Source of the DNA: a virus
Lineage: Duplodnaviria > Caudoviricetes
Virus record (IMG/VR): IMGVR_UViG_3300048089_000093
Location: 1 to 64,000 of that record
Length of the DNA: 64,000 bases
Reading direction: 5' to 3' (one strand)
Shown one piece after another: positions 1 to 64,000 of the stretch. The notes below the pieces were generated by a model. That model worked only from the letters and a program-made list of their open reading frames with translations, searched no databases and had not been told where the DNA came from. How positions within the stretch are numbered: the first letter of the stretch is position 1; the number at the start of each line of letters is the position of its first letter. Made by a program: the position numbers and the translations under genes.

Positions 1-67
1 AGAGCCCATGCCTGATGGCTCTCGACCGCGACGGCGTTCTGGTGTCCCTGATGATTCGAGGCAAACT

Positions 68-325
68 ATGACCAAAGGCCGCCGCAAGCCCACCCGCGAA
101 CCCGTCCAGCTCGACATGTTCGGCGGCATGTCGCCGGCCGCCGCGCGCGAGCACCTCGTCGCGGCGGTGGACCGCAACGGCCAGTACGTCGACTGGGACC
201 GCGACACGGGCAAGCTCAACGTCTACGTCAGCGAGCGCGGCGCGGACGACGGTGAGGTGACGCTGGACGGTCACTTCACGAAGCAGGATCTGGTCGCACT
301 CATCACACTTTGGCCTGCGACATAA
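68..325 (+). CDS. hypothetical protein (85 aa)
   Basis: ATG at 68 with GAGG 6 nt upstream; phage-like codon usage; no recognisable family. Confidence 0.5.
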   Translation: MTKGRRKPTREPVQLDMFGGMSPAAAREHLVAAVDRNGQYVDWDRDTGKLNVYVSERGADDGEVTLDGHFTKQDLVALITLWPAT

Positions 326-339
326 GGCTGGTGTAGAAT
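310..339 (+). promoter_or_regulatory. sigma70-like promoter for the tRNA-like RNA
   Basis: TAGAAT at 334-339 preceded by GTG; weak -35 (TTGGCC, 310-315); about 10 nt upstream of the tRNA-like element. Confidence 0.45.
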
Positions 340-348
340 CGCCAGCGG

Positions 349-426
349 CCGGGTAATAGCTCAACGGTAGAGCCTCACGCGCAAGCAGCCGCCTGAAGGT
401 CGCGGGTTCGACTCCCGCAGCCCGGA
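349..426 (+). ncRNA. tRNA-like RNA with intact D and T arms but aberrant anticodon arm and acceptor stem
   Basis: D arm GCTC-AACGGTA-GAGC (359-373), T arm GCGGG-TTCGACT-CCCGC (402-418), AGGTC variable loop; acceptor CCGGGT/GCCCGG pairs only in shifted register; no 5-bp anticodon stem; 3' end ACAA, not NCCA. Confidence 0.7.
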
Positions 427-451
427 CAAACACCTCCCGCAAAGCCTCACC

Positions 452-479
452 AAAGCCGCCCTCGCGCGGCTTTCTTTTT
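452..479 (+). terminator. intrinsic terminator after tRNA-like RNA
   Basis: AAAGCCGC-cctcgc-GCGGCTTT followed by CTTTTT. Confidence 0.8.
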
Positions 480-589
480 GCGCGTAACCCCTCAGATTTA
501 CGCCAACTCAAAGTATTTTTCGGTCAGAATGCGGCCAGCGACCACGTCGCCGCGCGCAGTCCCACACCACCTGACCAGTGAGTTCGGCC

Positions 590-775
590 ATGACCAACGA
601 CAGACCCAAGTACAAACCCTGCCCGTGTGGCTGCTCGGCACGTATCGAGGCGATGCTACGGGCCAACATCACCCCGCCACGCCGCACCGGCCGGCGCATT
701 GCCCGATGGGCAGCCTCGCGTCTACTGCTCGTTGTGGCCGTAGCTGTGTTGTTACAGATACTCATAACGCATTAA
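590..775 (+). CDS. small hypothetical membrane protein (61 aa) with CPCGC motif
   Basis: ORF with basic middle and hydrophobic C-terminus (LLLVVAVAVLLQILI); coding status uncertain. Confidence 0.35.
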   Translation: MTNDRPKYKPCPCGCSARIEAMLRANITPPRRTGRRIARWAASRLLLVVAVAVLLQILITH

Positions 776-922
776 AGTTACCGATTCGCACGTCGCTATG
801 TAAGTGCATGCGGTAAAGTGTACGTGGGCGTACCCACCCACGCGCCCGTGTGCAAAGCCAGCAACCCCCACAGCGTTCCGTGCGCCACCCTGCATGCACG
901 GAACGCTATCGACGCTTCCTCC

Positions 923-976
923 TGTATTTACATGTGTATGTACAGCTACACGTACGTATATACGAGCGTATGTACA
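923..976. repeat. candidate partition centromere/operator (4-bp TGTA/TACA/CGTA array)
   Basis: tgta ttta catg tgta tgta cagc taca cgta cgta tata cgag cgta tgta ca; AT-rich and directly upstream of the parA promoter. Confidence 0.55.
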
Positions 977-1009
977 GGTGCGGAAATGTGCGGATTCGCA
1001 CACTGAAGT

Positions 1010-1038
1010 TTGCTAACAATTACGCATTGATTTATCGT
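1010..1038 (+). promoter_or_regulatory. sigma70-like promoter of par operon
   Basis: TTGCTA-17 nt-TATCGT, 30 nt upstream of parA ATG. Confidence 0.55.
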
Positions 1039-1067
1039 TTACGGTCAGGCCATACATAGGGGTTGCC

Positions 1068-1691
1068 ATGTCCGTGATCGCATTTGTGTCACAAAAGGGT
1101 GGGGTGGGGAAGTCGACCATTGCGCGTGCGTTGGCGCGCGAGGGCGCGGCGAACGGCATGCGCGTCAAGCTGGCCGACCTCGATACGCAGCAGTCGACCA
1201 GCATGTTCTGGCAGATCACGCGCACAGGTGCAGGGATCGAGCCGGTCGTCTCCGCAGAGGCGTTCAAGACCGCTGCGCAGGCGCTCGCCATCGCGAAACA
1301 GTACGACCTGCTGGTGATCGACGGCCCGGCGCGCACGAGCAAGGCCACACTGGAAATCGCGCAGGCAGCGAGCCTCGTGGTGCAGCCGAGCGGCGCGAGC
1401 ATCGACGACCTGCGCCCGGCGGTGCGAGAGTTCCACGCGCTGGTGAAGGCGGGCATCCCGGCAGACCGGCTGCGCTTCGCCCTGTGTCGCATCGGCACCG
1501 ACGCGGAGGAGGCCGACGCCCGCACCTACCTCACGGAGGCTGGGTACAAGGTGCTCGACGGGTGCCTCGTCGAACGGCCGGCGTACCGCCGCGCGCAGGG
1601 TGACGGCTACTCGGTGACAGAGACACGCTACTCGGCGCTCAACGCGCGCGCCGACGCGCTGATCCAGTCCCTCATCGACGCGGCAGGGTGA
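1068..1691 (+). CDS. parA: ParA (type Ib / ParF-like) partition ATPase
   Basis: Deviant Walker A SQKGGVGKST, ADLDTQQS, VIDGP motifs; 207 aa with no N-terminal HTH. Confidence 0.92.
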   Translation: MSVIAFVSQKGGVGKSTIARALAREGAANGMRVKLADLDTQQSTSMFWQITRTGAGIEPVVSAEAFKTAAQALAIAKQYDLLVIDGPARTSKATLEIAQAASLVVQPSGASIDDLRPAVREFHALVKAGIPADRLRFALCRIGTDAEEADARTYLTEAGYKVLDGCLVERPAYRRAQGDGYSVTETRYSALNARADALIQSLIDAAG

Positions 1692-1695
1692 CGAG

Positions 1696-2004
1696 ATGGC
1701 GACATTCAAATCGAAGGGATTTGGCGCTCCGCCGACGATCGAGGACGCGAGCCCGAACCTGGACGAGCCCGAAGCGTTTCAGCCTCCCGAAGATGAGCCA
1801 CAGGGAGAGCAGGGCGCCGCGCACCACTCGCCGTTCCCGCGGCGCCGCGAGCCCACCCAGCCGATGAACTTCCGCGTGCCGCTCGTGCTGTTCGAGGAGC
1901 TGCGCGACTTCACGAAGGAGAGCGAGATCCCGATGACCGAGATCGCGGTGGCGGGCATTCGCAAAGAGCTGGCTGCGTTGAAGAAAAAGTACGGCGTGAA
2001 GTAG
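1696..2004 (+). CDS. ParG-like ribbon-helix-helix centromere-binding protein
   Basis: Directly after parA; low-complexity N-terminal tail and C-terminal RHH pattern (PMNFRVPLVLFEELRDFTKESEIPMTEIAVAGIRKEL). Confidence 0.7.
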   Translation: MATFKSKGFGAPPTIEDASPNLDEPEAFQPPEDEPQGEQGAAHHSPFPRRREPTQPMNFRVPLVLFEELRDFTKESEIPMTEIAVAGIRKELAALKKKYGVK

Positions 2005-2140
2005 AATCGGGCCGGGCGCCGCGCGCAAGCGCGTCATCGCGGAAAGGGGAGTGTGATGGACATTGAGCCAGGTCGGCAGCCCCGTCCTGCCTGATTACTC
2101 CACCAAAGAAAAGCCACGTGACTGCTCAATGCGCCCACTA

Positions 2141-2175
2141 AGCCCGCACGACCTCATACCCCGTGCGGGCTTTTT
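2141..2175 (+). terminator. intrinsic terminator between par and origin
   Basis: AGCCCGCACG-11 nt-CGTGCGGGCT-TTTT. Confidence 0.75.
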
Positions 2176-2239
2176 CATGTGCGCTCGGAAACGCAACTAG
2201 CCGTCAGCCGGCAGTCGCAGGGGCGGGCAGACCGTTGGT

Positions 2240-2506
2240 TGCCTTTTCTGCAAAACTGCTTTTAATAAGATTTAATCTTGTTTTTAACAGCTTTCACACT
2301 GTTCAAGTCTTTGATTTTAAAGGCGAAAACTAGGCTTATTGGGGCTTTTGACCGGGTTGAAAGGGGCAACGACTCGGGTTATTGGGGCTTTCGGTCGGGT
2401 TATTGGGGCTTTTAATCCGGTTGAAAGGGGCAAATAGTCGGGTTGAAAGGGGCAACGACTCGGGTTATTAGGGCAAACGGTCGGGTTGGTGCCTGATTGT
2501 GGATAA
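2240..2506. promoter_or_regulatory. iteron-type plasmid replication origin
   Basis: AT-rich tract about 2240-2325; 7 full and 1 partial CGGGTT(ATT/GAAA)GGGGC repeats starting 2332, 2353, 2375, 2396, 2417, 2439, 2461, 2482 (21-22 bp period); perfect DnaA box TGTGGATAA at 2498-2506; adjacent to rep. Confidence 0.88.
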
Positions 2507-2514
2507 CTTCGACT

Positions 2515-2543
2515 TTGCACCAAAGCGCAACTGGTGCTACCGT
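2515..2543 (+). promoter_or_regulatory. rep promoter with overlapping inverted repeat
   Basis: TTGCAC-17 nt-TACCGT with extended TG; GCACCA/TGGTGC inverted repeat (2517-2537) spans the spacer. Confidence 0.5.
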
Positions 2544-2566
2544 AAACCCAAGCCCCATGAACCCGA

Positions 2567-3337
2567 TTGGATGCCCCAATGAGCGAGATTGCTGAAGTGT
2601 CCGCGCCGGAAGAAACGCGCACCTCGATAGGCGAGCGCTGGGTAACCTTCGCCAACGACCTGACGCGCGCCGCGCACAAGCTCACGCTCGGCGAAAAGCG
2701 GCTCGTTGCGGCCTGCATCGCGCAGGTAAAGTCCGACTCTCCGGTGCCGACGGCCTCGGAGCGCGACCGGAAGATGTTCACGGTAACCGCTGATCAGTAC
2801 TGCGAACTCTACGCTGTCGAGCGCGAGACAGCGTACGGCCAGATGAAGACCAATGCGACGACGCTGTTCGGAAAAGAGATCCACACGGTCAGGCCCGACG
2901 GCCGCGCCGGGCGCCGCGTGCGCTGGGTGCAGGAAATCCAGTACAACGAGGGCGAGGCCAGCGTGACGCTGATGTGGAGTGACGCACTCTGCCTGGCGCT
3001 GTTCAATCTCAAGGACCAGTTCACGACCTACAAGCTCCGGTACGCGGCGAATTTGACGTCGAAGTACGCGTGGACGCTGTTCGAGCTGCTCGCCATGTGG
3101 CGCCGCCGCGGCAACTTCTCGATCGACGTGGATCAGTTCCGCGATAAGCTCGACGTTAAGCCGTCTCAGCGAGCCAACTATAAGGAGCTGCGCACGCGGG
3201 TAATCGAACCGGCGGCCAAGGAGATCCACGAGAAGTGCGGCATAGTCGTGACGGTCGTCGAAAAGAAGCGCGGCAAGCGTGTGACCGATCTGGCGTTTTC
3301 GTGGGAACCCGATCCGCAAGGCACGCTCAACTTCTGA
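2567..3337 (+). CDS. plasmid replication initiator (Rep_3 / RepB family)
   Basis: NDLTRAAHKLTLGEKRL, FTTYKL...LTSKYAWTLFELL and NYKELRTRVIEPA patterns typical of winged-helix initiators; next to iterons. Confidence 0.88.
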   Translation: MDAPMSEIAEVSAPEETRTSIGERWVTFANDLTRAAHKLTLGEKRLVAACIAQVKSDSPVPTASERDRKMFTVTADQYCELYAVERETAYGQMKTNATTLFGKEIHTVRPDGRAGRRVRWVQEIQYNEGEASVTLMWSDALCLALFNLKDQFTTYKLRYAANLTSKYAWTLFELLAMWRRRGNFSIDVDQFRDKLDVKPSQRANYKELRTRVIEPAAKEIHEKCGIVVTVVEKKRGKRVTDLAFSWEPDPQGTLNF

Positions 3338-3343
3338 GCGTCC

Positions 3344-3371
3344 AGGGGTGATAATTGGCATTATGTCAAAT
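3344..3371 (+). other. XerCD dif/cer-like recombination site
   Basis: AGGGGTGATAA-TTGGCA-TTATGTCAAAT: 11-6-11 layout; right arm differs by one base from the E. coli XerD arm TTATGTTAAAT; left arm ends in ATAA. Confidence 0.75.
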
Positions 3372-3446
3372 TGCCTTCGGGCGCTTTTCCAGTAGCCCAT
3401 TAATCAGCACTCCTGCATAATCGCGCCAACCAACACGGGGTGCGAT

Positions 3447-3854
3447 ATGACGCTCAGCTATTCGAACGAACTGAAGAACGGGCAGCAGGATCTGATCACC
3501 ACGAAGGTCGGCGCGAACGGCTTCGTGAACTACTACGACGGCGCCCGGCCGACCAACGCCGACACCGCGATCAGCAGCCAGAACCTGCTCGTGCAGTTCG
3601 CGCTCGGCGCGGTGCTCGGCGGCGCATCGGTGAATGGCGTGCTCACCGCCTCGGCTATCGCGGACGCGGCCGGCAAGGCCATCGCTGGCACCGGCAAGAG
3701 CGCGACGTGGTTCAGCCTGACGAAGGCCGACGGCACGCGGGTGCTCGACGGCACGCTCGCGCAGTCGGGCGGCGACATCACGATCGACAACCCGAGCATC
3801 GCGCAGAACCAGGCCGTCAGCCTGACGAGCCTTACCCTCACGAACCCGAACTGA
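3447..3854 (+). CDS. putative virion structural (fibre-associated) protein, 135 aa
   Basis: Small-residue, beta-rich composition; first gene of the rightward morphogenesis arm. Confidence 0.6.
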   Translation: MTLSYSNELKNGQQDLITTKVGANGFVNYYDGARPTNADTAISSQNLLVQFALGAVLGGASVNGVLTASAIADAAGKAIAGTGKSATWFSLTKADGTRVLDGTLAQSGGDITIDNPSIAQNQAVSLTSLTLTNPN

Positions 3855-3867
3855 GCCGCAGCTCAGT

Positions 3868-5325
3868 ATGGGCTCCCTGTCGGGATCGACCGCGGCCAGT
3901 AGCGCTGCGGTCAACCTCAGCTCGCCCGCGCAGACGGACTGGATTCAGTTCCCTCAGAGCGCGACCGCCCCCAACCGCAAGAGCGGGGGCGGCTCGACTA
4001 TTTCCCTGCCGACGGCGATCGGCACGGGCGTGGCGCTCGCCGGCTACGGCCCCGACGCGCGAAGCCTCACGTGGGCCGACGGCACGCCGGTCGCGAGCGC
4101 CACCAGCGCGGACGGGATCTTTGCCCCGGCCTCGGGCTCGGCAGCGGTCGGCAACGGCTTCCAGTTCACCGTACCGGCCGACACGAACCAGCGCACGGTG
4201 GTCATCGCGTGGGGGATGTACGCAGGCGACACCGGGTCTAACGTCGCCGCGGCGAAGCTGGTCGCCACCCTGTCGGACGGTAGCGCGACTGCGGTCACGC
4301 ACACCCCGACGGGCGTCGCGGCCGGGGTAGCCGCCAGCTACCTGACCACCATCACGTACAGCGCCAACAGCGCGGGTCAGACGCTGAACATCGCGATCAC
4401 GCTGACGGTGGTCAACGCAGGCGCGGGCAACTACTGCAACCTCACGCTGCAGGCGGCGAAGTACCTCACCACGCTCGCTGCGCGCACCTCGTCGGGCGCG
4501 CTGGCCGCGGCGCGCACCACTGCGGCGGGTACGGCGCACACCAAGGCGCGTGCGAGCGGCGCACTGCACGCTGCGGCATCGACGGCGAGCGGCGCGGCCC
4601 ACGCGAAGTCGCGCGCCACCGCCGCGCTCACGGCGCGCGCGTCGACCGGCGCGGCCACTTCCCACGCGAAGTCAAGCGCGCATGGCTCGACCGCCAACAT
4701 CGCGGCGCGCGCGGCCGGCGCGGCACAGGTCAAGGCGCGCGCGGCCGGCGCGCTCAACAGCGCCACCTCCACCTCGGCCGGCGCGGCGCTCGCAAAAGCC
4801 GCCGCACACGGCGCGCTGGCAGCGGCGGCAGATATCGCGGCAGGCGCCGCCGACGCGCGCGTATCCACGCACGGTGCGGTGACGGGCGCCCTCGCCCACT
4901 CGGCGGGCCTGTCGTTCACACAGAGCGTCCCGGTCGAGCACTCGACATCGAGCGGCGATCTGGTCGCCGCGGCCACGTATTCGAGCGGCACCACGCAGAC
5001 GAAGTCCACCGCGCGCGGCGCGCTCACGGTCGAGCCCACCAGCGCCAGCGGCCAGAGCGTCGTCAGGGCGGCTTCGCGCGCGGCGCTGTCCCAACGCCTT
5101 GGCACCGGCGCGGGCGCGGCGCATACGGCCATCTCGTCGGCGGGCGCGGCCACCCCGGCACCATGCCGCGCACGCGGCACGTCGCGCACGGGCGCTGTGG
5201 TCGTCGTGCCCCTCGACACGCGCCGCTCCGCGAGCTTCGAGCCGCGGCAGTCGCGGCAGAGTTTCGAGCCGCGCGCGGCCACCGCGGCGTACCGACCACG
5301 CAACAACAGATCGAGGCTCACATGA
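3868..5325 (+). CDS. fibre-like protein: N-terminal globular domain, about ten 21-aa repeats, Arg-rich C-terminus
   Basis: Repeats such as ARASGALHAAASTASGAAHAK and ARAAGALNSATSTSAGAALAK; C-terminal SFEPR twice. Confidence 0.6.
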   Translation: MGSLSGSTAASSAAVNLSSPAQTDWIQFPQSATAPNRKSGGGSTISLPTAIGTGVALAGYGPDARSLTWADGTPVASATSADGIFAPASGSAAVGNGFQFTVPADTNQRTVVIAWGMYAGDTGSNVAAAKLVATLSDGSATAVTHTPTGVAAGVAASYLTTITYSANSAGQTLNIAITLTVVNAGAGNYCNLTLQAAKYLTTLAARTSSGALAAARTTAAGTAHTKARASGALHAAASTASGAAHAKSRATAALTARASTGAATSHAKSSAHGSTANIAARAAGAAQVKARAAGALNSATSTSAGAALAKAAAHGALAAAADIAAGAADARVSTHGAVTGALAHSAGLSFTQSVPVEHSTSSGDLVAAATYSSGTTQTKSTARGALTVEPTSASGQSVVRAASRAALSQRLGTGAGAAHTAISSAGAATPAPCRARGTSRTGAVVVVPLDTRRSASFEPRQSRQSFEPRAATAAYRPRNNRSRLT

Positions 5326-5615
5326 GCACCAACGCACCTACCCTGCTGGACCCGAAAGATCCGGCGGAGACGACCGACTACGAGTTCGATTTTTCGACGC
5401 TGCTCGCGAGCGACGAGAACATCGTGAGCTACGCCCTGGAGACGCCGGATGACCTGACCAAGGTGGGCGACAGTCAGGACGGCAAGGTGATCACCGCCTA
5501 CTACTCGGGCGGCATCGACGGCGCCACGTACCGCCCGCGCTGCAAGATCACGACCGACTCGACCACCCCGCGCGTGATCGTGCGCAGCCTGGCCTTCCGG
5601 TGCGAGAAGCTGTAG
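5322..5615 (+). CDS. putative fibre-tail adaptor protein (97 aa)
   Basis: ATGA overlap with upstream stop; KDPAETTDYEFDFS...YYSGG...YRPRCKITT pattern recalled from phage fibre adaptor proteins. Confidence 0.55.
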   Translation: MSTNAPTLLDPKDPAETTDYEFDFSTLLASDENIVSYALETPDDLTKVGDSQDGKVITAYYSGGIDGATYRPRCKITTDSTTPRVIVRSLAFRCEKL

Positions 5616-5650
5616 ACTCCGCTCACTTCCCGTAAATCTCCGGAGTCAAT

Positions 5651-6325
5651 ATGCACTGGTTAGCGATCCTGACCTCCTACACCATCGTCATCCTGATGGC
5701 TTTCGCGTGGCGCGGCGACCGCAGCCGCTCGCGCAAGCTGGAGCGAGCGATGGCGCGAATCCTCCGGACCCGCTACACACACCCCGAGGAGCTGTCCGCA
5801 GAGCTGAGCGAAGCGGAGGTTGAGTTCCCCGAACTCGCGCCGGCGGGGACGCTGGGCGTGACCGACAGCAAGGGTGAATTCATCCTTCGCCGCGACGCCA
5901 CCAGACCCGAGCGCCCGGTCGTCCCGAACCCTGGTGAGACGTTTGAACAGGCTGCCCGTCGCCAGCGCGCGCAGGACGTGTTCGGCGGCCACCAGCCACT
6001 GCCCGGCGCTAAGATGCCGCCCCCGCCGGCGCCGAAGGTTAAGCCCGCGCCTGACCAGGACGGTAAGACGATCGAGTCTTGCAAGGCCCGGTTTAGCGAC
6101 CACATGAACACCCCGTTTGGCGAGCCGCCGATTGTCAAGGCGAAGACCCCGGCCGCCGACCCGCTCGTCTCAGTCGCACACAAATGGGTGCTAGACACCG
6201 TCTACGAAGGACCGATCGAGGGTCTGATTGACTCGCGCAGCGCCGCCGAGGCCGCGAAAGACCTACCCTACGAGAAAGAAGTTCTCCGAGTCCTCGTGAA
6301 GCACGGACTGATCACCAAGCCATGA
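5651..6325 (+). CDS. hypothetical membrane-anchored, proline-rich protein
   Basis: N-terminal hydrophobic helix (WLAILTSYTIVILMAFAW); PPPPAP segment. Confidence 0.55.
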   Translation: MHWLAILTSYTIVILMAFAWRGDRSRSRKLERAMARILRTRYTHPEELSAELSEAEVEFPELAPAGTLGVTDSKGEFILRRDATRPERPVVPNPGETFEQAARRQRAQDVFGGHQPLPGAKMPPPPAPKVKPAPDQDGKTIESCKARFSDHMNTPFGEPPIVKAKTPAADPLVSVAHKWVLDTVYEGPIEGLIDSRSAAEAAKDLPYEKEVLRVLVKHGLITKP

Positions 6326-6411
6326 ACCCCCTGCTCATCTATTGGTTCTGGTGTGCGGTGTTTCTCACCCCGCGCACTCCCTCTGACGCCCGAAAAGATA
6401 AGGAATCCTGA
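6322..6411 (+). CDS. 29-aa small membrane peptide (below ORF-track cutoff)
   Basis: MNPLLIYWFWCAVFLTPRTPSDARKDKES; ATGA overlap with the upstream stop and its TGA abuts the terL ATG. Confidence 0.45.
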   Translation: MNPLLIYWFWCAVFLTPRTPSDARKDKES

Positions 6412-8142
6412 ATGCCGTCCGGACGCAAGCCCAACACCGAGTGGGTGATGGACGAGTCGAGCGTGTTCGACCGCATGCAGATGGCGGTCGGCACCAGCTT
6501 TTCGCACGACGCCGTCCCGAAGTGGATCGAAGAAAACACGTACATCGGCGGCAAGAAGTACAGCTTCGTCGACCACGAGTACCAGCTCAAGATCCTCGCC
6601 TCGCGCAAGCCAGAGCAGTACACGAAGAAGTGCTCGCAGCTGGGGATCTCCGAGCTGAAGGTACGGCGCGTGCTCGCGCTGTGCTACATGATCCCGCACT
6701 TCTCCGCGATCCTGACGCTGCCCACATCGAACTTCGCCTCGATGTTCGCCAAGACCCGGATCGACCCGGTGATCCGTGAGAGTGAGCCTCTACGGGAGGC
6801 GGTCGTCGGCAACAACGACAGCACCGAGCTGAAACAGATCGGTAGCTCGCTGCTCTACATCCGCGGCACGTTCACGCAGAACGCGGCGATCTCGGTGCCG
6901 GCCGACATGCTGCTGCACGACGAGGTAGATTTCTCGGATCAGGACGCCCTCACCAGCTTCCAGTCGCGACTCACGCACTCGAAGCTGAAGTGGAAGATGA
7001 AGACCAGCACGCCAACCGTGCCGCGCTACGGGATCGACGACGAGTTCGCCAACAGCAACCGCTGGTTCAACTTCGTGCGCTGCTGCCACTGCAACCACCA
7101 GTTCATCCCGAGCTACCAGGAGCACGTGGTCGTTCCCGGCTTTCACGGCGATATTTTCTCGCTGGACAAGACGAAGCTGCCGCGCACGCGCTGGCGCGAG
7201 GCGTATCTCGCCTGCCCGAAGTGCAAGAAGAACCCCGACCTGAGCATGGACTTTCGCGAATGGGTCTGCGAGAACCCGGACGAGCAGCACAACGCCGACG
7301 GCACGCAGCTCTCCCCGTTCGACGCGCCGGGCTTCATTACGGTGCAGGATCTGATGCTCTCGCGCACGGGCTATAAGCGGCTGACCGACTTCAAGAACTT
7401 CGGGCTCGGGCAGACCGACGAGGATGAGCTGAGCGGTATCCAGCTGGCCGACCTGGACATGATGCAGATGGTCTACCTACCTGGGTTGGTAGGTTGCGTG
7501 CTGGGCATCGATATGGGTACGACCTGCCACGTGTCCGAGTGCTATATCGACGCGGGCAACCACCTGATGCAGCGGCGCGTGCACCGCATCAACTACAAGG
7601 AGCTGGACGTCGAGCTGGCGAAGATCGTCCAACGATGCAAGCCGATTGTAATGGTGATGGACTCGCAGCCCTACACCGAGACGGTCTACCGGCTCCAGCA
7701 GAAGTACAAGAACCTCTACGCGTCCGTCTACGTTCGGGCCAAGGGCATGCGGCCGTACCGGATGCTCGACGAGGAGGAGGACAAGGTCGACGCGCTGTTC
7801 GACGAGCGGCAGATCAACGTCAACCGGAACATTGCACTCGACTTCCTGATGGAGGACATCCGCGCCGGCCTCGTGGGCAACGACCCGATGCAGCCCGAGG
7901 AGGATCTGCAGGAGTTCCGCGACCACATGCGCGACATGCGCCGCGTGCGGATGGAGGGCGGCAAGAATCAGCCCGATATGGACATGTTCCAGTGGGTGAA
8001 GTCGAAGGTCGAGATCGACCACATGCACCACGCACTGCTCTACGCATGGATCGCCTCGAAGCTGCGCCTCGCCGCGCGCCCGGTGATCGCGGTGTCCAGC
8101 CTCGCGTTCATGTCGAAGATGCGCCTGAAGACCACAATCTGA
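6412..8142 (+). CDS. terL: terminase large subunit (lambda GpA-like)
   Basis: KKCSQLGISE Walker A variant, LLHDEVD Walker B, CxxC pairs (CCHC, CPKC), RNase H-like GIDMG and VMDSQP motifs. Confidence 0.88.
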   Translation: MPSGRKPNTEWVMDESSVFDRMQMAVGTSFSHDAVPKWIEENTYIGGKKYSFVDHEYQLKILASRKPEQYTKKCSQLGISELKVRRVLALCYMIPHFSAILTLPTSNFASMFAKTRIDPVIRESEPLREAVVGNNDSTELKQIGSSLLYIRGTFTQNAAISVPADMLLHDEVDFSDQDALTSFQSRLTHSKLKWKMKTSTPTVPRYGIDDEFANSNRWFNFVRCCHCNHQFIPSYQEHVVVPGFHGDIFSLDKTKLPRTRWREAYLACPKCKKNPDLSMDFREWVCENPDEQHNADGTQLSPFDAPGFITVQDLMLSRTGYKRLTDFKNFGLGQTDEDELSGIQLADLDMMQMVYLPGLVGCVLGIDMGTTCHVSECYIDAGNHLMQRRVHRINYKELDVELAKIVQRCKPIVMVMDSQPYTETVYRLQQKYKNLYASVYVRAKGMRPYRMLDEEEDKVDALFDERQINVNRNIALDFLMEDIRAGLVGNDPMQPEEDLQEFRDHMRDMRRVRMEGGKNQPDMDMFQWVKSKVEIDHMHHALLYAWIASKLRLAARPVIAVSSLAFMSKMRLKTTI

Positions 8143-8146
8143 GACA

Positions 8147-8201
8147 CTGTTCAATTTTTGGCGCTGTTCACGCGGCGTGAACGAAGTCGAAAATTGAACA
8201 G
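8147..8201. repeat. 55-bp nested inverted repeat
   Basis: CTGTTCAATTTT (8147-8158)/AAAATTGAACAG (8190-8201) enclosing GTTCACGC-G-GCGTGAAC. Confidence 0.85.
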
Positions 8202-8298
8202 ACTTCAACCCCAGGAATGTATCGAAGGGTAACAAGGGTGGATTAATGCGCGGCAGTCGCTTAAAAATACGCGACGAGTCCTGCCCACCGGAGGTGCT

Positions 8299-8520
8299 AT
8301 GTCCGCTGCTGAGCGTTTTGACGCCGCCCTGAAGGGTTTCCGGCACACGCTGGAGTTGCTGGACGAGCCGGGCCGATTCACGCGGCCCGTTCACCAGAGG
8401 CCGGTGACTGCGCGGCGCCTGCATATCGCGCGCCTGCTTTTACGCGCCGAGCGTGGCGTGCCCAACACAGAGCCTGACTACAACCCGGCATACTTCGTCG
8501 ACGAGTTGGATCACCACTAG
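8299..8520 (+). CDS. hypothetical protein (73 aa)
   Basis: GGAGG ribosome-binding site upstream of ATG. Confidence 0.5.
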   Translation: MSAAERFDAALKGFRHTLELLDEPGRFTRPVHQRPVTARRLHIARLLLRAERGVPNTEPDYNPAYFVDELDHH

Positions 8521-8574
8521 TCAGTCCCGCCCAGAAAAACCCCCGCAATCGCTCACTGGTCCGAGTGATTTTCT

Positions 8575-8603
8575 AGCCCGCAGAGCAATCTGCGGGCTTT
8601 TTT
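8575..8603 (+). terminator. intrinsic terminator
   Basis: AGCCCGCAGA-GCAA-TCTGCGGGCT-TTTTT. Confidence 0.85.
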
Positions 8604-8673
8604 AATTCCGCTTCGATTAGAATTCCGCTGCTGGCCGCTCCCGGCACCCACCCTAAAAGATAAGGATTCCGAA

Positions 8674-9036
8674 ATGAAAGTCTCTCTGGCACTCGCCCTC
8701 ACCCAAGTCGCGTTCGGCTCCATCGGCCTGTCGGACGACACCATCGCCGGCAAGCTGCGCGTCTCGATCTACACCACCGACCGCGCGACCGTGGTCGCCA
8801 CGCAGGACATCGACGACAGCAACGGCAACCCGGTCGCCGTGTTCGAAGGCGTCGCCGCTGGCACCTACATCGGCGTCGCCCAGCGCCTGACCGGCGACGA
8901 CACGCAGGCCAACCTCGGCTCGCCGTTCGAGCTGAGCTTCGCTGTCGACGAGGTGAGCCCGCCGGCCCCGAAGACCTTCGGCCAGCCGAGCGGCCTGTCG
9001 GTGACCGTGGAAGCTGACGCTGCAGCGACCGCCTAA
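8674..9036 (+). CDS. hypothetical beta-rich (Ig-like?) protein, 120 aa
   Basis: AAGGA ribosome-binding site; strong phage codon usage; C-terminal TFGQPSGLSVTVE. Confidence 0.7.
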   Translation: MKVSLALALTQVAFGSIGLSDDTIAGKLRVSIYTTDRATVVATQDIDDSNGNPVAVFEGVAAGTYIGVAQRLTGDDTQANLGSPFELSFAVDEVSPPAPKTFGQPSGLSVTVEADAAATA

Positions 9037-9168
9037 ATGATCACGCGGCTGCTGCTCGCTCTCCTGCGATACATCCTCGGCAGAGGTGGGCGAGGAAAGC
9101 GTCAGCACCCTGCTCGCACCTTCGGCCAGCCGGTCGGCGTGAGGGTGCAGGTCGAAAAGGATGTTTGA
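9037..9168 (+). CDS. 43-aa peptide with hydrophobic N-terminus and TFGQP motif
   Basis: MITRLLLALLRYILGRGGRGKRQHPARTFGQPVGVRVQVEKDV; ATG directly follows the upstream TAA. Confidence 0.55.
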   Translation: MITRLLLALLRYILGRGGRGKRQHPARTFGQPVGVRVQVEKDV

Positions 9169-9364
9169 CAGAGATCGTCAGGACGACTAACCTCCGGGTC
9201 AACGACTGGCCCACCCGGTCGCCAGATCCAGAATACCGGTAAAGAAGTAAGCGCAACCCCCAGCGCACCCAGAAGTCAAGGTCGTTGCAGCAGGGCGACC
9301 TGTATCGCAGATCCCCGGTCTGCGGTATGCAGTGCTCAGTGGAAGTGAGTCCATGTTCGGCCCC

Positions 9365-9402
9365 GACGCCGCGTATCGAAAGGTGCGCGGCGTCTCTCTT
9401 TT
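9365..9402 (+). terminator. terminator-like hairpin upstream of the portal promoter
   Basis: GACGCCGCG-TATC-GAAA-GGTG-CGCGGCGTC then TCTCTTTT. Confidence 0.7.
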
Positions 9403-9413
9403 CAGCGGCTTTC

Positions 9414-9442
9414 TTGCGTAGTCCTAACTAATCCAGTAAATT
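9414..9442 (+). promoter_or_regulatory. sigma70-like promoter of portal/head operon
   Basis: TTGCGT-17 nt-TAAATT. Confidence 0.5.
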
Positions 9443-9468
9443 TCGGCTCAACACACGGGGTGAGGTAT

Positions 9469-11211
9469 ATGGCAGGCATTCGCGAGATGGTAAAAACTGT
9501 GCTGGGTTCGCTCGTGGACAACGGGCGCACCGGTGCACAGCAGCGCCTCGCGAAGCACGAGGCCGAGAAGCAGCGGAAAGAACCCACCTCGACGTCGGTG
9601 AAGATCGGCGCGCGGCGCGTCCCTACCGTCGCCATCACCGCGCGCGACGGCTCCGTCTCATACGAAGTCCTCGGCCCGGCCACGCCGGCGGCCGGCAGCA
9701 GCACTGCGGATCTGCCCGACGTCGCCGACCCGAAGATCAAGGGCAAGGGCGGCACCACCACCCCCACCATCTTCACGACCGCCAAACCGGCGACGACGTC
9801 TGCGCTCACCGACACGGATCGAGGGACAACCAACCTCGACCTGACGACACTGCGCAACACCGGCACGACGAAGCAGAACGTCCAGATCTTCTCGAAGGTC
9901 AACCCGGAACTCGCCGCGGCGGTCGACGCGTACGTACGCCTCGCGCTCACCAACGCGACCGCGATTGCCTACGACCGCACCACCGGCGCCGTCGACCCGG
10001 CGGGCTCTGCAGCGATCCAGCAATGGCTGCGCCAGAACGATGCGATCGGCCAGTACGACCAAGGGTTCAACCCGAACTACACGCTGCGCGCCCTGTGCGA
10101 GATGTGGGCGGTCGAGCTGCGCCAGTTCGGCTCGGCCGCGGTCGAAGTCGTGCTCGACCAGGCGCGCGTGCCGACACGTCTGCAGCCGGTCGGCTCGCGC
10201 GACATCAAATGGTTTCCAGGCAAGAGCGGCAAGTGGGCGGTCCCGGTGCAGGTGGTGGGCGGCCAGAACGTCTCGCTCGACATCCCGGCGTTCATCTACG
10301 TGTCGCTCGACCAGTCGCTCTACACCGCGTACAGCGAGTCACCGATGGAGCCCGCGCTGCAGGCGACCCTCTTTGGCCTGCAACTGCTCAACGACATCCG
10401 CCGCGTGATCCGCATCAACCTGCACCCGCGCACGGTCATCACCGTGAAGACGGAGGAGCTGCAGGGGCTGATTCCGCCCGAGGCCCAGCAGGACTCCGAC
10501 AAGATGCTGGAGTTCTACAACGGGTTCATCGCGCAGATCGGCAGCTCGATCGATGGGCTGGAGCCGGAAGATGCGCTCGTGGTGCTCGACTCGATGGAAG
10601 TGGACATCCTCGACCGCGGCAACTCGTCGCTCTCCGCCGAGTACGACCAGCTCTCGAAGATGGCCGACTCGAAGGTCTCCTCAGGCGCCAAGGTGCTGCC
10701 CGGCATCATCGGCCGCGGCACGAACGCGAGCAACACGTCGGTCGAGTCGATGATCTTCATCAAGCAGGTCGAGGGCTCCACGCAGAAGCCGTTGAACGAG
10801 CTGCTCTCGCGCTCGCTGACGCTGATCCTGCGCATGCTAGGTAGCGACTCGGTCGTGAAGTTCAAGCTCTCGGACATCAACCTGCGGCCCGAGATCGAGC
10901 TGGAAGCATTCAGGAATCAGCGCCAGGCCCGCTACATGGAGCTGCTCTCGCTCGGGTTCATCTCGGACGAGCAGGCGTCTATCGAGCTTACTGGCGAGCT
11001 TCCGTCGGGCGACTTCACCGCGCTCTCGGGCACACGCTTCTACGAGCCGACCACGGTCGCCACCGCGGCGACGAACCCGTACTCGGGCACGAGCGCGGGC
11101 GGCTCGCCGGGGCAGGACGGCGGCGGCGGCAGCCAGAGCGAGCAGCTGCAGAACACACCCAAGTCGGGCAAGACCGGCGCGCAACCCAAACAGTCAAAGG
11201 CAAAACAATGA
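9469..11211 (+). CDS. portal protein
   Basis: About 580 aa between terminase and S49 protease; GAGGT ribosome-binding site favours ATG 9469; low-complexity termini. Confidence 0.75.
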   Translation: MAGIREMVKTVLGSLVDNGRTGAQQRLAKHEAEKQRKEPTSTSVKIGARRVPTVAITARDGSVSYEVLGPATPAAGSSTADLPDVADPKIKGKGGTTTPTIFTTAKPATTSALTDTDRGTTNLDLTTLRNTGTTKQNVQIFSKVNPELAAAVDAYVRLALTNATAIAYDRTTGAVDPAGSAAIQQWLRQNDAIGQYDQGFNPNYTLRALCEMWAVELRQFGSAAVEVVLDQARVPTRLQPVGSRDIKWFPGKSGKWAVPVQVVGGQNVSLDIPAFIYVSLDQSLYTAYSESPMEPALQATLFGLQLLNDIRRVIRINLHPRTVITVKTEELQGLIPPEAQQDSDKMLEFYNGFIAQIGSSIDGLEPEDALVVLDSMEVDILDRGNSSLSAEYDQLSKMADSKVSSGAKVLPGIIGRGTNASNTSVESMIFIKQVEGSTQKPLNELLSRSLTLILRMLGSDSVVKFKLSDINLRPEIELEAFRNQRQARYMELLSLGFISDEQASIELTGELPSGDFTALSGTRFYEPTTVATAATNPYSGTSAGGSPGQDGGGGSQSEQLQNTPKSGKTGAQPKQSKAKQ

Positions 11212-12209
11212 ACCTCCTCCAGCTACTCGGCGGTCAGATGCTGTGGGCAGGCAGCGGCGACTCGCTCGCATCCACCCTGCTCGCCCTGATCTCGGACGAG
11301 TTCAAGACGGCACGCGCGGAAGCAGACGAAGACCGCCGCGAGTTTCTCGCCGCGCGCGCGGCGCGACATGAGAAGCGTCAGGCGGTGCTCAAGCAGGTGC
11401 AGTCCGTGTCGGCCGCGTTTCGCGTCGACATGGGCGACGAGGGCGACGACCAGGAAGAAGAACGCAAGCGCTACAGCTCCGCGCCGCTCACAGTCGGTGC
11501 CGACGGCGTCGGCGTGATCTCGATCAACGGCGGCCTCGTCAGCACTGACAAGTGGTATCTGAAGTACATGGGCATGGTCGGCTACCCGCACATCCAGGAC
11601 TCGCTGGTCGAAGCGTACAAGCGCCCCGACGTGACGAGCGTTGTGCTGCAGATCAAGTCGCCGGGCGGCGCCGTCTCGGGCGTGAAGGAAACTGGCGACG
11701 CGATCCGCGCGCTGAACACCTTCAAGCCGGTGTCCACGTTCGCCGACGGCATCATGGCCTCGGGCGGCTACTGGCTCGGCTCGCAGACGGGCGACATCAC
11801 CGCCGGCGAGATGAGCCAGCTCGGCTCCATCGGCGTGATCATGACGCACCTGGAGTACAGCAAGATGTTGGAGCAGGCGGGCATCACCGCAACGGTGATG
11901 CGCAAGGGCGAGTACAAGGCACTGCTCTCGCCGTACGAACCGCTCTCCGACAAGGCCAGGGCTCAGGCCCAGGCCGACATGGATTTCATCTACGAAGCCT
12001 TCACGAGCGATGTCGCGCGCGGCATGAACGTCGCGCAGGACCGCGTCAAAAGCAGCTGGGGCGAAGGCAAAGTGTTCTGGACCGATGAGGCAGTCTCACT
12101 CGGAATGGCGAATTCTTCAGGATCTCTAACTGATGCTGTTGCAAAATCGCGGCAAAACGCAGAGAATCGCGCCAAACAGACGACTGGCATTTTCCGCCTA
12201 CCCTCTTAA
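11208..12209 (+). CDS. S49 family prohead protease
   Basis: IKSPGGAVSG, MASGGYW, GSIGV and GEYK motifs. Confidence 0.92.
   Translation: MNLLQLLGGQMLWAGSGDSLASTLLALISDEFKTARAEADEDRREFLAARAARHEKRQAVLKQVQSVSAAFRVDMGDEGDDQEEERKRYSSAPLTVGADGVGVISINGGLVSTDKWYLKYMGMVGYPHIQDSLVEAYKRPDVTSVVLQIKSPGGAVSGVKETGDAIRALNTFKPVSTFADGIMASGGYWLGSQTGDITAGEMSQLGSIGVIMTHLEYSKMLEQAGITATVMRKGEYKALLSPYEPLSDKARAQAQADMDFIYEAFTSDVARGMNVAQDRVKSSWGEGKVFWTDEAVSLGMANSSGSLTDAVAKSRQNAENRAKQTTGIFRLPS
12139..12167 (+). promoter_or_regulatory. promoter embedded in the protease 3' end
   Basis: TTGCAA-17 nt-GAGAAT in an AT-richer patch; contains two AATCGCGSCAA copies. Confidence 0.5.
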
Positions 12210-12221
12210 AGGACATTTGAA

Positions 12222-12848
12222 ATGAGTATCCAGGATCTGATGGCAGCGGCGGCAAAAGCGCAAGCTGCGAAGACCGAAGCCGCTGCCGCAGCTTCTGGTG
12301 TGGCGAAGACTGAGATCGCCGTTGCGGCAGAAGCCGCAGCGGGCGGCGCAGGTGAAGGCGCCACGCAGACCACGCAGGCGGCAGCCGCGGGCGCGGGCGC
12401 AGCAGGTGACGGCAAGGGCGGTGAGGGAGCGGAGGCCGCGGCCGGTGCGGTGGCGCCGGCTGCAGCAGCCACCGCGCCGGATCTGTCGGCGCTGGTCGCC
12501 AAGGTCACCGACCTCTCGATCGCCAACGTCAAGCTCGAAGCCGAACGTGATTCGTACCTCGCTTCGTGCGCGGCGATGATCACGGTCGTGTCCGACTCGC
12601 TGGACCGCATGAGCATCGCGCTCGGCGGCGGCAAGATCGATGTGTCGAAGATGACGCCCGAAACGCTCGTCGCGCAGCATACGGCGACCGCTGCGACGTT
12701 CGCGGCGAAGTTCCCGATCGGCGGTGTCGCCGCGGTGCCGGCGGGCGCAGAAGTGAATCAGGAAGCGCAGGATGCGAAGAAACATGACCTGTTCCTTCAC
12801 AACCAGCGCGTCGCAGCGGCTGCGGGCAGCTTCGCTGTGAAGAAGTAA
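12222..12848 (+). CDS. putative scaffolding protein
   Basis: Ala-rich, coiled-coil-like; lies between protease and capsid genes. Confidence 0.55.
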   Translation: MSIQDLMAAAAKAQAAKTEAAAAASGVAKTEIAVAAEAAAGGAGEGATQTTQAAAAGAGAAGDGKGGEGAEAAAGAVAPAAAATAPDLSALVAKVTDLSIANVKLEAERDSYLASCAAMITVVSDSLDRMSIALGGGKIDVSKMTPETLVAQHTATAATFAAKFPIGGVAAVPAGAEVNQEAQDAKKHDLFLHNQRVAAAAGSFAVKK

Positions 12849-12908
12849 GGCTTTGCCCGATCAAGCAACCCGCCCTTGGGCGAACCCAAAACTTCAGGAG
12901 TCCTGAAA

Positions 12909-13397
12909 ATGGTTAAGAAAGTAGTCCTCACGGAAACGTCGAGCGATAACACGCCGGTCGTGACGGCCAAGCTGGGCACCGCCAGCAATTACTTCACCGA
13001 CGCAGACCGCGGCAAGGCCGTGAAGCTCATCGGCGACTCGAACTACGGCGTGTGCGCGGCCGGCGACGAGATCGAAGGCTTCGTGTCGTCGATCGAAAAC
13101 TTCACCGCAGACAACCAGACGGTCGGTTCGGTGCGCGTTGGCCCGTCGGGCAACAAGAAGGAAGCGATGATCGCAGCCGCAGGTTGGGCGATCGGCAACT
13201 ACGTCGTGGCGGATGCGCAGGCTGCGCTCGGCACGTACAACGACGCGATGCAGTTCCCGCGTCCGAAGGTCAAGCTGACCGCTGACCAGGTTGCCGCGAC
13301 GATCTCTGCGCTCAAGTTCAAGTGGCGAATCATCGCGTGCCTTCAGGGCACGACGGTCGGCGCCGCGAACGGCGTCGTGGTTATCGAGCGCGTCTAA
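12909..13397 (+). CDS. putative capsid decoration/cement protein
   Basis: CAGGAG ribosome-binding site before ATG 12909; directly upstream of the major capsid gene. Confidence 0.55.
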   Translation: MVKKVVLTETSSDNTPVVTAKLGTASNYFTDADRGKAVKLIGDSNYGVCAAGDEIEGFVSSIENFTADNQTVGSVRVGPSGNKKEAMIAAAGWAIGNYVVADAQAALGTYNDAMQFPRPKVKLTADQVAATISALKFKWRIIACLQGTTVGAANGVVVIERV

Positions 13398-13443
13398 GGC
13401 CCACAGCCAGAGCGTAATTAAAATCCTTTAAGGGGAAATCAGA

Positions 13444-14634
13444 ATGAAAGTCACGTTCCTCGACGCTGCGGGCCAGAACCAGCAAGCGTCGCTGCCGACG
13501 AATCTGTACCAGCTCGCGCACGACGAAGGCATGACGGTCGACGCGTACCTGTCCAACCGCTACAAGACGGATGCCGCCAAGTTCGGCTCGTCGATGCACC
13601 AGATGTTCGCGTCGGCCGGCATCTTCATGAGCGACAACCCGACGCTCGGCATCAAGAAGACCACGGTCGCGGCGGCCATGAACGGCACCTGCGACAGCAA
13701 CTTTCAGGCTGCAGGCTCGGCCAACCTGGCCGACGCTGTCCCGGCATCGCGCATCCTGTTCCCGGCTGCCGTGCTGCAGATGGTCGAGAACCAGCTGTAC
13801 GGCAACCGCAACAGCGAGATCGCGCTGTTCGACAGCTTCATCGCTGCGAAGGAAACCGTCGCAGGCTCGCGCTACCAGTGGCCGGTGCTGAACTACGATC
13901 GCCCGTCGCAAGCGGCGAGCGCGCGTATTTCGCAGCTGTCCGAGCCGAACCTGATGATGACGCTGACCGCGAGCGACAAGACGGGCACGATCCCGACCTT
14001 CGCTCTCGGCCTCGTCATCTCGGACGAAGCGATGAAGCAGAACACGCTGGACTTCGTCGCGCTGTCGATGACCCGTCAGGCAGAAATCGAAGCGGGCAAC
14101 CGCCTCGACGAGTGCATCTCGGCGATGGTCAACGGTGACGTGGACATCGGTCAGGGCGCGCTGGCAGTGAACAAGGTGTCGGCCTACGACAGCTCGATCA
14201 CGACCGACAGCGTGATCACGCACCTGTCGTGGATCAAGTGGCTCGCGAAGAACCGCCGCATCCGCCAGATCAACGTCTGCCTGATGACGATCGACACCTT
14301 CTTCAAGGTGGAGAACCGCACCGGCAAGCCGATCAAGACGGAAGACTCGACGGCTCAACCGTTCGACCAGACCCCGGACATCATCCCGACGCTGCTGAAC
14401 CTCTCGCTCTCGGGCGTGAAGGTGATGCTGGTCGAGAACACGGTGATCCCGGACGACGTGATCGTGGGCTTCGACACGCGCTACGCGATGCGCAAGATCA
14501 CGAACTCGGAAGCCGAGTACTCGGCAGCTGAAAAGCTCGTGCTGCGCAAAGCGAACAGCATGCGCTGGGACTGGGGCTACACGATCCACCGCCTGTACGA
14601 CCAGGCGTGGGACGTGCTCTCGCTGACGCACTAA
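13444..14634 (+). CDS. major capsid protein
   Basis: 396 aa, strongly biased codons, AT-rich leader, position in head operon, followed by a terminator. Confidence 0.75.
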   Translation: MKVTFLDAAGQNQQASLPTNLYQLAHDEGMTVDAYLSNRYKTDAAKFGSSMHQMFASAGIFMSDNPTLGIKKTTVAAAMNGTCDSNFQAAGSANLADAVPASRILFPAAVLQMVENQLYGNRNSEIALFDSFIAAKETVAGSRYQWPVLNYDRPSQAASARISQLSEPNLMMTLTASDKTGTIPTFALGLVISDEAMKQNTLDFVALSMTRQAEIEAGNRLDECISAMVNGDVDIGQGALAVNKVSAYDSSITTDSVITHLSWIKWLAKNRRIRQINVCLMTIDTFFKVENRTGKPIKTEDSTAQPFDQTPDIIPTLLNLSLSGVKVMLVENTVIPDDVIVGFDTRYAMRKITNSEAEYSAAEKLVLRKANSMRWDWGYTIHRLYDQAWDVLSLTH

Positions 14635-14644
14635 GCGTCGGGCG

Positions 14645-14713
14645 CCAGCTGGGAGACCCCGGCTGGTCGAGCCTTCAGACGGGCCGGTTGGGAGATCCTG
14701 GCCGGCCCGTTTT
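14645..14713 (+). terminator. tandem hairpins/terminator after the capsid gene
   Basis: Hairpins 14645-14666 and 14679-14710, both capped by TGGGAGA(C/T)CC; the second is followed by a T run. Confidence 0.65.
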
Positions 14714-14734
14714 ACATTCAAAACTGGAGCTGAC

Positions 14735-15214
14735 ATGAACATCAAGAAAAGCGCGGTGATGCTCGCGATCGAGGAGCGCGCCAAGGCGCTCGAAGAACAC
14801 ATTGGCGCGGCCGTGTCCGTGACCGCACTCGTGGGCGATCTGCGCCACGTATTCACCGGCGTCGTGTTCAAGGTGGGTGCCGCGATTGAGGCAGAGTTTG
14901 ACGGCTTCCTGCGCGGCCAGCTGCTCGCCGGCCGGGTCGTCGTCGAGAAAGACGGTGTACCGCTCGCCGCGGCGCCCGTCGCGATCGTGAAGCAGGCCGA
15001 AGGCTCGGGCGTGACCTCCGACGAAGTGAAGTCGAACGTCGAGCAGCTGATCAAGGAAAGCCTGCCGGCCCAGACGCCGGAAGCGCCGACCGAGCAGACA
15101 CCGGAAGCACCGAGCGAGCCCGAAGCTCCCGCGCAGGAACCGGAAGCCGCCGTGGAGCAGCCCGCCGCGCCGGCCGCAGCCAAGTCTTCGATCCTGAAGA
15201 AGCCGGCCGCTTAA
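14735..15214 (+). CDS. hypothetical protein with Pro/Glu/Ala-rich tail
   Basis: GGAG ribosome-binding site; EAP repeats at the C-terminus. Confidence 0.65.
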   Translation: MNIKKSAVMLAIEERAKALEEHIGAAVSVTALVGDLRHVFTGVVFKVGAAIEAEFDGFLRGQLLAGRVVVEKDGVPLAAAPVAIVKQAEGSGVTSDEVKSNVEQLIKESLPAQTPEAPTEQTPEAPSEPEAPAQEPEAAVEQPAAPAAAKSSILKKPAA

Positions 15215-15227
15215 GGAGCCCCTGACG

Positions 15228-15731
15228 ATGCCCATCATCGAGAAGCTCTCTGACGTCGTCACGGATGACGAGCTGCGCGCGATGCTGGGCGTCGCAGTGA
15301 AGGAGATGAAGAACGGGACCACGGAGCTGCCGGTGTATCTCCGATCGGTCAAGGTCCAGTCGGATCGCACGGACAAGCGCGCGTGGAAACTCTACGCCGC
15401 GCTGGGCGCCGACCGGACTGCGTACTCCGAGGACGAGGAAGCGTTCAGCGACCTGTACCTTACGTTCCTCGCGTGGAGCACCGCGCGCGTGGTCGCCATC
15501 GCACTGCCGCAGTTCTCCCCACAGGAGATTGGCGACGGTAAGGCGCTGATGCAGCGCAATGACGACGCCAGCGTGACGACCATCGCGAACATCGACCGGC
15601 AGATCGGGGAGGTCGTGCCGCTGCTCGTCGCAGCGATCGACGTATTGCAGCCCGCTCAGGCCGCCCAGGTGACGACTGCATTCAGTGTCGCCACGTTCGG
15701 TGCGACTGGCGACCCCGTAACCGGGACATAG
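15228..15731 (+). CDS. putative head-tail adaptor
   Basis: Position and size after the capsid genes; AAGGAG ribosome-binding site. Confidence 0.5.
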   Translation: MPIIEKLSDVVTDDELRAMLGVAVKEMKNGTTELPVYLRSVKVQSDRTDKRAWKLYAALGADRTAYSEDEEAFSDLYLTFLAWSTARVVAIALPQFSPQEIGDGKALMQRNDDASVTTIANIDRQIGEVVPLLVAAIDVLQPAQAAQVTTAFSVATFGATGDPVTGT

Positions 15732-15733
15732 AC

Positions 15734-16579
15734 ATGGATCTGATCGATTGCGCGAGCTTCTTCGACGATACCAGCGTGACCGCGCCGGGGTCGTCTGTCG
15801 AGCTGTTCGTAGGCCAGCTGGAGCTGTTCGACAACCAGATGCGCGACGGCCTGCAAACCGAGCGCCGCATCCTGTCATACGACCCGAGGCAGGTGTTCAC
15901 GCTGCCCGCCGACGGCATCGTGAGTTTCGCCGGCCGCAACTGGGCGCTTGGCCTCACCTCCCCCGACACATTCCAGTCGGACAACATCCGCGCTGCGTAC
16001 GTCGCGCATATGCTCGACTCGCAGATCACGCTCGGCAGCGCGGGAGACTTCCTCGCCGGCGCGCCGCGCGCGCCCGTGTGGGCCGGTGTGGTGTGGACGA
16101 AAGACTCCAAGGACGGCAACGGCACCGAGGAGGTCTGGTCGCAGGTCACGCTCTACACAGGCAGCGGCGTGCAGGCGGATGACGGCGAGTTCGCGCTCGC
16201 GCAGGGCAAGATGTGGCGCATCCGGAGCGCCCACTTCGTCGCGTCAGGAGTCACGGCGCTGGATGCCATCGAGCTGCCCAGCGACACGAGCAAGACGATT
16301 CAGTGGGTCTCCGCGGCCGGTTACGACAAGATCAAGCAGAAGCCGGTGCCGGGCGCCACGGTCGACGTCCCTGCCCTCGTCATGCGCTTCTATCACGACT
16401 ACCGGCTGGTCACGCAGGCCGCGATCACGCCGAAGGACGGAGACCTGGTCGCGCGCGTGCCGCAGAGCGTAGGTGAGATCAAGGCGGGCGACACGGCGGT
16501 GGTCGACGGCGTCAACCTCTCGGTGGTGTCGGTGCGAACGTTCGCGGACGCCACCTACTGGCTGCATCTGGCGGTCTGA
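15734..16579 (+). CDS. putative head-closure/neck protein
   Basis: Position; beta-rich composition. Confidence 0.5.
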   Translation: MDLIDCASFFDDTSVTAPGSSVELFVGQLELFDNQMRDGLQTERRILSYDPRQVFTLPADGIVSFAGRNWALGLTSPDTFQSDNIRAAYVAHMLDSQITLGSAGDFLAGAPRAPVWAGVVWTKDSKDGNGTEEVWSQVTLYTGSGVQADDGEFALAQGKMWRIRSAHFVASGVTALDAIELPSDTSKTIQWVSAAGYDKIKQKPVPGATVDVPALVMRFYHDYRLVTQAAITPKDGDLVARVPQSVGEIKAGDTAVVDGVNLSVVSVRTFADATYWLHLAV

Positions 16580-16580
16580 C

Positions 16581-17132
16581 GTGAAGATCACCAACCTCGC
16601 CAGGTTCAACGAGGCGTTCGAAGCCGCGGTGATGCGCGGCATCGAACAGGATGTCGTGCCCGTGTTCAAGGGCGTCGTGATGGAAGCGGCGCGCGCACTG
16701 GTGCTGGGCGACTTCAGATATGCGGGCACCCCGGAGTGGAGCGGCAACGCTGCGGCCAACTGGTGGCCGTCAGTCGAGCCCGGCGTGCAGCCCTTCATCG
16801 AGTTCTTTCAGGACGTGGCGCGCCCCGGCGACAAGGACTTCACCACGGACTTCAAGCCTCCGTACAGCGCCGCGTCGCCGCGCCCCGAAGCGATCGAGAT
16901 GTCGCTCGCGCGCGTGGCCGCGTTCCTGAAAGAGCTGCCCCCGATCCCGACGAAGGTCTACATCCAGAACACCGCGCCGTACCTGCAGGAGTACCAGCCG
17001 TACGGTGACGGCAAGGTATTCCGGCTGGAGAACCTCTACCCGCTGTCCGCGATGCGCGCGGCGGTCTTTATGAATGAGCGCGTGGCGACTGCCTCTGCGC
17101 AGCAGCTCGACGCGTGGAAGAAAGGATTCTGA
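16581..17132 (+). CDS. putative neck/tail-completion protein (HK97 gp10-like position)
   Basis: GTG start after the upstream stop; TP..SGNAAANW motif and IQNTAPY...LE pattern. Confidence 0.55.
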   Translation: MKITNLARFNEAFEAAVMRGIEQDVVPVFKGVVMEAARALVLGDFRYAGTPEWSGNAAANWWPSVEPGVQPFIEFFQDVARPGDKDFTTDFKPPYSAASPRPEAIEMSLARVAAFLKELPPIPTKVYIQNTAPYLQEYQPYGDGKVFRLENLYPLSAMRAAVFMNERVATASAQQLDAWKKGF

Positions 17133-17536
17133 TGAGCCGCCAACTGATTATCGAGACGCTCAACGCTGCGGTCTACGCGGCGCTCGACGGGCTGCCAGTC
17201 GATACGTTCAGCGAGAACGGCCCGCAGCCTGATTTCGCGAACCAGTCGCGCGCGTTCACGCTGCACGAGATCGCGATCGACGCGCGCAGCAAGGTGTCGC
17301 TAGGCCACGACGGCGTCAAGCGCTTTCGCGGCGCCATCCAGATCGGCGTGTTCGAGAAGCTGGGCGAAGGCACCTCGGTGACGACGCAGGTGTTCGATGC
17401 GCTCGACGTTGCGCTCGCAAATCGCAACATCAACGGGGTGGTGATGGGTGATTCGCGGATGTGGCCGGCGGCAAGGTTCGACCAGTGGAATCCTTCAGGA
17501 CTCCAATATTTATTCACTTTTGACGAGACTGATTGA
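17132..17536 (+). CDS. putative tail terminator protein
   Basis: TGATG overlap; about 134 aa directly before the tail tube gene. Confidence 0.55.
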   Translation: MSRQLIIETLNAAVYAALDGLPVDTFSENGPQPDFANQSRAFTLHEIAIDARSKVSLGHDGVKRFRGAIQIGVFEKLGEGTSVTTQVFDALDVALANRNINGVVMGDSRMWPAARFDQWNPSGLQYLFTFDETD

Positions 17537-17561
17537 CCGTTTAACGTCAACCCGCGACAAT
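17533..17561 (+). promoter_or_regulatory. tail tube promoter with overlapping inverted repeat
   Basis: TTGACC-17 nt-GACAAT; TTGAC-N8-GTCAA inverted repeat covers the -35 box. Confidence 0.6.
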
Positions 17562-17589
17562 CGCGGCAAACCTATATGGGAGCAGGACA

Positions 17590-18819
17590 ATGACGACGCA
17601 AAAACTTGGCGCATCGAGCTTTACGCAGCTGCGGTACATCCCTGAAGTGGATTGGGGCGTGACCCCGGCGACCGGCAATGCGATCGAGCTGCGAATGACG
17701 GGCGAGACGCTCGACTTCAACCTGACCAAGGACAGCTCGAAGGAAATCAACTCGTCGCGCCAGGTGCGCTCGCTCGCAACGACCAACGCTTCGGCGCAGG
17801 GCGCGGTGAACATCGAGTTCAGCTACTCCGAGTACGACTTCTTCCTCGCCGCCCTCCTCGGCAGCGCGTGGGTCGCGTACGGTACGAGCGGGCAATCGGC
17901 GTCGATCACCGCGACGGCGGCAATCGACGGCACGGGCACCGGCCACGACACGCTGACGGCGAGCGTCGCGACGGCAGGCAACGACGCGTGGACGAAGCTC
18001 AAGAAGGGCGACTACGTCCGCATCGACCCGGCCACGCCCGCTGACGTGGTTGGTGCCAACGCGGGCCTGATGCTGCAGCTGGACATGGACGGAACGACCA
18101 CAGTCCTGTCGTTCGCTTCGGGTAGCGGCCTGGTCGCGATGACTGGCAAGAACATCAAGATTTCCAGCCAGAAGCTGAAGATCGGCAACAACATCGGCAG
18201 CGCGACGATCGAGAAGAACTTCACCGACGTGAACCAGTTCTTCAGCTACACCGGCATGTCGCCGTCGAAGCTGGATCTGTCGCTGCAGACGGGCAACTTC
18301 ATCACCGGCTCGCTGACCTTCGTCGGCAAGAAGGGCAATCGCACGGACGTAACCGCGCTTCCTGGTGTCCCGGTTGCTTCGCAGAACTATCGATCGATGT
18401 CTGCGGTCGACGGCGTGTGGGACGTCCGGATCGGCGGTGTGCCGGTCGAGACGAAGTACGAGACGTACATCAAGGAGCTGACGCTGTCCTACGACAACCA
18501 GCTCGAAGGTCTGATGGCACTCGGCTACCTCGGCGCGGTGCAGCTGATGGCGAAAGAGATCCAGCTCACCGGCGGCATGCAGCTGTACCTGGCCGACGGC
18601 TCGCTGTACGACGACTTCGTAGCCGGCGTGACCAACAGCATGTCGTTCGTCGTGAAAGACCCGGACGGCTACGGCTACGCGTTCGTGTTCGACAAGATCG
18701 ACTTCAGCTCGATGCCGGTGCAGGCTTCCGGGAACGGCCAGTCGGTGGTGCTCGACGCGAAGTGGACCGCGCTGATGGGCGACACCTCGAAGAACTCGCT
18801 GACGATCTTCAAACTTTAA
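17590..18819 (+). CDS. major tail tube protein with inserted domain
   Basis: LRYIPEVDWGVTP...LRMTGETL and SKEINSSRQ at the N-terminus; GAVNIEFSY; central insertion of about 120 aa. Confidence 0.8.
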   Translation: MTTQKLGASSFTQLRYIPEVDWGVTPATGNAIELRMTGETLDFNLTKDSSKEINSSRQVRSLATTNASAQGAVNIEFSYSEYDFFLAALLGSAWVAYGTSGQSASITATAAIDGTGTGHDTLTASVATAGNDAWTKLKKGDYVRIDPATPADVVGANAGLMLQLDMDGTTTVLSFASGSGLVAMTGKNIKISSQKLKIGNNIGSATIEKNFTDVNQFFSYTGMSPSKLDLSLQTGNFITGSLTFVGKKGNRTDVTALPGVPVASQNYRSMSAVDGVWDVRIGGVPVETKYETYIKELTLSYDNQLEGLMALGYLGAVQLMAKEIQLTGGMQLYLADGSLYDDFVAGVTNSMSFVVKDPDGYGYAFVFDKIDFSSMPVQASGNGQSVVLDAKWTALMGDTSKNSLTIFKL

Positions 18820-18824
18820 GCGCC

Positions 18825-18853
18825 TTGATATAGGGCACCTGAAACAGTAGACT
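18825..18853 (+). promoter_or_regulatory. sigma70-like promoter of tail chaperone gene
   Basis: TTGATA-17 nt-TAGACT. Confidence 0.5.
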
Positions 18854-18907
18854 ACGCCTCGACGCTTCGGCCTCGGGGCGTATTTCATTTACAAAGGACT
18901 CCTACAC

Positions 18908-19318
18908 ATGGACATCTTCAAGAAGTTTGCGACCGACCCGGAAAAAGAGCTGAACGGCACGGTCGTACAGCTCGACGACACGACGTCGCTGCTGATCCGA
19001 CGCTTCGCCAACCCGGACCATCTCGCGCTGCTCAACGACCTGAACCAGCGCCACAAGGTCGTGCTGAACAGCACGGACCCGAAGGTCGTGCAGGACGCGA
19101 AGAACGACATCTCGCGCGAGGCGATGGCAAACCACATCCTCGTGGGCTGGGAAGGCATCGAGTTCAAGGGCAAGCCGATGGAGTACAGCGTCGCGAATGC
19201 CAAGGTTCTGCTGGGCCTGAACGACTTCATGGACTTCGTGTTTTCGGCCTCGCGCAACATCGAGAACTACCGCGTCGACGACGTGGCGAAGATCGAAAAA
19301 AACTCGTCAGCCGGCTGA
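18908..19318 (+). CDS. tail assembly chaperone (gpG-like)
   Basis: Between tube and tape measure genes; ILVGWEGI...YSVANAKVLL pattern; slippery site near the 3' end. Confidence 0.8.
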   Translation: MDIFKKFATDPEKELNGTVVQLDDTTSLLIRRFANPDHLALLNDLNQRHKVVLNSTDPKVVQDAKNDISREAMANHILVGWEGIEFKGKPMEYSVANAKVLLGLNDFMDFVFSASRNIENYRVDDVAKIEKNSSAG

Positions 19319-19677
19319 AGTGGAACCTTGATTGGGGGGCGCAGCGCGAGTTCCTTCAAGGTGTGTGGCGGCGCAGCGGCAAGATGCCTGCGCCGCTCGC
19401 CGAGGAGCCCACGCTGGAAGATCACGAGATCGGCTACTTCGAGGTATTCAGTGGGCTTTCGTCATCGCGCAGTTACGCCGACGGCAGTCCGCAGCCGATT
19501 CGGGTCAGCGAGGTTCTCGCCTACTGCCAGCTGATGGGGATTGACCGGCTGGAGCAACGGCAGGACACGCTGCAGATGGTTCAGGCGCTCGACGGCGTAT
19601 GGATGACGCACCAGGTCGAGAAGATATCCAGAAGCCGCTCCCAGGCTGCAGCCGGCAACGCGCACACGCGCAAATGA
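19297..19677 (+). CDS. gpT-like extension produced by -1 frameshift
   Basis: A-AAA-AAC heptamer at 19297-19303 in frame; the -1 frame is open through 19677. Confidence 0.75.
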   Translation, partial: KKLVSRLKWNLDWGAQREFLQGVWRRSGKMPAPLAEEPTLEDHEIGYFEVFSGLSSSRSYADGSPQPIRVSEVLAYCQLMGIDRLEQRQDTLQMVQALDGVWMTHQVEKISRSRSQAAAGNAHTRK

Positions 19678-19703
19678 CGCCAGCCCTTCGGCTGGCGTTT
19701 TTT
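19677..19703 (+). terminator. intrinsic terminator before tape measure gene
   Basis: ACGCCAGCC-CTTC-GGCTGGCGT-TTTTT. Confidence 0.75.
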
Positions 19704-19743
19704 CGTCTGCACAACGATAATGCGGACAACTAAGGAGTTGGCG

Positions 19744-22700
19744 ATGTCAGAACAGGCCGGTGGCGTAAAACTCGAAGTAGAGCTGAATACTGAGAAAGCT
19801 CTGGCCGTGTTGCGCGCATTCCAGGCTGAGGTCGCCAAGGTAGAGAACTCCGGAGCCCAGATCAGCAAGATGCAGGAGTCGGTGATTCAGGGCACTGCGA
19901 TGATGCAGAGGTCGCTCGCTGGCCTGCAAGCGATCGCGGCGGAACAGGAAGTACTGACGCGGCAGGTGGAGGAACGCGCCGCGGCGGAGAAGGCGCAGGA
20001 GTCGGCAGCCGATGCGGCCAACCGTGCCGCGCGCAACGCGATGCGCGCGCAGATCAAGGATGCCGAGTACCTGAACAAGACGCTGGCGCAACGCCAGCAG
20101 ATCCTCGCGCGGATCAGCGCGGCCACGCGCGGTCAGGACGTCTCGGCGCTCAACGCAGACCAGCGCGGCGTGCTCGGCGCGCGTTACAGCAACCTCGCGG
20201 TCGACGAATTCGCTAACGGCGGCCTCGCCAACTCCACCCGCGCGCAGCAGCAGATCGCCGAGCGCGAGGCTCAAGCCGTCGCGCAGGCCGCTGCGGACAA
20301 GGAGATGTCGGTCGCCCATGCCGAAGCGCTGAAGATCAACAAGGCGCTCGACGACAAGGCGGCGGCCGACCGCGTCGCCAACCTCGAAACTATCCGCGCG
20401 CTCGAACGGCAGCTGGAGGCAGACTCCATCGCAGGTGAGCGCGCGCGCAACGAGGCGATCGTCGCCTTGCGGCAGGCGCAGGAAGCCGAGATCACCGCTG
20501 CGCACTCTGAAGCGCTGAAGATCAACCGCACCCTCGACGCTGAAGCAGCCGCAGCCCAGAAGGCAGAGTCAGCTGCGCGCGTTGCCGACCTCGAAACGAT
20601 CCGCCTGCTCGAAAACCAGATGGCCGTTGACGCGGTCGCGCGCGAGCAGGCGCGCAATGACGCGATCGTGGCTCAACGTGCCGCGGAAGAAGCTGAGCTG
20701 ACGGCACTGCACACACGCGCGCTCGCGGAGAACGCCGCGCTAGATAAGGCGGCGGCTGCCGAGCGAGCGGAAGCGCTTGCGGCGCAGCAGGCGCAGATGG
20801 CCGAGGCCGCTGCGGAACAGATCGCCCAGATCCAAGCGCGCGTCGCCGCAGACAAGGTCGCGAACGCTGAGCGCCTCGCGCAACTTGCCGCGGAAAACGC
20901 CGCTCTCCGGGAGCAGATGGCGCTGGAGGCCGCGCGCGCGGCTGAGGTGAAGCGCAGCGCGGACTACGAGACGTCGACTATCAGCTCGAAGATGAAGATG
21001 CTGAAGTCGATCGCCGTTGCTGAGGCGCAGGTCGGCAAGCTGAGCGACAACCCGACGATCGCAGCGAAGTTCCCGACAGCAGCCCTCTCCGACTACGCGA
21101 TGATCGGCGCGGGTTCGGACGCCTACCACAAGTTCCGCGCCGAGCTGGAGGCGGTCGGCAAGGGCTCGGCGAGCGCTGCGACAGGCATCAAGGCCACCGC
21201 GCAGGAAGCGCGCGAGCTGACCACCATCATCAAGGACGTCATCACCGGCGAGTGGTCGCGCTTTGGCGGGTCGGTCACCCGACTGCTGACCCTCTCGGGC
21301 ACGTTCGACGGCGTCCTTGGGCTGGTAGGCGGCTCGATCCTCGCCACCGGCCTCGCGATGGGTGCGCTCGCCGCCGCCGCGGTAAAGGGCGCGTCCGACC
21401 AGAACCAGCTGAACCTCGCGCTCGCTCAGACCGGCAACTATGCGGGTGTGACCGAGAGCGGCCTGAACGACATCGCTGAGTCGGCTACCCACATGGGCGG
21501 CACGATCGGCGAAGCTCGCGAGACCGTCCTGCAACTGGCGCAGTCGGGCCGCTACACAGCTGACCAGATCAAACTGATCGCGGATGCCGCGTCGGCGATC
21601 GGCGGCGCTGGCGGCAACGTCGAGAACTTCCTGAAGCAGATCGACGGGCTGAAGGACAACCCGACAGACGGCGTCTACAAGCTCAACGAGCAGTTCCACT
21701 TCCTGACGGCCTCGACGTACGAGGCCATCGCCGCAGCCGAGCGCCACGGCGACGCGATCAAGGCGTCGCAGCTCGCCATCGAGGCGTTCGCTGACACGCA
21801 GGAAGAACGCGGCAAGCAGGTGATCGAGAACGCCGGGCTCATCACGCGCGCGTGGCACGGCGTGAAGGACGCGATCAGCGAGGCGCTCGACAAGCTGCTG
21901 TCGATCGGCAAGGTCGAGACGACCGCCGAGAAAATCGCCACGCTGACGGCCAAGATCCAGGAGGTCAAGAACCGGCCAATCGGCGAGTACGGGATCAACG
22001 ACACTTCCGGCATGGAACGCGACCTCGCGGACCTGCAGAAGAAGATGGAGTTAGAGAACCAAAATGCGCAGACTCAAGGCAAGCTGGCTGAGGCCACGCT
22101 CAAGCAGGTGCAGGCTACGAAGCTGCTCGACGCGGAGCGCAAGAAGCTGCGTACGCCGGCCGACAAGCGCAGGGACGAGGAGGAACTGCTCCGCAAGGGG
22201 CTCGCGCCGCTAGTCGGCCTGCCCGCGGATCAGGGCGGCATCACGCAGAAGGACGTTGACGACCTCGTCGCGAAGGCTGCGCTCAAGTATCACGACAAGG
22301 CACCCAAGCGCGGTCACATCGACCCGACCGACTACAACGCTGCGCAGGAGCAGGCCAAACTCGACGCGGACGCGCTGAAGAACGCGCAGGATCTGCTCAA
22401 CATCCGCAAGCAACTTGGGCTCGCAATCAGTGAGGAGAGCTACGCACATATCGAGCAGCTCGCCCTCATTGCGCAGGAGTCCGACTACGAGTCGCGCCGC
22501 GAGAAGATCCTCAAAGAGATCAAGAACGCCGAGCGCAACGGCAACCCGAACAGCAAGCGGCAGCTGCTGGACGAACTCGACATTCTGGACGAGCAGAACG
22601 ACGCGAAGAAAAAGCAGATCGAGCTGGACTATGACCGCGACGAGGTGCAGCGGAACATCCAGCGCGCGCTGCTCAACATCTCGACGATCGAGAACTCACG

Positions 22701-24252
22701 CACGGCGATCCTGCAGGCGCAGGACGCGCTCTACGGCAACGCTGCCAGTATGGATACGGCGCGGCTGGACGCACTCGTCGAACGCGTCACGATCGAGAAG
22801 GCCCAGTATGACCAGGCGCTGCAGATGGAGCAGCTCAAGGACTCGGGCGCCAGCGCGGACGAAGTGGCGTACGCACGCGAGGCCAACAGCCTGAAGCTCG
22901 CGCAGCAGATCTTCGAGATCGAGAAGGAGCGGCAGAAACTGCTGATGGACAACGCGTTCACGATTCAGAACGTGTACCAGCAGACGCTCAACTCGATCGA
23001 CGCGCAGATCGCGGCGCTGGAGAAGGGCCGCACGACGCTCGCCGACCAGGCGGTGACGGGTTTCTCGGGCGGCTTCCAGAACGCGAACAACGCGCTGTTC
23101 CAGTCGTTCAAGAGCAAGGACGCCGCGAACAAGTTCACGGCGCAGAACTACACCGGCGAGATCGGCAGCTCGATCTACGACTCGATCACCAAGAGCCTGT
23201 CGCAGGAGCTGACGGAGTCCACGCTGAAGGGCTTCCAGGGGCTGCTGAAGACGACCGGCGCTGTGTCGCAGGCCGACGTCGCGCGCGACAAGGCGCAGCA
23301 GGATCTGGCGCTAAACACGCAGACGATGACGCAGGCGTTGTCGATCACGATCCCCGAGAAGCTCGACCAGCTGATCGGGCTGAACAACGGCACGATCACG
23401 CCGACCGGGCCGGTGGGCAACGCCGCACTCACGGGGGGTGCGCGGGCCGACGCCAATGCAGCAAGTGGCACGCTCGGCGCGGCCGACTTCACATCGCCCG
23501 AGGACGCCGCAAAGCTCTACCAGAGCACAGCCTCTGGCGCGGGCAAGGCCACCAACGCGATGTCGCAGTTCGGGCAGACCTCGGACAGCGTGCTCTCGCA
23601 GTTCGGGCTGACTGCGTCGAGCGCGGCGGGGCTGCTGTACACCGGCGTAGTCGCGGCAACTTCGGGCAGCTCCAAGGCGATCAAGAACTACGTGGTCTAC
23701 GCGACGGCGCAGCTGCTCGAACTGTACGCGATCCAGAAGTTGGTCGGTCTATTCGGGTCGGCCGCGGGCGGGGGGATCAACGGCGCAGGCGTGCAGGTAG
23801 GCGCGGTAGCGACGCCGACAGTGACGGCCACCCCGCTCTACGCCGACGGCGTCGCATCGGTCGACAAGGACGGCTACATCACGGCGCCGGGCGGCCCGCG
23901 CGACGACCGCGGCCTCGCATGGCTGTCGAACGGCGAGTCGGTGCTGACGGCTGCGGCCACGAAGTACTACGGCGCCGATCGCATCGCACGCATGAACAAG
24001 ATGTCGCTGCCGCGCTTCGCTGACGGCCGCGTAGGCGCCGGCGCCGGTAGCGGCGCAGGCGGCTCGGGCATCTCCATCCAGATCGACGTCGATGCGTCAG
24101 GCGGAAAGGGGGGCAACAGCTCAGTGCAAGACGCGGCCCAGTCAGGGCAGCTGTCCCGTGAGCTGGAGAGTTCTGTACTCCAGGTGTTCCAGAAGTACTC
24201 GGGTCAGGGCGGCCCGATCTACACCACCATCAAACAGATCGCAGGACGGTAG
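19744..24252 (+). CDS. tail tape measure protein (about 1500 aa)
   Basis: Long Ala/Gln/Glu-rich helical ORF; lambda-type LAQTGNYAGVT and LNEQFHFLT segments; AAGGAG before ATG 19744. Confidence 0.9.
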   Translation: MSEQAGGVKLEVELNTEKALAVLRAFQAEVAKVENSGAQISKMQESVIQGTAMMQRSLAGLQAIAAEQEVLTRQVEERAAAEKAQESAADAANRAARNAMRAQIKDAEYLNKTLAQRQQILARISAATRGQDVSALNADQRGVLGARYSNLAVDEFANGGLANSTRAQQQIAEREAQAVAQAAADKEMSVAHAEALKINKALDDKAAADRVANLETIRALERQLEADSIAGERARNEAIVALRQAQEAEITAAHSEALKINRTLDAEAAAAQKAESAARVADLETIRLLENQMAVDAVAREQARNDAIVAQRAAEEAELTALHTRALAENAALDKAAAAERAEALAAQQAQMAEAAAEQIAQIQARVAADKVANAERLAQLAAENAALREQMALEAARAAEVKRSADYETSTISSKMKMLKSIAVAEAQVGKLSDNPTIAAKFPTAALSDYAMIGAGSDAYHKFRAELEAVGKGSASAATGIKATAQEARELTTIIKDVITGEWSRFGGSVTRLLTLSGTFDGVLGLVGGSILATGLAMGALAAAAVKGASDQNQLNLALAQTGNYAGVTESGLNDIAESATHMGGTIGEARETVLQLAQSGRYTADQIKLIADAASAIGGAGGNVENFLKQIDGLKDNPTDGVYKLNEQFHFLTASTYEAIAAAERHGDAIKASQLAIEAFADTQEERGKQVIENAGLITRAWHGVKDAISEALDKLLSIGKVETTAEKIATLTAKIQEVKNRPIGEYGINDTSGMERDLADLQKKMELENQNAQTQGKLAEATLKQVQATKLLDAERKKLRTPADKRRDEEELLRKGLAPLVGLPADQGGITQKDVDDLVAKAALKYHDKAPKRGHIDPTDYNAAQEQAKLDADALKNAQDLLNIRKQLGLAISEESYAHIEQLALIAQESDYESRREKILKEIKNAERNGNPNSKRQLLDELDILDEQNDAKKKQIELDYDRDEVQRNIQRALLNISTIENSRTAILQAQDALYGNAASMDTARLDALVERVTIEKAQYDQALQMEQLKDSGASADEVAYAREANSLKLAQQIFEIEKERQKLLMDNAFTIQNVYQQTLNSIDAQIAALEKGRTTLADQAVTGFSGGFQNANNALFQSFKSKDAANKFTAQNYTGEIGSSIYDSITKSLSQELTESTLKGFQGLLKTTGAVSQADVARDKAQQDLALNTQTMTQALSITIPEKLDQLIGLNNGTITPTGPVGNAALTGGARADANAASGTLGAADFTSPEDAAKLYQSTASGAGKATNAMSQFGQTSDSVLSQFGLTASSAAGLLYTGVVAATSGSSKAIKNYVVYATAQLLELYAIQKLVGLFGSAAGGGINGAGVQVGAVATPTVTATPLYADGVASVDKDGYITAPGGPRDDRGLAWLSNGESVLTAAATKYYGADRIARMNKMSLPRFADGRVGAGAGSGAGGSGISIQIDVDASGGKGGNSSVQDAAQSGQLSRELESSVLQVFQKYSGQGGPIYTTIKQIAGR

Positions 24253-24254
24253 TA

Positions 24255-24608
24255 ATGGCGAGTGACCTCGAAATCTATGACTGGCTCGTGACCTACGGCG
24301 CGAAGAACACGGTCACGCCTGACGTCCTTTCCGCAGTGTTCGGCGACGGCTACTCGCAGGACATCCCTGACGGCATCAACTCGACCGCGGACTCGTGGAG
24401 CATCACCTCCAGACTGTCGCCTTCTGACGCCGATGACGCATTCGAGTTTCTCCGCAGGCAGCGTGGCGCTACGCGGTTCTGGTGGACGCCGCCGCGCTAC
24501 GTCAGCCCGATCAAGGTGAAGACGACGGGAGCTATCGAGAAGGGCGAGGAGAGCGCGGGGTTCGTCACCGTGACAGCCACATTCAAGCAGGTTTTTGATC
24601 CGGACTGA
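24255..24608 (+). CDS. distal tail protein (lambda gpM-like)
   Basis: FGDGYSQ...GIN, FWWTPP and ATFKQVF motifs. Confidence 0.85.
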   Translation: MASDLEIYDWLVTYGAKNTVTPDVLSAVFGDGYSQDIPDGINSTADSWSITSRLSPSDADDAFEFLRRQRGATRFWWTPPRYVSPIKVKTTGAIEKGEESAGFVTVTATFKQVFDPD

Positions 24609-24612
24609 TGCC

Positions 24613-25314
24613 ATGACCACGACTAACACACTCCAGGCTGAGGTGATGAAGCTCGCGCCCGACGCGCTGATCGAGCTTTACATCCTGGACCTCAACACGA
24701 TTGGCGTCGCCGCGATCGAATACTTCCATTGCGGCACGAACGAGAACCGCCAGCCTGTTGTGTTTCAGGGCATCACCTACCAGCCTTTCCCGGTGCAGGT
24801 GACTGGGTTCGAAATGAACGGCCAGGGGCAGCTGCCGACGCCGAAGCTGGCCGTGAGCAACACGAACGGGGCGATCTCGCAGACGATCCTCCAGTATCAG
24901 GACATGGTCGGTGCGAAGGTCACGCGCAAGCGCACCTTCGCGAAGTTCCTCGACGGAGAGCCCGACGCGAACCCGACGCAGGAGTTCCCGCTCGACGTCT
25001 ACTACGTCGGCCGCAAGACGGCGGAGAACGGCGACATCGTGCAGTTCGACCTGGTGAGCACCTTCGACCTCACCGGAATCACCCTGCCGTCTCGGCAGAT
25101 CATCCAGAACAGCTGCACGTGGGTCTACAAGAGCGCGGAGTGCAGCTGGGTGCCCGTCACTGGCTACTACTTCGACGCGAACGATCAGCCAGTCCTGCCG
25201 GGCGCGGACATTTGTGGCAAGCGGCTCGACAGCTGCAAATGCCGGTTCGCGCGCTTCGGCACCAACCCTGACCTCCCCTTTGGGGGCTTCCCCGGAGTAC
25301 GCCGCTATGTCTGA
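24613..25314 (+). CDS. tail tip protein (lambda gpL-like)
   Basis: IELYILDL, YQPFPVQVTGFE, KVTRKRTFAKFLD; C-terminal Cys cluster and PFGGFPG. Confidence 0.9.
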   Translation: MTTTNTLQAEVMKLAPDALIELYILDLNTIGVAAIEYFHCGTNENRQPVVFQGITYQPFPVQVTGFEMNGQGQLPTPKLAVSNTNGAISQTILQYQDMVGAKVTRKRTFAKFLDGEPDANPTQEFPLDVYYVGRKTAENGDIVQFDLVSTFDLTGITLPSRQIIQNSCTWVYKSAECSWVPVTGYYFDANDQPVLPGADICGKRLDSCKCRFARFGTNPDLPFGGFPGVRRYV

Positions 25315-26050
25315 CGTTGACCTGATCCGAACGATGCTGGCTCTGGCCGAGCAGGAGAAAGAGGTACACCCGGACAGACAGCTCGAACGCTGCGGGGTGA
25401 TCGTAGAGCGCGGCGACACGCGCGAGCTGATCGAGTGCGCCAACGTCTCGACCGAGCCCCACCAGCAGTTCCGGATCGCGGCGCTGGAGTGGGCGCGGCT
25501 CATCGTTGACGAGAAGGTCGTCGCGGTATGGCACACGCACCCCACCACGCCAGCCGAGCCTACCCAGGCGGATCTCGTGTATCTCGAACGCACGGGCCTG
25601 CCGTGGCACATCGTGAGCGGGCTGGACCAAAGCCACAGCCTCACGCTGCCGACGGGCTACGTCGCTCCCTACGAGGGGCGCGAGTTCTACCACGGGACGC
25701 TGGACTGCTACGCACTCTGCCGGGACTGGTACAAGCGGGAGCTGGGGATCGACCTTCCCGACGTGGACCGCGAATACCTGTGGTGGAACAAGGGCGCGAA
25801 TCTGTACATCGACCAGTTCAAACAGCACGGCTTCGTCGAAGTCGCGCCCGAGGTCGATGTGAAAAATCTGCGCCGCGGCGATGGGCTGCTGATGCAAGTC
25901 GCCTCACGTGTTCCGAATCATGGTGCAATTTACCTCGGCGACGGTAAAATCCTGCACCACGTACAAGATAAGCTGTCCGAAATAACAAACTACGGTGGCG
26001 ACTGGTTCAAGAGGACTACTCACCACCTACGACACTCAAGCCAGCTATGA
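25307..26050 (+). CDS. tail assembly protein (lambda gpK-like; JAB plus NlpC/P60)
   Basis: WHTHP...D JAB motif; DCYALCRDWY and NHGAIYLG NlpC motifs. Confidence 0.9.
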   Translation: MSDVDLIRTMLALAEQEKEVHPDRQLERCGVIVERGDTRELIECANVSTEPHQQFRIAALEWARLIVDEKVVAVWHTHPTTPAEPTQADLVYLERTGLPWHIVSGLDQSHSLTLPTGYVAPYEGREFYHGTLDCYALCRDWYKRELGIDLPDVDREYLWWNKGANLYIDQFKQHGFVEVAPEVDVKNLRRGDGLLMQVASRVPNHGAIYLGDGKILHHVQDKLSEITNYGGDWFKRTTHHLRHSSQL

Positions 26051-26694
26051 GCCGCCACATTGACAACACGACGATTGAGGTGATCCTTGGCGGCGGCCTC
26101 GGCGATCGCTATGGGCGCAGTCACGAGCTGGTCGCCAGCACCCCCATCGAGGCGTTCAAGCTGCTGTGCATGAACTACCCGGAGTTCAAGCAGGAGTTCA
26201 TCGACGCGTCGCTGGCCGGCGCCGAGTACCAGCTCGTGGTCGACGACCGACGCGGCGTGGGAGAGATGGAGCTGACGATGCCTGTGGGCGGCCGGAAGCT
26301 CGTGATCGCCCCGGTGCTCGCCGGCGCCGGCGGGAAGATGTTCAGCGCGATCGAAGCGGTAGTCGGCGTGATTATTCTGGCTGTCGCCTGGTGGAACCCT
26401 CTCGGGTGGGCGGCAGGCGGCGCTCTGATGGCCGCTGCGGTCGGCACCGGCGTGTCCCTGACGCTCGGCGGCATCACAGGGCTGCTGACCACGGTCCCGA
26501 AGGCCAATAGCGCGGCGGCCGGCGGGGACAGCCTCAGCTCCTTCTACTTCAACGGCGCTGCCAATACGCAGCAGCAGGGCGCTCCGGTGACGCTCGTCTA
26601 CGGCCGCATGCTGGTCGGCTCGACGGCCATCTCGGCCTCGCTACAGGCGATCGACATGTCGCAGGCACCAGCTGAAACGGGGAACCTCTCTTGA
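26047..26694 (+). CDS. tail assembly protein (lambda gpI-like)
   Basis: LGGGLGDRYG, PVLAGAGG, FNGAANT and PVTLVYGRMLVGS motifs. Confidence 0.9.
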   Translation: MSRHIDNTTIEVILGGGLGDRYGRSHELVASTPIEAFKLLCMNYPEFKQEFIDASLAGAEYQLVVDDRRGVGEMELTMPVGGRKLVIAPVLAGAGGKMFSAIEAVVGVIILAVAWWNPLGWAAGGALMAAAVGTGVSLTLGGITGLLTTVPKANSAAAGGDSLSSFYFNGAANTQQQGAPVTLVYGRMLVGSTAISASLQAIDMSQAPAETGNLS

Positions 26695-29600
26695 ACGCTC
26701 GCGTACCCTTCAACAGGCTCCCGCTCGCGGGCGGTATCCCTGCCCCGAAACGCGTCATCGCGCGCATCCCGAACGAGCCGCCCCGCGGCGCCGGTGGCGG
26801 CGGCAAAACAGGCGGCGGCTCAGGCACGACCCCGACGGAAGATCCGGATTCGCTGCAGTCCGTCGCCTTCGTATCGGTGCTCGACCTGCTGTGCGAGGGC
26901 GAAATCCAGGGGCTGGTGAAAGGCGGCTTCAACCCGAGCGTGGCCGGCGTGGAGTCGGACTCGATCTTTCTGGACAACGTGCCGGTCACGTCCAACGGCG
27001 CGCCGAATTTCAACGGCTACACGGTGGCGTGGGTCAACGGCACACAGGCGCAGGGCGTCATCCCCGGATTCGGCTCGGTCTACTCAGCCGTGAATCTCGG
27101 CTCCGAGGTCAAGGCCGGCGTGCCGATTCAGGCGTCGGTCGACAACCCGGAAGCGAACGCTGTGGTCGTCACGGCGTCGGTGGCGCAGCTGTACACAGTC
27201 AATACGTCCACGGGCGACGTCAAGGGATCAACAGTAGACCTGGTCTTCGAATACAGGCCCACGGGCAGCGTCACGTGGATTCAGGGCGCTGCGCTGACGA
27301 TCACGGGCAAGACGCGCAGCAAGTATCAGCGCAGCCTGCGCTTCGATCTGACCGGCGCTGGTCCGTGGATCGTACGTTGCCGCCGCATCACCGCAGACTC
27401 CACCAGCTCGTCGCTGGTGAACAACACCTACTTCGACGTGGTCGAGTCGGTAGTCGATCAGCGGCTGCGCTATCCGAACTCAGCGCTCGTCGGCCTGAAC
27501 ATCGACGCGCGGCAATTCAGCAGCGTGCCTTCGCGCAGCTACCTGATCGACGGTCTCATCATCCGCGTGCCGAACAACTACGATCCGGATCTGCGCACCT
27601 ACAGCGGGGCGTGGAACGGGGGCTTCAAGCTCGCCTTCTCGAACAACCCGGCGTGGTGCTTCTACGACCTTGTCTCGTCGACGCGCTACGGACTGGGCAA
27701 TTATCTGAATGACGCGACCGTCGACAAGACCGCGCTGTACCAGATCGGCCAGTACTGCGACGAGATGGTGCCCGACGGGTTCGGCGGCATGGAGCCGAGG
27801 TTCACCTGCAACATGGTGATCAACAACCCGAAGGAAGCTTACCAGTGCATCCAGGACATGATCTCGATCTTCCGGGGCATGACCTACTGGGCGGCTGGCA
27901 ACATTCTCGTGACGCAGGACGCGCCGAAGACGCCGGCGAAGAAATTCTCGCGCGCGAACGTCGTCGGCGGCAAGTTCACGTATCAGGGCACCGCGCTCAA
28001 GGATCGCCACAGCGTCGCGCTCGTGCGCTGGAACGACCCCGACCAGCAGTATCAGCAGAACACCGAGTACGTCGAGAACGCGGACGCCCTCGCCCGCTTC
28101 GGCGTGAAGGTCACCGAGATCATGGCGGTGGGCTGCACCTCGCGCGGGCAGGCTCACAGGCTCGGCCAGTGGGCTCTCCTGAGCGAGCTGGCCGACACCG
28201 ACCAGGTGACGTTCCAGGCTGGTATGGACGCTGCGATGCTCACGCCAGGCGAGGTGATCTACGTCGCGGACCCGGTGCGCAGCTCGAAGCGCATTGGCGG
28301 TCGCGTGCTCAAGGCCGACCTGAACACCGTGACGCTGGACGCGCCGGTGGTGCTCGACGCTGGTCAGACGTACTCTCTGCTCTACTACGACGGCAACGGC
28401 GACAGCTACCAGACGCAGGTGCTCAACACCGCCAACACGACGGCGCTGCTGACCTTCACGGCGCCGGTGACGAATCCGCCGCAGCCGGGCTTCATGTGGG
28501 TGCTCACAGGTTCGAACCTCGTGCCGCAGACTTTTCGCGTCCTTAACGTTAAGGAGTCCGAAAAGAACCTGTTCGACGTCACGGCCGTCACCTACAACGC
28601 ATCGAAGTACGCTGCGATCGACTTCAATACCAAGCTGCAGATGCCGCCGGTTGGCTATGGCGACGCGCTCGGTGCCGCGATCCCGAAATTCTGGAGCCTG
28701 ACAGAGACGACGTTCCTCGCGGCGCCCGGCGTGATCGGCTCGAAGATCATCATGAGCTGGTCGGGCAACACGACGCACTTCATGATCCAGTGGCGCGTGA
28801 ACGGCGGCATCTGGATGAGCGACACGACGCGCACGCCGGGCTACGAGATCGACGGCGTGACCAAGGGCGACATCTACGACTTCAAGATCTACGGTATCGC
28901 CGCGGATGGCGCGCTGTCGGCCTCGCTCGACGAGACGTACACGATCAACGGCAGCAGTGCGCCGCCCGGTGCGCCGACGTCGCTCACCGCGCAGGCCGAC
29001 TTCCGCTCGGCGAAACTGAACTGGGCTGCGCCGCCCGACCTCGACCTGGCTTACTTTCAGGTGGCGTGGGCGGGATCGAACAACCTCGCCGCGGCAGGCA
29101 TCGTCGGCGACAAGATCGGCAGCACGAGCTGGACAGTGGGCACTCTGACGCCGACGGTGCCTGTCTACTTCTGGGTGCGCGCGGTCGACACGAGCGGCAA
29201 CGTCGGGCCGTGGAACAGCAACGTCGGCACGGTCTGCGTGCCGCTGCAAGGCGGCACGCTCGACATCGAGAACCTGGCGGTCACCAACGCGAAGATCGCG
29301 AACGCAGCGATCGGCACGGCGCAGATCCAGAACGCTGCGATCACCTCGGCGCTGATTGCCAACGCGCAGATCGTCGCGGCGCACATCGCCAACGCGCAGA
29401 TCCAGAACGCACACATCCAGGATCTGTCGGTCAGTACGTTCAAGATCGGCGCGAACCAGGTGACGACGATGGTTTCAGTTTCGTCGGGCAACAACGTCTC
29501 GACGTCGTACACCGGCAGCGGCGGCATGATCCTCGTTCTCGCCAGCGGGCCTCTGAGTTCGGCCAGCACCGCGAGCGTTACCTTGAACGGCGGCGCCATC

Positions 29601-29750
29601 GCCAGCGGCACGATCAGTACAGGTGGCGGGACGACTGTCTCAACCATCACGCTCACCGCGGTGACCTCCTTTAACGGGACCGTGACGATGGCTACCACAG
29701 GGTTTGGCCTTGGCGTGACGACCCTAACCATGTTTGAGGCTAAACGATGA
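26691..29750 (+). CDS. central tail fibre / host specificity protein (lambda gpJ-like)
   Basis: LDLLCEGEIQGL, YPNSALVGL, NNPAWCFYDL, EPRFTCN and GCTSRGQAHRLG motifs; FN3-like domains; C-terminal pentapeptide repeats. Confidence 0.92.
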   Translation: MNARVPFNRLPLAGGIPAPKRVIARIPNEPPRGAGGGGKTGGGSGTTPTEDPDSLQSVAFVSVLDLLCEGEIQGLVKGGFNPSVAGVESDSIFLDNVPVTSNGAPNFNGYTVAWVNGTQAQGVIPGFGSVYSAVNLGSEVKAGVPIQASVDNPEANAVVVTASVAQLYTVNTSTGDVKGSTVDLVFEYRPTGSVTWIQGAALTITGKTRSKYQRSLRFDLTGAGPWIVRCRRITADSTSSSLVNNTYFDVVESVVDQRLRYPNSALVGLNIDARQFSSVPSRSYLIDGLIIRVPNNYDPDLRTYSGAWNGGFKLAFSNNPAWCFYDLVSSTRYGLGNYLNDATVDKTALYQIGQYCDEMVPDGFGGMEPRFTCNMVINNPKEAYQCIQDMISIFRGMTYWAAGNILVTQDAPKTPAKKFSRANVVGGKFTYQGTALKDRHSVALVRWNDPDQQYQQNTEYVENADALARFGVKVTEIMAVGCTSRGQAHRLGQWALLSELADTDQVTFQAGMDAAMLTPGEVIYVADPVRSSKRIGGRVLKADLNTVTLDAPVVLDAGQTYSLLYYDGNGDSYQTQVLNTANTTALLTFTAPVTNPPQPGFMWVLTGSNLVPQTFRVLNVKESEKNLFDVTAVTYNASKYAAIDFNTKLQMPPVGYGDALGAAIPKFWSLTETTFLAAPGVIGSKIIMSWSGNTTHFMIQWRVNGGIWMSDTTRTPGYEIDGVTKGDIYDFKIYGIAADGALSASLDETYTINGSSAPPGAPTSLTAQADFRSAKLNWAAPPDLDLAYFQVAWAGSNNLAAAGIVGDKIGSTSWTVGTLTPTVPVYFWVRAVDTSGNVGPWNSNVGTVCVPLQGGTLDIENLAVTNAKIANAAIGTAQIQNAAITSALIANAQIVAAHIANAQIQNAHIQDLSVSTFKIGANQVTTMVSVSSGNNVSTSYTGSGGMILVLASGPLSSASTASVTLNGGAIASGTISTGGGTTVSTITLTAVTSFNGTVTMATTGFGLGVTTLTMFEAKR

Positions 29751-30160
29751 GCGATACGACAGTTACGCGCGACGAGACGCAGACCGACTACACGATCGTG
29801 GACGCGGCGGGCCGTGTGCAACAGGTCGGCAACATGCCTGCGTGGATGGTCGCTGACCAGGACGCGCACGTGCCTGACGGTGGCCACATTCTGCCGGGCA
29901 GGGCTGATTTCTACGCAGACTATGCCGACAGCAGCACCACGCCGTGGTCGCTGAAGGCACGCCCTCAAAACTCTGCAGTCCTGAGCGGTATGAAAATCTC
30001 TAACGTGCCGAACCCCTCTGCCGTTACAATCGGCGGCGATGAGCCGGTCATGGTCACCGACGGCGAGGTCGAGCTGGAATTCACCCAGCCGGGCACGTTC
30101 GATATTAAGGTGTCCTCATGGCCTATGCTAGACGTAACCTTTAGCGTGACCGTGCCGTGA
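29747..30160 (+). CDS. hypothetical tail-associated protein
   Basis: ATGA-coupled to gpJ. Confidence 0.6.
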   Translation: MSDTTVTRDETQTDYTIVDAAGRVQQVGNMPAWMVADQDAHVPDGGHILPGRADFYADYADSSTTPWSLKARPQNSAVLSGMKISNVPNPSAVTIGGDEPVMVTDGEVELEFTQPGTFDIKVSSWPMLDVTFSVTVP

Positions 30161-30351
30161 AGATCACACACAACCCCGACCATCGACCGCTGCGCGCGGC
30201 GGCGTACCCCAGCGTTGGCGACCAGCTTGACGCGCTGTGGAAGATCGTTGAAGCGCTGACGACACACACCGCTCCCCCGCCTGACGCGCTGGCGGTGTAC
30301 GCGCAGGTGCAGTCGGTGAAGGCGAAGTACAGGAACAGGAGTACGAAATGA
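30157..30351 (+). CDS. hypothetical tail-associated protein (64 aa)
   Basis: GTGA coupling; RAAAYPSVGDQLDALWK...VKAKY motif seen in phage tail regions. Confidence 0.65.
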   Translation: MKITHNPDHRPLRAAAYPSVGDQLDALWKIVEALTTHTAPPPDALAVYAQVQSVKAKYRNRSTK

Positions 30352-30755
30352 GCGGCGCTGCATATGACCTGAAGATCGAGCAGGGGGACGACTGGAGCCC
30401 GATCTGGACGCTGCGCTATCGCGGCTCGCAGCAGCCCTTCGATCTTACGGGCTACACCGCGAAGATGCAGATCCGCTCGACCTACTACGCAGCGGCGAAG
30501 CTGGTCGACCTGGTGTCGCCGGCGGGAATCATCCTCGGCGGCGTCGCCGGAACGGTTCAGCCGGTGATCAGCGACGCTCAGACGATGACGCTGATCCCGG
30601 CAGGGGCGCCGGCCCCGAACCCGGTGAACGTCAAGATCAACGACCGGGCGTACACGCTGGTAGGCGTGTACGACCTGAAGATCACCAGCGCAGGCGGCGT
30701 GACGACGACTGTCGCCGGTGGCCGTGTGCTCGTGTCGCCCGACGTAACCCGATAA
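30348..30755 (+). CDS. putative fibre attachment/baseplate adaptor
   Basis: YDLKIEQGDDW...DLTGYTAKMQIR...YDLKI...G.V.VSPDVT pattern preceding the fibre gene. Confidence 0.65.
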   Translation: MSGAAYDLKIEQGDDWSPIWTLRYRGSQQPFDLTGYTAKMQIRSTYYAAAKLVDLVSPAGIILGGVAGTVQPVISDAQTMTLIPAGAPAPNPVNVKINDRAYTLVGVYDLKITSAGGVTTTVAGGRVLVSPDVTR

Positions 30756-30767
30756 ACAGGACCAGAC

Positions 30768-33167
30768 ATGGCATCGGATCTCGAACTTGTAGTAGACGAA
30801 ACCGTCATCGAGCTGGTTGACTCTGACGTAGGCGGCACGGCTGCGGGCGCGGCTGCGGGCAGCGCAACTGCGGCTGCGGGCAGCGCAACTGCGGCGAGCG
30901 CTTCGAAGGACGCTGCAGCTACCAGCGCAGCCGCCGCACTCGCGTCGAAAAACGCAGCTGGCACCAGTGAGACGAACGCGGCCACGAGCGCAGCTGCCGC
31001 ACTCGCGTCGAAAAACGCAGCTGGCACCAGTGAGACGAATGCAGCTACCAGCGCAGCCGCCGCACTCGCGTCGAAAAACGCAGCTGGCACCAGTGAGACG
31101 AACGCGGCCACCTCAGCCGCGCAGGCGGCGTCGAGCGCAGCTGCGCTGGGCTCTGGCCTGCAGAACCTGCTGGTGAATAGTACAGGCGAACTCGGCGACC
31201 TGAACTGGCCGACGCAGGTCTACCACGGCGTACCCGGCAGCGCAGCGACTGGTGGCCCGTACTTCACCAACTCCCTCACGCCGCTGACTGGCTCGCCGTT
31301 GTACTCGTACTCGAACTACATGCCGGTCGCGGCGGGCGTGGTCCTCAATATCCAAGGCATTCTCAGCGCGGCGGGGCTCACGGCAGGCGCTGCGACAATC
31401 GGAATCGAGTTTCACGATGTATCGGGCACCTTGCTGAATGTCGTCTCGCCGTCGAACGTGAACTTCGGAACAGGGCCGACATTCCGCACGGCTAGCGGTT
31501 CAGGCACCGCAGGCACGACGCAGTTTCGTATCCGCATGGGCGCTACCAGTTCCCCGGTCGGCCCGGTCAACGCTGTCACGTTCCAGAATATCAAGGTTGC
31601 GCTCGGGACCGCACAATCGACCTACTCGCAGGAAGCGAACGACCTGTGTTTTTCTCCCAACCCGCCCGCGAACCTATCACCCATCTTCCAGGCTGTGCAG
31701 GCTCTCGGAACGATCTCGGGAGTCAACAACCCGAACTTGCTTCCGAACAGCACTGGAGAACTCGGTCAGCTCGGGTGGGTGACTAGTAACTTCACGGTTG
31801 GCTCTGACGGGCACGGCTCGTGGTGGACTAACGGAGCAGCGATCTCCGGGACTACTACTGAGGATATCTCGCAGAACATTCCCATCGGCGCGGGTGTCAC
31901 CCTCTCGCTGTCCTACATGATCTACACGGCGGGCGTTACGGCCGGGCGAGCTTTCGTGCGTATGGAGGCGTTCAACTCCAGCAACGCGTCGCTCGGGTCC
32001 GTGGGTACTGTCCCTATCCCCGCTAACGGCCAGCCGTGGGCCTACTACTCCATGTCGGGGGCCACGCCGGCCGGGACGACGTACGTCAAGGTTCACAAGT
32101 CGCTCGACACGAGCCCGACAGTGTCTCAGGGCGGCGTAGCGTTCGCGAGGATCAAGCTCGAACAGAGCGCGGTGCCGACGCTGTATTCGACGGAAGCCAG
32201 CGACATCTACAGCAACATGCAGTCTGCGACTGTCCCCACAGGCAACCGTAATGGCTTCATAGACGGGGCTTGCGCGACGTGGACTGACGGGGTCGCGGCA
32301 ACGGGCGTCGCCCTGTCGGCTGTTGCCGGTTTTGTTGGTCCCGCGATGTGGCGCGTCTCGTGCGGCACTGGTGGCGCTGGCACCGTCAACTTGATAGATG
32401 AGCGGGTTACTGGCGCGCTGGCGTCCTTCGAAGGCTCGGAGACCACCAACAGCATCAACATCAACATCACCACGGCGTCGACGGGCACAGTCGCGGCTCG
32501 AACGACTCCACTCATCTATCAGAACATCGAGAGCGTCGCAAAGTACGCCGGCAAGTCTGTCACCTTTCAGGTAAAACTGAAAGTTGCATCGGGCAGCATC
32601 ACAATTCCGTCAGTAATTTTGGGTCAGGGTTTCGGTACTGGCGGTAGCCCTTCGGCCTCTGTCAGCTTCGATAAGGCGGTATCGTGGGTTGTCGGAACAA
32701 CGTGGAAGAAGTTCTCTGTCCGACTCGACGTTCCGTCAATAGCTGGGAAGACAATAGGCACTAGCGGCAACGACGTGCTCGGTATCGGCCTTTTGTTCCC
32801 CCCTGGCTTGACATACTCAGTCACGATGGCGGAATTCCAGGTTGAGCTGTGCAGCCCGTTAGCGAGCAGCGATATTAACGGTCTCGGCGGTGCGCCGACG
32901 ACGTTCGAACATCGCGGCGTTCAGGCAGAGCGGGCACGCGTCGATCGGTACTATCAGCGGGTTGACCAGGTATATACGATCACAGGCGGCGTTTATAACC
33001 AGCTTGCATTTATTGCGCGAATGCGGGCCGTACCCGCAGTAGCGCTAACCACTAACGCAGGCACGATCACTCTCGGCGGGGCCGTAGTCAACGGCATGTG
33101 GTTCACAATGTCCTATACATCGAATTACAACGTTGCAGTCGGCTGTGTAGCCGACTGCAGAGTCTAA
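30768..33167 (+). CDS. side tail fibre / receptor-binding protein
   Basis: Stf-like Ala/Ser repeats, two NLL(V/P)NSTGELG modules and a C-terminal module ending FEHRGVQAERARVDRYYQ. Confidence 0.8.
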   Translation: MASDLELVVDETVIELVDSDVGGTAAGAAAGSATAAAGSATAASASKDAAATSAAAALASKNAAGTSETNAATSAAAALASKNAAGTSETNAATSAAAALASKNAAGTSETNAATSAAQAASSAAALGSGLQNLLVNSTGELGDLNWPTQVYHGVPGSAATGGPYFTNSLTPLTGSPLYSYSNYMPVAAGVVLNIQGILSAAGLTAGAATIGIEFHDVSGTLLNVVSPSNVNFGTGPTFRTASGSGTAGTTQFRIRMGATSSPVGPVNAVTFQNIKVALGTAQSTYSQEANDLCFSPNPPANLSPIFQAVQALGTISGVNNPNLLPNSTGELGQLGWVTSNFTVGSDGHGSWWTNGAAISGTTTEDISQNIPIGAGVTLSLSYMIYTAGVTAGRAFVRMEAFNSSNASLGSVGTVPIPANGQPWAYYSMSGATPAGTTYVKVHKSLDTSPTVSQGGVAFARIKLEQSAVPTLYSTEASDIYSNMQSATVPTGNRNGFIDGACATWTDGVAATGVALSAVAGFVGPAMWRVSCGTGGAGTVNLIDERVTGALASFEGSETTNSININITTASTGTVAARTTPLIYQNIESVAKYAGKSVTFQVKLKVASGSITIPSVILGQGFGTGGSPSASVSFDKAVSWVVGTTWKKFSVRLDVPSIAGKTIGTSGNDVLGIGLLFPPGLTYSVTMAEFQVELCSPLASSDINGLGGAPTTFEHRGVQAERARVDRYYQRVDQVYTITGGVYNQLAFIARMRAVPAVALTTNAGTITLGGAVVNGMWFTMSYTSNYNVAVGCVADCRV
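30915..31103 (+). repeat. three near-identical 63-bp (21-aa) tandem repeats in the fibre gene
   Basis: GCACTCGCGTCGAAAAACGCAGCTGGCACCAGTGAGACGAA at 30936, 30999 and 31062. Confidence 0.95.
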
Positions 33168-33181
33168 TCAAGGAGTGGCAC

Positions 33182-33370
33182 ATGACAATCCGTTTCCAGT
33201 ATCGGTATGACGCATTTTCAGGGTCTTCTGAAATCGACCCCAACTACATCCTGTACTACGCCGAAGACGGGCAAGAGTGGCTTGTTCCGCTAAACGTCGG
33301 GAACTGGATAGAAACTGACATCTATCTGCCGTGGCTCGCGGCAGGCAACGTGCCCGAGCAGCCGTCGTAG
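33182..33370 (+). CDS. tail fibre chaperone-like small protein (62 aa)
   Basis: AAGGAG ribosome-binding site; YLPWLAAGNVPE motif typical of genes following tail fibres. Confidence 0.65.
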   Translation: MTIRFQYRYDAFSGSSEIDPNYILYYAEDGQEWLVPLNVGNWIETDIYLPWLAAGNVPEQPS

Positions 33371-33503
33371 CATGCAGAGGTATCTGTAGTGCGTTTCAGG
33401 CGCACGCTGCCTGACCAGGAAAACCGCAGTTAGTTCGGATTCCTATGTACAATGCGGGCAGCCGTCCCACCCGGCTGCCTACATGTACAGGACCGACAAT
33501 TAA

Positions 33504-33920
33504 ATGGATGCCCCGACCATTGTCGCCGTCTTCGGAGTTGCTGTGCCCGTCTTCACGGGCGTATTCGGCTATCTGTGGAAGGTGCACCAAGACCGCATCA
33601 AGGCGCTGGAAGACGCGAACGCTGAGCAGGACACGGCGCTCTCCGACTTCAAGCTCTTGCACGAAAAGTCTATGGCCGAAATGCAACGTCAAACCGCCGA
33701 AGCAATCGCCGAAGTCGAGCGCAAGCAGTCCGCGTTCGAGCTTGAAGCGGCGAAGGTATTTGTCACGCAGCCAGCGCTGCTGCAGGTCATGAACTCTCTG
33801 GACAAGACGCTCACTGCGATGGGCACGATGATGCAGGAAAACCAGAAAGAGACGCGGGCGGGATTGGACGCGCTGAACAAGCGCATTGACTACATCCTCA
33901 ACCCAAGGCCCGCACAATGA
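33504..33920 (+). CDS. single-TM coiled-coil protein (holin/antiholin candidate)
   Basis: One N-terminal TM helix, coiled-coil body, ATGA overlap with endolysin. Confidence 0.5.
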   Translation: MDAPTIVAVFGVAVPVFTGVFGYLWKVHQDRIKALEDANAEQDTALSDFKLLHEKSMAEMQRQTAEAIAEVERKQSAFELEAAKVFVTQPALLQVMNSLDKTLTAMGTMMQENQKETRAGLDALNKRIDYILNPRPAQ

Positions 33921-34453
33921 CCCCACGCTTTCTCACCTGCCTCAAGTCCGTCCTCGGTATCGAGGGCGGCGTCTCCAACGACCCGGCTGACCGCGGCGGC
34001 CTCACCAACGCCGGTGTGACGCAGGCCACCTACGACGCATGGCGCACGAGCCAGCACCTCCCGCAGCAGCCTGTGACGACGATCTCGCTCATCGAGATCC
34101 AGCAGCTGTACTGGGAAGACTACTGGGGCGCTGCGCAGTGCTACGCGCTTCCGGAGCCCGTCGACGCCATCGCGTTCGATATGGCGGTGAACAGCGGAGC
34201 CAAGCAGGCTCGGATGACGCTGCAGCGCACGCTCGGGTTCACGGACAAGGCCGTCGACGGCGTGATCGGCCCGAAGACGCTCGGCCGCATTGCGAGCTAC
34301 CAGCCGCTCACGCTGGCCGACCAGTATCTCGACGCGCGCGAGCGCTTCTACTACGACATCTGCGCGCGCGACCCGAGCCAGAAGAAGTTCCTGTCGGGCT
34401 GGATCAACCGCATCAACACGCTGGGCAAGCAGCTCGGCATCGCGCGGAGCTGA
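33917..34453 (+). CDS. endolysin, glycoside hydrolase family 108 with peptidoglycan-binding domain
   Basis: EGGVSNDPADRGGLTNAGVT, FDMAVNSG and FLSGWINR motifs. Confidence 0.93.
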   Translation: MTPRFLTCLKSVLGIEGGVSNDPADRGGLTNAGVTQATYDAWRTSQHLPQQPVTTISLIEIQQLYWEDYWGAAQCYALPEPVDAIAFDMAVNSGAKQARMTLQRTLGFTDKAVDGVIGPKTLGRIASYQPLTLADQYLDARERFYYDICARDPSQKKFLSGWINRINTLGKQLGIARS

Positions 34454-34455
34454 CC

Positions 34456-34722
34456 ATGTGGGCGACGCTCAAGAAGCTGGTGAAGGACTGCATCACCGAG
34501 AACGACGGCCAGAGCTATGACGTCATCCGCGTGATCGTGATGCTCGTGGGCGCGTCGGGCTTTCCGACCTTCCTCGGGCTCGCGATCTACAGCGTGATCG
34601 CATCGCCCGAGCATCGCTTCGCCATGACCGAGTTCGGCGCGGCGATGTGCGCGATCCTCGTCGGGCTTTGCACGGCTGCGATCGGTGTTGGGCAGAAACA
34701 GAAGACGGACCACCTGGGGTAA
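34456..34722 (+). CDS. putative holin (2 TM)
   Basis: 88 aa, two hydrophobic helices, basic C-terminus, between endolysin and spanin genes. Confidence 0.65.
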   Translation: MWATLKKLVKDCITENDGQSYDVIRVIVMLVGASGFPTFLGLAIYSVIASPEHRFAMTEFGAAMCAILVGLCTAAIGVGQKQKTDHLG

Positions 34723-34726
34723 CGAC

Positions 34727-35317
34727 ATGCCGAAGCTGAATCCGTACGTAATCCTCGCCGAGCTGGCAATCGTGCTCGGGCTGTGTTTTGGGTCTTACCA
34801 GTGGGGAAGTCACAACGAAAGCCTCGTGTTCGAGGCGTATAAGTCGCAGCAGGCATCCAAGGCCGAGGAGCAGGTCGCGGACAACAAGGGTGCATTGCTG
34901 GATCAGGAGCGGCAGCAGAGCGCTGCGCTCGCGAAGATAGTTCAAGACCAGAAGGGGAATATCAATGAAATCACTCAGCGCCGTGACGCTTTGCTTGCTG
35001 ACAATCAGCATCTTTCTCTGCAGCTGCGCCGGTTCCTCACCGGTTCCAGTAGCACAGCAGCTCTCGTGTCCAGCTCTACAGCCGGCACCCAAGGGCTTGA
35101 TGGAGCCAGTGACGCCGCATTTTCAGAGCGACTGGCAAAACTTTCTGAATTCAACACCGCCCAGTTCGGGGCCGCAGACCTCTACATTGCCCAGATCTCA
35201 GCCCTTCAAGCTGTCGTCGCCGAGGACCGCAAAATCTGCAACGGGGTACTGCCTGGTGTAGGGACGAAAAAAAGCGCCGACGCAGTCCCACCCACATCGG
35301 CGCAACCCCCAGCTTAG
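34727..35317 (+). CDS. inner-membrane spanin (Rz-like)
   Basis: N-terminal TM helix followed by coiled coil. Confidence 0.8.
   Translation: MPKLNPYVILAELAIVLGLCFGSYQWGSHNESLVFEAYKSQQASKAEEQVADNKGALLDQERQQSAALAKIVQDQKGNINEITQRRDALLADNQHLSLQLRRFLTGSSSTAALVSSSTAGTQGLDGASDAAFSERLAKLSEFNTAQFGAADLYIAQISALQAVVAEDRKICNGVLPGVGTKKSADAVPPTSAQPPA
34965..35261 (+). CDS. outer-membrane spanin lipoprotein (Rz1-like), nested
   Basis: Signal peptide with lipobox FLCSC, Pro-rich, fully embedded in the Rz gene in another frame. Confidence 0.8.
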   Translation: MKSLSAVTLCLLTISIFLCSCAGSSPVPVAQQLSCPALQPAPKGLMEPVTPHFQSDWQNFLNSTPPSSGPQTSTLPRSQPFKLSSPRTAKSATGYCLV

Positions 35318-35360
35318 CGGTTGCGCACTAACAGTCCGCGCAACCGTCCACCCTACCTGC

Positions 35361-35398
35361 AAAAGACCGGCGACCATCATCTGGTCGCCGGTCTTTTT
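35361..35398. terminator. bidirectional terminator where the two arms converge
   Basis: AAAAGACCGGCGACCA-TCATC-TGGTCGCCGGTCTTTT. Confidence 0.9.
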
Positions 35399-35434
35399 CG
35401 TCTGTGCCCTAGAGCACAAAACATCTGACCCTGC

Positions 35435-35764
35435 TTACTGCGTTTCTGGCTCGACAATCTGGAGCAGCGCCGAGCTGGCCGCCTGAGCCGCAGCCTTTAG
35501 AGCTTCCTTGTGAGTCTGATCGGGGAGTTCGTCAGCATTGGCTGACTCGACCGCGGCGCTGAGATTATCAGAGATAGCTTTCAACTCAGCGTTACCAAGT
35601 AGTCTAGGCTTAACCAAGGCTTGAAGATGAGGTTTCTTAAGCTCGTCATGAGCTTCGATGAGGGCTTGCAAGGCTCTACCCTCCCGGACTCTGTCGGAGT
35701 CCTCTGAGACTAGGAGGCGGTCCCTCAAAGTCACTAGCGAAGTTATTTCCAAGTCTGAAATCAT
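35435..35764 (-). CDS. orphan helical protein (109 aa), atypical codon usage
   Basis: AAGGA ribosome-binding site; many AGA/AGG/CTA/TTA codons. Confidence 0.55.
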   Translation of the reverse strand: MISDLEITSLVTLRDRLLVSEDSDRVREGRALQALIEAHDELKKPHLQALVKPRLLGNAELKAISDNLSAAVESANADELPDQTHKEALKAAAQAASSALLQIVEPETQ

Positions 35765-35775
35765 TTGGTCGTTCC

Positions 35776-36681
35776 TTAGATCGCCACTTGGGCGCGGATA
35801 ATACTCTGAGGATTGTATTTAGACAACCTCACGGCGCCAGGGCCGAACTCTAGCAATTCTTCAAGACTGTCAAACTTTCGGGGTGTGTGACCGATACCGC
35901 GCTCGATCTCGACGACTGGGCCATCTCCGAAGTAGTGGCAACCCGTGAACGGGGACGGCTCCCGGCGCAGCTGCTCGACGGCTTGCTCGCGGTGGTTCGA
36001 GTAGAGGTGGACGTCGCCGGCGGTCCAAATAAACCGGCCAGGCTTGAGGCCGACCAGATGAGCGACGATGTGACAAAGAAGTGCGTAAGATGCAAGATTA
36101 AAAGGAACGCCTAAGAAAATGTCGCAGCTGCGTTGATAAAGCTGCAAGTCTAACAAACCTGACGGCCTCACGCGGAATTGGAACAGGCAATGGCAAGGTG
36201 CGAGGGCCATTTTCCCTTGGTCAACATTCGCTTGAGGGGAGATTCGCTCGTCAGGGAGGTCCGTGACGTTCCAGGCGCTGATCACGTGGCGGCGGCTGTA
36301 CGGCCGCTCCTTAAGGTTGGCGAGCAACTCAGCGATCTGGTCGACGCTGCTGCCCTCCTCGCCCGGCCAGCCGCGCCACTGCGCGCCGTACACCGGTCCC
36401 AGCTCGCCGGCCTCGTCCTGCCACTCGTCCCAAATGGTCGTGCCGTACTTCTCGCGCAGCTCCTTGGCGCTGGTTGACCCGCTGAGCATCCAGAACAGTT
36501 CGCCTACGACTGCCTTCCAGGCGACTTTCTTGGTCGTCATCAGGGGGAACTCCTGTTGCAGGTCGACAACGATCTGGCGGCCAAAATCACTGTATGTGCC
36601 CACGCCGGTACGATCATTCTTGATCTCGTCGCCGCGTAGAAGCAGGTCGCGCAGCAGGTTCAGGTATTGGGTTTCCCACAT
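35776..36681 (-). CDS. thyA: thymidylate synthase
   Basis: [28 protein letters not shown] (catalytic Cys), [14 protein letters not shown] and GDVHLY motifs. Confidence 0.97.
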
Positions 36682-36707
36682 GGTATCGGTCCTTTCTTAA
36701 CGGTTTC

Positions 36708-37328
36708 TTAGGCTGCCTTCAGCAGCGTCTGTTGTTCAACGTAGGTGCCCCACTGATCCGCCATCGCAATCCCCACCCCGTCGTAGGTACGGCTGCGGAT
36801 CTTCCAGCGATCCTTGCCCGGCGATGCAAAGTGCACCTTGGGGGTACGTCCGTCGACGATGTCGGTCGGCGTGAGCGGCGGCAGGTTCTTGAGCCAGAAG
36901 CACGTGCGCTTCACCTCGCCGTGGCCGTGCTGCCAAGGCTGCAGCGAGAACGTGAAGTCGGCGCCGATGATTTCCTTTGCGTATTTGTGCATCACCGGGT
37001 TCTCCAGAGCGATGTGCTCGATGTCCGCGTTGAGCAGCATCTTGAAGAACTCGGCGCCCTCGCGCAGCTGGTCCCAGCGCTCGGGCCGCTTCGGGTCGTG
37101 CAGCCACCGCACGCCGCTGTTGCACAGGTACGTGCAGCTCGGGTGGGCGATCATCGCGTCGAAGCGGCCACGCTGCGCCAGCAGGTCGCGCACGTCGCCG
37201 CGGTAGTGGCGGTCGAGGTGTTTGCCCTCGCCGGGCTCGAAGTCGCATGAGATGACGTCGTGGCCTCGCTCGATGAGGGCGTCGCGCACGACGCCGGAAT
37301 ACTCACATGCCACAAGGAAGCGGGCCAT
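36708..37328 (-). CDS. compact DNA cytosine methyltransferase
   Basis: FLVACEYSGVV SAM-binding motif, AHPSCT (PC-type), LENP, QPWQHGH and KRTCFWLKNLP motifs. Confidence 0.75.
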   Translation of the reverse strand: MARFLVACEYSGVVRDALIERGHDVISCDFEPGEGKHLDRHYRGDVRDLLAQRGRFDAMIAHPSCTYLCNSGVRWLHDPKRPERWDQLREGAEFFKMLLNADIEHIALENPVMHKYAKEIIGADFTFSLQPWQHGHGEVKRTCFWLKNLPPLTPTDIVDGRTPKVHFASPGKDRWKIRSRTYDGVGIAMADQWGTYVEQQTLLKAA

Positions 37329-37699
37329 TATGCGGACCTCCCTTTGACTTCGGCGCGCGCGGCGAGCAGCGCGGTGTACAGGTTGCTGAGATGCTCCGCA
37401 GAGAACGTGCTCAACTCCTCGGCCCTCAACCCCTCCAGATCTCTCACCGCCCTGTACCTCGCGTTGCGCTCGCGAACGTGCTCGGTCACCGGCTCGACCT
37501 TCCTGTACGACTTCTGCAGTATGAGGTCGTCTTTGCGCGCGCGGCGCTCGCGAATGGTGCCTTCGTTGAAGACTAGCAGCGTTGCGGTCTCGCGGCTGAA
37601 CGTGACGATCTCGTAGGGCGTTTCGTACCGGTTGCCGATGAGTATGGCAGCCTGATCGCCGGGTTTAAGGGCTTTCGCCCATTCGTGGTTGTCGCTCAT
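37328..37699 (-). CDS. hypothetical protein
   Basis: Translationally coupled; GGAG ribosome-binding site. Confidence 0.6.
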   Translation of the reverse strand: MSDNHEWAKALKPGDQAAILIGNRYETPYEIVTFSRETATLLVFNEGTIRERRARKDDLILQKSYRKVEPVTEHVRERNARYRAVRDLEGLRAEELSTFSAEHLSNLYTALLAARAEVKGRSA

Positions 37700-38001
37700 C
37701 GGGTCTCCGTGACGATGGTTTCTGTTTTGTGCCGCGTGCAGTTTTTGCCGCACTGCTCCGTGTAGTTGCGCTCAGTAGTGACGACAGAGTTGGGGCACCG
37801 GGTGAAGTAGTGCGTGGTGCCCCGACCGCCGTCGTCTCGCCACGCATACACCTTGCAGCTGTCGACCTCCCGGACGATGTGAGGCTTCGACTCGGCGCGG
37901 TACTCCGCCTCCTGCGCGGCGTTCTGCGCCTTGCCCCAGTCGGAGAACTCGCAGCCGTAGATCAGGCCGGCAAGCACGGCCATAAATGCGATCGCGAACA
38001 T
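37696..38001 (-). CDS. putative lipoprotein (DUF4884-like)
   Basis: Signal peptide with LIYGC lipobox; EVDSCKVYAWRD...HYFTRC motif. Confidence 0.55.
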   Translation of the reverse strand: MFAIAFMAVLAGLIYGCEFSDWGKAQNAAQEAEYRAESKPHIVREVDSCKVYAWRDDGGRGTTHYFTRCPNSVVTTERNYTEQCGKNCTRHKTETIVTETR

Positions 38002-38867
38002 TAGACGGGCCTCCGTGCGAGAGCCTCCGTGGCGACCGCTGCGCCGTACGCGCGCAACTTGTCGGCCTGGTCGCCGTCCGGGTGGTAGCTCGACACGCCT
38101 GCCGACTGCCACAGAACATCGAGCACTCTCGGCGGCAGGTCGACGGAGGGCGCAGCCGGCGCCAGCTCTCCCAGCTGCGTGGTCATCGAATAGACACCAG
38201 CACCTACCTTAACCCTCCCCGTCACGATACCGGCGCGGTTCAGCGCTTCAAGATCCACGCGGTCCTCGGCGGGCTCGTCGAAGTTCCGCTCGATACCGTC
38301 CTGCACGAGCAGGATCACGTCATGCTTCGCGCCGGGGTGATCCATCGCTTCGGTGATCTTGCCGAAGATGCGGTGCTCTGCATCGTGGTCGCCGGTGCTC
38401 ACGTCGACCGAGACTTCCATGCCCTCGACCAGCTCCGCCAGTTGCTCGCGGGTAGGCGGCACGAAGTGGCTGATCGGCTCACCTTCGCCGTTCTCCGGAA
38501 GCTCGATATCGTCCCCAGTCGCGCTCTCATACAGCCGCACGTCCTCGCCGCAGAAGTGGCAGGCCCAGTACGGCTTCGTCTTGCTCGTGACCAGCAACCC
38601 TTCAGCGTCCTCCTCGCGGTAGAACTCGAACAGCTTCGGGTACGGCGTGACGTGCTCACAGCCCGAGTCGCAGCAGAACTCGAAGCCCGCGGGCGGCACG
38701 CATACGAAGCGTGGGCCGCTCCCCGCGCGCGAGAAGAACACAGCAGCCGGCCGCGACCACACCTGCCCGTCGTCGCTGCGATAGATGACGAGGATGTCGT
38801 GCGATGCTTCATCTTTGGCGAGCGTGACCAGATCGTATTCGCCGCCTTTGTAGTGTTTGAATTTCAT
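38001..38867 (-). CDS. DUF1653-like N-terminal domain fused to unknown domains
   Basis: MKFKHYKGGEY...VIYRS...VWSRPAAVF motif. Confidence 0.6.
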   Translation of the reverse strand: MKFKHYKGGEYDLVTLAKDEASHDILVIYRSDDGQVWSRPAAVFFSRAGSGPRFVCVPPAGFEFCCDSGCEHVTPYPKLFEFYREEDAEGLLVTSKTKPYWACHFCGEDVRLYESATGDDIELPENGEGEPISHFVPPTREQLAELVEGMEVSVDVSTGDHDAEHRIFGKITEAMDHPGAKHDVILLVQDGIERNFDEPAEDRVDLEALNRAGIVTGRVKVGAGVYSMTTQLGELAPAAPSVDLPPRVLDVLWQSAGVSSYHPDGDQADKLRAYGAAVATEALARRPV

Positions 38868-38868
38868 C

Positions 38869-41052
38869 TCAGATCTCCACGATATTTTGGAACACCTCTT
38901 CCGTGCCGCTTTCATGCGTAATCACGATCGTCTGCCCGAAGCCGGCGCTCGCTGCGAACGCGAGGCACGCCTGCGTACGATCCGCGCTGCACGCGCTGAA
39001 CGGCTCGTCGAGCACCAGCATGTCGGCGCCGGGCACGAAGACCTTGGTCAGGCCGACGCGGATGCCGAGCCCCAGCAGGTCCAAGGCGCTGCCGCTGTAG
39101 CTCGTGTAGGGCTTGCCATTGATCAGGAACGTCTTGCCCTCCCGCGTGACCTCAGACGGCTCACGGCGCATGCGCGTGAGGTACGTCGAGACTGCGCTCA
39201 GGATCATGTTCCAGAGCTGGTTGCCCACCACCGGCCGAGCGCGGCGCAACGCTGCGATCAGGTCGTTGTTGAACTGATACTTCGCAGCCTTCGCTTCGTC
39301 CTCAGCCAGCAGTTGCTTCAGGCGCGCGAGCATCTGCTTGTGACGCGCCTCGTTTTCCGTGAGCGACTTCAGCTGGCCCTGAAGCTCGCCGAGGCTGCCC
39401 GTGATGTCATTCAGCTTCGCGCGCAGCGTTGCGTTCTGCTGCTCCAGCTTTTCGATCAGTTCGTTCAGCTGACCCTCGGTCTCGTCGCGCTTCGTCTTGC
39501 GGTGCTCCGCCAGCTCGTAGCGCGCGTCGTCGAGGCGCTTGGCAGCCTGCTCAGCCGCAGATCGGGCAGCCGCGATGTCGCTCTCCGCGCGCTGGATGCT
39601 GCGTACCTCCTGCTCAATGCGCGCGATCCCCGGGGTGCTGTCGTGCTGAGCGCCTTCCGTATCCTTCGGGCCGATCCACTTCATGCGGAACGGTACGAAC
39701 GTCGAGTCGATCTCGAACAGGTCGGGAAACTGGAGTGCGGTCTCGAAGCGCGGCGTGCGCAGGATCGCCTCGCCTGCCTCGACGCTCTCCGTCGCCTCCG
39801 TAAGCGCGGCGACGAGTTCGTGCCGGGCGCGATCGAGCGCCTCGATGTCCACGTACCAGGCGCTGATCTGCGCCTGCAGCGCGTCGTTCTTCGTCTTGAC
39901 TTCAGGAAGCTGGCTCACGTCCTTGCCGCAAAGCCCGCAGGCGCTTGATGTGATCTTCTGGCTCTGAGCGACGGCGATCTTCTTCTCTAGCGCAGCCTTT
40001 GCGCTGGTGTTATCCAGCAGGTCGTTCCTGCGCGCAGACGCAGCGGCACGGTGCTCGTTGATGAACTCGCGCAGCCCCTCCTCGCCGGTCTCCGACCACT
40101 CCGTTTCCGGCGCCACGTACGCGTCGAACTTCCGCTTCGCTGCAACCACCGACGCCCACTGCTTCTCCTGCTCCAGCTCGCGGCGCAGCTGCACGAGCTG
40201 AGGCTCCAGATCCGACATCTTGGGTAGCTGCCCGAACGCCGTGATCTGCGAGGTGACCTTCTCGAACGCTTCGGCGTGATCCTGCTCTGCGCGGGCGACG
40301 TTGCGGCCAAGCTGCGTCTCGGCTGCGAAGTATTGGCCCAGCTCGCGCAACCGCGTGCGGGCCTCCTTGAGCGGCTCCACGCGCTTGTTCAGCGCCTCGA
40401 CGTACTCGGCCTGCTTTGCGACCAGCGGCGCGATGCTCGTGTTGATGTCGGCAATCGCAGCTGCGTGGTCGACTGCCTCAGCGTCCGCGATCTGCTCGCG
40501 CGTCGACGCGATGCGGTCGTCGATCGTGCCGGTCGGGCCGCATTCGCCCTTGCCTTCAATCTGCCCGATGATCCACTCGACGATGTCCAGGCCGCTCATC
40601 TTCTCGATGAACTCGACCGCCTTGGTGTTGCCCTCATCGAGCAGGCCGCCGATCTCCTTCTGGCCGGCGAACGACATCTTCTCGACGATATCGAGCGGCG
40701 CGCCGAACTGTTCGGTGAACCACGCGGTGACCTCGTTCTGGCCGGTGACGGTCGGCTTCGGTGCGTCGGCCGGCACGTAGATCTCCGCGCCGTTCTTGCC
40801 GCGCGTGGCACGCACCGAGATACCGTTGAACGTGAACACGCCTTCGACCTTCGTCGAACTGGCCTTCGCGCCCCACGTCGTGAAGTCGCTGTTACGGCAG
40901 CGCTTGGAGCCGCCCATCAGGTACATCACCGACTCGATGATGGTCGTCTTGCCTGCTTCGTTCTCGCCGCGCAGTGCGGTGTTGCCGGGCAGAAAGTGGA
41001 CCGCCTTGCTGGTGTGCTGGCGGAAGTTGGTGAGGTGGATTGAGTTAAGCAT
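38869..41052 (-). CDS. SbcC/Rad50-like ATPase (gp46-like)
   Basis: GENEAGKT Walker A, long coiled coil with CGLC zinc hook, YSGS signature, LVLDEP Walker B. Confidence 0.9.
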   Translation of the reverse strand: MLNSIHLTNFRQHTSKAVHFLPGNTALRGENEAGKTTIIESVMYLMGGSKRCRNSDFTTWGAKASSTKVEGVFTFNGISVRATRGKNGAEIYVPADAPKPTVTGQNEVTAWFTEQFGAPLDIVEKMSFAGQKEIGGLLDEGNTKAVEFIEKMSGLDIVEWIIGQIEGKGECGPTGTIDDRIASTREQIADAEAVDHAAAIADINTSIAPLVAKQAEYVEALNKRVEPLKEARTRLRELGQYFAAETQLGRNVARAEQDHAEAFEKVTSQITAFGQLPKMSDLEPQLVQLRRELEQEKQWASVVAAKRKFDAYVAPETEWSETGEEGLREFINEHRAAASARRNDLLDNTSAKAALEKKIAVAQSQKITSSACGLCGKDVSQLPEVKTKNDALQAQISAWYVDIEALDRARHELVAALTEATESVEAGEAILRTPRFETALQFPDLFEIDSTFVPFRMKWIGPKDTEGAQHDSTPGIARIEQEVRSIQRAESDIAAARSAAEQAAKRLDDARYELAEHRKTKRDETEGQLNELIEKLEQQNATLRAKLNDITGSLGELQGQLKSLTENEARHKQMLARLKQLLAEDEAKAAKYQFNNDLIAALRRARPVVGNQLWNMILSAVSTYLTRMRREPSEVTREGKTFLINGKPYTSYSGSALDLLGLGIRVGLTKVFVPGADMLVLDEPFSACSADRTQACLAFAASAGFGQTIVITHESGTEEVFQNIVEI

Positions 41053-41245
41053 TTTTATTGTCCTTGGCGATACGTGCGATGCGAGTCACGTCATCAGTGC
41101 GTACGCGGAAAGTGTTGTCCTTGTCGACCAGCGCAAAACGACTCACACGCCAACCGGTCGCGCTGCACACGCGTTGAATGAACTCCTGTTCTTCAGCCTC
41201 GCGTGTCAGCTCCGGGTACTCGTCATAGTGGCCGGGGTTAGACAT
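41045..41245 (-). CDS. hypothetical protein (66 aa)
   Basis: Overlaps both neighbouring genes; GGAG ribosome-binding site. Confidence 0.5.
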   Translation of the reverse strand: MSNPGHYDEYPELTREAEEQEFIQRVCSATGWRVSRFALVDKDNTFRVRTDDVTRIARIAKDNKNA

Positions 41246-42311
41246 CCTCGGTCTCCTTGCGCGTCGCAACGATCGCGTCCACAGCCCCTTGCTGCTCGGG
41301 CGTCAGGTTGTCCTTCAGGAAGGTCAGCACGTCGAACCGCTGCACGTTCTCGACCGCCTCCAGCGCGCTCACGTCCATCGAGCGGCCGTCGACTTCCACC
41401 GCGTTGGTGATGACGAACGCGTTGTGCGACTTGCGCAGCGTCGACACCGCGGCGAGCACGTCGGCCGCCTGCTCGGCCGTCGCTTCGCCCTTCACGCGGA
41501 TGAACTCGATCTCGGCCGGCACGGTGCTGAGCTTCGTCCAGTCGACTTCCATGTAGCTGCCGCGGTCTTCCCACGTCGTGATCGTCGTCATGCTGTGCTG
41601 CTCGACACGCAGCGCCCGCTTCGTGCTGTTGCCCAGGCAGTCCGAGATCGACGTCGGGAACTGGTTGCCCACCACGAACACGCCGCTCGCCTCCTGACGC
41701 TGCTGGTGCTCGTGGCCGAAGATGATCGACTTCACGCCGGCGCGGTGCAGGCGTTCGGCCTGAACCTTCGACATGTTCAGCGAGTGGTCCGCTTCTTCAG
41801 CGAAGCCGTTGTCGAAGTTCGCGTGCACGAACAGGTAGGGCCGCGGGTTCTTTCCGATGTCGTCGAGCGCAAGGTTGAACAGCTCCTGATTCGGCAGGTG
41901 CGGAAGAATCCACACCGGGCCTGCGTCAGTGATCACCTGCTCATAGTCGATGACGACGATCACGCGCTCGATGCCGAGCGCTGCCGTGAGCATCGAGCCG
42001 AACACGTCGAACGAGCTGAGCTTCTCGCTGTTCTTCGAGATGTCGTGGTTGCCGCGCGAGAGGATCAACTTGCGGATCTTGCCGAGGCGGAACGCGTCGA
42101 GCACTGTGTTGAACGCGCGAACGAGGTCGTTGTTCGAGATGATGAAACCGTCGAACAGGTCGCCATTGATGAGCACGTCCTCGTCAGGCTCAGCCAGATC
42201 GAGCAGCTGCGCGAAGCAGTCGTGCGCGTAATTGCTCAGCAGGGCGTAGGAGATCGGCGTAGTGCCGCCGGTACGGTGTGGTCCGATGTGCAGGTCGTTG
42301 AGTGTCAGCAT
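41238..42311 (-). CDS. SbcD/Mre11-like metallophosphoesterase (gp47-like)
   Basis: DLH, GDLFD, GNHD and GHEH motifs. Confidence 0.88.
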   Translation of the reverse strand: MLTLNDLHIGPHRTGGTTPISYALLSNYAHDCFAQLLDLAEPDEDVLINGDLFDGFIISNNDLVRAFNTVLDAFRLGKIRKLILSRGNHDISKNSEKLSSFDVFGSMLTAALGIERVIVVIDYEQVITDAGPVWILPHLPNQELFNLALDDIGKNPRPYLFVHANFDNGFAEEADHSLNMSKVQAERLHRAGVKSIIFGHEHQQRQEASGVFVVGNQFPTSISDCLGNSTKRALRVEQHSMTTITTWEDRGSYMEVDWTKLSTVPAEIEFIRVKGEATAEQAADVLAAVSTLRKSHNAFVITNAVEVDGRSMDVSALEAVENVQRFDVLTFLKDNLTPEQQGAVDAIVATRKETEDV

Positions 42312-42889
42312 TGTTCTGTTTCCTTTCCTGCGTTGATGAAGCACTCGCGGTAGCGCGCGAGGAACTGTTCGTACGCGATCTCGGGGATCATCGGCTCGTC
42401 GATGTGGAACTTGTCGATTGCTTCGCAGCCGTAGACTCCGAGCAGCGAGCCCCACGCGTCCGTGTTGTGCATGATGTCGCGCTGCTCAATTGCGAGAGCG
42501 ATCAGGTCAGCAGTGCGCGTGCCGTGCTCGTTGAACACCGCACCCGGCGCGAGCCGATCCATCAGGTAACGCTGCACCTCAGCCTCGATCTCGACGTACC
42601 CCGGCAGCAGGCTCTTGAGCGGCGAGGTAATGTCACCCAGCAGCGCCTCGCTCGCGTCGTGCATCAGGCCGCCGAACACGACGCTCGCGGGCGCGTCTGC
42701 ACGCTGCAGGATGTCGGCCACGAGGATGCTGTGCTCAGCGACGCTATAGAAGCGTTCACACTGCCCTGCGAACCGGCACACGTTGGACAGACCCTTGGCG
42801 ATATCGGGGATCTCGACTTCGTTCGACCAGATGTTCGTGAAGTCGAAGTAGCGGCCGGTGAAGGTGATGATGTCTTTGCGGATAGTCAT
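42305..42889 (-). CDS. HD-domain phosphohydrolase (YfbR/5'-deoxynucleotidase-like)
   Basis: CRFAGQ...YSVAEHS...LMHDASEA..GDI motifs. Confidence 0.85.
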   Translation of the reverse strand: MTIRKDIITFTGRYFDFTNIWSNEVEIPDIAKGLSNVCRFAGQCERFYSVAEHSILVADILQRADAPASVVFGGLMHDASEALLGDITSPLKSLLPGYVEIEAEVQRYLMDRLAPGAVFNEHGTRTADLIALAIEQRDIMHNTDAWGSLLGVYGCEAIDKFHIDEPMIPEIAYEQFLARYRECFINAGKETEQC

Positions 42890-44253
42890 GCGATCACTCC
42901 CGGTGCCGCCACCAGATCGCGGAACTTGATCTTGCGTGCATGCCGCAGCGCGCCGCTCGGCATCGTGCCGTTGCTTTCCACGTCGATCAGACGGCCGATT
43001 ACATAGAACTCGGAGTCAGGCACCGCCACGTGCTCCGTGACCACACGCAGGCCCGTAGCCTTGTCCTGAGCGATGCTCGTCCACTTCACAGGTTGCCCCG
43101 TGTGAGCTGCCCATATCAGCGCGCGTTCTTCAGGGGTCCAGCCGCCGCCAACGTTCGAGGGCACACCGTTCTTCGTGACCACGACGCCGCCGAGCGAGTG
43201 TTCGAACTGGCCGCCGACTTCACCGCCGTACACCGCACCGATCTCCAGCGTGTCGGCATCTTCGCCCTTCAGCTTCAACCAGTCCGCGCTGCGCTTCTTC
43301 GAGTAGCGCGACGCTGCGTTCTTGAACACGCCGCCTTCGAAGCCCGCGTCCATCCACGCGTCGCCCATAGCGAGCATCGCGGTCGCGTCATCACCGAACG
43401 ACGTGTGCGACAGGTAGCGCACGTTTTCCGGCTCGTTGCCGCGGAAGTAAGCCTGCAGCTCCAGCAACCGATCTTCAAGCGCTGCGCCAACCACATCGCC
43501 GCCGCGCGTATCGTTGAACAGGTCGAACGGGATGATGTCGAAGCACTGCAGGATCGTGGTCGACTTCAGGCTCTCGATGTTGACCGTGCGGCGCAGCTGC
43601 CCGATCGAGTCGAGGAAATCCACGCCCACGCCCTCAGCGTCGACCACGAGGTGCCGGCCGCCGAACACTTCAAGCACCTGCGGCTCCAGATGCTTCAGCG
43701 CCGGGATTTCGTTACCGCTGCGGGTGAAAAATGTCGCGCTGTTGTCGCGCACTACGGCCAGCGAACGCATGCCGTCGAACTTGATCGAGCCGAGCCAGTT
43801 GGAACCCGGCTTGATGCGCTTCGCTTCGAACGGCTTGGCGAGCGCACAGGTGAATACCGGGATGTGGAAGTCGAGACCGAGCTGGTTGATCGTCTTGATG
43901 CCGACGCCGCACTTCAGCTCCTTGTCGAGCGCGCGGTTCAGCAAGTCCACAGCGATCTGGCTGTAGTGCTGGCCGAAGTTCATCAGCGCCGTCTTCGCAG
44001 CGTTGCCGGTGATCTCGCGTTGAGCGAGCGAGTCGAGCAGCGTGTAGCAGCCCTCATCCCATTCGCACTGACCGCCGCCCCACGCGACCTTGCCCTTCTG
44101 GCCGTAGGTGATGCTGGGGTCGAGCACGGCCATGATGTAGCGCCGCACGTTGTCGCCGGCGGGGCCGTTGTAGGAGAGCAGGCTTTTGACTTTAGATTCG
44201 AGAGCGCTGCCGCTGACTGATGCGAACTGGCTCAGGACGTCGTAGATACTCAT
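42886..44253 (-). CDS. ATP-dependent DNA ligase
   Basis: KFDGMR adenylation motif, VDAEG, CFDII, EGGVFK and WLKLK motifs. Confidence 0.92.
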   Translation of the reverse strand: MSIYDVLSQFASVSGSALESKVKSLLSYNGPAGDNVRRYIMAVLDPSITYGQKGKVAWGGGQCEWDEGCYTLLDSLAQREITGNAAKTALMNFGQHYSQIAVDLLNRALDKELKCGVGIKTINQLGLDFHIPVFTCALAKPFEAKRIKPGSNWLGSIKFDGMRSLAVVRDNSATFFTRSGNEIPALKHLEPQVLEVFGGRHLVVDAEGVGVDFLDSIGQLRRTVNIESLKSTTILQCFDIIPFDLFNDTRGGDVVGAALEDRLLELQAYFRGNEPENVRYLSHTSFGDDATAMLAMGDAWMDAGFEGGVFKNAASRYSKKRSADWLKLKGEDADTLEIGAVYGGEVGGQFEHSLGGVVVTKNGVPSNVGGGWTPEERALIWAAHTGQPVKWTSIAQDKATGLRVVTEHVAVPDSEFYVIGRLIDVESNGTMPSGALRHARKIKFRDLVAAPGVIA

Positions 44254-44294
44254 TGCGGGTTCCTTTGGGTGGGTAAAGGAGTTGTGGGGGTGAA

Positions 44295-45809
44295 TCAGTA
44301 ACCGATGATTGCGTCGAAACGGGCGCGGGTGACCGCCACGTACAGCGCTGTGTTGTACTCAAAGGTCGTGGGCATCTGCATCAGGTTCGGCAGATCGATC
44401 AGCGCGATGTCGAACGTGCTGCCCTGCGACTTGTGCGTGGTCATCGCGAACGTGTGGCGGATATCAGCGAAGCTGTTCTTGTAGAGCCACGCAGCGCCGC
44501 GCGCCTGCGTGTACTTTTCCTTCAGCTGGATGTTGCGCGGCTCGCGCTGGTGCTGATACTTCAGATCCTGCACTTCGGCGAACATCTCTCCGAGGCGCGA
44601 GTTCAGTGCGTTCATCAGCTTCGGCGTGTACACCTTCACGTAGTTGCCGAGGTCGTCCTTCAGGACCATCACGTAGCAGGTGAAGCCGGGGTACTTGTGG
44701 TGCTCGCCCATCTCGACGTGCTCGATCACCAGCTCCTCGCTCGTCACCAGATCGACGTCCTTGCCGGTGTCGATGTTCTCGCCCTTGGTCGCGCTCTGCA
44801 CGATCACGCGCTCGCCTACAGAGAACATCAGCGGCACCGACTCCGGGTATAGGTCGAAGTGGATCTCGCGGTTGTAGTCGAGCACAGCGCGGTTCATGTA
44901 CGCGAGAATCCGCGCGTCGCGTCCTTCACGCTGCAGATCGAGCGCCATGCCGTAGAGGCGGTTGCGCTTGACCATCGAGTCGGGCAGCAGGTCCATCAGG
45001 TCGCTGACCTGCACGCGGTCTTCCTGCCCGAGAGAGCGGATGATGCGCTCCTGCTCGTCGACGGTCGGCGCAGCGAGGATGTCTTCAATGCGATTCTTGC
45101 GCCGGATGAACATCGACGCCTCGATCAGCGGGTTGCCCTCAGCCTGCCGGATGATCTTCGTCATCGTGGCCTTCTGCGGCAGCGCGAACACGCGCGACAT
45201 GCCAGCCTCCATCACCGGCTTCAGCTGACCGGGGTCGCCGACGAACAGCACCAGCGTACGGCCGCGGCTGTTCTGGATCGCCTGCAGCAGCATCTTCGAG
45301 TCGACCATCGACGCCTCGTCGACGATCAGCAGGTTCACGCCGTCGAACTTCGAGTAGCCGGTGCTGGAGATCTTCAGCTCGCCGTCATCGCTCTCGACCA
45401 TGCGCAGCCCACAGATGCTGTGCAGGCTGCTGAACGTAGCGTTGACCACGCGCGCCTTGGCAATGGCGCGGACCTTCTCCTGCAGGATCGAGACCGCCTT
45501 GTTGGTCGGCGCTGTGACCGCGAGGTTCCAGTCGTGGGCCGACGCTTCCATGATCAGCTCGCCGACGAGCACCGTCTTGCCGACGCCAGCGAAGCCGCGC
45601 AGCACGTAGTAGTCGTCGGGGTTGTCGGAGAACCACTCCTCGGAGTCCTCGGGCATCCGGAAAGCAGGCTTCTTCCACTTGAGTTCGTCGCCGCCTTCCT
45701 GCCGCGGGTCGCGGCGCACCATCCAGGTGAGGATCTTGTCGAGTTCAGTCCGCTGTTCAGCGGACAAACCCTCATAGGACGCGACGGCGTCCTGGGTGAT
45801 CGTGCTCAT
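44295..45809 (-). CDS. Dda/RecD-like SF1B helicase
   Basis: GFAGVGKT, TAPTNKA, DEASM, VGDPGQL, IIRQ, THKSQGSTF and YVAVTRA motifs. Confidence 0.9.
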   Translation of the reverse strand: MSTITQDAVASYEGLSAEQRTELDKILTWMVRRDPRQEGGDELKWKKPAFRMPEDSEEWFSDNPDDYYVLRGFAGVGKTVLVGELIMEASAHDWNLAVTAPTNKAVSILQEKVRAIAKARVVNATFSSLHSICGLRMVESDDGELKISSTGYSKFDGVNLLIVDEASMVDSKMLLQAIQNSRGRTLVLFVGDPGQLKPVMEAGMSRVFALPQKATMTKIIRQAEGNPLIEASMFIRRKNRIEDILAAPTVDEQERIIRSLGQEDRVQVSDLMDLLPDSMVKRNRLYGMALDLQREGRDARILAYMNRAVLDYNREIHFDLYPESVPLMFSVGERVIVQSATKGENIDTGKDVDLVTSEELVIEHVEMGEHHKYPGFTCYVMVLKDDLGNYVKVYTPKLMNALNSRLGEMFAEVQDLKYQHQREPRNIQLKEKYTQARGAAWLYKNSFADIRHTFAMTTHKSQGSTFDIALIDLPNLMQMPTTFEYNTALYVAVTRARFDAIIGY

Positions 45810-45859
45810 GTTTTTCTCCCGGCGACATTTTCAGTCGCCTCGAATCTGCTATCTGAATA

Positions 45860-46375
45860 CTAAAGGGTGTTATTGAACCAGGGTCTCAGCTCGGCGTCAA
45901 GCGCGGCCTTCGCAGTGGGGTACGAAGGCCAGCCGTCTGTTGCGAAGTCGCCCTTCGTCTGCTCGAAGAAGGGGTCAATCAGCATCGCCACCCACCGGTC
46001 GTTGTCCCCGGTGTGATGCACGAGCACCACGACGGGCACGCCAGCCAGAGAGCGGCGCTTCAGGCGGTTGATCTGCGGACGCGGGAAGTTCTTCGAGGGC
46101 AGCTTGTCGAAGCTGGTCTCCTTCACTTCGAGCGTCAGCAGCCTGCCGGTCCACATCATGTCGTAGTCGCCCACCACGGCCTTCACAACACCGCCCGCTT
46201 CACGCGTATCGACCGGGCGGTCCCAGGCGAACCCCATGCCGCGCTTCAGCTGCTCAGCCTTGAGCCACTGCTTCACGGCGTTCTCGCTCGCCTTACCCTT
46301 CTGGCCTTGCTTCTTGCGTCGCGCGCGGTCGTCGCGCCACGCAGTGAAGGCTGTGTTGTCGGCGGTTTCAGACAT
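45860..46375 (-). CDS. RecU-like Holliday junction resolvase (PD-(D/E)XK)
   Basis: GKASE...DYDMM...LEVKET...QINRL pattern. Confidence 0.65.
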   Translation of the reverse strand: MSETADNTAFTAWRDDRARRKKQGQKGKASENAVKQWLKAEQLKRGMGFAWDRPVDTREAGGVVKAVVGDYDMMWTGRLLTLEVKETSFDKLPSKNFPRPQINRLKRRSLAGVPVVVLVHHTGDNDRWVAMLIDPFFEQTKGDFATDGWPSYPTAKAALDAELRPWFNNTL

Positions 46376-46637
46376 ACCGGAAGCGCCCCGACAATCCGGT
46401 GTGGAACTCGCCGTCCCAATCGAGCGGGTAGACGTCCTGCAGCGCTCGCTGGTTCGGCGTGCCTGCTGCGTCGACCACGTTCACATCGATCCTGAACGCC
46501 CGCGCCTCAGCGCTCCACTTCACCTCGCGGCTCGTGACCTTGACGGGCACCGGCGCCTTGCGCGAGTTCAGTTTGATCAGCACCTCGGTGCCCACTTCCG
46601 GCAGTCCTGCGCCGTTCCAGTTTTTCTTTACGCCCAT
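46368..46637 (-). CDS. hypothetical protein
   Basis: Coupled to its neighbours. Confidence 0.55.
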   Translation of the reverse strand: MGVKKNWNGAGLPEVGTEVLIKLNSRKAPVPVKVTSREVKWSAEARAFRIDVNVVDAAGTPNQRALQDVYPLDWDGEFHTGLSGRFRYV

Positions 46638-46897
46638 GATTTCTGCCCCCGGTTACCAATACGTTTTTCGTGGTCCTGCTGACACTCTGACTTTCCACCG
46701 CTGACGAGCGGCGGGCAGTAGAGCGTGCCCTTGTCGATGGATTCCCGGCAGTTGAGGCATACACCTGCTGCGAGATTTCTTTCTTCATGCTCCTTGCGCT
46801 CTCGGGCGATTTTTTCGGCGGCCTTGCGTTGAACTGACAAGCTCGCTGCCAGCTCAATCTCGACCGTGTCGTTTGCTGCATCTGCAATATCTGGCAT
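46628..46897 (-). CDS. TraR/DksA-like C4 zinc-finger protein
   Basis: N-terminal DIADAA (DxxDxA), coiled coil, CLNC...CPP...C zinc ligands. Confidence 0.7.
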   Translation of the reverse strand: MPDIADAANDTVEIELAASLSVQRKAAEKIARERKEHEERNLAAGVCLNCRESIDKGTLYCPPLVSGGKSECQQDHEKRIGNRGQKSWA

Positions 46898-46961
46898 CTC
46901 TGAACCCCATATATCTTGTGGAATACCCGGTCTTTGCCGGGCATTCGTATCGTACTCCGAA

Positions 46962-47147
46962 CTACTTTAGCGCTCTATAGATCCACGGCGTACCGTTCGG
47001 GCTATAGGTCACCAGCTCGCCCTGCTGAAGCACGGGCACAGCACGGCTGTTCGGGCGGCCCGGTTGCAGGTGAGCGATGCGGCGCACTTCCTCGCGACCA
47101 TTGGCGACCACCAGAACCTCGGTGAAGATGTCGTACCTACGCTGCAT
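46962..47147 (-). CDS. hypothetical protein (61 aa)
   Basis: Overlaps the polA stop codon region. Confidence 0.45.
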   Translation of the reverse strand: MQRRYDIFTEVLVVANGREEVRRIAHLQPGRPNSRAVPVLQQGELVTYSPNGTPWIYRALK

Positions 47148-50100
47148 GCTTCACCCCCGAATCGTTCGCTGCGTGTTGCGGCCAGAGCTGGTCGATTGCA
47201 CCCTGGATCTTGTCGGTGCTCGGCACCTCGCCGATCTCGATCAGGTTCAGGAAGTCGTGGCCGATGCCGATGCTCGACTCGATCGGGATAGTCATGTTTG
47301 CGTACTGCATCGTCATCAGTGCGTGCAGCTCCTGCGTGAACTTGACGATATCACCGCGACCGACGCTGAACACCAGCTCGTCGTGCACCACGCCGATGAA
47401 CGTTGCGTCGTAACGAACCAGCAACTTCGCGCGCCAGATCCGACCCATCGCGAGCTTCGTCATCTCGGCGCAGCTGCCCTGAATGACGAAGTTCACCGCC
47501 TGACGCTCGGCCCGGCTGCGAATCCACCATTCCGACGATGCGAACGCGCTCGCGAGATGGCGCCGGCCGCCGAGCAGCGTGAGGCTGTAGCCCTGGCGCT
47601 TGGCCTGCGGAATGATCTCCTCCTTTTTCCATTCTTCCGCGCGCCAGAACGTGCCGTGCTTTGCGTCGAGATAGGCTTGCGCTTCTTCTTCCGGAACCAT
47701 CAGCGTTGCAGCCATCTTCGGGGCCATCGCGCCGTACTCCGAAGCGAAGTTCGTCGTCTTGGCCTTTTTGCGCAGCGCCTTGATCTGCTTGTGCAGCGGG
47801 TGGTTCACGTCCTTCTCGACCGCAGCGAACCACTCGTACGTGACTTCCTCGTTGACCTCGATCTCCTTGGTCTGAGCCTTGCGCTGCGTGATCGACACGC
47901 CGGTGAGGTGGTGCATATCGCGCTTGTTGTCGCCCACGAAGCACGACGTCATCGCTTCGTCGCCTGACGCGTCGGCGATCACGCGCAGCTCCTGCGCCTT
48001 GAAGTCGAGCGCCACAATCGCTGCGTCGTGGTGGTGTGGCTTGATCGTCGCGCGGAAGTCGCCCTTCTCGCCCTTCGGCCATTGCGCCTTGTTCGGCTTG
48101 TTCGGCGCGAACCGGCGCGTCACCGTGCGGCACTGACCGTCGCTGCCATGCACGCTGCCATCCATCCAGTGCGGCAACGCACGGTACGGGCGGTAATACA
48201 TCTTGCGCCGCGTGCCGACGGCTCGCATGTCGTGGATTGCGTCGAGCATCGCGACTTCCGTCGGGTGCGTTTCGCTGTCGTAGAACTTCGCCGACGCAAT
48301 CGCGAGCGCGTCGGTCTTCGGCGTGCCCACAGCGCTACGGCCCTGCTCCGCCTTCATTGCCTTGGTCGGGCGGTTGCGAGCGCGCACAGGCAGACTCATG
48401 ACTTCGTACAGCAGCCGGGACATCTGCTTCGGGCTGTCGCTGTTCAGCTCGGGCTCGCCCTTATAGAAGCGCCGCACGTACGCTTCGACGTGAGACATGT
48501 TGCCGTCGGCAGTCTTGATTGCAGCGTCGTACAGGTCAGCCAGCGTCGCCGCGTCGTCGTTCTCGCGCATCACTGCGGTGATCTTCGACGGCGTGCGCGC
48601 CTTGCACTCCAGCTCGACGCCGGTAACGATCTGATACATCACCTTCATCGACGCGGGTTCGAGCGTCACAGCGGGCAGCTCGACGCCGTCCCACTTCTTC
48701 TCGATCAGGTACGAGCGCAGTTTCGCCCACGCTGCGTCGTAGAGCTTGTCGTCTGCACGCTCCTGCTTGCGCATTTCTTCGCGGCTGAAGTTGACGCCAG
48801 TGATGAAGCCCGCCGCGCTCAGGTACGCTGCGTCGATCTCGACCTCGCGGTACAGGTCGAACGTACGCTCCAGCTGCATCACGATCTCGTAGTAGTTGCG
48901 CAGCGCCGCGGTGACGATCGTGTCGTCGGTGCCGTATGCAAACGCCTCCTGCGGCGTGAGCTGGTTCATCTTGCGGCCCTGCGTCACTTCCTCGTACGAG
49001 ACCTGCTCATAGCCCAGCACCATCTGCGCCTGCTGCTTGAGGCCGAGCGACACGTTCTCGTCGACGTAGCTCGCCATGAAGAACGTGTCGTCGATGCGCG
49101 GCATGAAGCCGTTGTCGAACTGATCGTCGCCGTCCGTCCACTCGATCAGGTTCATGAACCACACCGGCAGTTCGAACGCGCTGTTGTGTACAGGGAAGCG
49201 AATCTCCACGTCCTCGCGGATGAGTCGCGCGAGGAACTGGTACAGGTTGTGCATCGAGATGTTTTTGTCGGTCTTGTGGTTGACCGTCAGGTACAGCGTG
49301 TGCTCGGTGTTTTCGCCCAGCGTCACGCCCATGCTGACGATCCTCGAAGCCAGCACATCAACGCCGCCTGCGCGCTTCTTCGCAACAGCTTCCTGCGGAT
49401 CTTCGTCCTCGTCGTCGCTCTCGATCTCCTCGACATAGTCAGGGTCGTTCACCTGCGCGAGCCACTCATCGGACTCGGGCGGTGTCGCCGTTTCAAGGTC
49501 AAGCGTCACGTAGGGCGACTTGCGGATGCGTGCCCACAGACCGCTTGCCATCAGTTGCGCAAAGTTGCCGCTCGTGACCAGCGTGCGAGTCTGATACCAG
49601 TGATCGAAGCGCTCGTCCTTGGGCTCGCCTTCCGGCTTCTCCGTCACCATGCCGACGTCCCACTGCAGCTCCTTGCCCGGCTGGCCGATCTCATCGTCGA
49701 AGAACTGCACGCACTGGTAGCAACGGCGCACGACGTCCTTGTGTTCGAGCAGCTTGGCGAGGGGCTTGAAGTCCGCAGCTGCGACCTCGATCGACTTCCA
49801 GTCGGCCTTCACGATGACGTCTTCCAGCTCGCGCATGCCGTCGGCGTCTGCCGCGCAGTACAGGTCGGTGAACGCTGCCACGCCAAAGCCGTGCGCGCCG
49901 GGCAGCGTGTCGCTCTTGTCGCCGACCAGCGCCTTGTACAGGCGGTTGAATTCGAGCGGCCACGGCCCGAGCGGATTCTCGTTCGGGTCGATGACCTTCG
50001 ACTGGTAGCGGATCTTCACGTCGGGCAGCGTCGCGAGGATCAGCATGTCACCGTCGTCGGCCACGCCGACGCGCGGACCCTGCAGGTTCTTCATCAGGTA

Positions 50101-50499
50101 CGCGAACACGTCGTCGGCCTCGCGGCCGTCGAGCTTCACGAACACGCTGCCCAGTCGCTTGAAGAACTCGACGACCTTGTTCTCCATCAGCAGGTACTGC
50201 TCCAGCTGCTCGGGCGGCTTTTCCTTCTTCTGCTTGTAGCCTGCGAAGATGTTGCGGCGCAGCTGCGAGCCGTTCTCGCCTTCGCGGATGAAGATGATGT
50301 CCATCGGCGTGGCGTCGTGCTCGCGCAGCGTTTTCTCGACGCTGTTCAGGAAGTTCTCGAAGCCGTATTGCCAGCCGTTGACATGCTCGGACTTCTCGTT
50401 GAACGTGACCTTGAAGCCGAACTCTTTGTCCTGGCCGGCGAAGTAGCAGCGCTTGGCGACGCTGCTGAGGTCGTAGACGATGCGGGTGCGCTTACGCAT
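47137..50499 (-). CDS. polA: family A DNA polymerase with 5'-3' and 3'-5' exonuclease domains
   Basis: READDV and ALVGDKSD (5'-3' exo); LDLET (3'-5' exo); DFKAQELR, RKKAKTTNFASEYG (Phe at E. coli 762 equivalent) and VHDELV. Confidence 0.95.
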   Translation of the reverse strand: MRKRTRIVYDLSSVAKRCYFAGQDKEFGFKVTFNEKSEHVNGWQYGFENFLNSVEKTLREHDATPMDIIFIREGENGSQLRRNIFAGYKQKKEKPPEQLEQYLLMENKVVEFFKRLGSVFVKLDGREADDVFAYLMKNLQGPRVGVADDGDMLILATLPDVKIRYQSKVIDPNENPLGPWPLEFNRLYKALVGDKSDTLPGAHGFGVAAFTDLYCAADADGMRELEDVIVKADWKSIEVAAADFKPLAKLLEHKDVVRRCYQCVQFFDDEIGQPGKELQWDVGMVTEKPEGEPKDERFDHWYQTRTLVTSGNFAQLMASGLWARIRKSPYVTLDLETATPPESDEWLAQVNDPDYVEEIESDDEDEDPQEAVAKKRAGGVDVLASRIVSMGVTLGENTEHTLYLTVNHKTDKNISMHNLYQFLARLIREDVEIRFPVHNSAFELPVWFMNLIEWTDGDDQFDNGFMPRIDDTFFMASYVDENVSLGLKQQAQMVLGYEQVSYEEVTQGRKMNQLTPQEAFAYGTDDTIVTAALRNYYEIVMQLERTFDLYREVEIDAAYLSAAGFITGVNFSREEMRKQERADDKLYDAAWAKLRSYLIEKKWDGVELPAVTLEPASMKVMYQIVTGVELECKARTPSKITAVMRENDDAATLADLYDAAIKTADGNMSHVEAYVRRFYKGEPELNSDSPKQMSRLLYEVMSLPVRARNRPTKAMKAEQGRSAVGTPKTDALAIASAKFYDSETHPTEVAMLDAIHDMRAVGTRRKMYYRPYRALPHWMDGSVHGSDGQCRTVTRRFAPNKPNKAQWPKGEKGDFRATIKPHHHDAAIVALDFKAQELRVIADASGDEAMTSCFVGDNKRDMHHLTGVSITQRKAQTKEIEVNEEVTYEWFAAVEKDVNHPLHKQIKALRKKAKTTNFASEYGAMAPKMAATLMVPEEEAQAYLDAKHGTFWRAEEWKKEEIIPQAKRQGYSLTLLGGRRHLASAFASSEWWIRSRAERQAVNFVIQGSCAEMTKLAMGRIWRAKLLVRYDATFIGVVHDELVFSVGRGDIVKFTQELHALMTMQYANMTIPIESSIGIGHDFLNLIEIGEVPSTDKIQGAIDQLWPQHAANDSGVKHAA

Positions 50500-51070
50500 T
50501 GGCTGTCTCCCTCGCCGCGGCGACTACGCGGTCGACCAGATCGCGAACATCGTCGTTGAGCATCTTCAGGCTGCCGAGGTTGGGCAGGTTGTAGTCGCCG
50601 CGCACCTTCGGTAGCGGGGTGTTGCTGCTGTGCGCGTGGCTGACATCGGCGCGGCGCTGCGGGCCGCTCATGTGAACCAGCATGCCGCCGCGCTCGCGAA
50701 TCCAATTCGCCTCGCTCTCAAAACGCACGTCCGTCACGACGAACATGCCGAAATACTGCGTGTCGGCCTCCATCGCCATCTCCAGACGCCTGACCCAAAA
50801 GTCCGCGCCGAAGGTGCCACGGAACGCCTCGGTGCCCGCCAGCTGGAACATCTCGCGCGGCGTCAGCTTCCAGTACGGATGCGTGACAGTCTTGAGGTCG
50901 TCCTGCAGCCATTCGTCGGAGAGTCCGAACGCCGCCTTTACGGCAGCCTTGAGCGCATCGCCGAACGCGAGTCGCTGTGTCTCCACGGGGCTGATCAGGC
51001 GAATGATGTTGCACACCGTGTCCTTGCCTACCCCGGTAGGGCCATGCAGCCCGATTAGAATTGGTTTCAT
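50492..51070 (-). CDS. deoxynucleoside monophosphate kinase
   Basis: GPTGVGKDT, AFGDALK, PREMFQLAGTE and TDVRFESE motifs. Confidence 0.9.
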   Translation of the reverse strand: MKPILIGLHGPTGVGKDTVCNIIRLISPVETQRLAFGDALKAAVKAAFGLSDEWLQDDLKTVTHPYWKLTPREMFQLAGTEAFRGTFGADFWVRRLEMAMEADTQYFGMFVVTDVRFESEANWIRERGGMLVHMSGPQRRADVSHAHSSNTPLPKVRGDYNLPNLGSLKMLNDDVRDLVDRVVAAARETANA

Positions 51071-51273
51071 GCTGGTTCCTTGCTCGTTTCATTCAGTGCG
51101 ATGCACATCGCCTTCGCGTCGTTCCGGTCGTGGCACTCGGCCACGGCGTAGAAACGCCACGCTTCGGGCGTGTACGGGTTGCCCATCGAGTCGCGGGTCG
51201 TATCAACGACCGTCGCCTGGAAAGCGCTGTAGCCGGCCTGGGAGCCTTCGATAACCTTGAATCGCTCAGTCAT
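51067..51273 (-). CDS. hypothetical protein (68 aa)
   Basis: ATGA-type coupling on both sides. Confidence 0.55.
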   Translation of the reverse strand: MTERFKVIEGSQAGYSAFQATVVDTTRDSMGNPYTPEAWRFYAVAECHDRNDAKAMCIALNETSKEPA

Positions 51274-51989
51274 CACAGCTCCTTCAGCGCGCGGCGCAGT
51301 TCCCAGCTGGTCGTGTCGCAGTCGGTCAGCAACCACTCGACGTAGGACTCGGGCAAGTTCTCCAGCCGCTGCCCTTTGTACTTGCCGAAGCTGATGTTCG
51401 TGAGGCGCTCGCACATCACGTCCACCAGCAACTCCCAGCCGGTGCCGAAGCTGAGGATGTAGTTGATGAGCACGAGGCAGCGCTCGCAGTCGCCAATCGC
51501 GCTGTGTGCGTTCTTCATCTTCGGCAGCGTCAGGCCGTGCGTCGCCTCAAGCGTCTCCAGCAACGCTGCGAGCTTGTACGTAGGCATGTCCTTGACGAAG
51601 CGCCTGGCGCCGCGCAGCGTACAGCCGACATCCGCGCCCTCGGGCACGTAGTAGTCGATGTACTTCATGTCGAAGCTCGGGAAGCTGTGGCCGAAGATGT
51701 AGAACTTCTCGGTGGGCAGAACACCAAACGCGGCAGGCAACACTTCGCTGATCGTCGGCGCCTGCTTGACCTGGTGGTCGTAGATGCCGTGAACAGCCGA
51801 AGCGTTAGGGTCGATAGGTCGCAGGGGGTTGACCAGTGTTTCAAAGCGTCGAACCGGTTCGAGTTTGGTGATGAACTCGCCGATGTCGAGGCGGCACTCG
51901 ATGAATGCCAGTTCGCAGACCTTGTCGTCGCGGGACATGCCCGTGCACTCCAGGTCCATAACAAAAATTTTCATGTGGGTGGGTTCCAT
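51273..51989 (-). CDS. DEDDh 3'-5' exonuclease (ExoX/DnaQ-like)
   Basis: DLECTG, GHSFPSFD, HSAIGD motifs; C-terminal FGKYKG...YVEWL domain. Confidence 0.85.
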   Translation of the reverse strand: MEPTHMKIFVMDLECTGMSRDDKVCELAFIECRLDIGEFITKLEPVRRFETLVNPLRPIDPNASAVHGIYDHQVKQAPTISEVLPAAFGVLPTEKFYIFGHSFPSFDMKYIDYYVPEGADVGCTLRGARRFVKDMPTYKLAALLETLEATHGLTLPKMKNAHSAIGDCERCLVLINYILSFGTGWELLVDVMCERLTNISFGKYKGQRLENLPESYVEWLLTDCDTTSWELRRALKEL

Positions 51990-51990
51990 G

Positions 51991-52018
51991 AAAAGAGCCG
52001 CTCCCGAAAGAGCGGCTC
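51991..52018 (-). terminator. intrinsic terminator
   Basis: GAGCCGCTC-TTTCGG-GAGCGGCTC-TTTT on the minus strand. Confidence 0.8.
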
Positions 52019-52039
52019 ACTGCTATAGGACTGCAGTGC

Positions 52040-53110
52040 TTACAGCTGCGGCGCTTCAGTCAGACCGTCGGACGGCAGGAGGTTGAAGTAACTCTTGTTG
52101 TCCTTACCCTTCGTGCGTTCCGTGGTGAAGCGAACCACCGGATTGCCCGAGTCTTCCTTGATCTTGCCCATGCGCGCCTTCACGGCGCGGTTGAGGATGT
52201 AGTTGTCGAACTTGCCCTTGGACGTGGGCGAGAGCGAAACCGACACGATCTCGTTCATGAAAGCGAAGTCCGCTTTCTCGGCAGCCATTGCGATGCCGAA
52301 CACGTTCAGGTACTCCTTGACTGCGGCCTTTTCGAAGCCGTTGTCGCGCAGCCAGTCGCGATACTCGGTACACGTCTTGCCGTCGTGCTCGTCGTCCTCA
52401 CCAGCGCCGCGGATCGTCAAGCCGTCATCCGAGAAGCGTACGGCCTTCTTGCCTTCCTCGCTGTCGTCACCCGCCGACACCGTCCAGCTGGAGCTGTACG
52501 ACACGACTGCGAGTTCGAGGAACGTGCCTGCTTCCTTGCCGTCCTGCGTGGAGATGATGCCTGCGTCGACGCGCAGCCGCTGGAAGGTGTTGTAGTCGAT
52601 CGGGATGCCTGCCTTGGCAAACGCATCGCGCAGATCGGCCAGCGGGTTCGGGATGTCCTTGCCACCCGACAGGAAGTTCGACAGCACCTTGCGCTGCGGA
52701 ACAGCGACAGCCGTCGTCTTGACTTCGGCCGCTTCGACCTTGTCCCCGCCCTTCTCGCCGGCTGCCGGGATAGCTGCCTCAGTTTCCTGCTTGACCTTCG
52801 CTTCCTTCGGCGCTGCCGCCTTCGAGAGCGCTGCCGCCGCACCGGCCGCTGCCTTCGCGTTGACGACTTCCGTCACTTCCGTTTCAACCGGAGCAGCGGC
52901 ACGCGGCACGCTGCGCACCGTTTCGGTGTGCTGAACGTCCGTGACACCGCCTTGTTCGGCGCCGGCGTTTGCGCCCGATGCCTCGACTTCGCGCTCGACA
53001 ACGGCGGTGTCTCCGCCGCGGTCTTCACCTGCCTCAAATGCCGGGGCTTGAGCAGCTGCCTTCGTTTCCTGAGCAGCTTGGGACTGTGCTTTGTTTTTGA
53101 GGATAGACAT
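52040..53110 (-). CDS. hypothetical protein, candidate ssDNA-binding protein
   Basis: Disordered Ala/Glu-rich N-terminal half plus beta-rich C-terminal domain; sits in the replication cluster with its own promoter and terminator. Confidence 0.5.
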   Translation of the reverse strand: MSILKNKAQSQAAQETKAAAQAPAFEAGEDRGGDTAVVEREVEASGANAGAEQGGVTDVQHTETVRSVPRAAAPVETEVTEVVNAKAAAGAAAALSKAAAPKEAKVKQETEAAIPAAGEKGGDKVEAAEVKTTAVAVPQRKVLSNFLSGGKDIPNPLADLRDAFAKAGIPIDYNTFQRLRVDAGIISTQDGKEAGTFLELAVVSYSSSWTVSAGDDSEEGKKAVRFSDDGLTIRGAGEDDEHDGKTCTEYRDWLRDNGFEKAAVKEYLNVFGIAMAAEKADFAFMNEIVSVSLSPTSKGKFDNYILNRAVKARMGKIKEDSGNPVVRFTTERTKGKDNKSYFNLLPSDGLTEAPQL

Positions 53111-53233
53111 GACTAAATTTCCTGAACGATTTTCAATTTAAGGTGAACGATCTGCGCACTAGGGGATGCGCGGTACGAACTCTAAACTACCATCTGACGA
53201 ATTTCAATAGCCAGATTTACTGCCACTTCAAAA

Positions 53234-56122
53234 TTATTTACCGTCGCCGATCTTGAACGTTCCTAAGTTGTACTGAGCGAGCAGTTCACTTGAAAAACGA
53301 ACGACGCGTGCTGCCTGCCCAACGCCTGCTTTAACGATCAGCGGAGAGTCGGGCGGCTGCTTCTCGGAGATCAGCGAGCTGACCTGAACGCCCATCAGGA
53401 ACGACTCGACGTCATTGAATTCTGGCACCACGCTGCGTCGTGTGCACGCAACGCGATAGCGGCCGAAGAACGCGTCGACGTTGATATCGAGATCCAGAGC
53501 CGGCGTGTAGGCGAACTCGACGCCGTGCCGCACGTTGTGATCGAGTCCAGCTTCGTCCTGCCAGCTGATCGTCGCCATGAAGCGCAGGATGCGCACCATC
53601 GACGGGATCGAGACGAGCGACGGGTGGTTGTCCATGCAGAGCATCGCATCCTGCAGCTCAGAAAAGCGCGGCAGGAACTTCTCGTCAAAGACTGCAGCAC
53701 CGAACGCGTGGCGCAGCACCTTGCCGAGGAATTTCAGCCCGCTGAGCGCGACGCCCAGGTTGTAGACGATCCGCGAGTTGCCGGTCATCGTCAGGTGGTC
53801 GGCTGCCGTCGCATGGCTTTCTTCGATCAGCTTGCGAATCACTTCTGGCTTGCCCGACATCGTCGCCTGCATCATCGACTTGCCGATGCTGGTGAGGACT
53901 GCCTGGTTTCTGAACAGCGTCTCGAACGCAGCCTTCGCGCGCCCCTGTCTGTTCCGCTTGCTGAACGCCGCGGCGATCGTGCGCTCCTGGATCGCCGCCT
54001 CGGCCTCGGCGGTCTCGGTCGAGAACACCATCGGCGTGGTCTTCGTCTCGAACGCGAGGTCGTGCCAGTTTCCGCCCGCGACGCCGTTGCCATTGCCGCC
54101 GCCGCGGGGTGCCTGCATGCTGGGCGTGTACATCTCGTGGATCAGCGTGCGGATCTCGCGCACCAGCTCCTGCGACATCTGCTTGGGCTTGAACTCATCC
54201 ATGAAGTACGGGATCGTCGAGCTGCTGGTCAGCATCATGCGCCGGCCGTAGCTCGTGCCCTGCGAGGCATTGGTCGCCTTGGGCTCGGCCTTCAGGTAGA
54301 ACATGCGCAGCAACAGCAGGATCAGCGCTGTCTTGCCCGCGCCGGCCTCGCCGAACACCTGCAGCAACGGGAAGCTCGTGCCGAACTTGTGGTGCAGCGT
54401 TTTCAGCCAGCATGCGCCGAGCCAGCCAAGTACACATGCGACGGTCGTCGGCTCGTTGTTGAAGTGCAGCAGCGCGTCGACCACTTCCATCGCGTTCGCG
54501 TGGTCGACGAGCGGCAGGGCATCAGCCACGTCGCTGCGGTAGTTACCGATCTCCGTGCCGCTTGGGCTGCGGTAACGGTACGAGCGCGACGAGTCCGGTG
54601 CGAAGCAGCCCTCGCTGGACGCCCACACCATTTTCTCGTCGCCCGACTCGTCGCGCACGAGGTTGAAGCCTTCCTTCATGAGCGCGAAGATCTTCGGGTT
54701 GGCGCGCGCAGCCTGCATCACCGACGCGAACACACCGCCGGCCTTGAACGAGTCGAGCTTCGGCGCGACGCCGCCCTGCGTGGTGATGAACTTCTTCGCG
54801 GAGTCGCCGCTGAGGAACACGCTGCCGTCAATCTGCACTTCGCCCTGGGCCACGCCGGCGCACAACGATTCGACCATGTAGCCGCGCGTTTTCATGTCGA
54901 CTGCATCGATCACCTCGACCGCGCTCGAACTGTCGAAGTGCCAGTTCGTTTCGCGACGCATCGAGTCCTCGCCCTTCGTCGAGTAGACGCCGAACGAGCC
55001 GTTGATGATGCCGCCCATCAGGTCCGACAGGTCGCCCTTGGCCGCACGCTCAGCCTGCTTGCCGCCCTTCGTCGGGTCACCGCGCAGGTCGTTGACGTCG
55101 GCCGTGTCGTCCATGATCGTGGTCATGGCGTTCGGCGAGTACTGGTAGGCGATGTTGCCCGCAGCGTAGCGGAACATGCGCTTCAGTTCCGAGCGCACAG
55201 CGGACGTCGTGCCGTGGCCGTCGCCGCGGTAGTTCTGGATCAGCCCCAGGCACGATTCGATATGCTCATCGAGTGACTTGCCCAGCGCGTTAGACAGGAT
55301 GCCCAGCTGCAGGGCGATCTTGTTCAGTCCGACATTCGGGTTGATGTTGTGGCCGCCCATGATCGCTTTGACCGAGTCGGGCCAGTCACCGTTGAGCGCC
55401 TTCACAGCCTCAGTGGTGTCGCTGGCCTTCTTGCGGTTCTCGCTGTAACGCTGTGCGATCTTCTTGCGGAAGTTATCGAACTTCGACCCGAGCTGCGGCG
55501 AATACACCGGCTCAGCGAGTTTCGAAAACAGGCGCGGCGCGCTCGTCAGTTCCATGTACAGCTCAGGCGTCATCTCCTGCAGCTGCTGGAACGTGATAGG
55601 CACCTTGAAGCGGCCAGCCGTCTCGCGCTCGACGTTCGGCGTGCGCCACATGCGGCCACGCTTTGCGCTGTAGACGGCCATGTCCATGTCTTCCGTGTAC
55701 AGCTCGTTCGCGAGTTCGCGGTAGACCTGTGGAAGGTACTGGACGCCGCCCAGGATCGTCGGCTCGTGCGAGCAGAACGTCCGGAACGGCAACTCGATGT
55801 GATAGCCGCGACCGCCTGTGGCGTACATCTGCACGCTCAGGGGATCAACGTCGTATTCATCAAGGAGGGTCTGGAGAAAACGCTTGACTGAAGCCGCGCC
55901 GATCATCAGATCGTCGCAGTCCCAGTCAGCGTAAAACGGACCCGTGTAACGGGTCTTAAGCTGGTCTTCGAGAGACGAGTCATCATCGAGCAGCTCCGAC
56001 AGATCGAGTACGGTGACGTACTTCGGCTGCTTCGTTTCGATGATCGTTTCTCGCTGGTCGGATTTACCCGACGACCAGCCGCTGGACTTCTCAGAAGTCC
56101 AGTAGAAAAACTTATCAGTCAT
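53234..56122 (-). CDS. primase-helicase (AEP-type primase fused to P-loop ATPase)
   Basis: YADWD, TGGRGYH and DMAVY...RTPN AEP motifs; GEAGAGKT and MDEFK ATPase motifs. Confidence 0.82.
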   Translation of the reverse strand: MTDKFFYWTSEKSSGWSSGKSDQRETIIETKQPKYVTVLDLSELLDDDSSLEDQLKTRYTGPFYADWDCDDLMIGAASVKRFLQTLLDEYDVDPLSVQMYATGGRGYHIELPFRTFCSHEPTILGGVQYLPQVYRELANELYTEDMDMAVYSAKRGRMWRTPNVERETAGRFKVPITFQQLQEMTPELYMELTSAPRLFSKLAEPVYSPQLGSKFDNFRKKIAQRYSENRKKASDTTEAVKALNGDWPDSVKAIMGGHNINPNVGLNKIALQLGILSNALGKSLDEHIESCLGLIQNYRGDGHGTTSAVRSELKRMFRYAAGNIAYQYSPNAMTTIMDDTADVNDLRGDPTKGGKQAERAAKGDLSDLMGGIINGSFGVYSTKGEDSMRRETNWHFDSSSAVEVIDAVDMKTRGYMVESLCAGVAQGEVQIDGSVFLSGDSAKKFITTQGGVAPKLDSFKAGGVFASVMQAARANPKIFALMKEGFNLVRDESGDEKMVWASSEGCFAPDSSRSYRYRSPSGTEIGNYRSDVADALPLVDHANAMEVVDALLHFNNEPTTVACVLGWLGACWLKTLHHKFGTSFPLLQVFGEAGAGKTALILLLLRMFYLKAEPKATNASQGTSYGRRMMLTSSSTIPYFMDEFKPKQMSQELVREIRTLIHEMYTPSMQAPRGGGNGNGVAGGNWHDLAFETKTTPMVFSTETAEAEAAIQERTIAAAFSKRNRQGRAKAAFETLFRNQAVLTSIGKSMMQATMSGKPEVIRKLIEESHATAADHLTMTGNSRIVYNLGVALSGLKFLGKVLRHAFGAAVFDEKFLPRFSELQDAMLCMDNHPSLVSIPSMVRILRFMATISWQDEAGLDHNVRHGVEFAYTPALDLDINVDAFFGRYRVACTRRSVVPEFNDVESFLMGVQVSSLISEKQPPDSPLIVKAGVGQAARVVRFSSELLAQYNLGTFKIGDGK

Positions 56123-56209
56123 CTTGTTGTTCGGGGCAGGGTGGGACTGTGGAACAACCGACCGGGCGCCAAGGGTGGGATTAGCGCTTCAGTCAGGGGG
56201 TGAGGCCGG

Positions 56210-56245
56210 ATTGTACTCTCGCTTTTTCTATCTAACAATTTGTTA
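56210..56245 (-). promoter_or_regulatory. primase promoter with palindromic operator
   Basis: TTGTTA-17 nt-TACAAT on the minus strand; TAACAA-T-TTGTTA palindrome (56233-56245) covers the -35 box. Confidence 0.6.
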
Positions 56246-56369
56246 CATGTCTTTTTTTACCTACGTAGGGTCCACCCTAAGACTCGCGCCCCAATTGCCG
56301 CCGAGCGTGGTCAATGCTCAACGAATCGATCGTCAGATCAATGGGCAATTACTCGCTCTTTTCGGCCAA

Positions 56370-57782
56370 TTAAGCCTGGCCCAGGAGCTGCGCACGGAGG
56401 TCAGCCGTGCTCGGAACGACTTGTTGAATCAGTCCGTTGTTCTGCACCAGATTCTTGCGCAGCGTCACCTGCACCGTGCCGAGCGCGGTCGCCACGCGGA
56501 TGTCGCAAACGAACTTCTGGCCCGGCCGCTCGATGCGCTTCACAGCCTGGAAGAAGTCCTTGGAAACGCTGGGGATCTCCAGGAATAGCGCGTGGTTGCA
56601 GCAGTCCTGCAGGCCGTCGACGCCGACGCCGCCCGATAGCGGGTTCATCACCGCCACCGTGCACGCCGGATTGAATTTGAAGCGCTCGACGTTCTTGTCC
56701 TTCTGCGTCTTGCTGATATCGCCATTCACTGCGACCGCATCGACGCCCTGCCTGAGCAGGTAGTCCATGATCGCCTTCACCGACATCTTGTAGTTCGCGA
56801 AGACGAGCAGCTTCTGGCCGCGCAGCTCCGCGAGGAACTCGTCGAGCAGCTGGAACCCGTACGGCACCATCGTCTCGTCCTGCGCGAAGTACGCAGCGTT
56901 CAACACGACCTGCTGCAGCGCGACGTGCAGCTTGTTCGCTGTGGTCGCGTCGATCGCGAAGCCGCTCTCATACACCAGCATCTGTTGATCGACGAGCGTG
57001 CGATACAGCTTCATGTGCTGCGCTTCGAGGTCGTAGATCACCGGGCTGATGTTCGCGCGCGGCATGTCCGGATGAACCTCGGGTGTGCTGATGAACGACG
57101 CGTTGAGCGCGAGGTTGCGCGCCAGCATGTCGAGCTTGCGCCACCGGATCGGCCGCTTATATGCGTCGTACTTCTCGACGTGGATTGTCTCGAACTGGCT
57201 GTAGCTGCGGTACACACCGGGCGACACCAGCTTGATGTATGCGTAGGCGTCGCGCGGCGTCGACAGCGGTGAGCCGGTCATCGGCAGAACGCCGCCGCCG
57301 GCCGCCATCTGCAGTACTGCGCGAAAGGTGCCCGACTCGAAGTTCTTCGCGCACGTTGCCTCGTCGTTCTTCACCATCACCGGGCGCTTGCTGAACACCT
57401 CGTACAACCTGTCGAAGTCGTTCTTGAGCATCTGCGGCGTGGTGATGAAGTAGTTCGTGTCCGGGTCGAGGTCGATCTTCGCGCGCTGCGCCTTCGTGCC
57501 GTAGTAGACCTTGTTCGAGATGCCGCAGCTGTTGAGCCACGACTGCCACTGCTTGAGCAGGATCGGCGGCGCCAGCTGGATCATCTGCGCGCCCGTCTGT
57601 TCGCGGCGAATCATTGCGTAGAGCGTGGAGCCGAACGTCTTGCCGGCGCCCATGTCCCAGTACATGCCGAAGCGGTCCCCGGACTCGATCACGCCGCGGT
57701 TGACTTCGTCACGTTGGTAAATCCAGGGTGTCTTGGGGAATGCAACTTTCTTGCAGATCTGCGCGACGTAGTCAGTAGTCAT
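56370..57782 (-). CDS. SNF2-like helicase
   Basis: YQR, DMGAGKT, DEAT (DEAH variant), MTGSP, GGVGVDGLQ and QAVKRIERPGQ motifs. Confidence 0.85.
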   Translation of the reverse strand: MTTDYVAQICKKVAFPKTPWIYQRDEVNRGVIESGDRFGMYWDMGAGKTFGSTLYAMIRREQTGAQMIQLAPPILLKQWQSWLNSCGISNKVYYGTKAQRAKIDLDPDTNYFITTPQMLKNDFDRLYEVFSKRPVMVKNDEATCAKNFESGTFRAVLQMAAGGGVLPMTGSPLSTPRDAYAYIKLVSPGVYRSYSQFETIHVEKYDAYKRPIRWRKLDMLARNLALNASFISTPEVHPDMPRANISPVIYDLEAQHMKLYRTLVDQQMLVYESGFAIDATTANKLHVALQQVVLNAAYFAQDETMVPYGFQLLDEFLAELRGQKLLVFANYKMSVKAIMDYLLRQGVDAVAVNGDISKTQKDKNVERFKFNPACTVAVMNPLSGGVGVDGLQDCCNHALFLEIPSVSKDFFQAVKRIERPGQKFVCDIRVATALGTVQVTLRKNLVQNNGLIQQVVPSTADLRAQLLGQA

Positions 57783-57822
57783 GATAATTTCCGGCGGGCG
57801 GCCGGTACACGGCCGCCCTTTG

Positions 57823-58299
57823 TTACGCGGGTTCCTTCACGCGGTGCATCGCATTCTGCGACACCAGCAGGCCCGTTGCAATGTCAGGCATCATCAGGTG
57901 CCGAACCAGAACCTGCGACGCGAACATCGGCGCCGCCGCAATGCCGGGGTCGTTGAGCATGATCGCGTGAAGGATCAGCGGCTCGTACTTCAGCGCTGCG
58001 TCGCCCAGCGTGATCATGCTCTCCTCGCCTACCGCCCTCGATCCATCCATCGAAACGAAGTAGCCGAGGTTGTTGAACACGGCGATGAACAGGGGGTCGA
58101 AGTTCTTCCGCTGTTGCATCGCGCCACGGTTGCGCGATGCGCCCTCATACGTCAGATCCCAGTCGTGCATCTGCGGCTCCATCACCGTGACGATGTTGAA
58201 CGCAGCCTGCGACCGGCGGGCGATGCGCATCATGATGGGGTCGGACTTCACGCCATACATGAACGACCGCTCTATCGGGTACTTCAGATAGCTCAGCAA
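57823..58299 (-). CDS. hypothetical protein
   Basis: Open frame coupled to the upstream gene. Confidence 0.55.
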   Translation of the reverse strand: MLSYLKYPIERSFMYGVKSDPIMMRIARRSQAAFNIVTVMEPQMHDWDLTYEGASRNRGAMQQRKNFDPLFIAVFNNLGYFVSMDGSRAVGEESMITLGDAALKYEPLILHAIMLNDPGIAAAPMFASQVLVRHLMMPDIATGLLVSQNAMHRVKEPA

Positions 58300-59108
58300 G
58301 ATTTTGCTCCTTTGGGCTGGGGGACAGTTTCAAGGTCTTTCTCCCAAGCAAACTTTGATGGCTGCTCGGGCACTGTGATGATGCGACCTCGTGGGCGGTC
58401 GCTATCAGCATCTACTACTGCAAATTTGTGCGCGGCGACGAGATGGCGCTTGAGCAGCGGCGAGGCCGGGAACTTCGCCTGCATCTCGGGGCCGGTCATC
58501 AGCTCGCCGGTAGCGTGCAGCCTGCCAAACTCCTGCAGCGCTGCGCCGGGGGCGATCGTCATCTGGACGTGGATGATCTCCTTCTGCTCGGTCCAGACGT
58601 TCTCGATCACGCGGTACGTGTCGATGCGCCCGCGCCGCACCGCGCCCTGAATCAGCGCGGGCGGCAGCCACTTATGCACACCGCCGCGCGTGGCCTGCTG
58701 CCGGAAGATGTCGGGCGACTCCAGCGGCCGGCCGATGATCGCCACCTCTGCCGCGCGCTCGGCCACCTCGCGCGCCTTGAGTGCCTCCGTCACGCGCAGA
58801 TCCGTACTCTTTTGCTGGATCGTCGGGATCAGGTTCTTCGCGACGTGGTCATGCAGCTCGACGCCGGGCTTCGCGTGGTCGGTGATCCACCGGTCCAGAT
58901 CACGAGGCATGAGCGCGAGCGCGCTGTTCGTGCGGTTGCCCTTCACGCCGACGGCGCCGTACGCGACTGGCAGCTGCTTGCTGATCGTGCTCCAGTGCAG
59001 CCCGAGCAGCTGCACGATGTTGCGCATCACGATGCGGCCTTCGGAGACGACCACGGGCAGCGTGTGCGCTTCCTTGTTCACGACGTACGTGAAGTCGATC
59101 GTCTCCAT
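58293..59108 (-). CDS. antirepressor-like protein (P22 Ant N-terminal-like domain)
   Basis: RIVMRNIVQLLGLHWSTISKQL resembles the P22_AR_N pattern; remainder unknown. Confidence 0.45.
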   Translation of the reverse strand: METIDFTYVVNKEAHTLPVVVSEGRIVMRNIVQLLGLHWSTISKQLPVAYGAVGVKGNRTNSALALMPRDLDRWITDHAKPGVELHDHVAKNLIPTIQQKSTDLRVTEALKAREVAERAAEVAIIGRPLESPDIFRQQATRGGVHKWLPPALIQGAVRRGRIDTYRVIENVWTEQKEIIHVQMTIAPGAALQEFGRLHATGELMTGPEMQAKFPASPLLKRHLVAAHKFAVVDADSDRPRGRIITVPEQPSKFAWEKDLETVPQPKGAKSC

Positions 59109-59111
59109 CCG

Positions 59112-59894
59112 TTACTCCGCCGGCACTGCTTCGAGTTTGGCGATCACCGCGCTCGCCGGCACGATCAGGGCGCGCACCGGCTCGGGGATGAACGGCACGT
59201 GCTTCTTCAGCTCCGGGAAGTCTTCGATGAACCGCTCGATCGTCTTGCGCTGCTCGAACGCGGCCAACAGCTCGCGGCTGAGCAACGCCTGCTCGGTGTA
59301 GACCTCCAGCATCCTGACCTGCAGCTCGCACGCCTGCAGCCAGTCCGCGTCGCGCACGAACTTCGTGGCGTTGCCGTACTCCTTGCCCTTCTCCCACGAT
59401 GACTTGGGCTTCAGAAACAGAGCCGAGTGCCCGACCGGGCCGACGCGCGGATACCGGTTGGACATTGCCATCTCCATCGGCCCCTTAATCAGCGTGTCGC
59501 TCCTGTTGAGGAACGTCGGGCCGCCTCCGTTGAACTCGCGATTGCCGCACGGAGCCTTGTCGAACTTCGGAGAAAGATAGAAGCTGCTGTCGTGACTGGT
59601 CGACCCCTTCAGTGACTTCGCGCACGCGGCGATCCGGTCGGTGAGCGGCTTCATGTTCGTCGGCCTCATCCAATCCAGCGCGAACGCGGTCTTGTTCATC
59701 GTTGCTGCGACGCCGGGCTTCTCGTCGTAGATCTGTTGCGCTTCGGCGTCGAACAGCGAGGGAAGCAGGCGCTGCTCCAGCGCGGCCACTTTCTTTGCGT
59801 GGTCCTTATTAACTTTTGCGTAACGCTCTGCAATTACGCTCTGCACAATTCCAGCAAGGTGGGGTATGATGCTGGTGCGTCGTAGTTGGGACAT
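59112..59894 (-). CDS. Nmad5-like (nucleotide-modification-associated) protein
   Basis: C-terminal TIERFIEDFPELKKHVP resembles Nmad5 proteins; recalled, not searched. Confidence 0.45.
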   Translation of the reverse strand: MSQLRRTSIIPHLAGIVQSVIAERYAKVNKDHAKKVAALEQRLLPSLFDAEAQQIYDEKPGVAATMNKTAFALDWMRPTNMKPLTDRIAACAKSLKGSTSHDSSFYLSPKFDKAPCGNREFNGGGPTFLNRSDTLIKGPMEMAMSNRYPRVGPVGHSALFLKPKSSWEKGKEYGNATKFVRDADWLQACELQVRMLEVYTEQALLSRELLAAFEQRKTIERFIEDFPELKKHVPFIPEPVRALIVPASAVIAKLEAVPAE

Positions 59895-59931
59895 GTGGGG
59901 TTCCTCTGGGACTGGGACGTAAGGGACAGGA

Positions 59932-59963
59932 AGGCCCGCTATCGAAAGGTAGCGGGCTTTTTC
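59932..59963 (+). terminator. terminator-like hairpin with T run on the plus (antisense) strand
   Basis: GGCCCGCTATC-GAAA-GGTAGCGGGCT-TTTT. Confidence 0.6.
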
Positions 59964-60361
59964 TATTTCAGTTCGGCTTCAGCTCGCACACGTTGCAGTG
60001 CTAAGTACAGCCACGTGCCGTCGAGGCGCGGAAGCATAGCATCGACTGTGTTCACTGCGGTAGTAATCGGCAGGCGTTCGTAGGGCGTCACCGCTATCGG
60101 CAGGCCGCGCTCGCAGAGCGCACGCAGTGCGAGCGAGCCCGAGTTCAGCAGGACGACCTCGTCCTTGAACTGGGGTTTACCCTCCACTGCGAAGCGCGCC
60201 ATGTCCAGCCCTTCCTGTAGCTGCTCGATCGTCTCCCATGAGGCGTAAGCAGTGCTGAGCACCACGAGCGCGCTGTGAAGTCCCATGCGGACCTGGTCAG
60301 CAAGCTCCTTCGTCACCGGCAGCCTCTTGAGCCGAACCTTGCGGTGGGCGCTCTTTCTCAT
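59963..60361 (-). CDS. hypothetical protein
   Basis: Basic N-terminus, helical; ATGA coupling. Confidence 0.6.
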   Translation of the reverse strand: MRKSAHRKVRLKRLPVTKELADQVRMGLHSALVVLSTAYASWETIEQLQEGLDMARFAVEGKPQFKDEVVLLNSGSLALRALCERGLPIAVTPYERLPITTAVNTVDAMLPRLDGTWLYLALQRVRAEAELK

Positions 60362-60945
60362 TGCAGCCGCTGCCCGCCGCTGTCGACCAGCGTCACGCCT
60401 TCTTTCTTCCAAGCGATGGGCGCGGTCACGAACGCTTCGGGCATCGTCGAGATGAACCCGACCATGCGCTCCAGCTCCTTGTTCAGCTCATACGCGCCGG
60501 CACGACCGCGGCGGTGTTCGAGCAGCGCATCGGCCGCGAGCAGCACGACGTGCATCGCCGTCGCCTTCCTCTCGACCAGATCGGGGATCACCGAGTCGGT
60601 CACCATCGTCAGCAGGTCGCCGACCGTGGTGCTCTGCGCAGCTGCTGCGTGCTGCTGGTAGCCCATGTTCAGGTAGGTCGACATCTGCTGCACGAAGCTG
60701 AGCTGCACTTCGAGTGTGCCGTCGGGCACCTTCACCGTCCACGCGCCCTTGTGCTCAGCCGGCATGTCCATCTGGCCGGTATCGCTGATCGGGTACTGGC
60801 GGTACAGGTAGATGTTGCCCGTGCGGATGTTGCCCAGCGGGATCACATTGCGGTTGAACGATGCGAACACATCGCCGGTATCTGGATCGAATATCACGCG
60901 CTGCGCCACGTCGTAGACCTGTGCAGCCATTTGCTTGTTTTCCAT
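60358..60945 (-). CDS. hypothetical protein
   Basis: AGGA ribosome-binding site; phage codon usage. Confidence 0.6.
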   Translation of the reverse strand: MENKQMAAQVYDVAQRVIFDPDTGDVFASFNRNVIPLGNIRTGNIYLYRQYPISDTGQMDMPAEHKGAWTVKVPDGTLEVQLSFVQQMSTYLNMGYQQHAAAAQSTTVGDLLTMVTDSVIPDLVERKATAMHVVLLAADALLEHRRGRAGAYELNKELERMVGFISTMPEAFVTAPIAWKKEGVTLVDSGGQRLQ

Positions 60946-60956
60946 TTCTGGTCCTG

Positions 60957-61163
60957 TCAGGGCTTGAAGCCTGGTTGAAGTTCGTACCCTTCTTCGACGA
61001 CCTTGAAATAGCGTGGCGCCTCTGCGTGCTGGACGCTGTTGATCGCCTTGCAGATCGTTTCCGCCTGCTCCTTGCGAAACAGTGGGGGTAGGTTTTCTAC
61101 GAACTTTTCGTTCGGATAATCGCCAGCGAAATTGTCGGTGTTGACGATGAGAAATCTGGTCAT
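60957..61163 (-). CDS. conserved small phage protein
   Basis: IVNTDNF...AETICKAIN...YFKVVEEGYEL pattern. Confidence 0.55.
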   Translation of the reverse strand: MTRFLIVNTDNFAGDYPNEKFVENLPPLFRKEQAETICKAINSVQHAEAPRYFKVVEEGYELQPGFKP

Positions 61164-61170
61164 GCGCACC

Positions 61171-61569
61171 TCAAAGCGGAATGAAGTCAGGCTCGTACAG
61201 ATCCTCTGCAGCCGCGCAGTACTGTACGAACTCCAGAAACGACTCGCGCGACATCGTGCGTGGCGGCTCCTCCAGACCTCGGGTCGTGTAGATGCTGCCT
61301 TCGATGATGTGCGCGCGAGCCGCGTCCGTGAGACGCACTGGCACAGGGTACGGCGCGATGTTCGGCATCTCGTTGTCGAGATAGAGCGAGCGCACGCCCG
61401 CTTCCGTCAGGACCGTCACGAGCTTGGGCCGCCCGGCCTTGACGTTCGGAAGCTGGATCGTCCGCGCGTACCGTGCGTGAGTGTGCGCGATCCGGCCGCG
61501 GTAGCTCGTCAGCGCGTCGCGCATCTCCTTGTCCCGGTGGACGTCGGCCACGTCGTACCACTTTTCCAT
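61171..61569 (-). CDS. hypothetical protein
   Basis: AAGGAG ribosome-binding site. Confidence 0.6.
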   Translation of the reverse strand: MEKWYDVADVHRDKEMRDALTSYRGRIAHTHARYARTIQLPNVKAGRPKLVTVLTEAGVRSLYLDNEMPNIAPYPVPVRLTDAARAHIIEGSIYTTRGLEEPPRTMSRESFLEFVQYCAAAEDLYEPDFIPL

Positions 61570-61579
61570 GTGCTTCTCC

Positions 61580-62227
61580 TTAGCTGTTGCGCGCGTCGGC
61601 GCCGCCCTTATCGGCGCGCGCCTCAGCCGCTGCGTTGCTGTAGCCCGCGCTGCCGTAGCGGCCCTTGTCGCCCTGCAGCTTGTCGATGTTCTGCTGCAGC
61701 ACGTCCTCGAAGCTCGCGCCGATCAGGTGGCAGGCGTCCTGAATCAGTTTGATGATCGAGCACATGACGGTCTGTGCGTGGGTATCGGAGCCCTCCATGT
61801 TCTGGATGTAGCGGCCGATCTCGACGCCCAGCGTGAGGGTCACGTCAAGCAGCAGGGCGCTGCGCACTGCGTCGTTCAGGCTGCCGAGTTCCTCAACCGT
61901 CAGGACGGGGAAGCCCATCTGCGCAGCTGTGATCATCGCCCACGAGCTGTCAGTGTTCAGAACGTCGCCCGCGACCGTGCCGAACACGTTGAACGGGATC
62001 ACTGCGTAGAACATCGCGTCGCCCAGTTCTTCGATCATGTGGTCGACGAGCGTCTTGCCGTCCTTCACGTCGAGCAGTTTCTTTTCGTAGACCGAGACGC
62101 GCTTGACCTGCGTTGCGAACTCGCCGATTTCCGTCTGCAGGCCGATCGCCGCGTGACTCAGGCGCATCTCGCGCGGATACTGTTTCTCAGTTTTCTGAGA
62201 GAGGGACTGATAGAGGTTGAGGTCCAT
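61580..62227 (-). CDS. MazG-like NTP pyrophosphohydrolase
   Basis: HAAIGLQTEIGE...EELGDAMFY and QNIDKL...RY motifs separated by an insertion. Confidence 0.75.
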   Translation of the reverse strand: MDLNLYQSLSQKTEKQYPREMRLSHAAIGLQTEIGEFATQVKRVSVYEKKLLDVKDGKTLVDHMIEELGDAMFYAVIPFNVFGTVAGDVLNTDSSWAMITAAQMGFPVLTVEELGSLNDAVRSALLLDVTLTLGVEIGRYIQNMEGSDTHAQTVMCSIIKLIQDACHLIGASFEDVLQQNIDKLQGDKGRYGSAGYSNAAAEARADKGGADARNS

Positions 62228-62303
62228 GTTTTTATCCGATTAAAGGGATTGATAGCTTACTACAGGGTGGGTTCGTTTGTTAGGGGTACTGACCGTTTTG
62301 TTG

Positions 62304-62492
62304 CTACGAGTCAACGAACTCGATCTTCTCGCCGCGGCGGTGCGCCTCGGCGTACAACTCCTTCATCGACAGCGGCTCACCAACGCTGCCGTCGCGGTCC
62401 TCGATTCGGTAGCGCGTCGACAGGATGTCGTGCTGCTCGCGCGTCCCCACGCCACGGTTCGGCCTGGCGCGGATCTCCGTAATAACTCGCAT
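62304..62492 (-). CDS. hypothetical protein (62 aa)
   Basis: GGAG ribosome-binding site; overlaps the upstream ORF by about 116 nt. Confidence 0.4.
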   Translation of the reverse strand: MRVITEIRARPNRGVGTREQHDILSTRYRIEDRDGSVGEPLSMKELYAEAHRRGEKIEFVDS

Positions 62493-62901
62493 GGGTCATC
62501 TCCCAGACCGCGCTCACCGGCTGCGGTCGTTTGTCGATCAGTTCTTGAGGCAACAGGTCTGGAGTGATCCAGTCCGCGAGGGGCTCCGGCCCGCAGACCA
62601 GGCTGTACATCAGCCACGTATCGGTCTTCATCCAGGTAGCGACGCGGCGCTCCAACGCTGCGAAGTCCACGCTGAACGGTTTGCACGGCGGGAAGTCGTG
62701 GCACAGCGCCAACATCAACCTGTCGTTGTTTTCGCCCTGCTCTACCCAGTTCGGTGCGCCACGAAATTGGTCAACACTGAGAGAACGGATGCGTCCGGTC
62801 GGCCCGAAGTACTCGATCAGCGGAGGCTGCGGGTACCCACGCATAAACCCCATCTCGTCCACGATGTCCAAGGGGTAAGCCCTTTCGTCGAAGTTCGGCA
62901 T
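62377..62901 (-). CDS. hypothetical protein
   Basis: ATG at 62901 next to the stop of the upstream gene (MPNFDERAYPLD...). Confidence 0.5.
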   Translation of the reverse strand: MPNFDERAYPLDIVDEMGFMRGYPQPPLIEYFGPTGRIRSLSVDQFRGAPNWVEQGENNDRLMLALCHDFPPCKPFSVDFAALERRVATWMKTDTWLMYSLVCGPEPLADWITPDLLPQELIDKRPQPVSAVWEMTHASYYGDPRQAEPWRGDARAARHPVDALPNRGPRRQRW

Positions 62902-62903
62902 GG

Positions 62904-63383
62904 TCACAGGTCCGTGTAGCGTGGGACCACCGTCGCGTCGCTCTCGTACAGCAGCGTCGCATCCGCGCCCTTCAACTCCTCGCGCAGCGCCTTCGAGTCT
63001 TCCGCCACCGCGTACTCGTTGCCCATCTTCAGGAGCACGAACGGGATCAGGTTCTCGAAGCAGTACGCCATCACGAACCAGAGCATGCCTCGCGGGTTGG
63101 CGTCGTACTGCACGTGGTTGTCGGTGAACGACTTCACGATCGCCTCCTTCGCCGCGCCCTTCCACTTGCCCTTCGGCTTGAACTGCACGAGCACGGCCGG
63201 CAGCGGCGTCTTCACGTGCTCCACGAACATGTGCTGAGCTACGGTGTGGGCGTAGCCGAGCCGCGTATCTCCTGCCACCACCTCGTCCTTCCACCAGTCG
63301 ATGGGAAACTTGGGGTGCTCGACGTCGCCGCGCTGTTCGAGGATCTCGCGCCAGTGCGCGGCGAGTGGCTTGTTTCGTCTCAT
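62904..63383 (-). CDS. hypothetical protein
   Basis: AAGGAA ribosome-binding site; phage codon usage. Confidence 0.6.
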   Translation of the reverse strand: MRRNKPLAAHWREILEQRGDVEHPKFPIDWWKDEVVAGDTRLGYAHTVAQHMFVEHVKTPLPAVLVQFKPKGKWKGAAKEAIVKSFTDNHVQYDANPRGMLWFVMAYCFENLIPFVLLKMGNEYAVAEDSKALREELKGADATLLYESDATVVPRYTDL

Positions 63384-63449
63384 GATGCGGTTCCTTCGGA
63401 AATTTCCGAAAAAATTTGGGCTGGTCCGGACACCTGTTCGGACCCCTAT

Positions 63450-63956
63450 TTAATCGTTGGCGAGCACCTTGGTCCTGGTGATCGCGCGGTGCTGCGCGGG
63501 CAGCTCCTTGGTCATGACGCCGCGGTCGTACTGGCCTGCGAAGATGTGCCAGATCTCGCCGCTGCAGTGCGCGAAGCTCGCGATCAGGTCGCCGCGACCG
63601 ACGGCCGCTGGCATGGGTTCGCCGCAGCGCACGCGGTAGAAGGTGCGAGGGTCCATGCGCGTCGCAGAGACGTTCTCGATCACGTGCAACTCCACAGCGT
63701 CGGGGCACTCGCAGTCGCGGACGTAGAGCACGTCTGCGTCTTTTGGTAGGTCGACCAGTGCGATACCGTCGTCGCTAAACCACAGCATGTGAACGTGCAG
63801 GTGGTGGCTCATGTGCTTCCCCGTTTGTTGTTGGTCGTTAGCCGCGCGTCGGATCTCTCCCGCGCAGATCTTCGCGGCGCTGCGGAACAGGTGGTTTCGG
63901 GACTGCCCCACTACCTGTTCGCATATCTGCGCTGCAGCTTCCAGATCGTTAGTCAC
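63450..63956 (-). CDS. hypothetical protein (possible internal start at 63812)
   Basis: Open frame; second half looks like a stand-alone small phage domain. Confidence 0.5.
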   Translation of the reverse strand: MTNDLEAAAQICEQVVGQSRNHLFRSAAKICAGEIRRAANDQQQTGKHMSHHLHVHMLWFSDDGIALVDLPKDADVLYVRDCECPDAVELHVIENVSATRMDPRTFYRVRCGEPMPAAVGRGDLIASFAHCSGEIWHIFAGQYDRGVMTKELPAQHRAITRTKVLAND

Positions 63957-64000
63957 GGTCCCTCGCTTTCTTCCAGTTTTGGTGCCGCGTTAAACAGCTG

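Follow-up and report, generated by a model that had tools for sequence, protein, structure and literature searches.

YrlA and the tRNA-like domain of tmRNA are non-decoding imitators of the tRNA elbow or acceptor, and in this they resemble the element described here. In YrlA, which is permuted, the ends lie in the Ro-binding stem; tmRNA, for its part, combines an mRNA domain with a reduced D arm. An ARAGORN tmRNA search finds none, and no Rfam model of either RNA is matched. Mobile elements carry tRNA pseudogenes and fragments, and the integration of genetic elements often gives rise to non-canonical tRNA predictions (PMC9897764). Literature searches returned no description of anticodon-less tRNA-like RNAs in phages.

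The window analysed here is the first 64 kb (64,000 nucleotides) of an IMG/VR virus record of 85,240 bp, and positions refer to the window unless another contig is named. This record is a circular permutation, in that a 98–99% identical sister contig (L006/L009) bridges its last base to its first with five extra bases, GGTCG (L006 2455–2461). A chain of small coupled ORFs crosses this artificial end (window position 1, genome position 85240). The genome has genes for ParA, a large terminase, a portal, and a head protease, and this combination of ParA with phage genes makes it a phage-plasmid. The large terminase is less than 33% identical to those of isolate phages, and ParA resembles those of plasmids of several orders. 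The whole phage genome contains no Pth, PTH2, RNA ligase, or CCA enzyme, and the absence of Phage_integrase and Resolvase domains from it indicates that it has no tyrosine integrase or serine recombinase. Just before parA, there are a perfect 12-bp inverted repeat AGCGTTCCGTGC/GCACGGAACGCT (872–907) and three GTATGTACAG-type repeats (924–977), which may constitute a centromere or an operator.

The element is located downstream of an 85-amino-acid ORF, which has no Pfam or PHROG match. The upstream genes, which are contiguous in L006, are small ORFs linked to one another by translational coupling; one is HU-like, and the last in the chain is the 85-amino-acid ORF. Relatives were identified by protein-anchored searches with ParA and the 85-amino-acid ORF, and the relatives found in this way lack the element. 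The comparison set comprises eight syntenic loci of five distinct sequence types from JGI and Logan assemblies, and homologues of the 85-amino-acid ORF are syntenic in the relatives and 66–80% identical. The order of the locus in relatives is an HU-like gene, small ORFs, the 85-amino-acid ORF, a terminator, a small ORF with a CPCGC motif, and parA. Alignment with these loci delimits a lineage-specific insertion (Table 1), which is composed of a 19-nt leader with a -10 box, a 78-nt tRNA-like body, and a 9-nt trailer. The insert is positioned between the stop codon of the 85-amino-acid ORF, at the end of the early operon, and the ancestral operon terminator, and both of its edges show CT microhomology. 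In the closest relative (L133), the sequence TAAGGCT runs directly into the conserved trailer and terminator in the MAFFT alignment.

The eight syntenic loci contain no tRNA-model matches at E ≤ 1, and three whole related records of 74–94 kb contain no tRNA over the threshold, with a best E of 0.34. A canonical tRNA at this spot in relatives, which the first-pass annotation had named as evidence against its proposal of a functional non-decoding RNA, is thus absent from both the loci and the records. The same spot is occupied by unrelated ORFs in two of the relatives, one of 69 amino acids (L139 3003–3212) and a pair of 103 and 54 amino acids (L140 609–1252). Because of these other inserted ORFs, the spot between the 85-amino-acid ORF and the terminator (window 326–435) is regarded as a cassette hot-spot. 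The element is lineage-specific and moron-like. A small ORF upstream of parA at 590–775 on the plus strand, present in all syntenic relatives, combines the conserved motif CPCGC with a hydrophobic tail and matches no family. In a relative identified through ParA, a structured stretch with a terminator is located about 100 nt upstream of parA (L010 3771–3894), and it has a weak rsmX-like match of 31 bits, where the threshold is 56.

Table 1. Positions of the features of the insertion locus and of the closed-arm cloverleaves found in other contigs
Feature	Position	Strand	Basis and remarks
85-aa ORF, last gene of translationally coupled early operon	68–325	+	ORF with RBS
Predicted sigma-70 promoter, TTGGCC-18-TAGAAT	310–339	+	Promoter scan
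Lineage-specific insertion, ~103–106 nt	~330–435	+	MAFFT alignment with eight syntenic loci
tRNA-like body	349–426	+	Cloverleaf is the minimum-free-energy fold; RF00005 match
Acceptor stem	349–355/419–425	+	Five Watson-Crick pairs, G·U pair (U354·G420), A355·A419 mismatch
Connector A356-U357-A358	356–358	+	Cloverleaf reading
D arm	~358/359–373	+	Loop AACGGUA; followed by C374
22-nt arm replacing the 17-nt anticodon arm	375–396	+	Sequence, fold
Variable loop AGGUC (DNA AGGTC)	397–401	+	Sequence
T arm GCGGG-TTCGACT-CCCGC	402–418	+	Loop UUCGACU
Discriminator A426	426	+	Followed by CAA, no encoded CCA
Intrinsic terminator	452–479	+	Terminator scan; homologous in insert-free relatives
Cloverleaf with closed 22-nt arm	L008 5062–5107		9 bp + tetraloop
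Cloverleaf with closed 22-nt arm	L043 1671–1716		9 bp + tetraloop
Cloverleaf with closed 22-nt arm	L088 2649–2694		9 bp + tetraloop
Cloverleaf with closed 23-nt arm	L003 3221–3267		Helix + tetraloop
Cloverleaf with closed 23-nt arm	L077 2022–2068		Helix + tetraloop

The tRNA-like body matches the Rfam family RF00005 with a score of 31.6 bits at 350–425, above the gathering score of 29. The match is above chance, with E = 0.012 when the whole window is searched against all families and E = 3.8e-6 when the genome is searched against RF00005 alone, and the alignment passes over 16 nt of the replacement arm. ARAGORN with default settings finds zero tRNAs in the whole phage genome. Once its threshold is lowered, it assigns to the tRNA-like body an 8-nt loop in which the anticodon has four bases ('agca'), and an alternative call of a Leu-CAA tRNA is obtained only by inventing a 5-nt intron. 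Scoring with tRNA models had been put forward as a check by the first-pass annotation, and its outcome is an Rfam score over the threshold together with the failure of default ARAGORN. The D arm, the 22-nt TCA...TGA arm, the AGGTC loop, and the T arm described there are all in place, and so is the lack of a CCA sequence after the discriminator.

The elbow of the tRNA-like body is canonical. The D and T arms carry the elbow nucleotides (357–373, 397–418), a reading of the sequence shows that all of the approximately 20 positions that are conserved in tRNAs and lie outside the anticodon loop are canonical, and the D and T stems have nine of nine pairs intact and of the Watson-Crick type. The acceptor is irregular in both of the registers in which it can be drawn, and neither provides a regular 7-bp stem with a 2-nt connector. 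In the ARAGORN register, there are six pairs, an A·A mismatch, and a 3-nt connector. In the Infernal register, the connector is a normal U8-A9, and the 3' acceptor strand is one base short. The extra A that had been ascribed to a shifted acceptor stem is therefore present in the ARAGORN register only, and is replaced by the shortened 3' strand in that of Infernal.

The replacement arm lacks the features of an anticodon arm: it has no 7-nt loop with U33 and purine 37 and no 5-bp stem. Its central 12 nt do not contain any U, because of which there is no U33 and no definable anticodon. The minimum-free-energy fold of the arm consists of 3 bp, a C·C mismatch, 3–4 bp, and a loop of 5–8 nt, with a free energy of -4.0 kcal/mol. 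Drawn as a 9-bp helix capped by a tetraloop, it pairs at six of the nine positions. The fold of the arm is thus ambiguous and weak, and the GC-GCAA-GC mini-hairpin reported previously is one of its possible folds but differs from the minimum-free-energy fold. Pattern scans of unrelated viral and bacterial (MAG) contigs identified closed-arm cloverleaves with full acceptor stems (Table 1), the arms of four of which (L008, L043, L088, and L003) have folding free energies of -8 to -13 kcal/mol. The exact 20-mer of the arm was found by a pattern scan of viral contigs in the sister contig L006 only. The 7-mer AGCCGCC of the arm (387–393) recurs in the 5' strand of the terminator stem (454–460), so that a 6-bp pairing between the arm and the 3' strand of the terminator is conceivable. 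By a rough estimate, this repeat may well be due to chance in GC-rich DNA.

With its irregular acceptor, its lack of an encoded CCA, and an arm that has neither U33 nor an anticodon loop, the element is a tRNA-shaped, tRNA-derived gene that almost certainly cannot decode. The first-pass annotation had described it as a non-decoding, tRNA-shaped gene, and the failure of default ARAGORN and the arm without U33 or an anticodon loop are in line with that description.

The predicted sigma-70 promoter combines sequences of different origin. Its TAGAAT -10 box (334–339) belongs to the insert, whereas the TTGGCC -35 box is contributed by the 3' end of the 85-amino-acid ORF and lies inside its conserved coding sequence. 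The combination of the two boxes at a spacing of 18 nt is the sole promoter-like match in positions 1–1100, where 0.3 are expected, and the -10 box noticed by the first-pass annotation is thus part of a plausible promoter. T310, with which the -35 box begins, occupies the third position of a CTT leucine codon, which is CTG in all five relative types; CTT makes up 3.3% of the leucine codons in the eight genes of the phage that were counted. This rare synonymous codon, which completes the -35 box, hints that expression was favoured after the insertion, an observation that is post hoc but real. An imperfect inverted repeat CTGGTG...CGCCAG at 328–345 brackets the -10 box, and may be an operator or due to chance.

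The strong terminator that had been assigned to the element is present. However, it is ancestral to the locus, common to the upstream operon, and not the element's own, because insert-free relatives have a homologous trailer and terminator at the same place. Since the terminator is shared with the operon, the transcription of the element, for which the promoter with its insert-borne -10 box is plausible, is perhaps only partly independent.

The exact element appears to be an orphan, confined to one phage species with two haplotypes. Scans of IMG/VR viral contigs with patterns of the D-to-T span, the 5' half, the 3' half, and the arm did not find it outside the sister contig L006, and scans of genome contigs (one genome per species) and of JGI metagenome contigs with the element pattern found none. 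The 3' half pattern is absent from the 401 Burkholderiales genomes searched, and three Burkholderiales genomes contain T-arm matches only. Searches with blastn produced partial matches, mostly to the T arm, in isolate phages and plasmids, and no match in E. coli genomes. The stretch is contained in 24 rhizosphere metagenome runs, none of which is RNA, and no haplotype other than the two known ones occurs in the four rhizosphere runs examined. The element does not differ between the two, and the block around it, from about -750 to 490, differs by two SNPs and one indel (0.2%). The next 1.1 kb, from position 491 just past the terminator, contains 21 SNPs (1.8%). This pattern looks like mosaic ancestry and not purifying selection on the RNA, and the identity of the element in both haplotypes is uninformative on selection because the block has low divergence. 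A hypervariable segment is replaced between the haplotypes about 0.8–1.2 kb upstream of the joint (genome 84034–84432).

Parts of the element are similar to ordinary tRNA genes. Its 5' 24 nt match without a difference the 5' half of tRNA-Gln(UUG) genes of canonical type that lie in unrelated, AT-rich contigs of viruses, and ordinary genes for tRNA-Val and tRNA-His share its D and T arms. Its 3' 26 nt are identical at 24 of 26 positions to an att-like tRNA 3' fragment (L166 1113–1138), which ends in ACCA, where the element has ACAA. The L166 fragment extends from the T loop to ACCA and is preceded by a hairpin, and ARAGORN sees no full tRNA there. These sequence likenesses hint that the element derives from a normal tRNA whose gene encoded the CCA; sequence scans found no donor tRNA gene for the element.

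We assign a probability of approximately 0.5 to the element being a captured and disabled tRNA gene, a presumably still-transcribed passenger. According to this explanation, a ~106-nt cassette derived from a tRNA gene entered the hot-spot between the stop codon of the early operon and its terminator, in this lineage only. Two sources of its transcription are probable, namely read-through of the operon and the hybrid promoter with its gene-borne -35 box and insert-borne -10 box. The transcript would fold into a tRNA shape with an intact D/T elbow, as indicated by the sequence and its fold, and RNase P and host 3' trimming enzymes may process it to a presumably stable product. The disabled gene would thus persist as a transcribed passenger.

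Capture and disablement are favoured by the insertion itself with its absence from relatives, the other cassettes that L139 and L140 carry there, the orphan status of the element in all scans, the failure of default ARAGORN, the arm without U, and the irregular acceptor. The difference in arm free energy, -4.0 compared with -8 to -13 kcal/mol in the sealed-arm cloverleaves, points in the same direction, as do the possible canonical ancestor type (the tRNA-Gln 5' half and the L166 3' end) and the lack of Pth, PTH2, RNA ligase, and CCA enzyme in the phage. Against it count the canonical elbow, with every visible defect in the two ends that are used for translation, the rare synonymous codon that made the -35 box, and the length of the arm, 22 nt as in the sealed-arm look-alikes of unrelated contigs. 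In addition, a single indel cannot explain the arm because no remnant of an anticodon loop is left. The argument of the first-pass annotation that random decay would not spare the elbow is weak, since two or three events could suffice and the low-divergence block is uninformative. Under the reading as a disabled captured tRNA, the element is one of the ordinary things that cassette traffic leaves behind at the boundary of a module, and mainly shows that an intact elbow alone is no proof of function.

Alternatively, the element could be a selected, moron-like, non-decoding tRNA mimic expressed from the plasmid-prophage, the elbow and acceptor of which occupy a tRNA-binding factor outside translation. 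We regard this as a tentative possibility. The candidate targets are a tRNase attacking the T loop or acceptor, from the host or a competitor, an acceptor-modifying toxin, RNase P, and a tRNA-modifying enzyme. A mimic is consistent with a perfect elbow and with defects limited to the anticodon arm, acceptor end, and CCA, with the promoter–gene–terminator layout at a cassette hot-spot, with the -35 box made by the synonymous CTT, and with an arm length equal to that of the sealed-arm cloverleaves L008, L043, and L088 in unrelated DNA. However, the element occurs in one species only, its arm is weak, mismatched, and not sealed, the phage has no partner gene, and the local lack of variation is accounted for by the low-divergence block. 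The cellular tRNA pool is very large, and any decoy would have to compete with it. It is unlikely that the anticodon-less, CCA-less tRNA body, made from its own promoter in the carrier state, blunts a weapon directed at the elbow, T loop, or acceptor, and thereby protects the host–plasmid pair. Possible weapons of this sort are tRNases of the contact-dependent or colicin type, or acceptor-modifying toxins from rhizosphere competitors or defence systems. Were the RNA under selection, it would be a single-copy, promoter-driven tRNA mimic on a phage-plasmid without a tRNA-related partner gene, which would extend the theme of non-decoding tRNA look-alikes to temperate plasmid-prophages with moron-like expression, in a compact cassette of ~170 bp that is easily tested.

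The position of the element in the 3' untranslated region, with no terminator between the 85-amino-acid gene and the element, also allows for an action in cis on the mRNA of the upstream operon. RNase P recognises a tRNA-like acceptor and T domain, features that the element has, and its cut could free the message from the terminator hairpin and so affect stability; alternatively, the fold could act as a 3' block to exonucleases. This is improbable, since a bare terminator suffices in relatives and a separate promoter would be superfluous. A recombination scar, in which an integrating element has left behind a hybrid or a tRNA fragment from an att site, would be in agreement with the frequent origin of non-canonical tRNA predictions from integration (PMC9897764) and with the L166 att-like 3' fragment, which has nearly the same 3' end. 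Nevertheless, both tRNA halves are present, the acceptor strands are complementary, and the phage genome has no tyrosine integrase or serine recombinase, which makes a scar very unlikely. The 8-nt loop with the four-base 'agca' anticodon drawn by ARAGORN at the lowered threshold would suit an unusual working tRNA, for example one whose expanded anticodon loop serves to read quadruplets or to act as a suppressor. The chance of this is slight, given the lack of U33 and of a purine-37 context, the C·C mismatch in the stem, the irregular acceptor, the missing CCA, and a score barely over the Rfam threshold.

The element also resembles the P1 C4 and P4 CI RNAs in being a small phage-plasmid RNA that could be matured by RNase P, and the first-pass annotation had suggested an immunity RNA of this kind. 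Its architecture differs from theirs, there is no Rfam C4 match at E ≤ 10, and no target complementarity exceeds chance, and a C4- or CI-type antisense RNA is thus unsupported. The longest perfect complement of the element elsewhere in the genome is 12 nt, with approximately the number expected by chance according to our estimate, and when the arm is paired with ribosome-binding regions, 10 of 40 shuffles equal or beat its best duplex.

The element is similar to canonical tRNA (RF00005) in its U8, A14, G18-G19, A21, G53, UUCGA T loop, and C61, as well as in its 5-nt variable loop and acceptor–T stacking, and differs from it in the 22-nt arm, the A·A mismatch, the one-base register fault of the acceptor, and the lack of CCA. 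With the tRNA pseudogenes and fragments of mobile elements (PMC9897764), it shares a low score, a location on a mobile element, and restriction to one lineage, whereas, unlike the fragments, it has both halves, an intact elbow, and a -10 box, and is not accompanied by an integrase. What appears to be new is the status of the tRNA-like element as a ~103–106-nt insertion, the ancestral nature of the terminator that follows it, and the absence of the element from relatives. The sealed-arm look-alikes, an informal class represented by L008, L043, and L088, also combine a tRNA body with a 22-nt arm that replaces the anticodon arm, but their helix of ~9 bp with a tetraloop is stable, whereas the arm of the element has -4.0 kcal/mol and six of nine pairs. 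The element fails the defining 'sealed' feature of this class, and is a weak orphan relative of the sealed-arm look-alikes.
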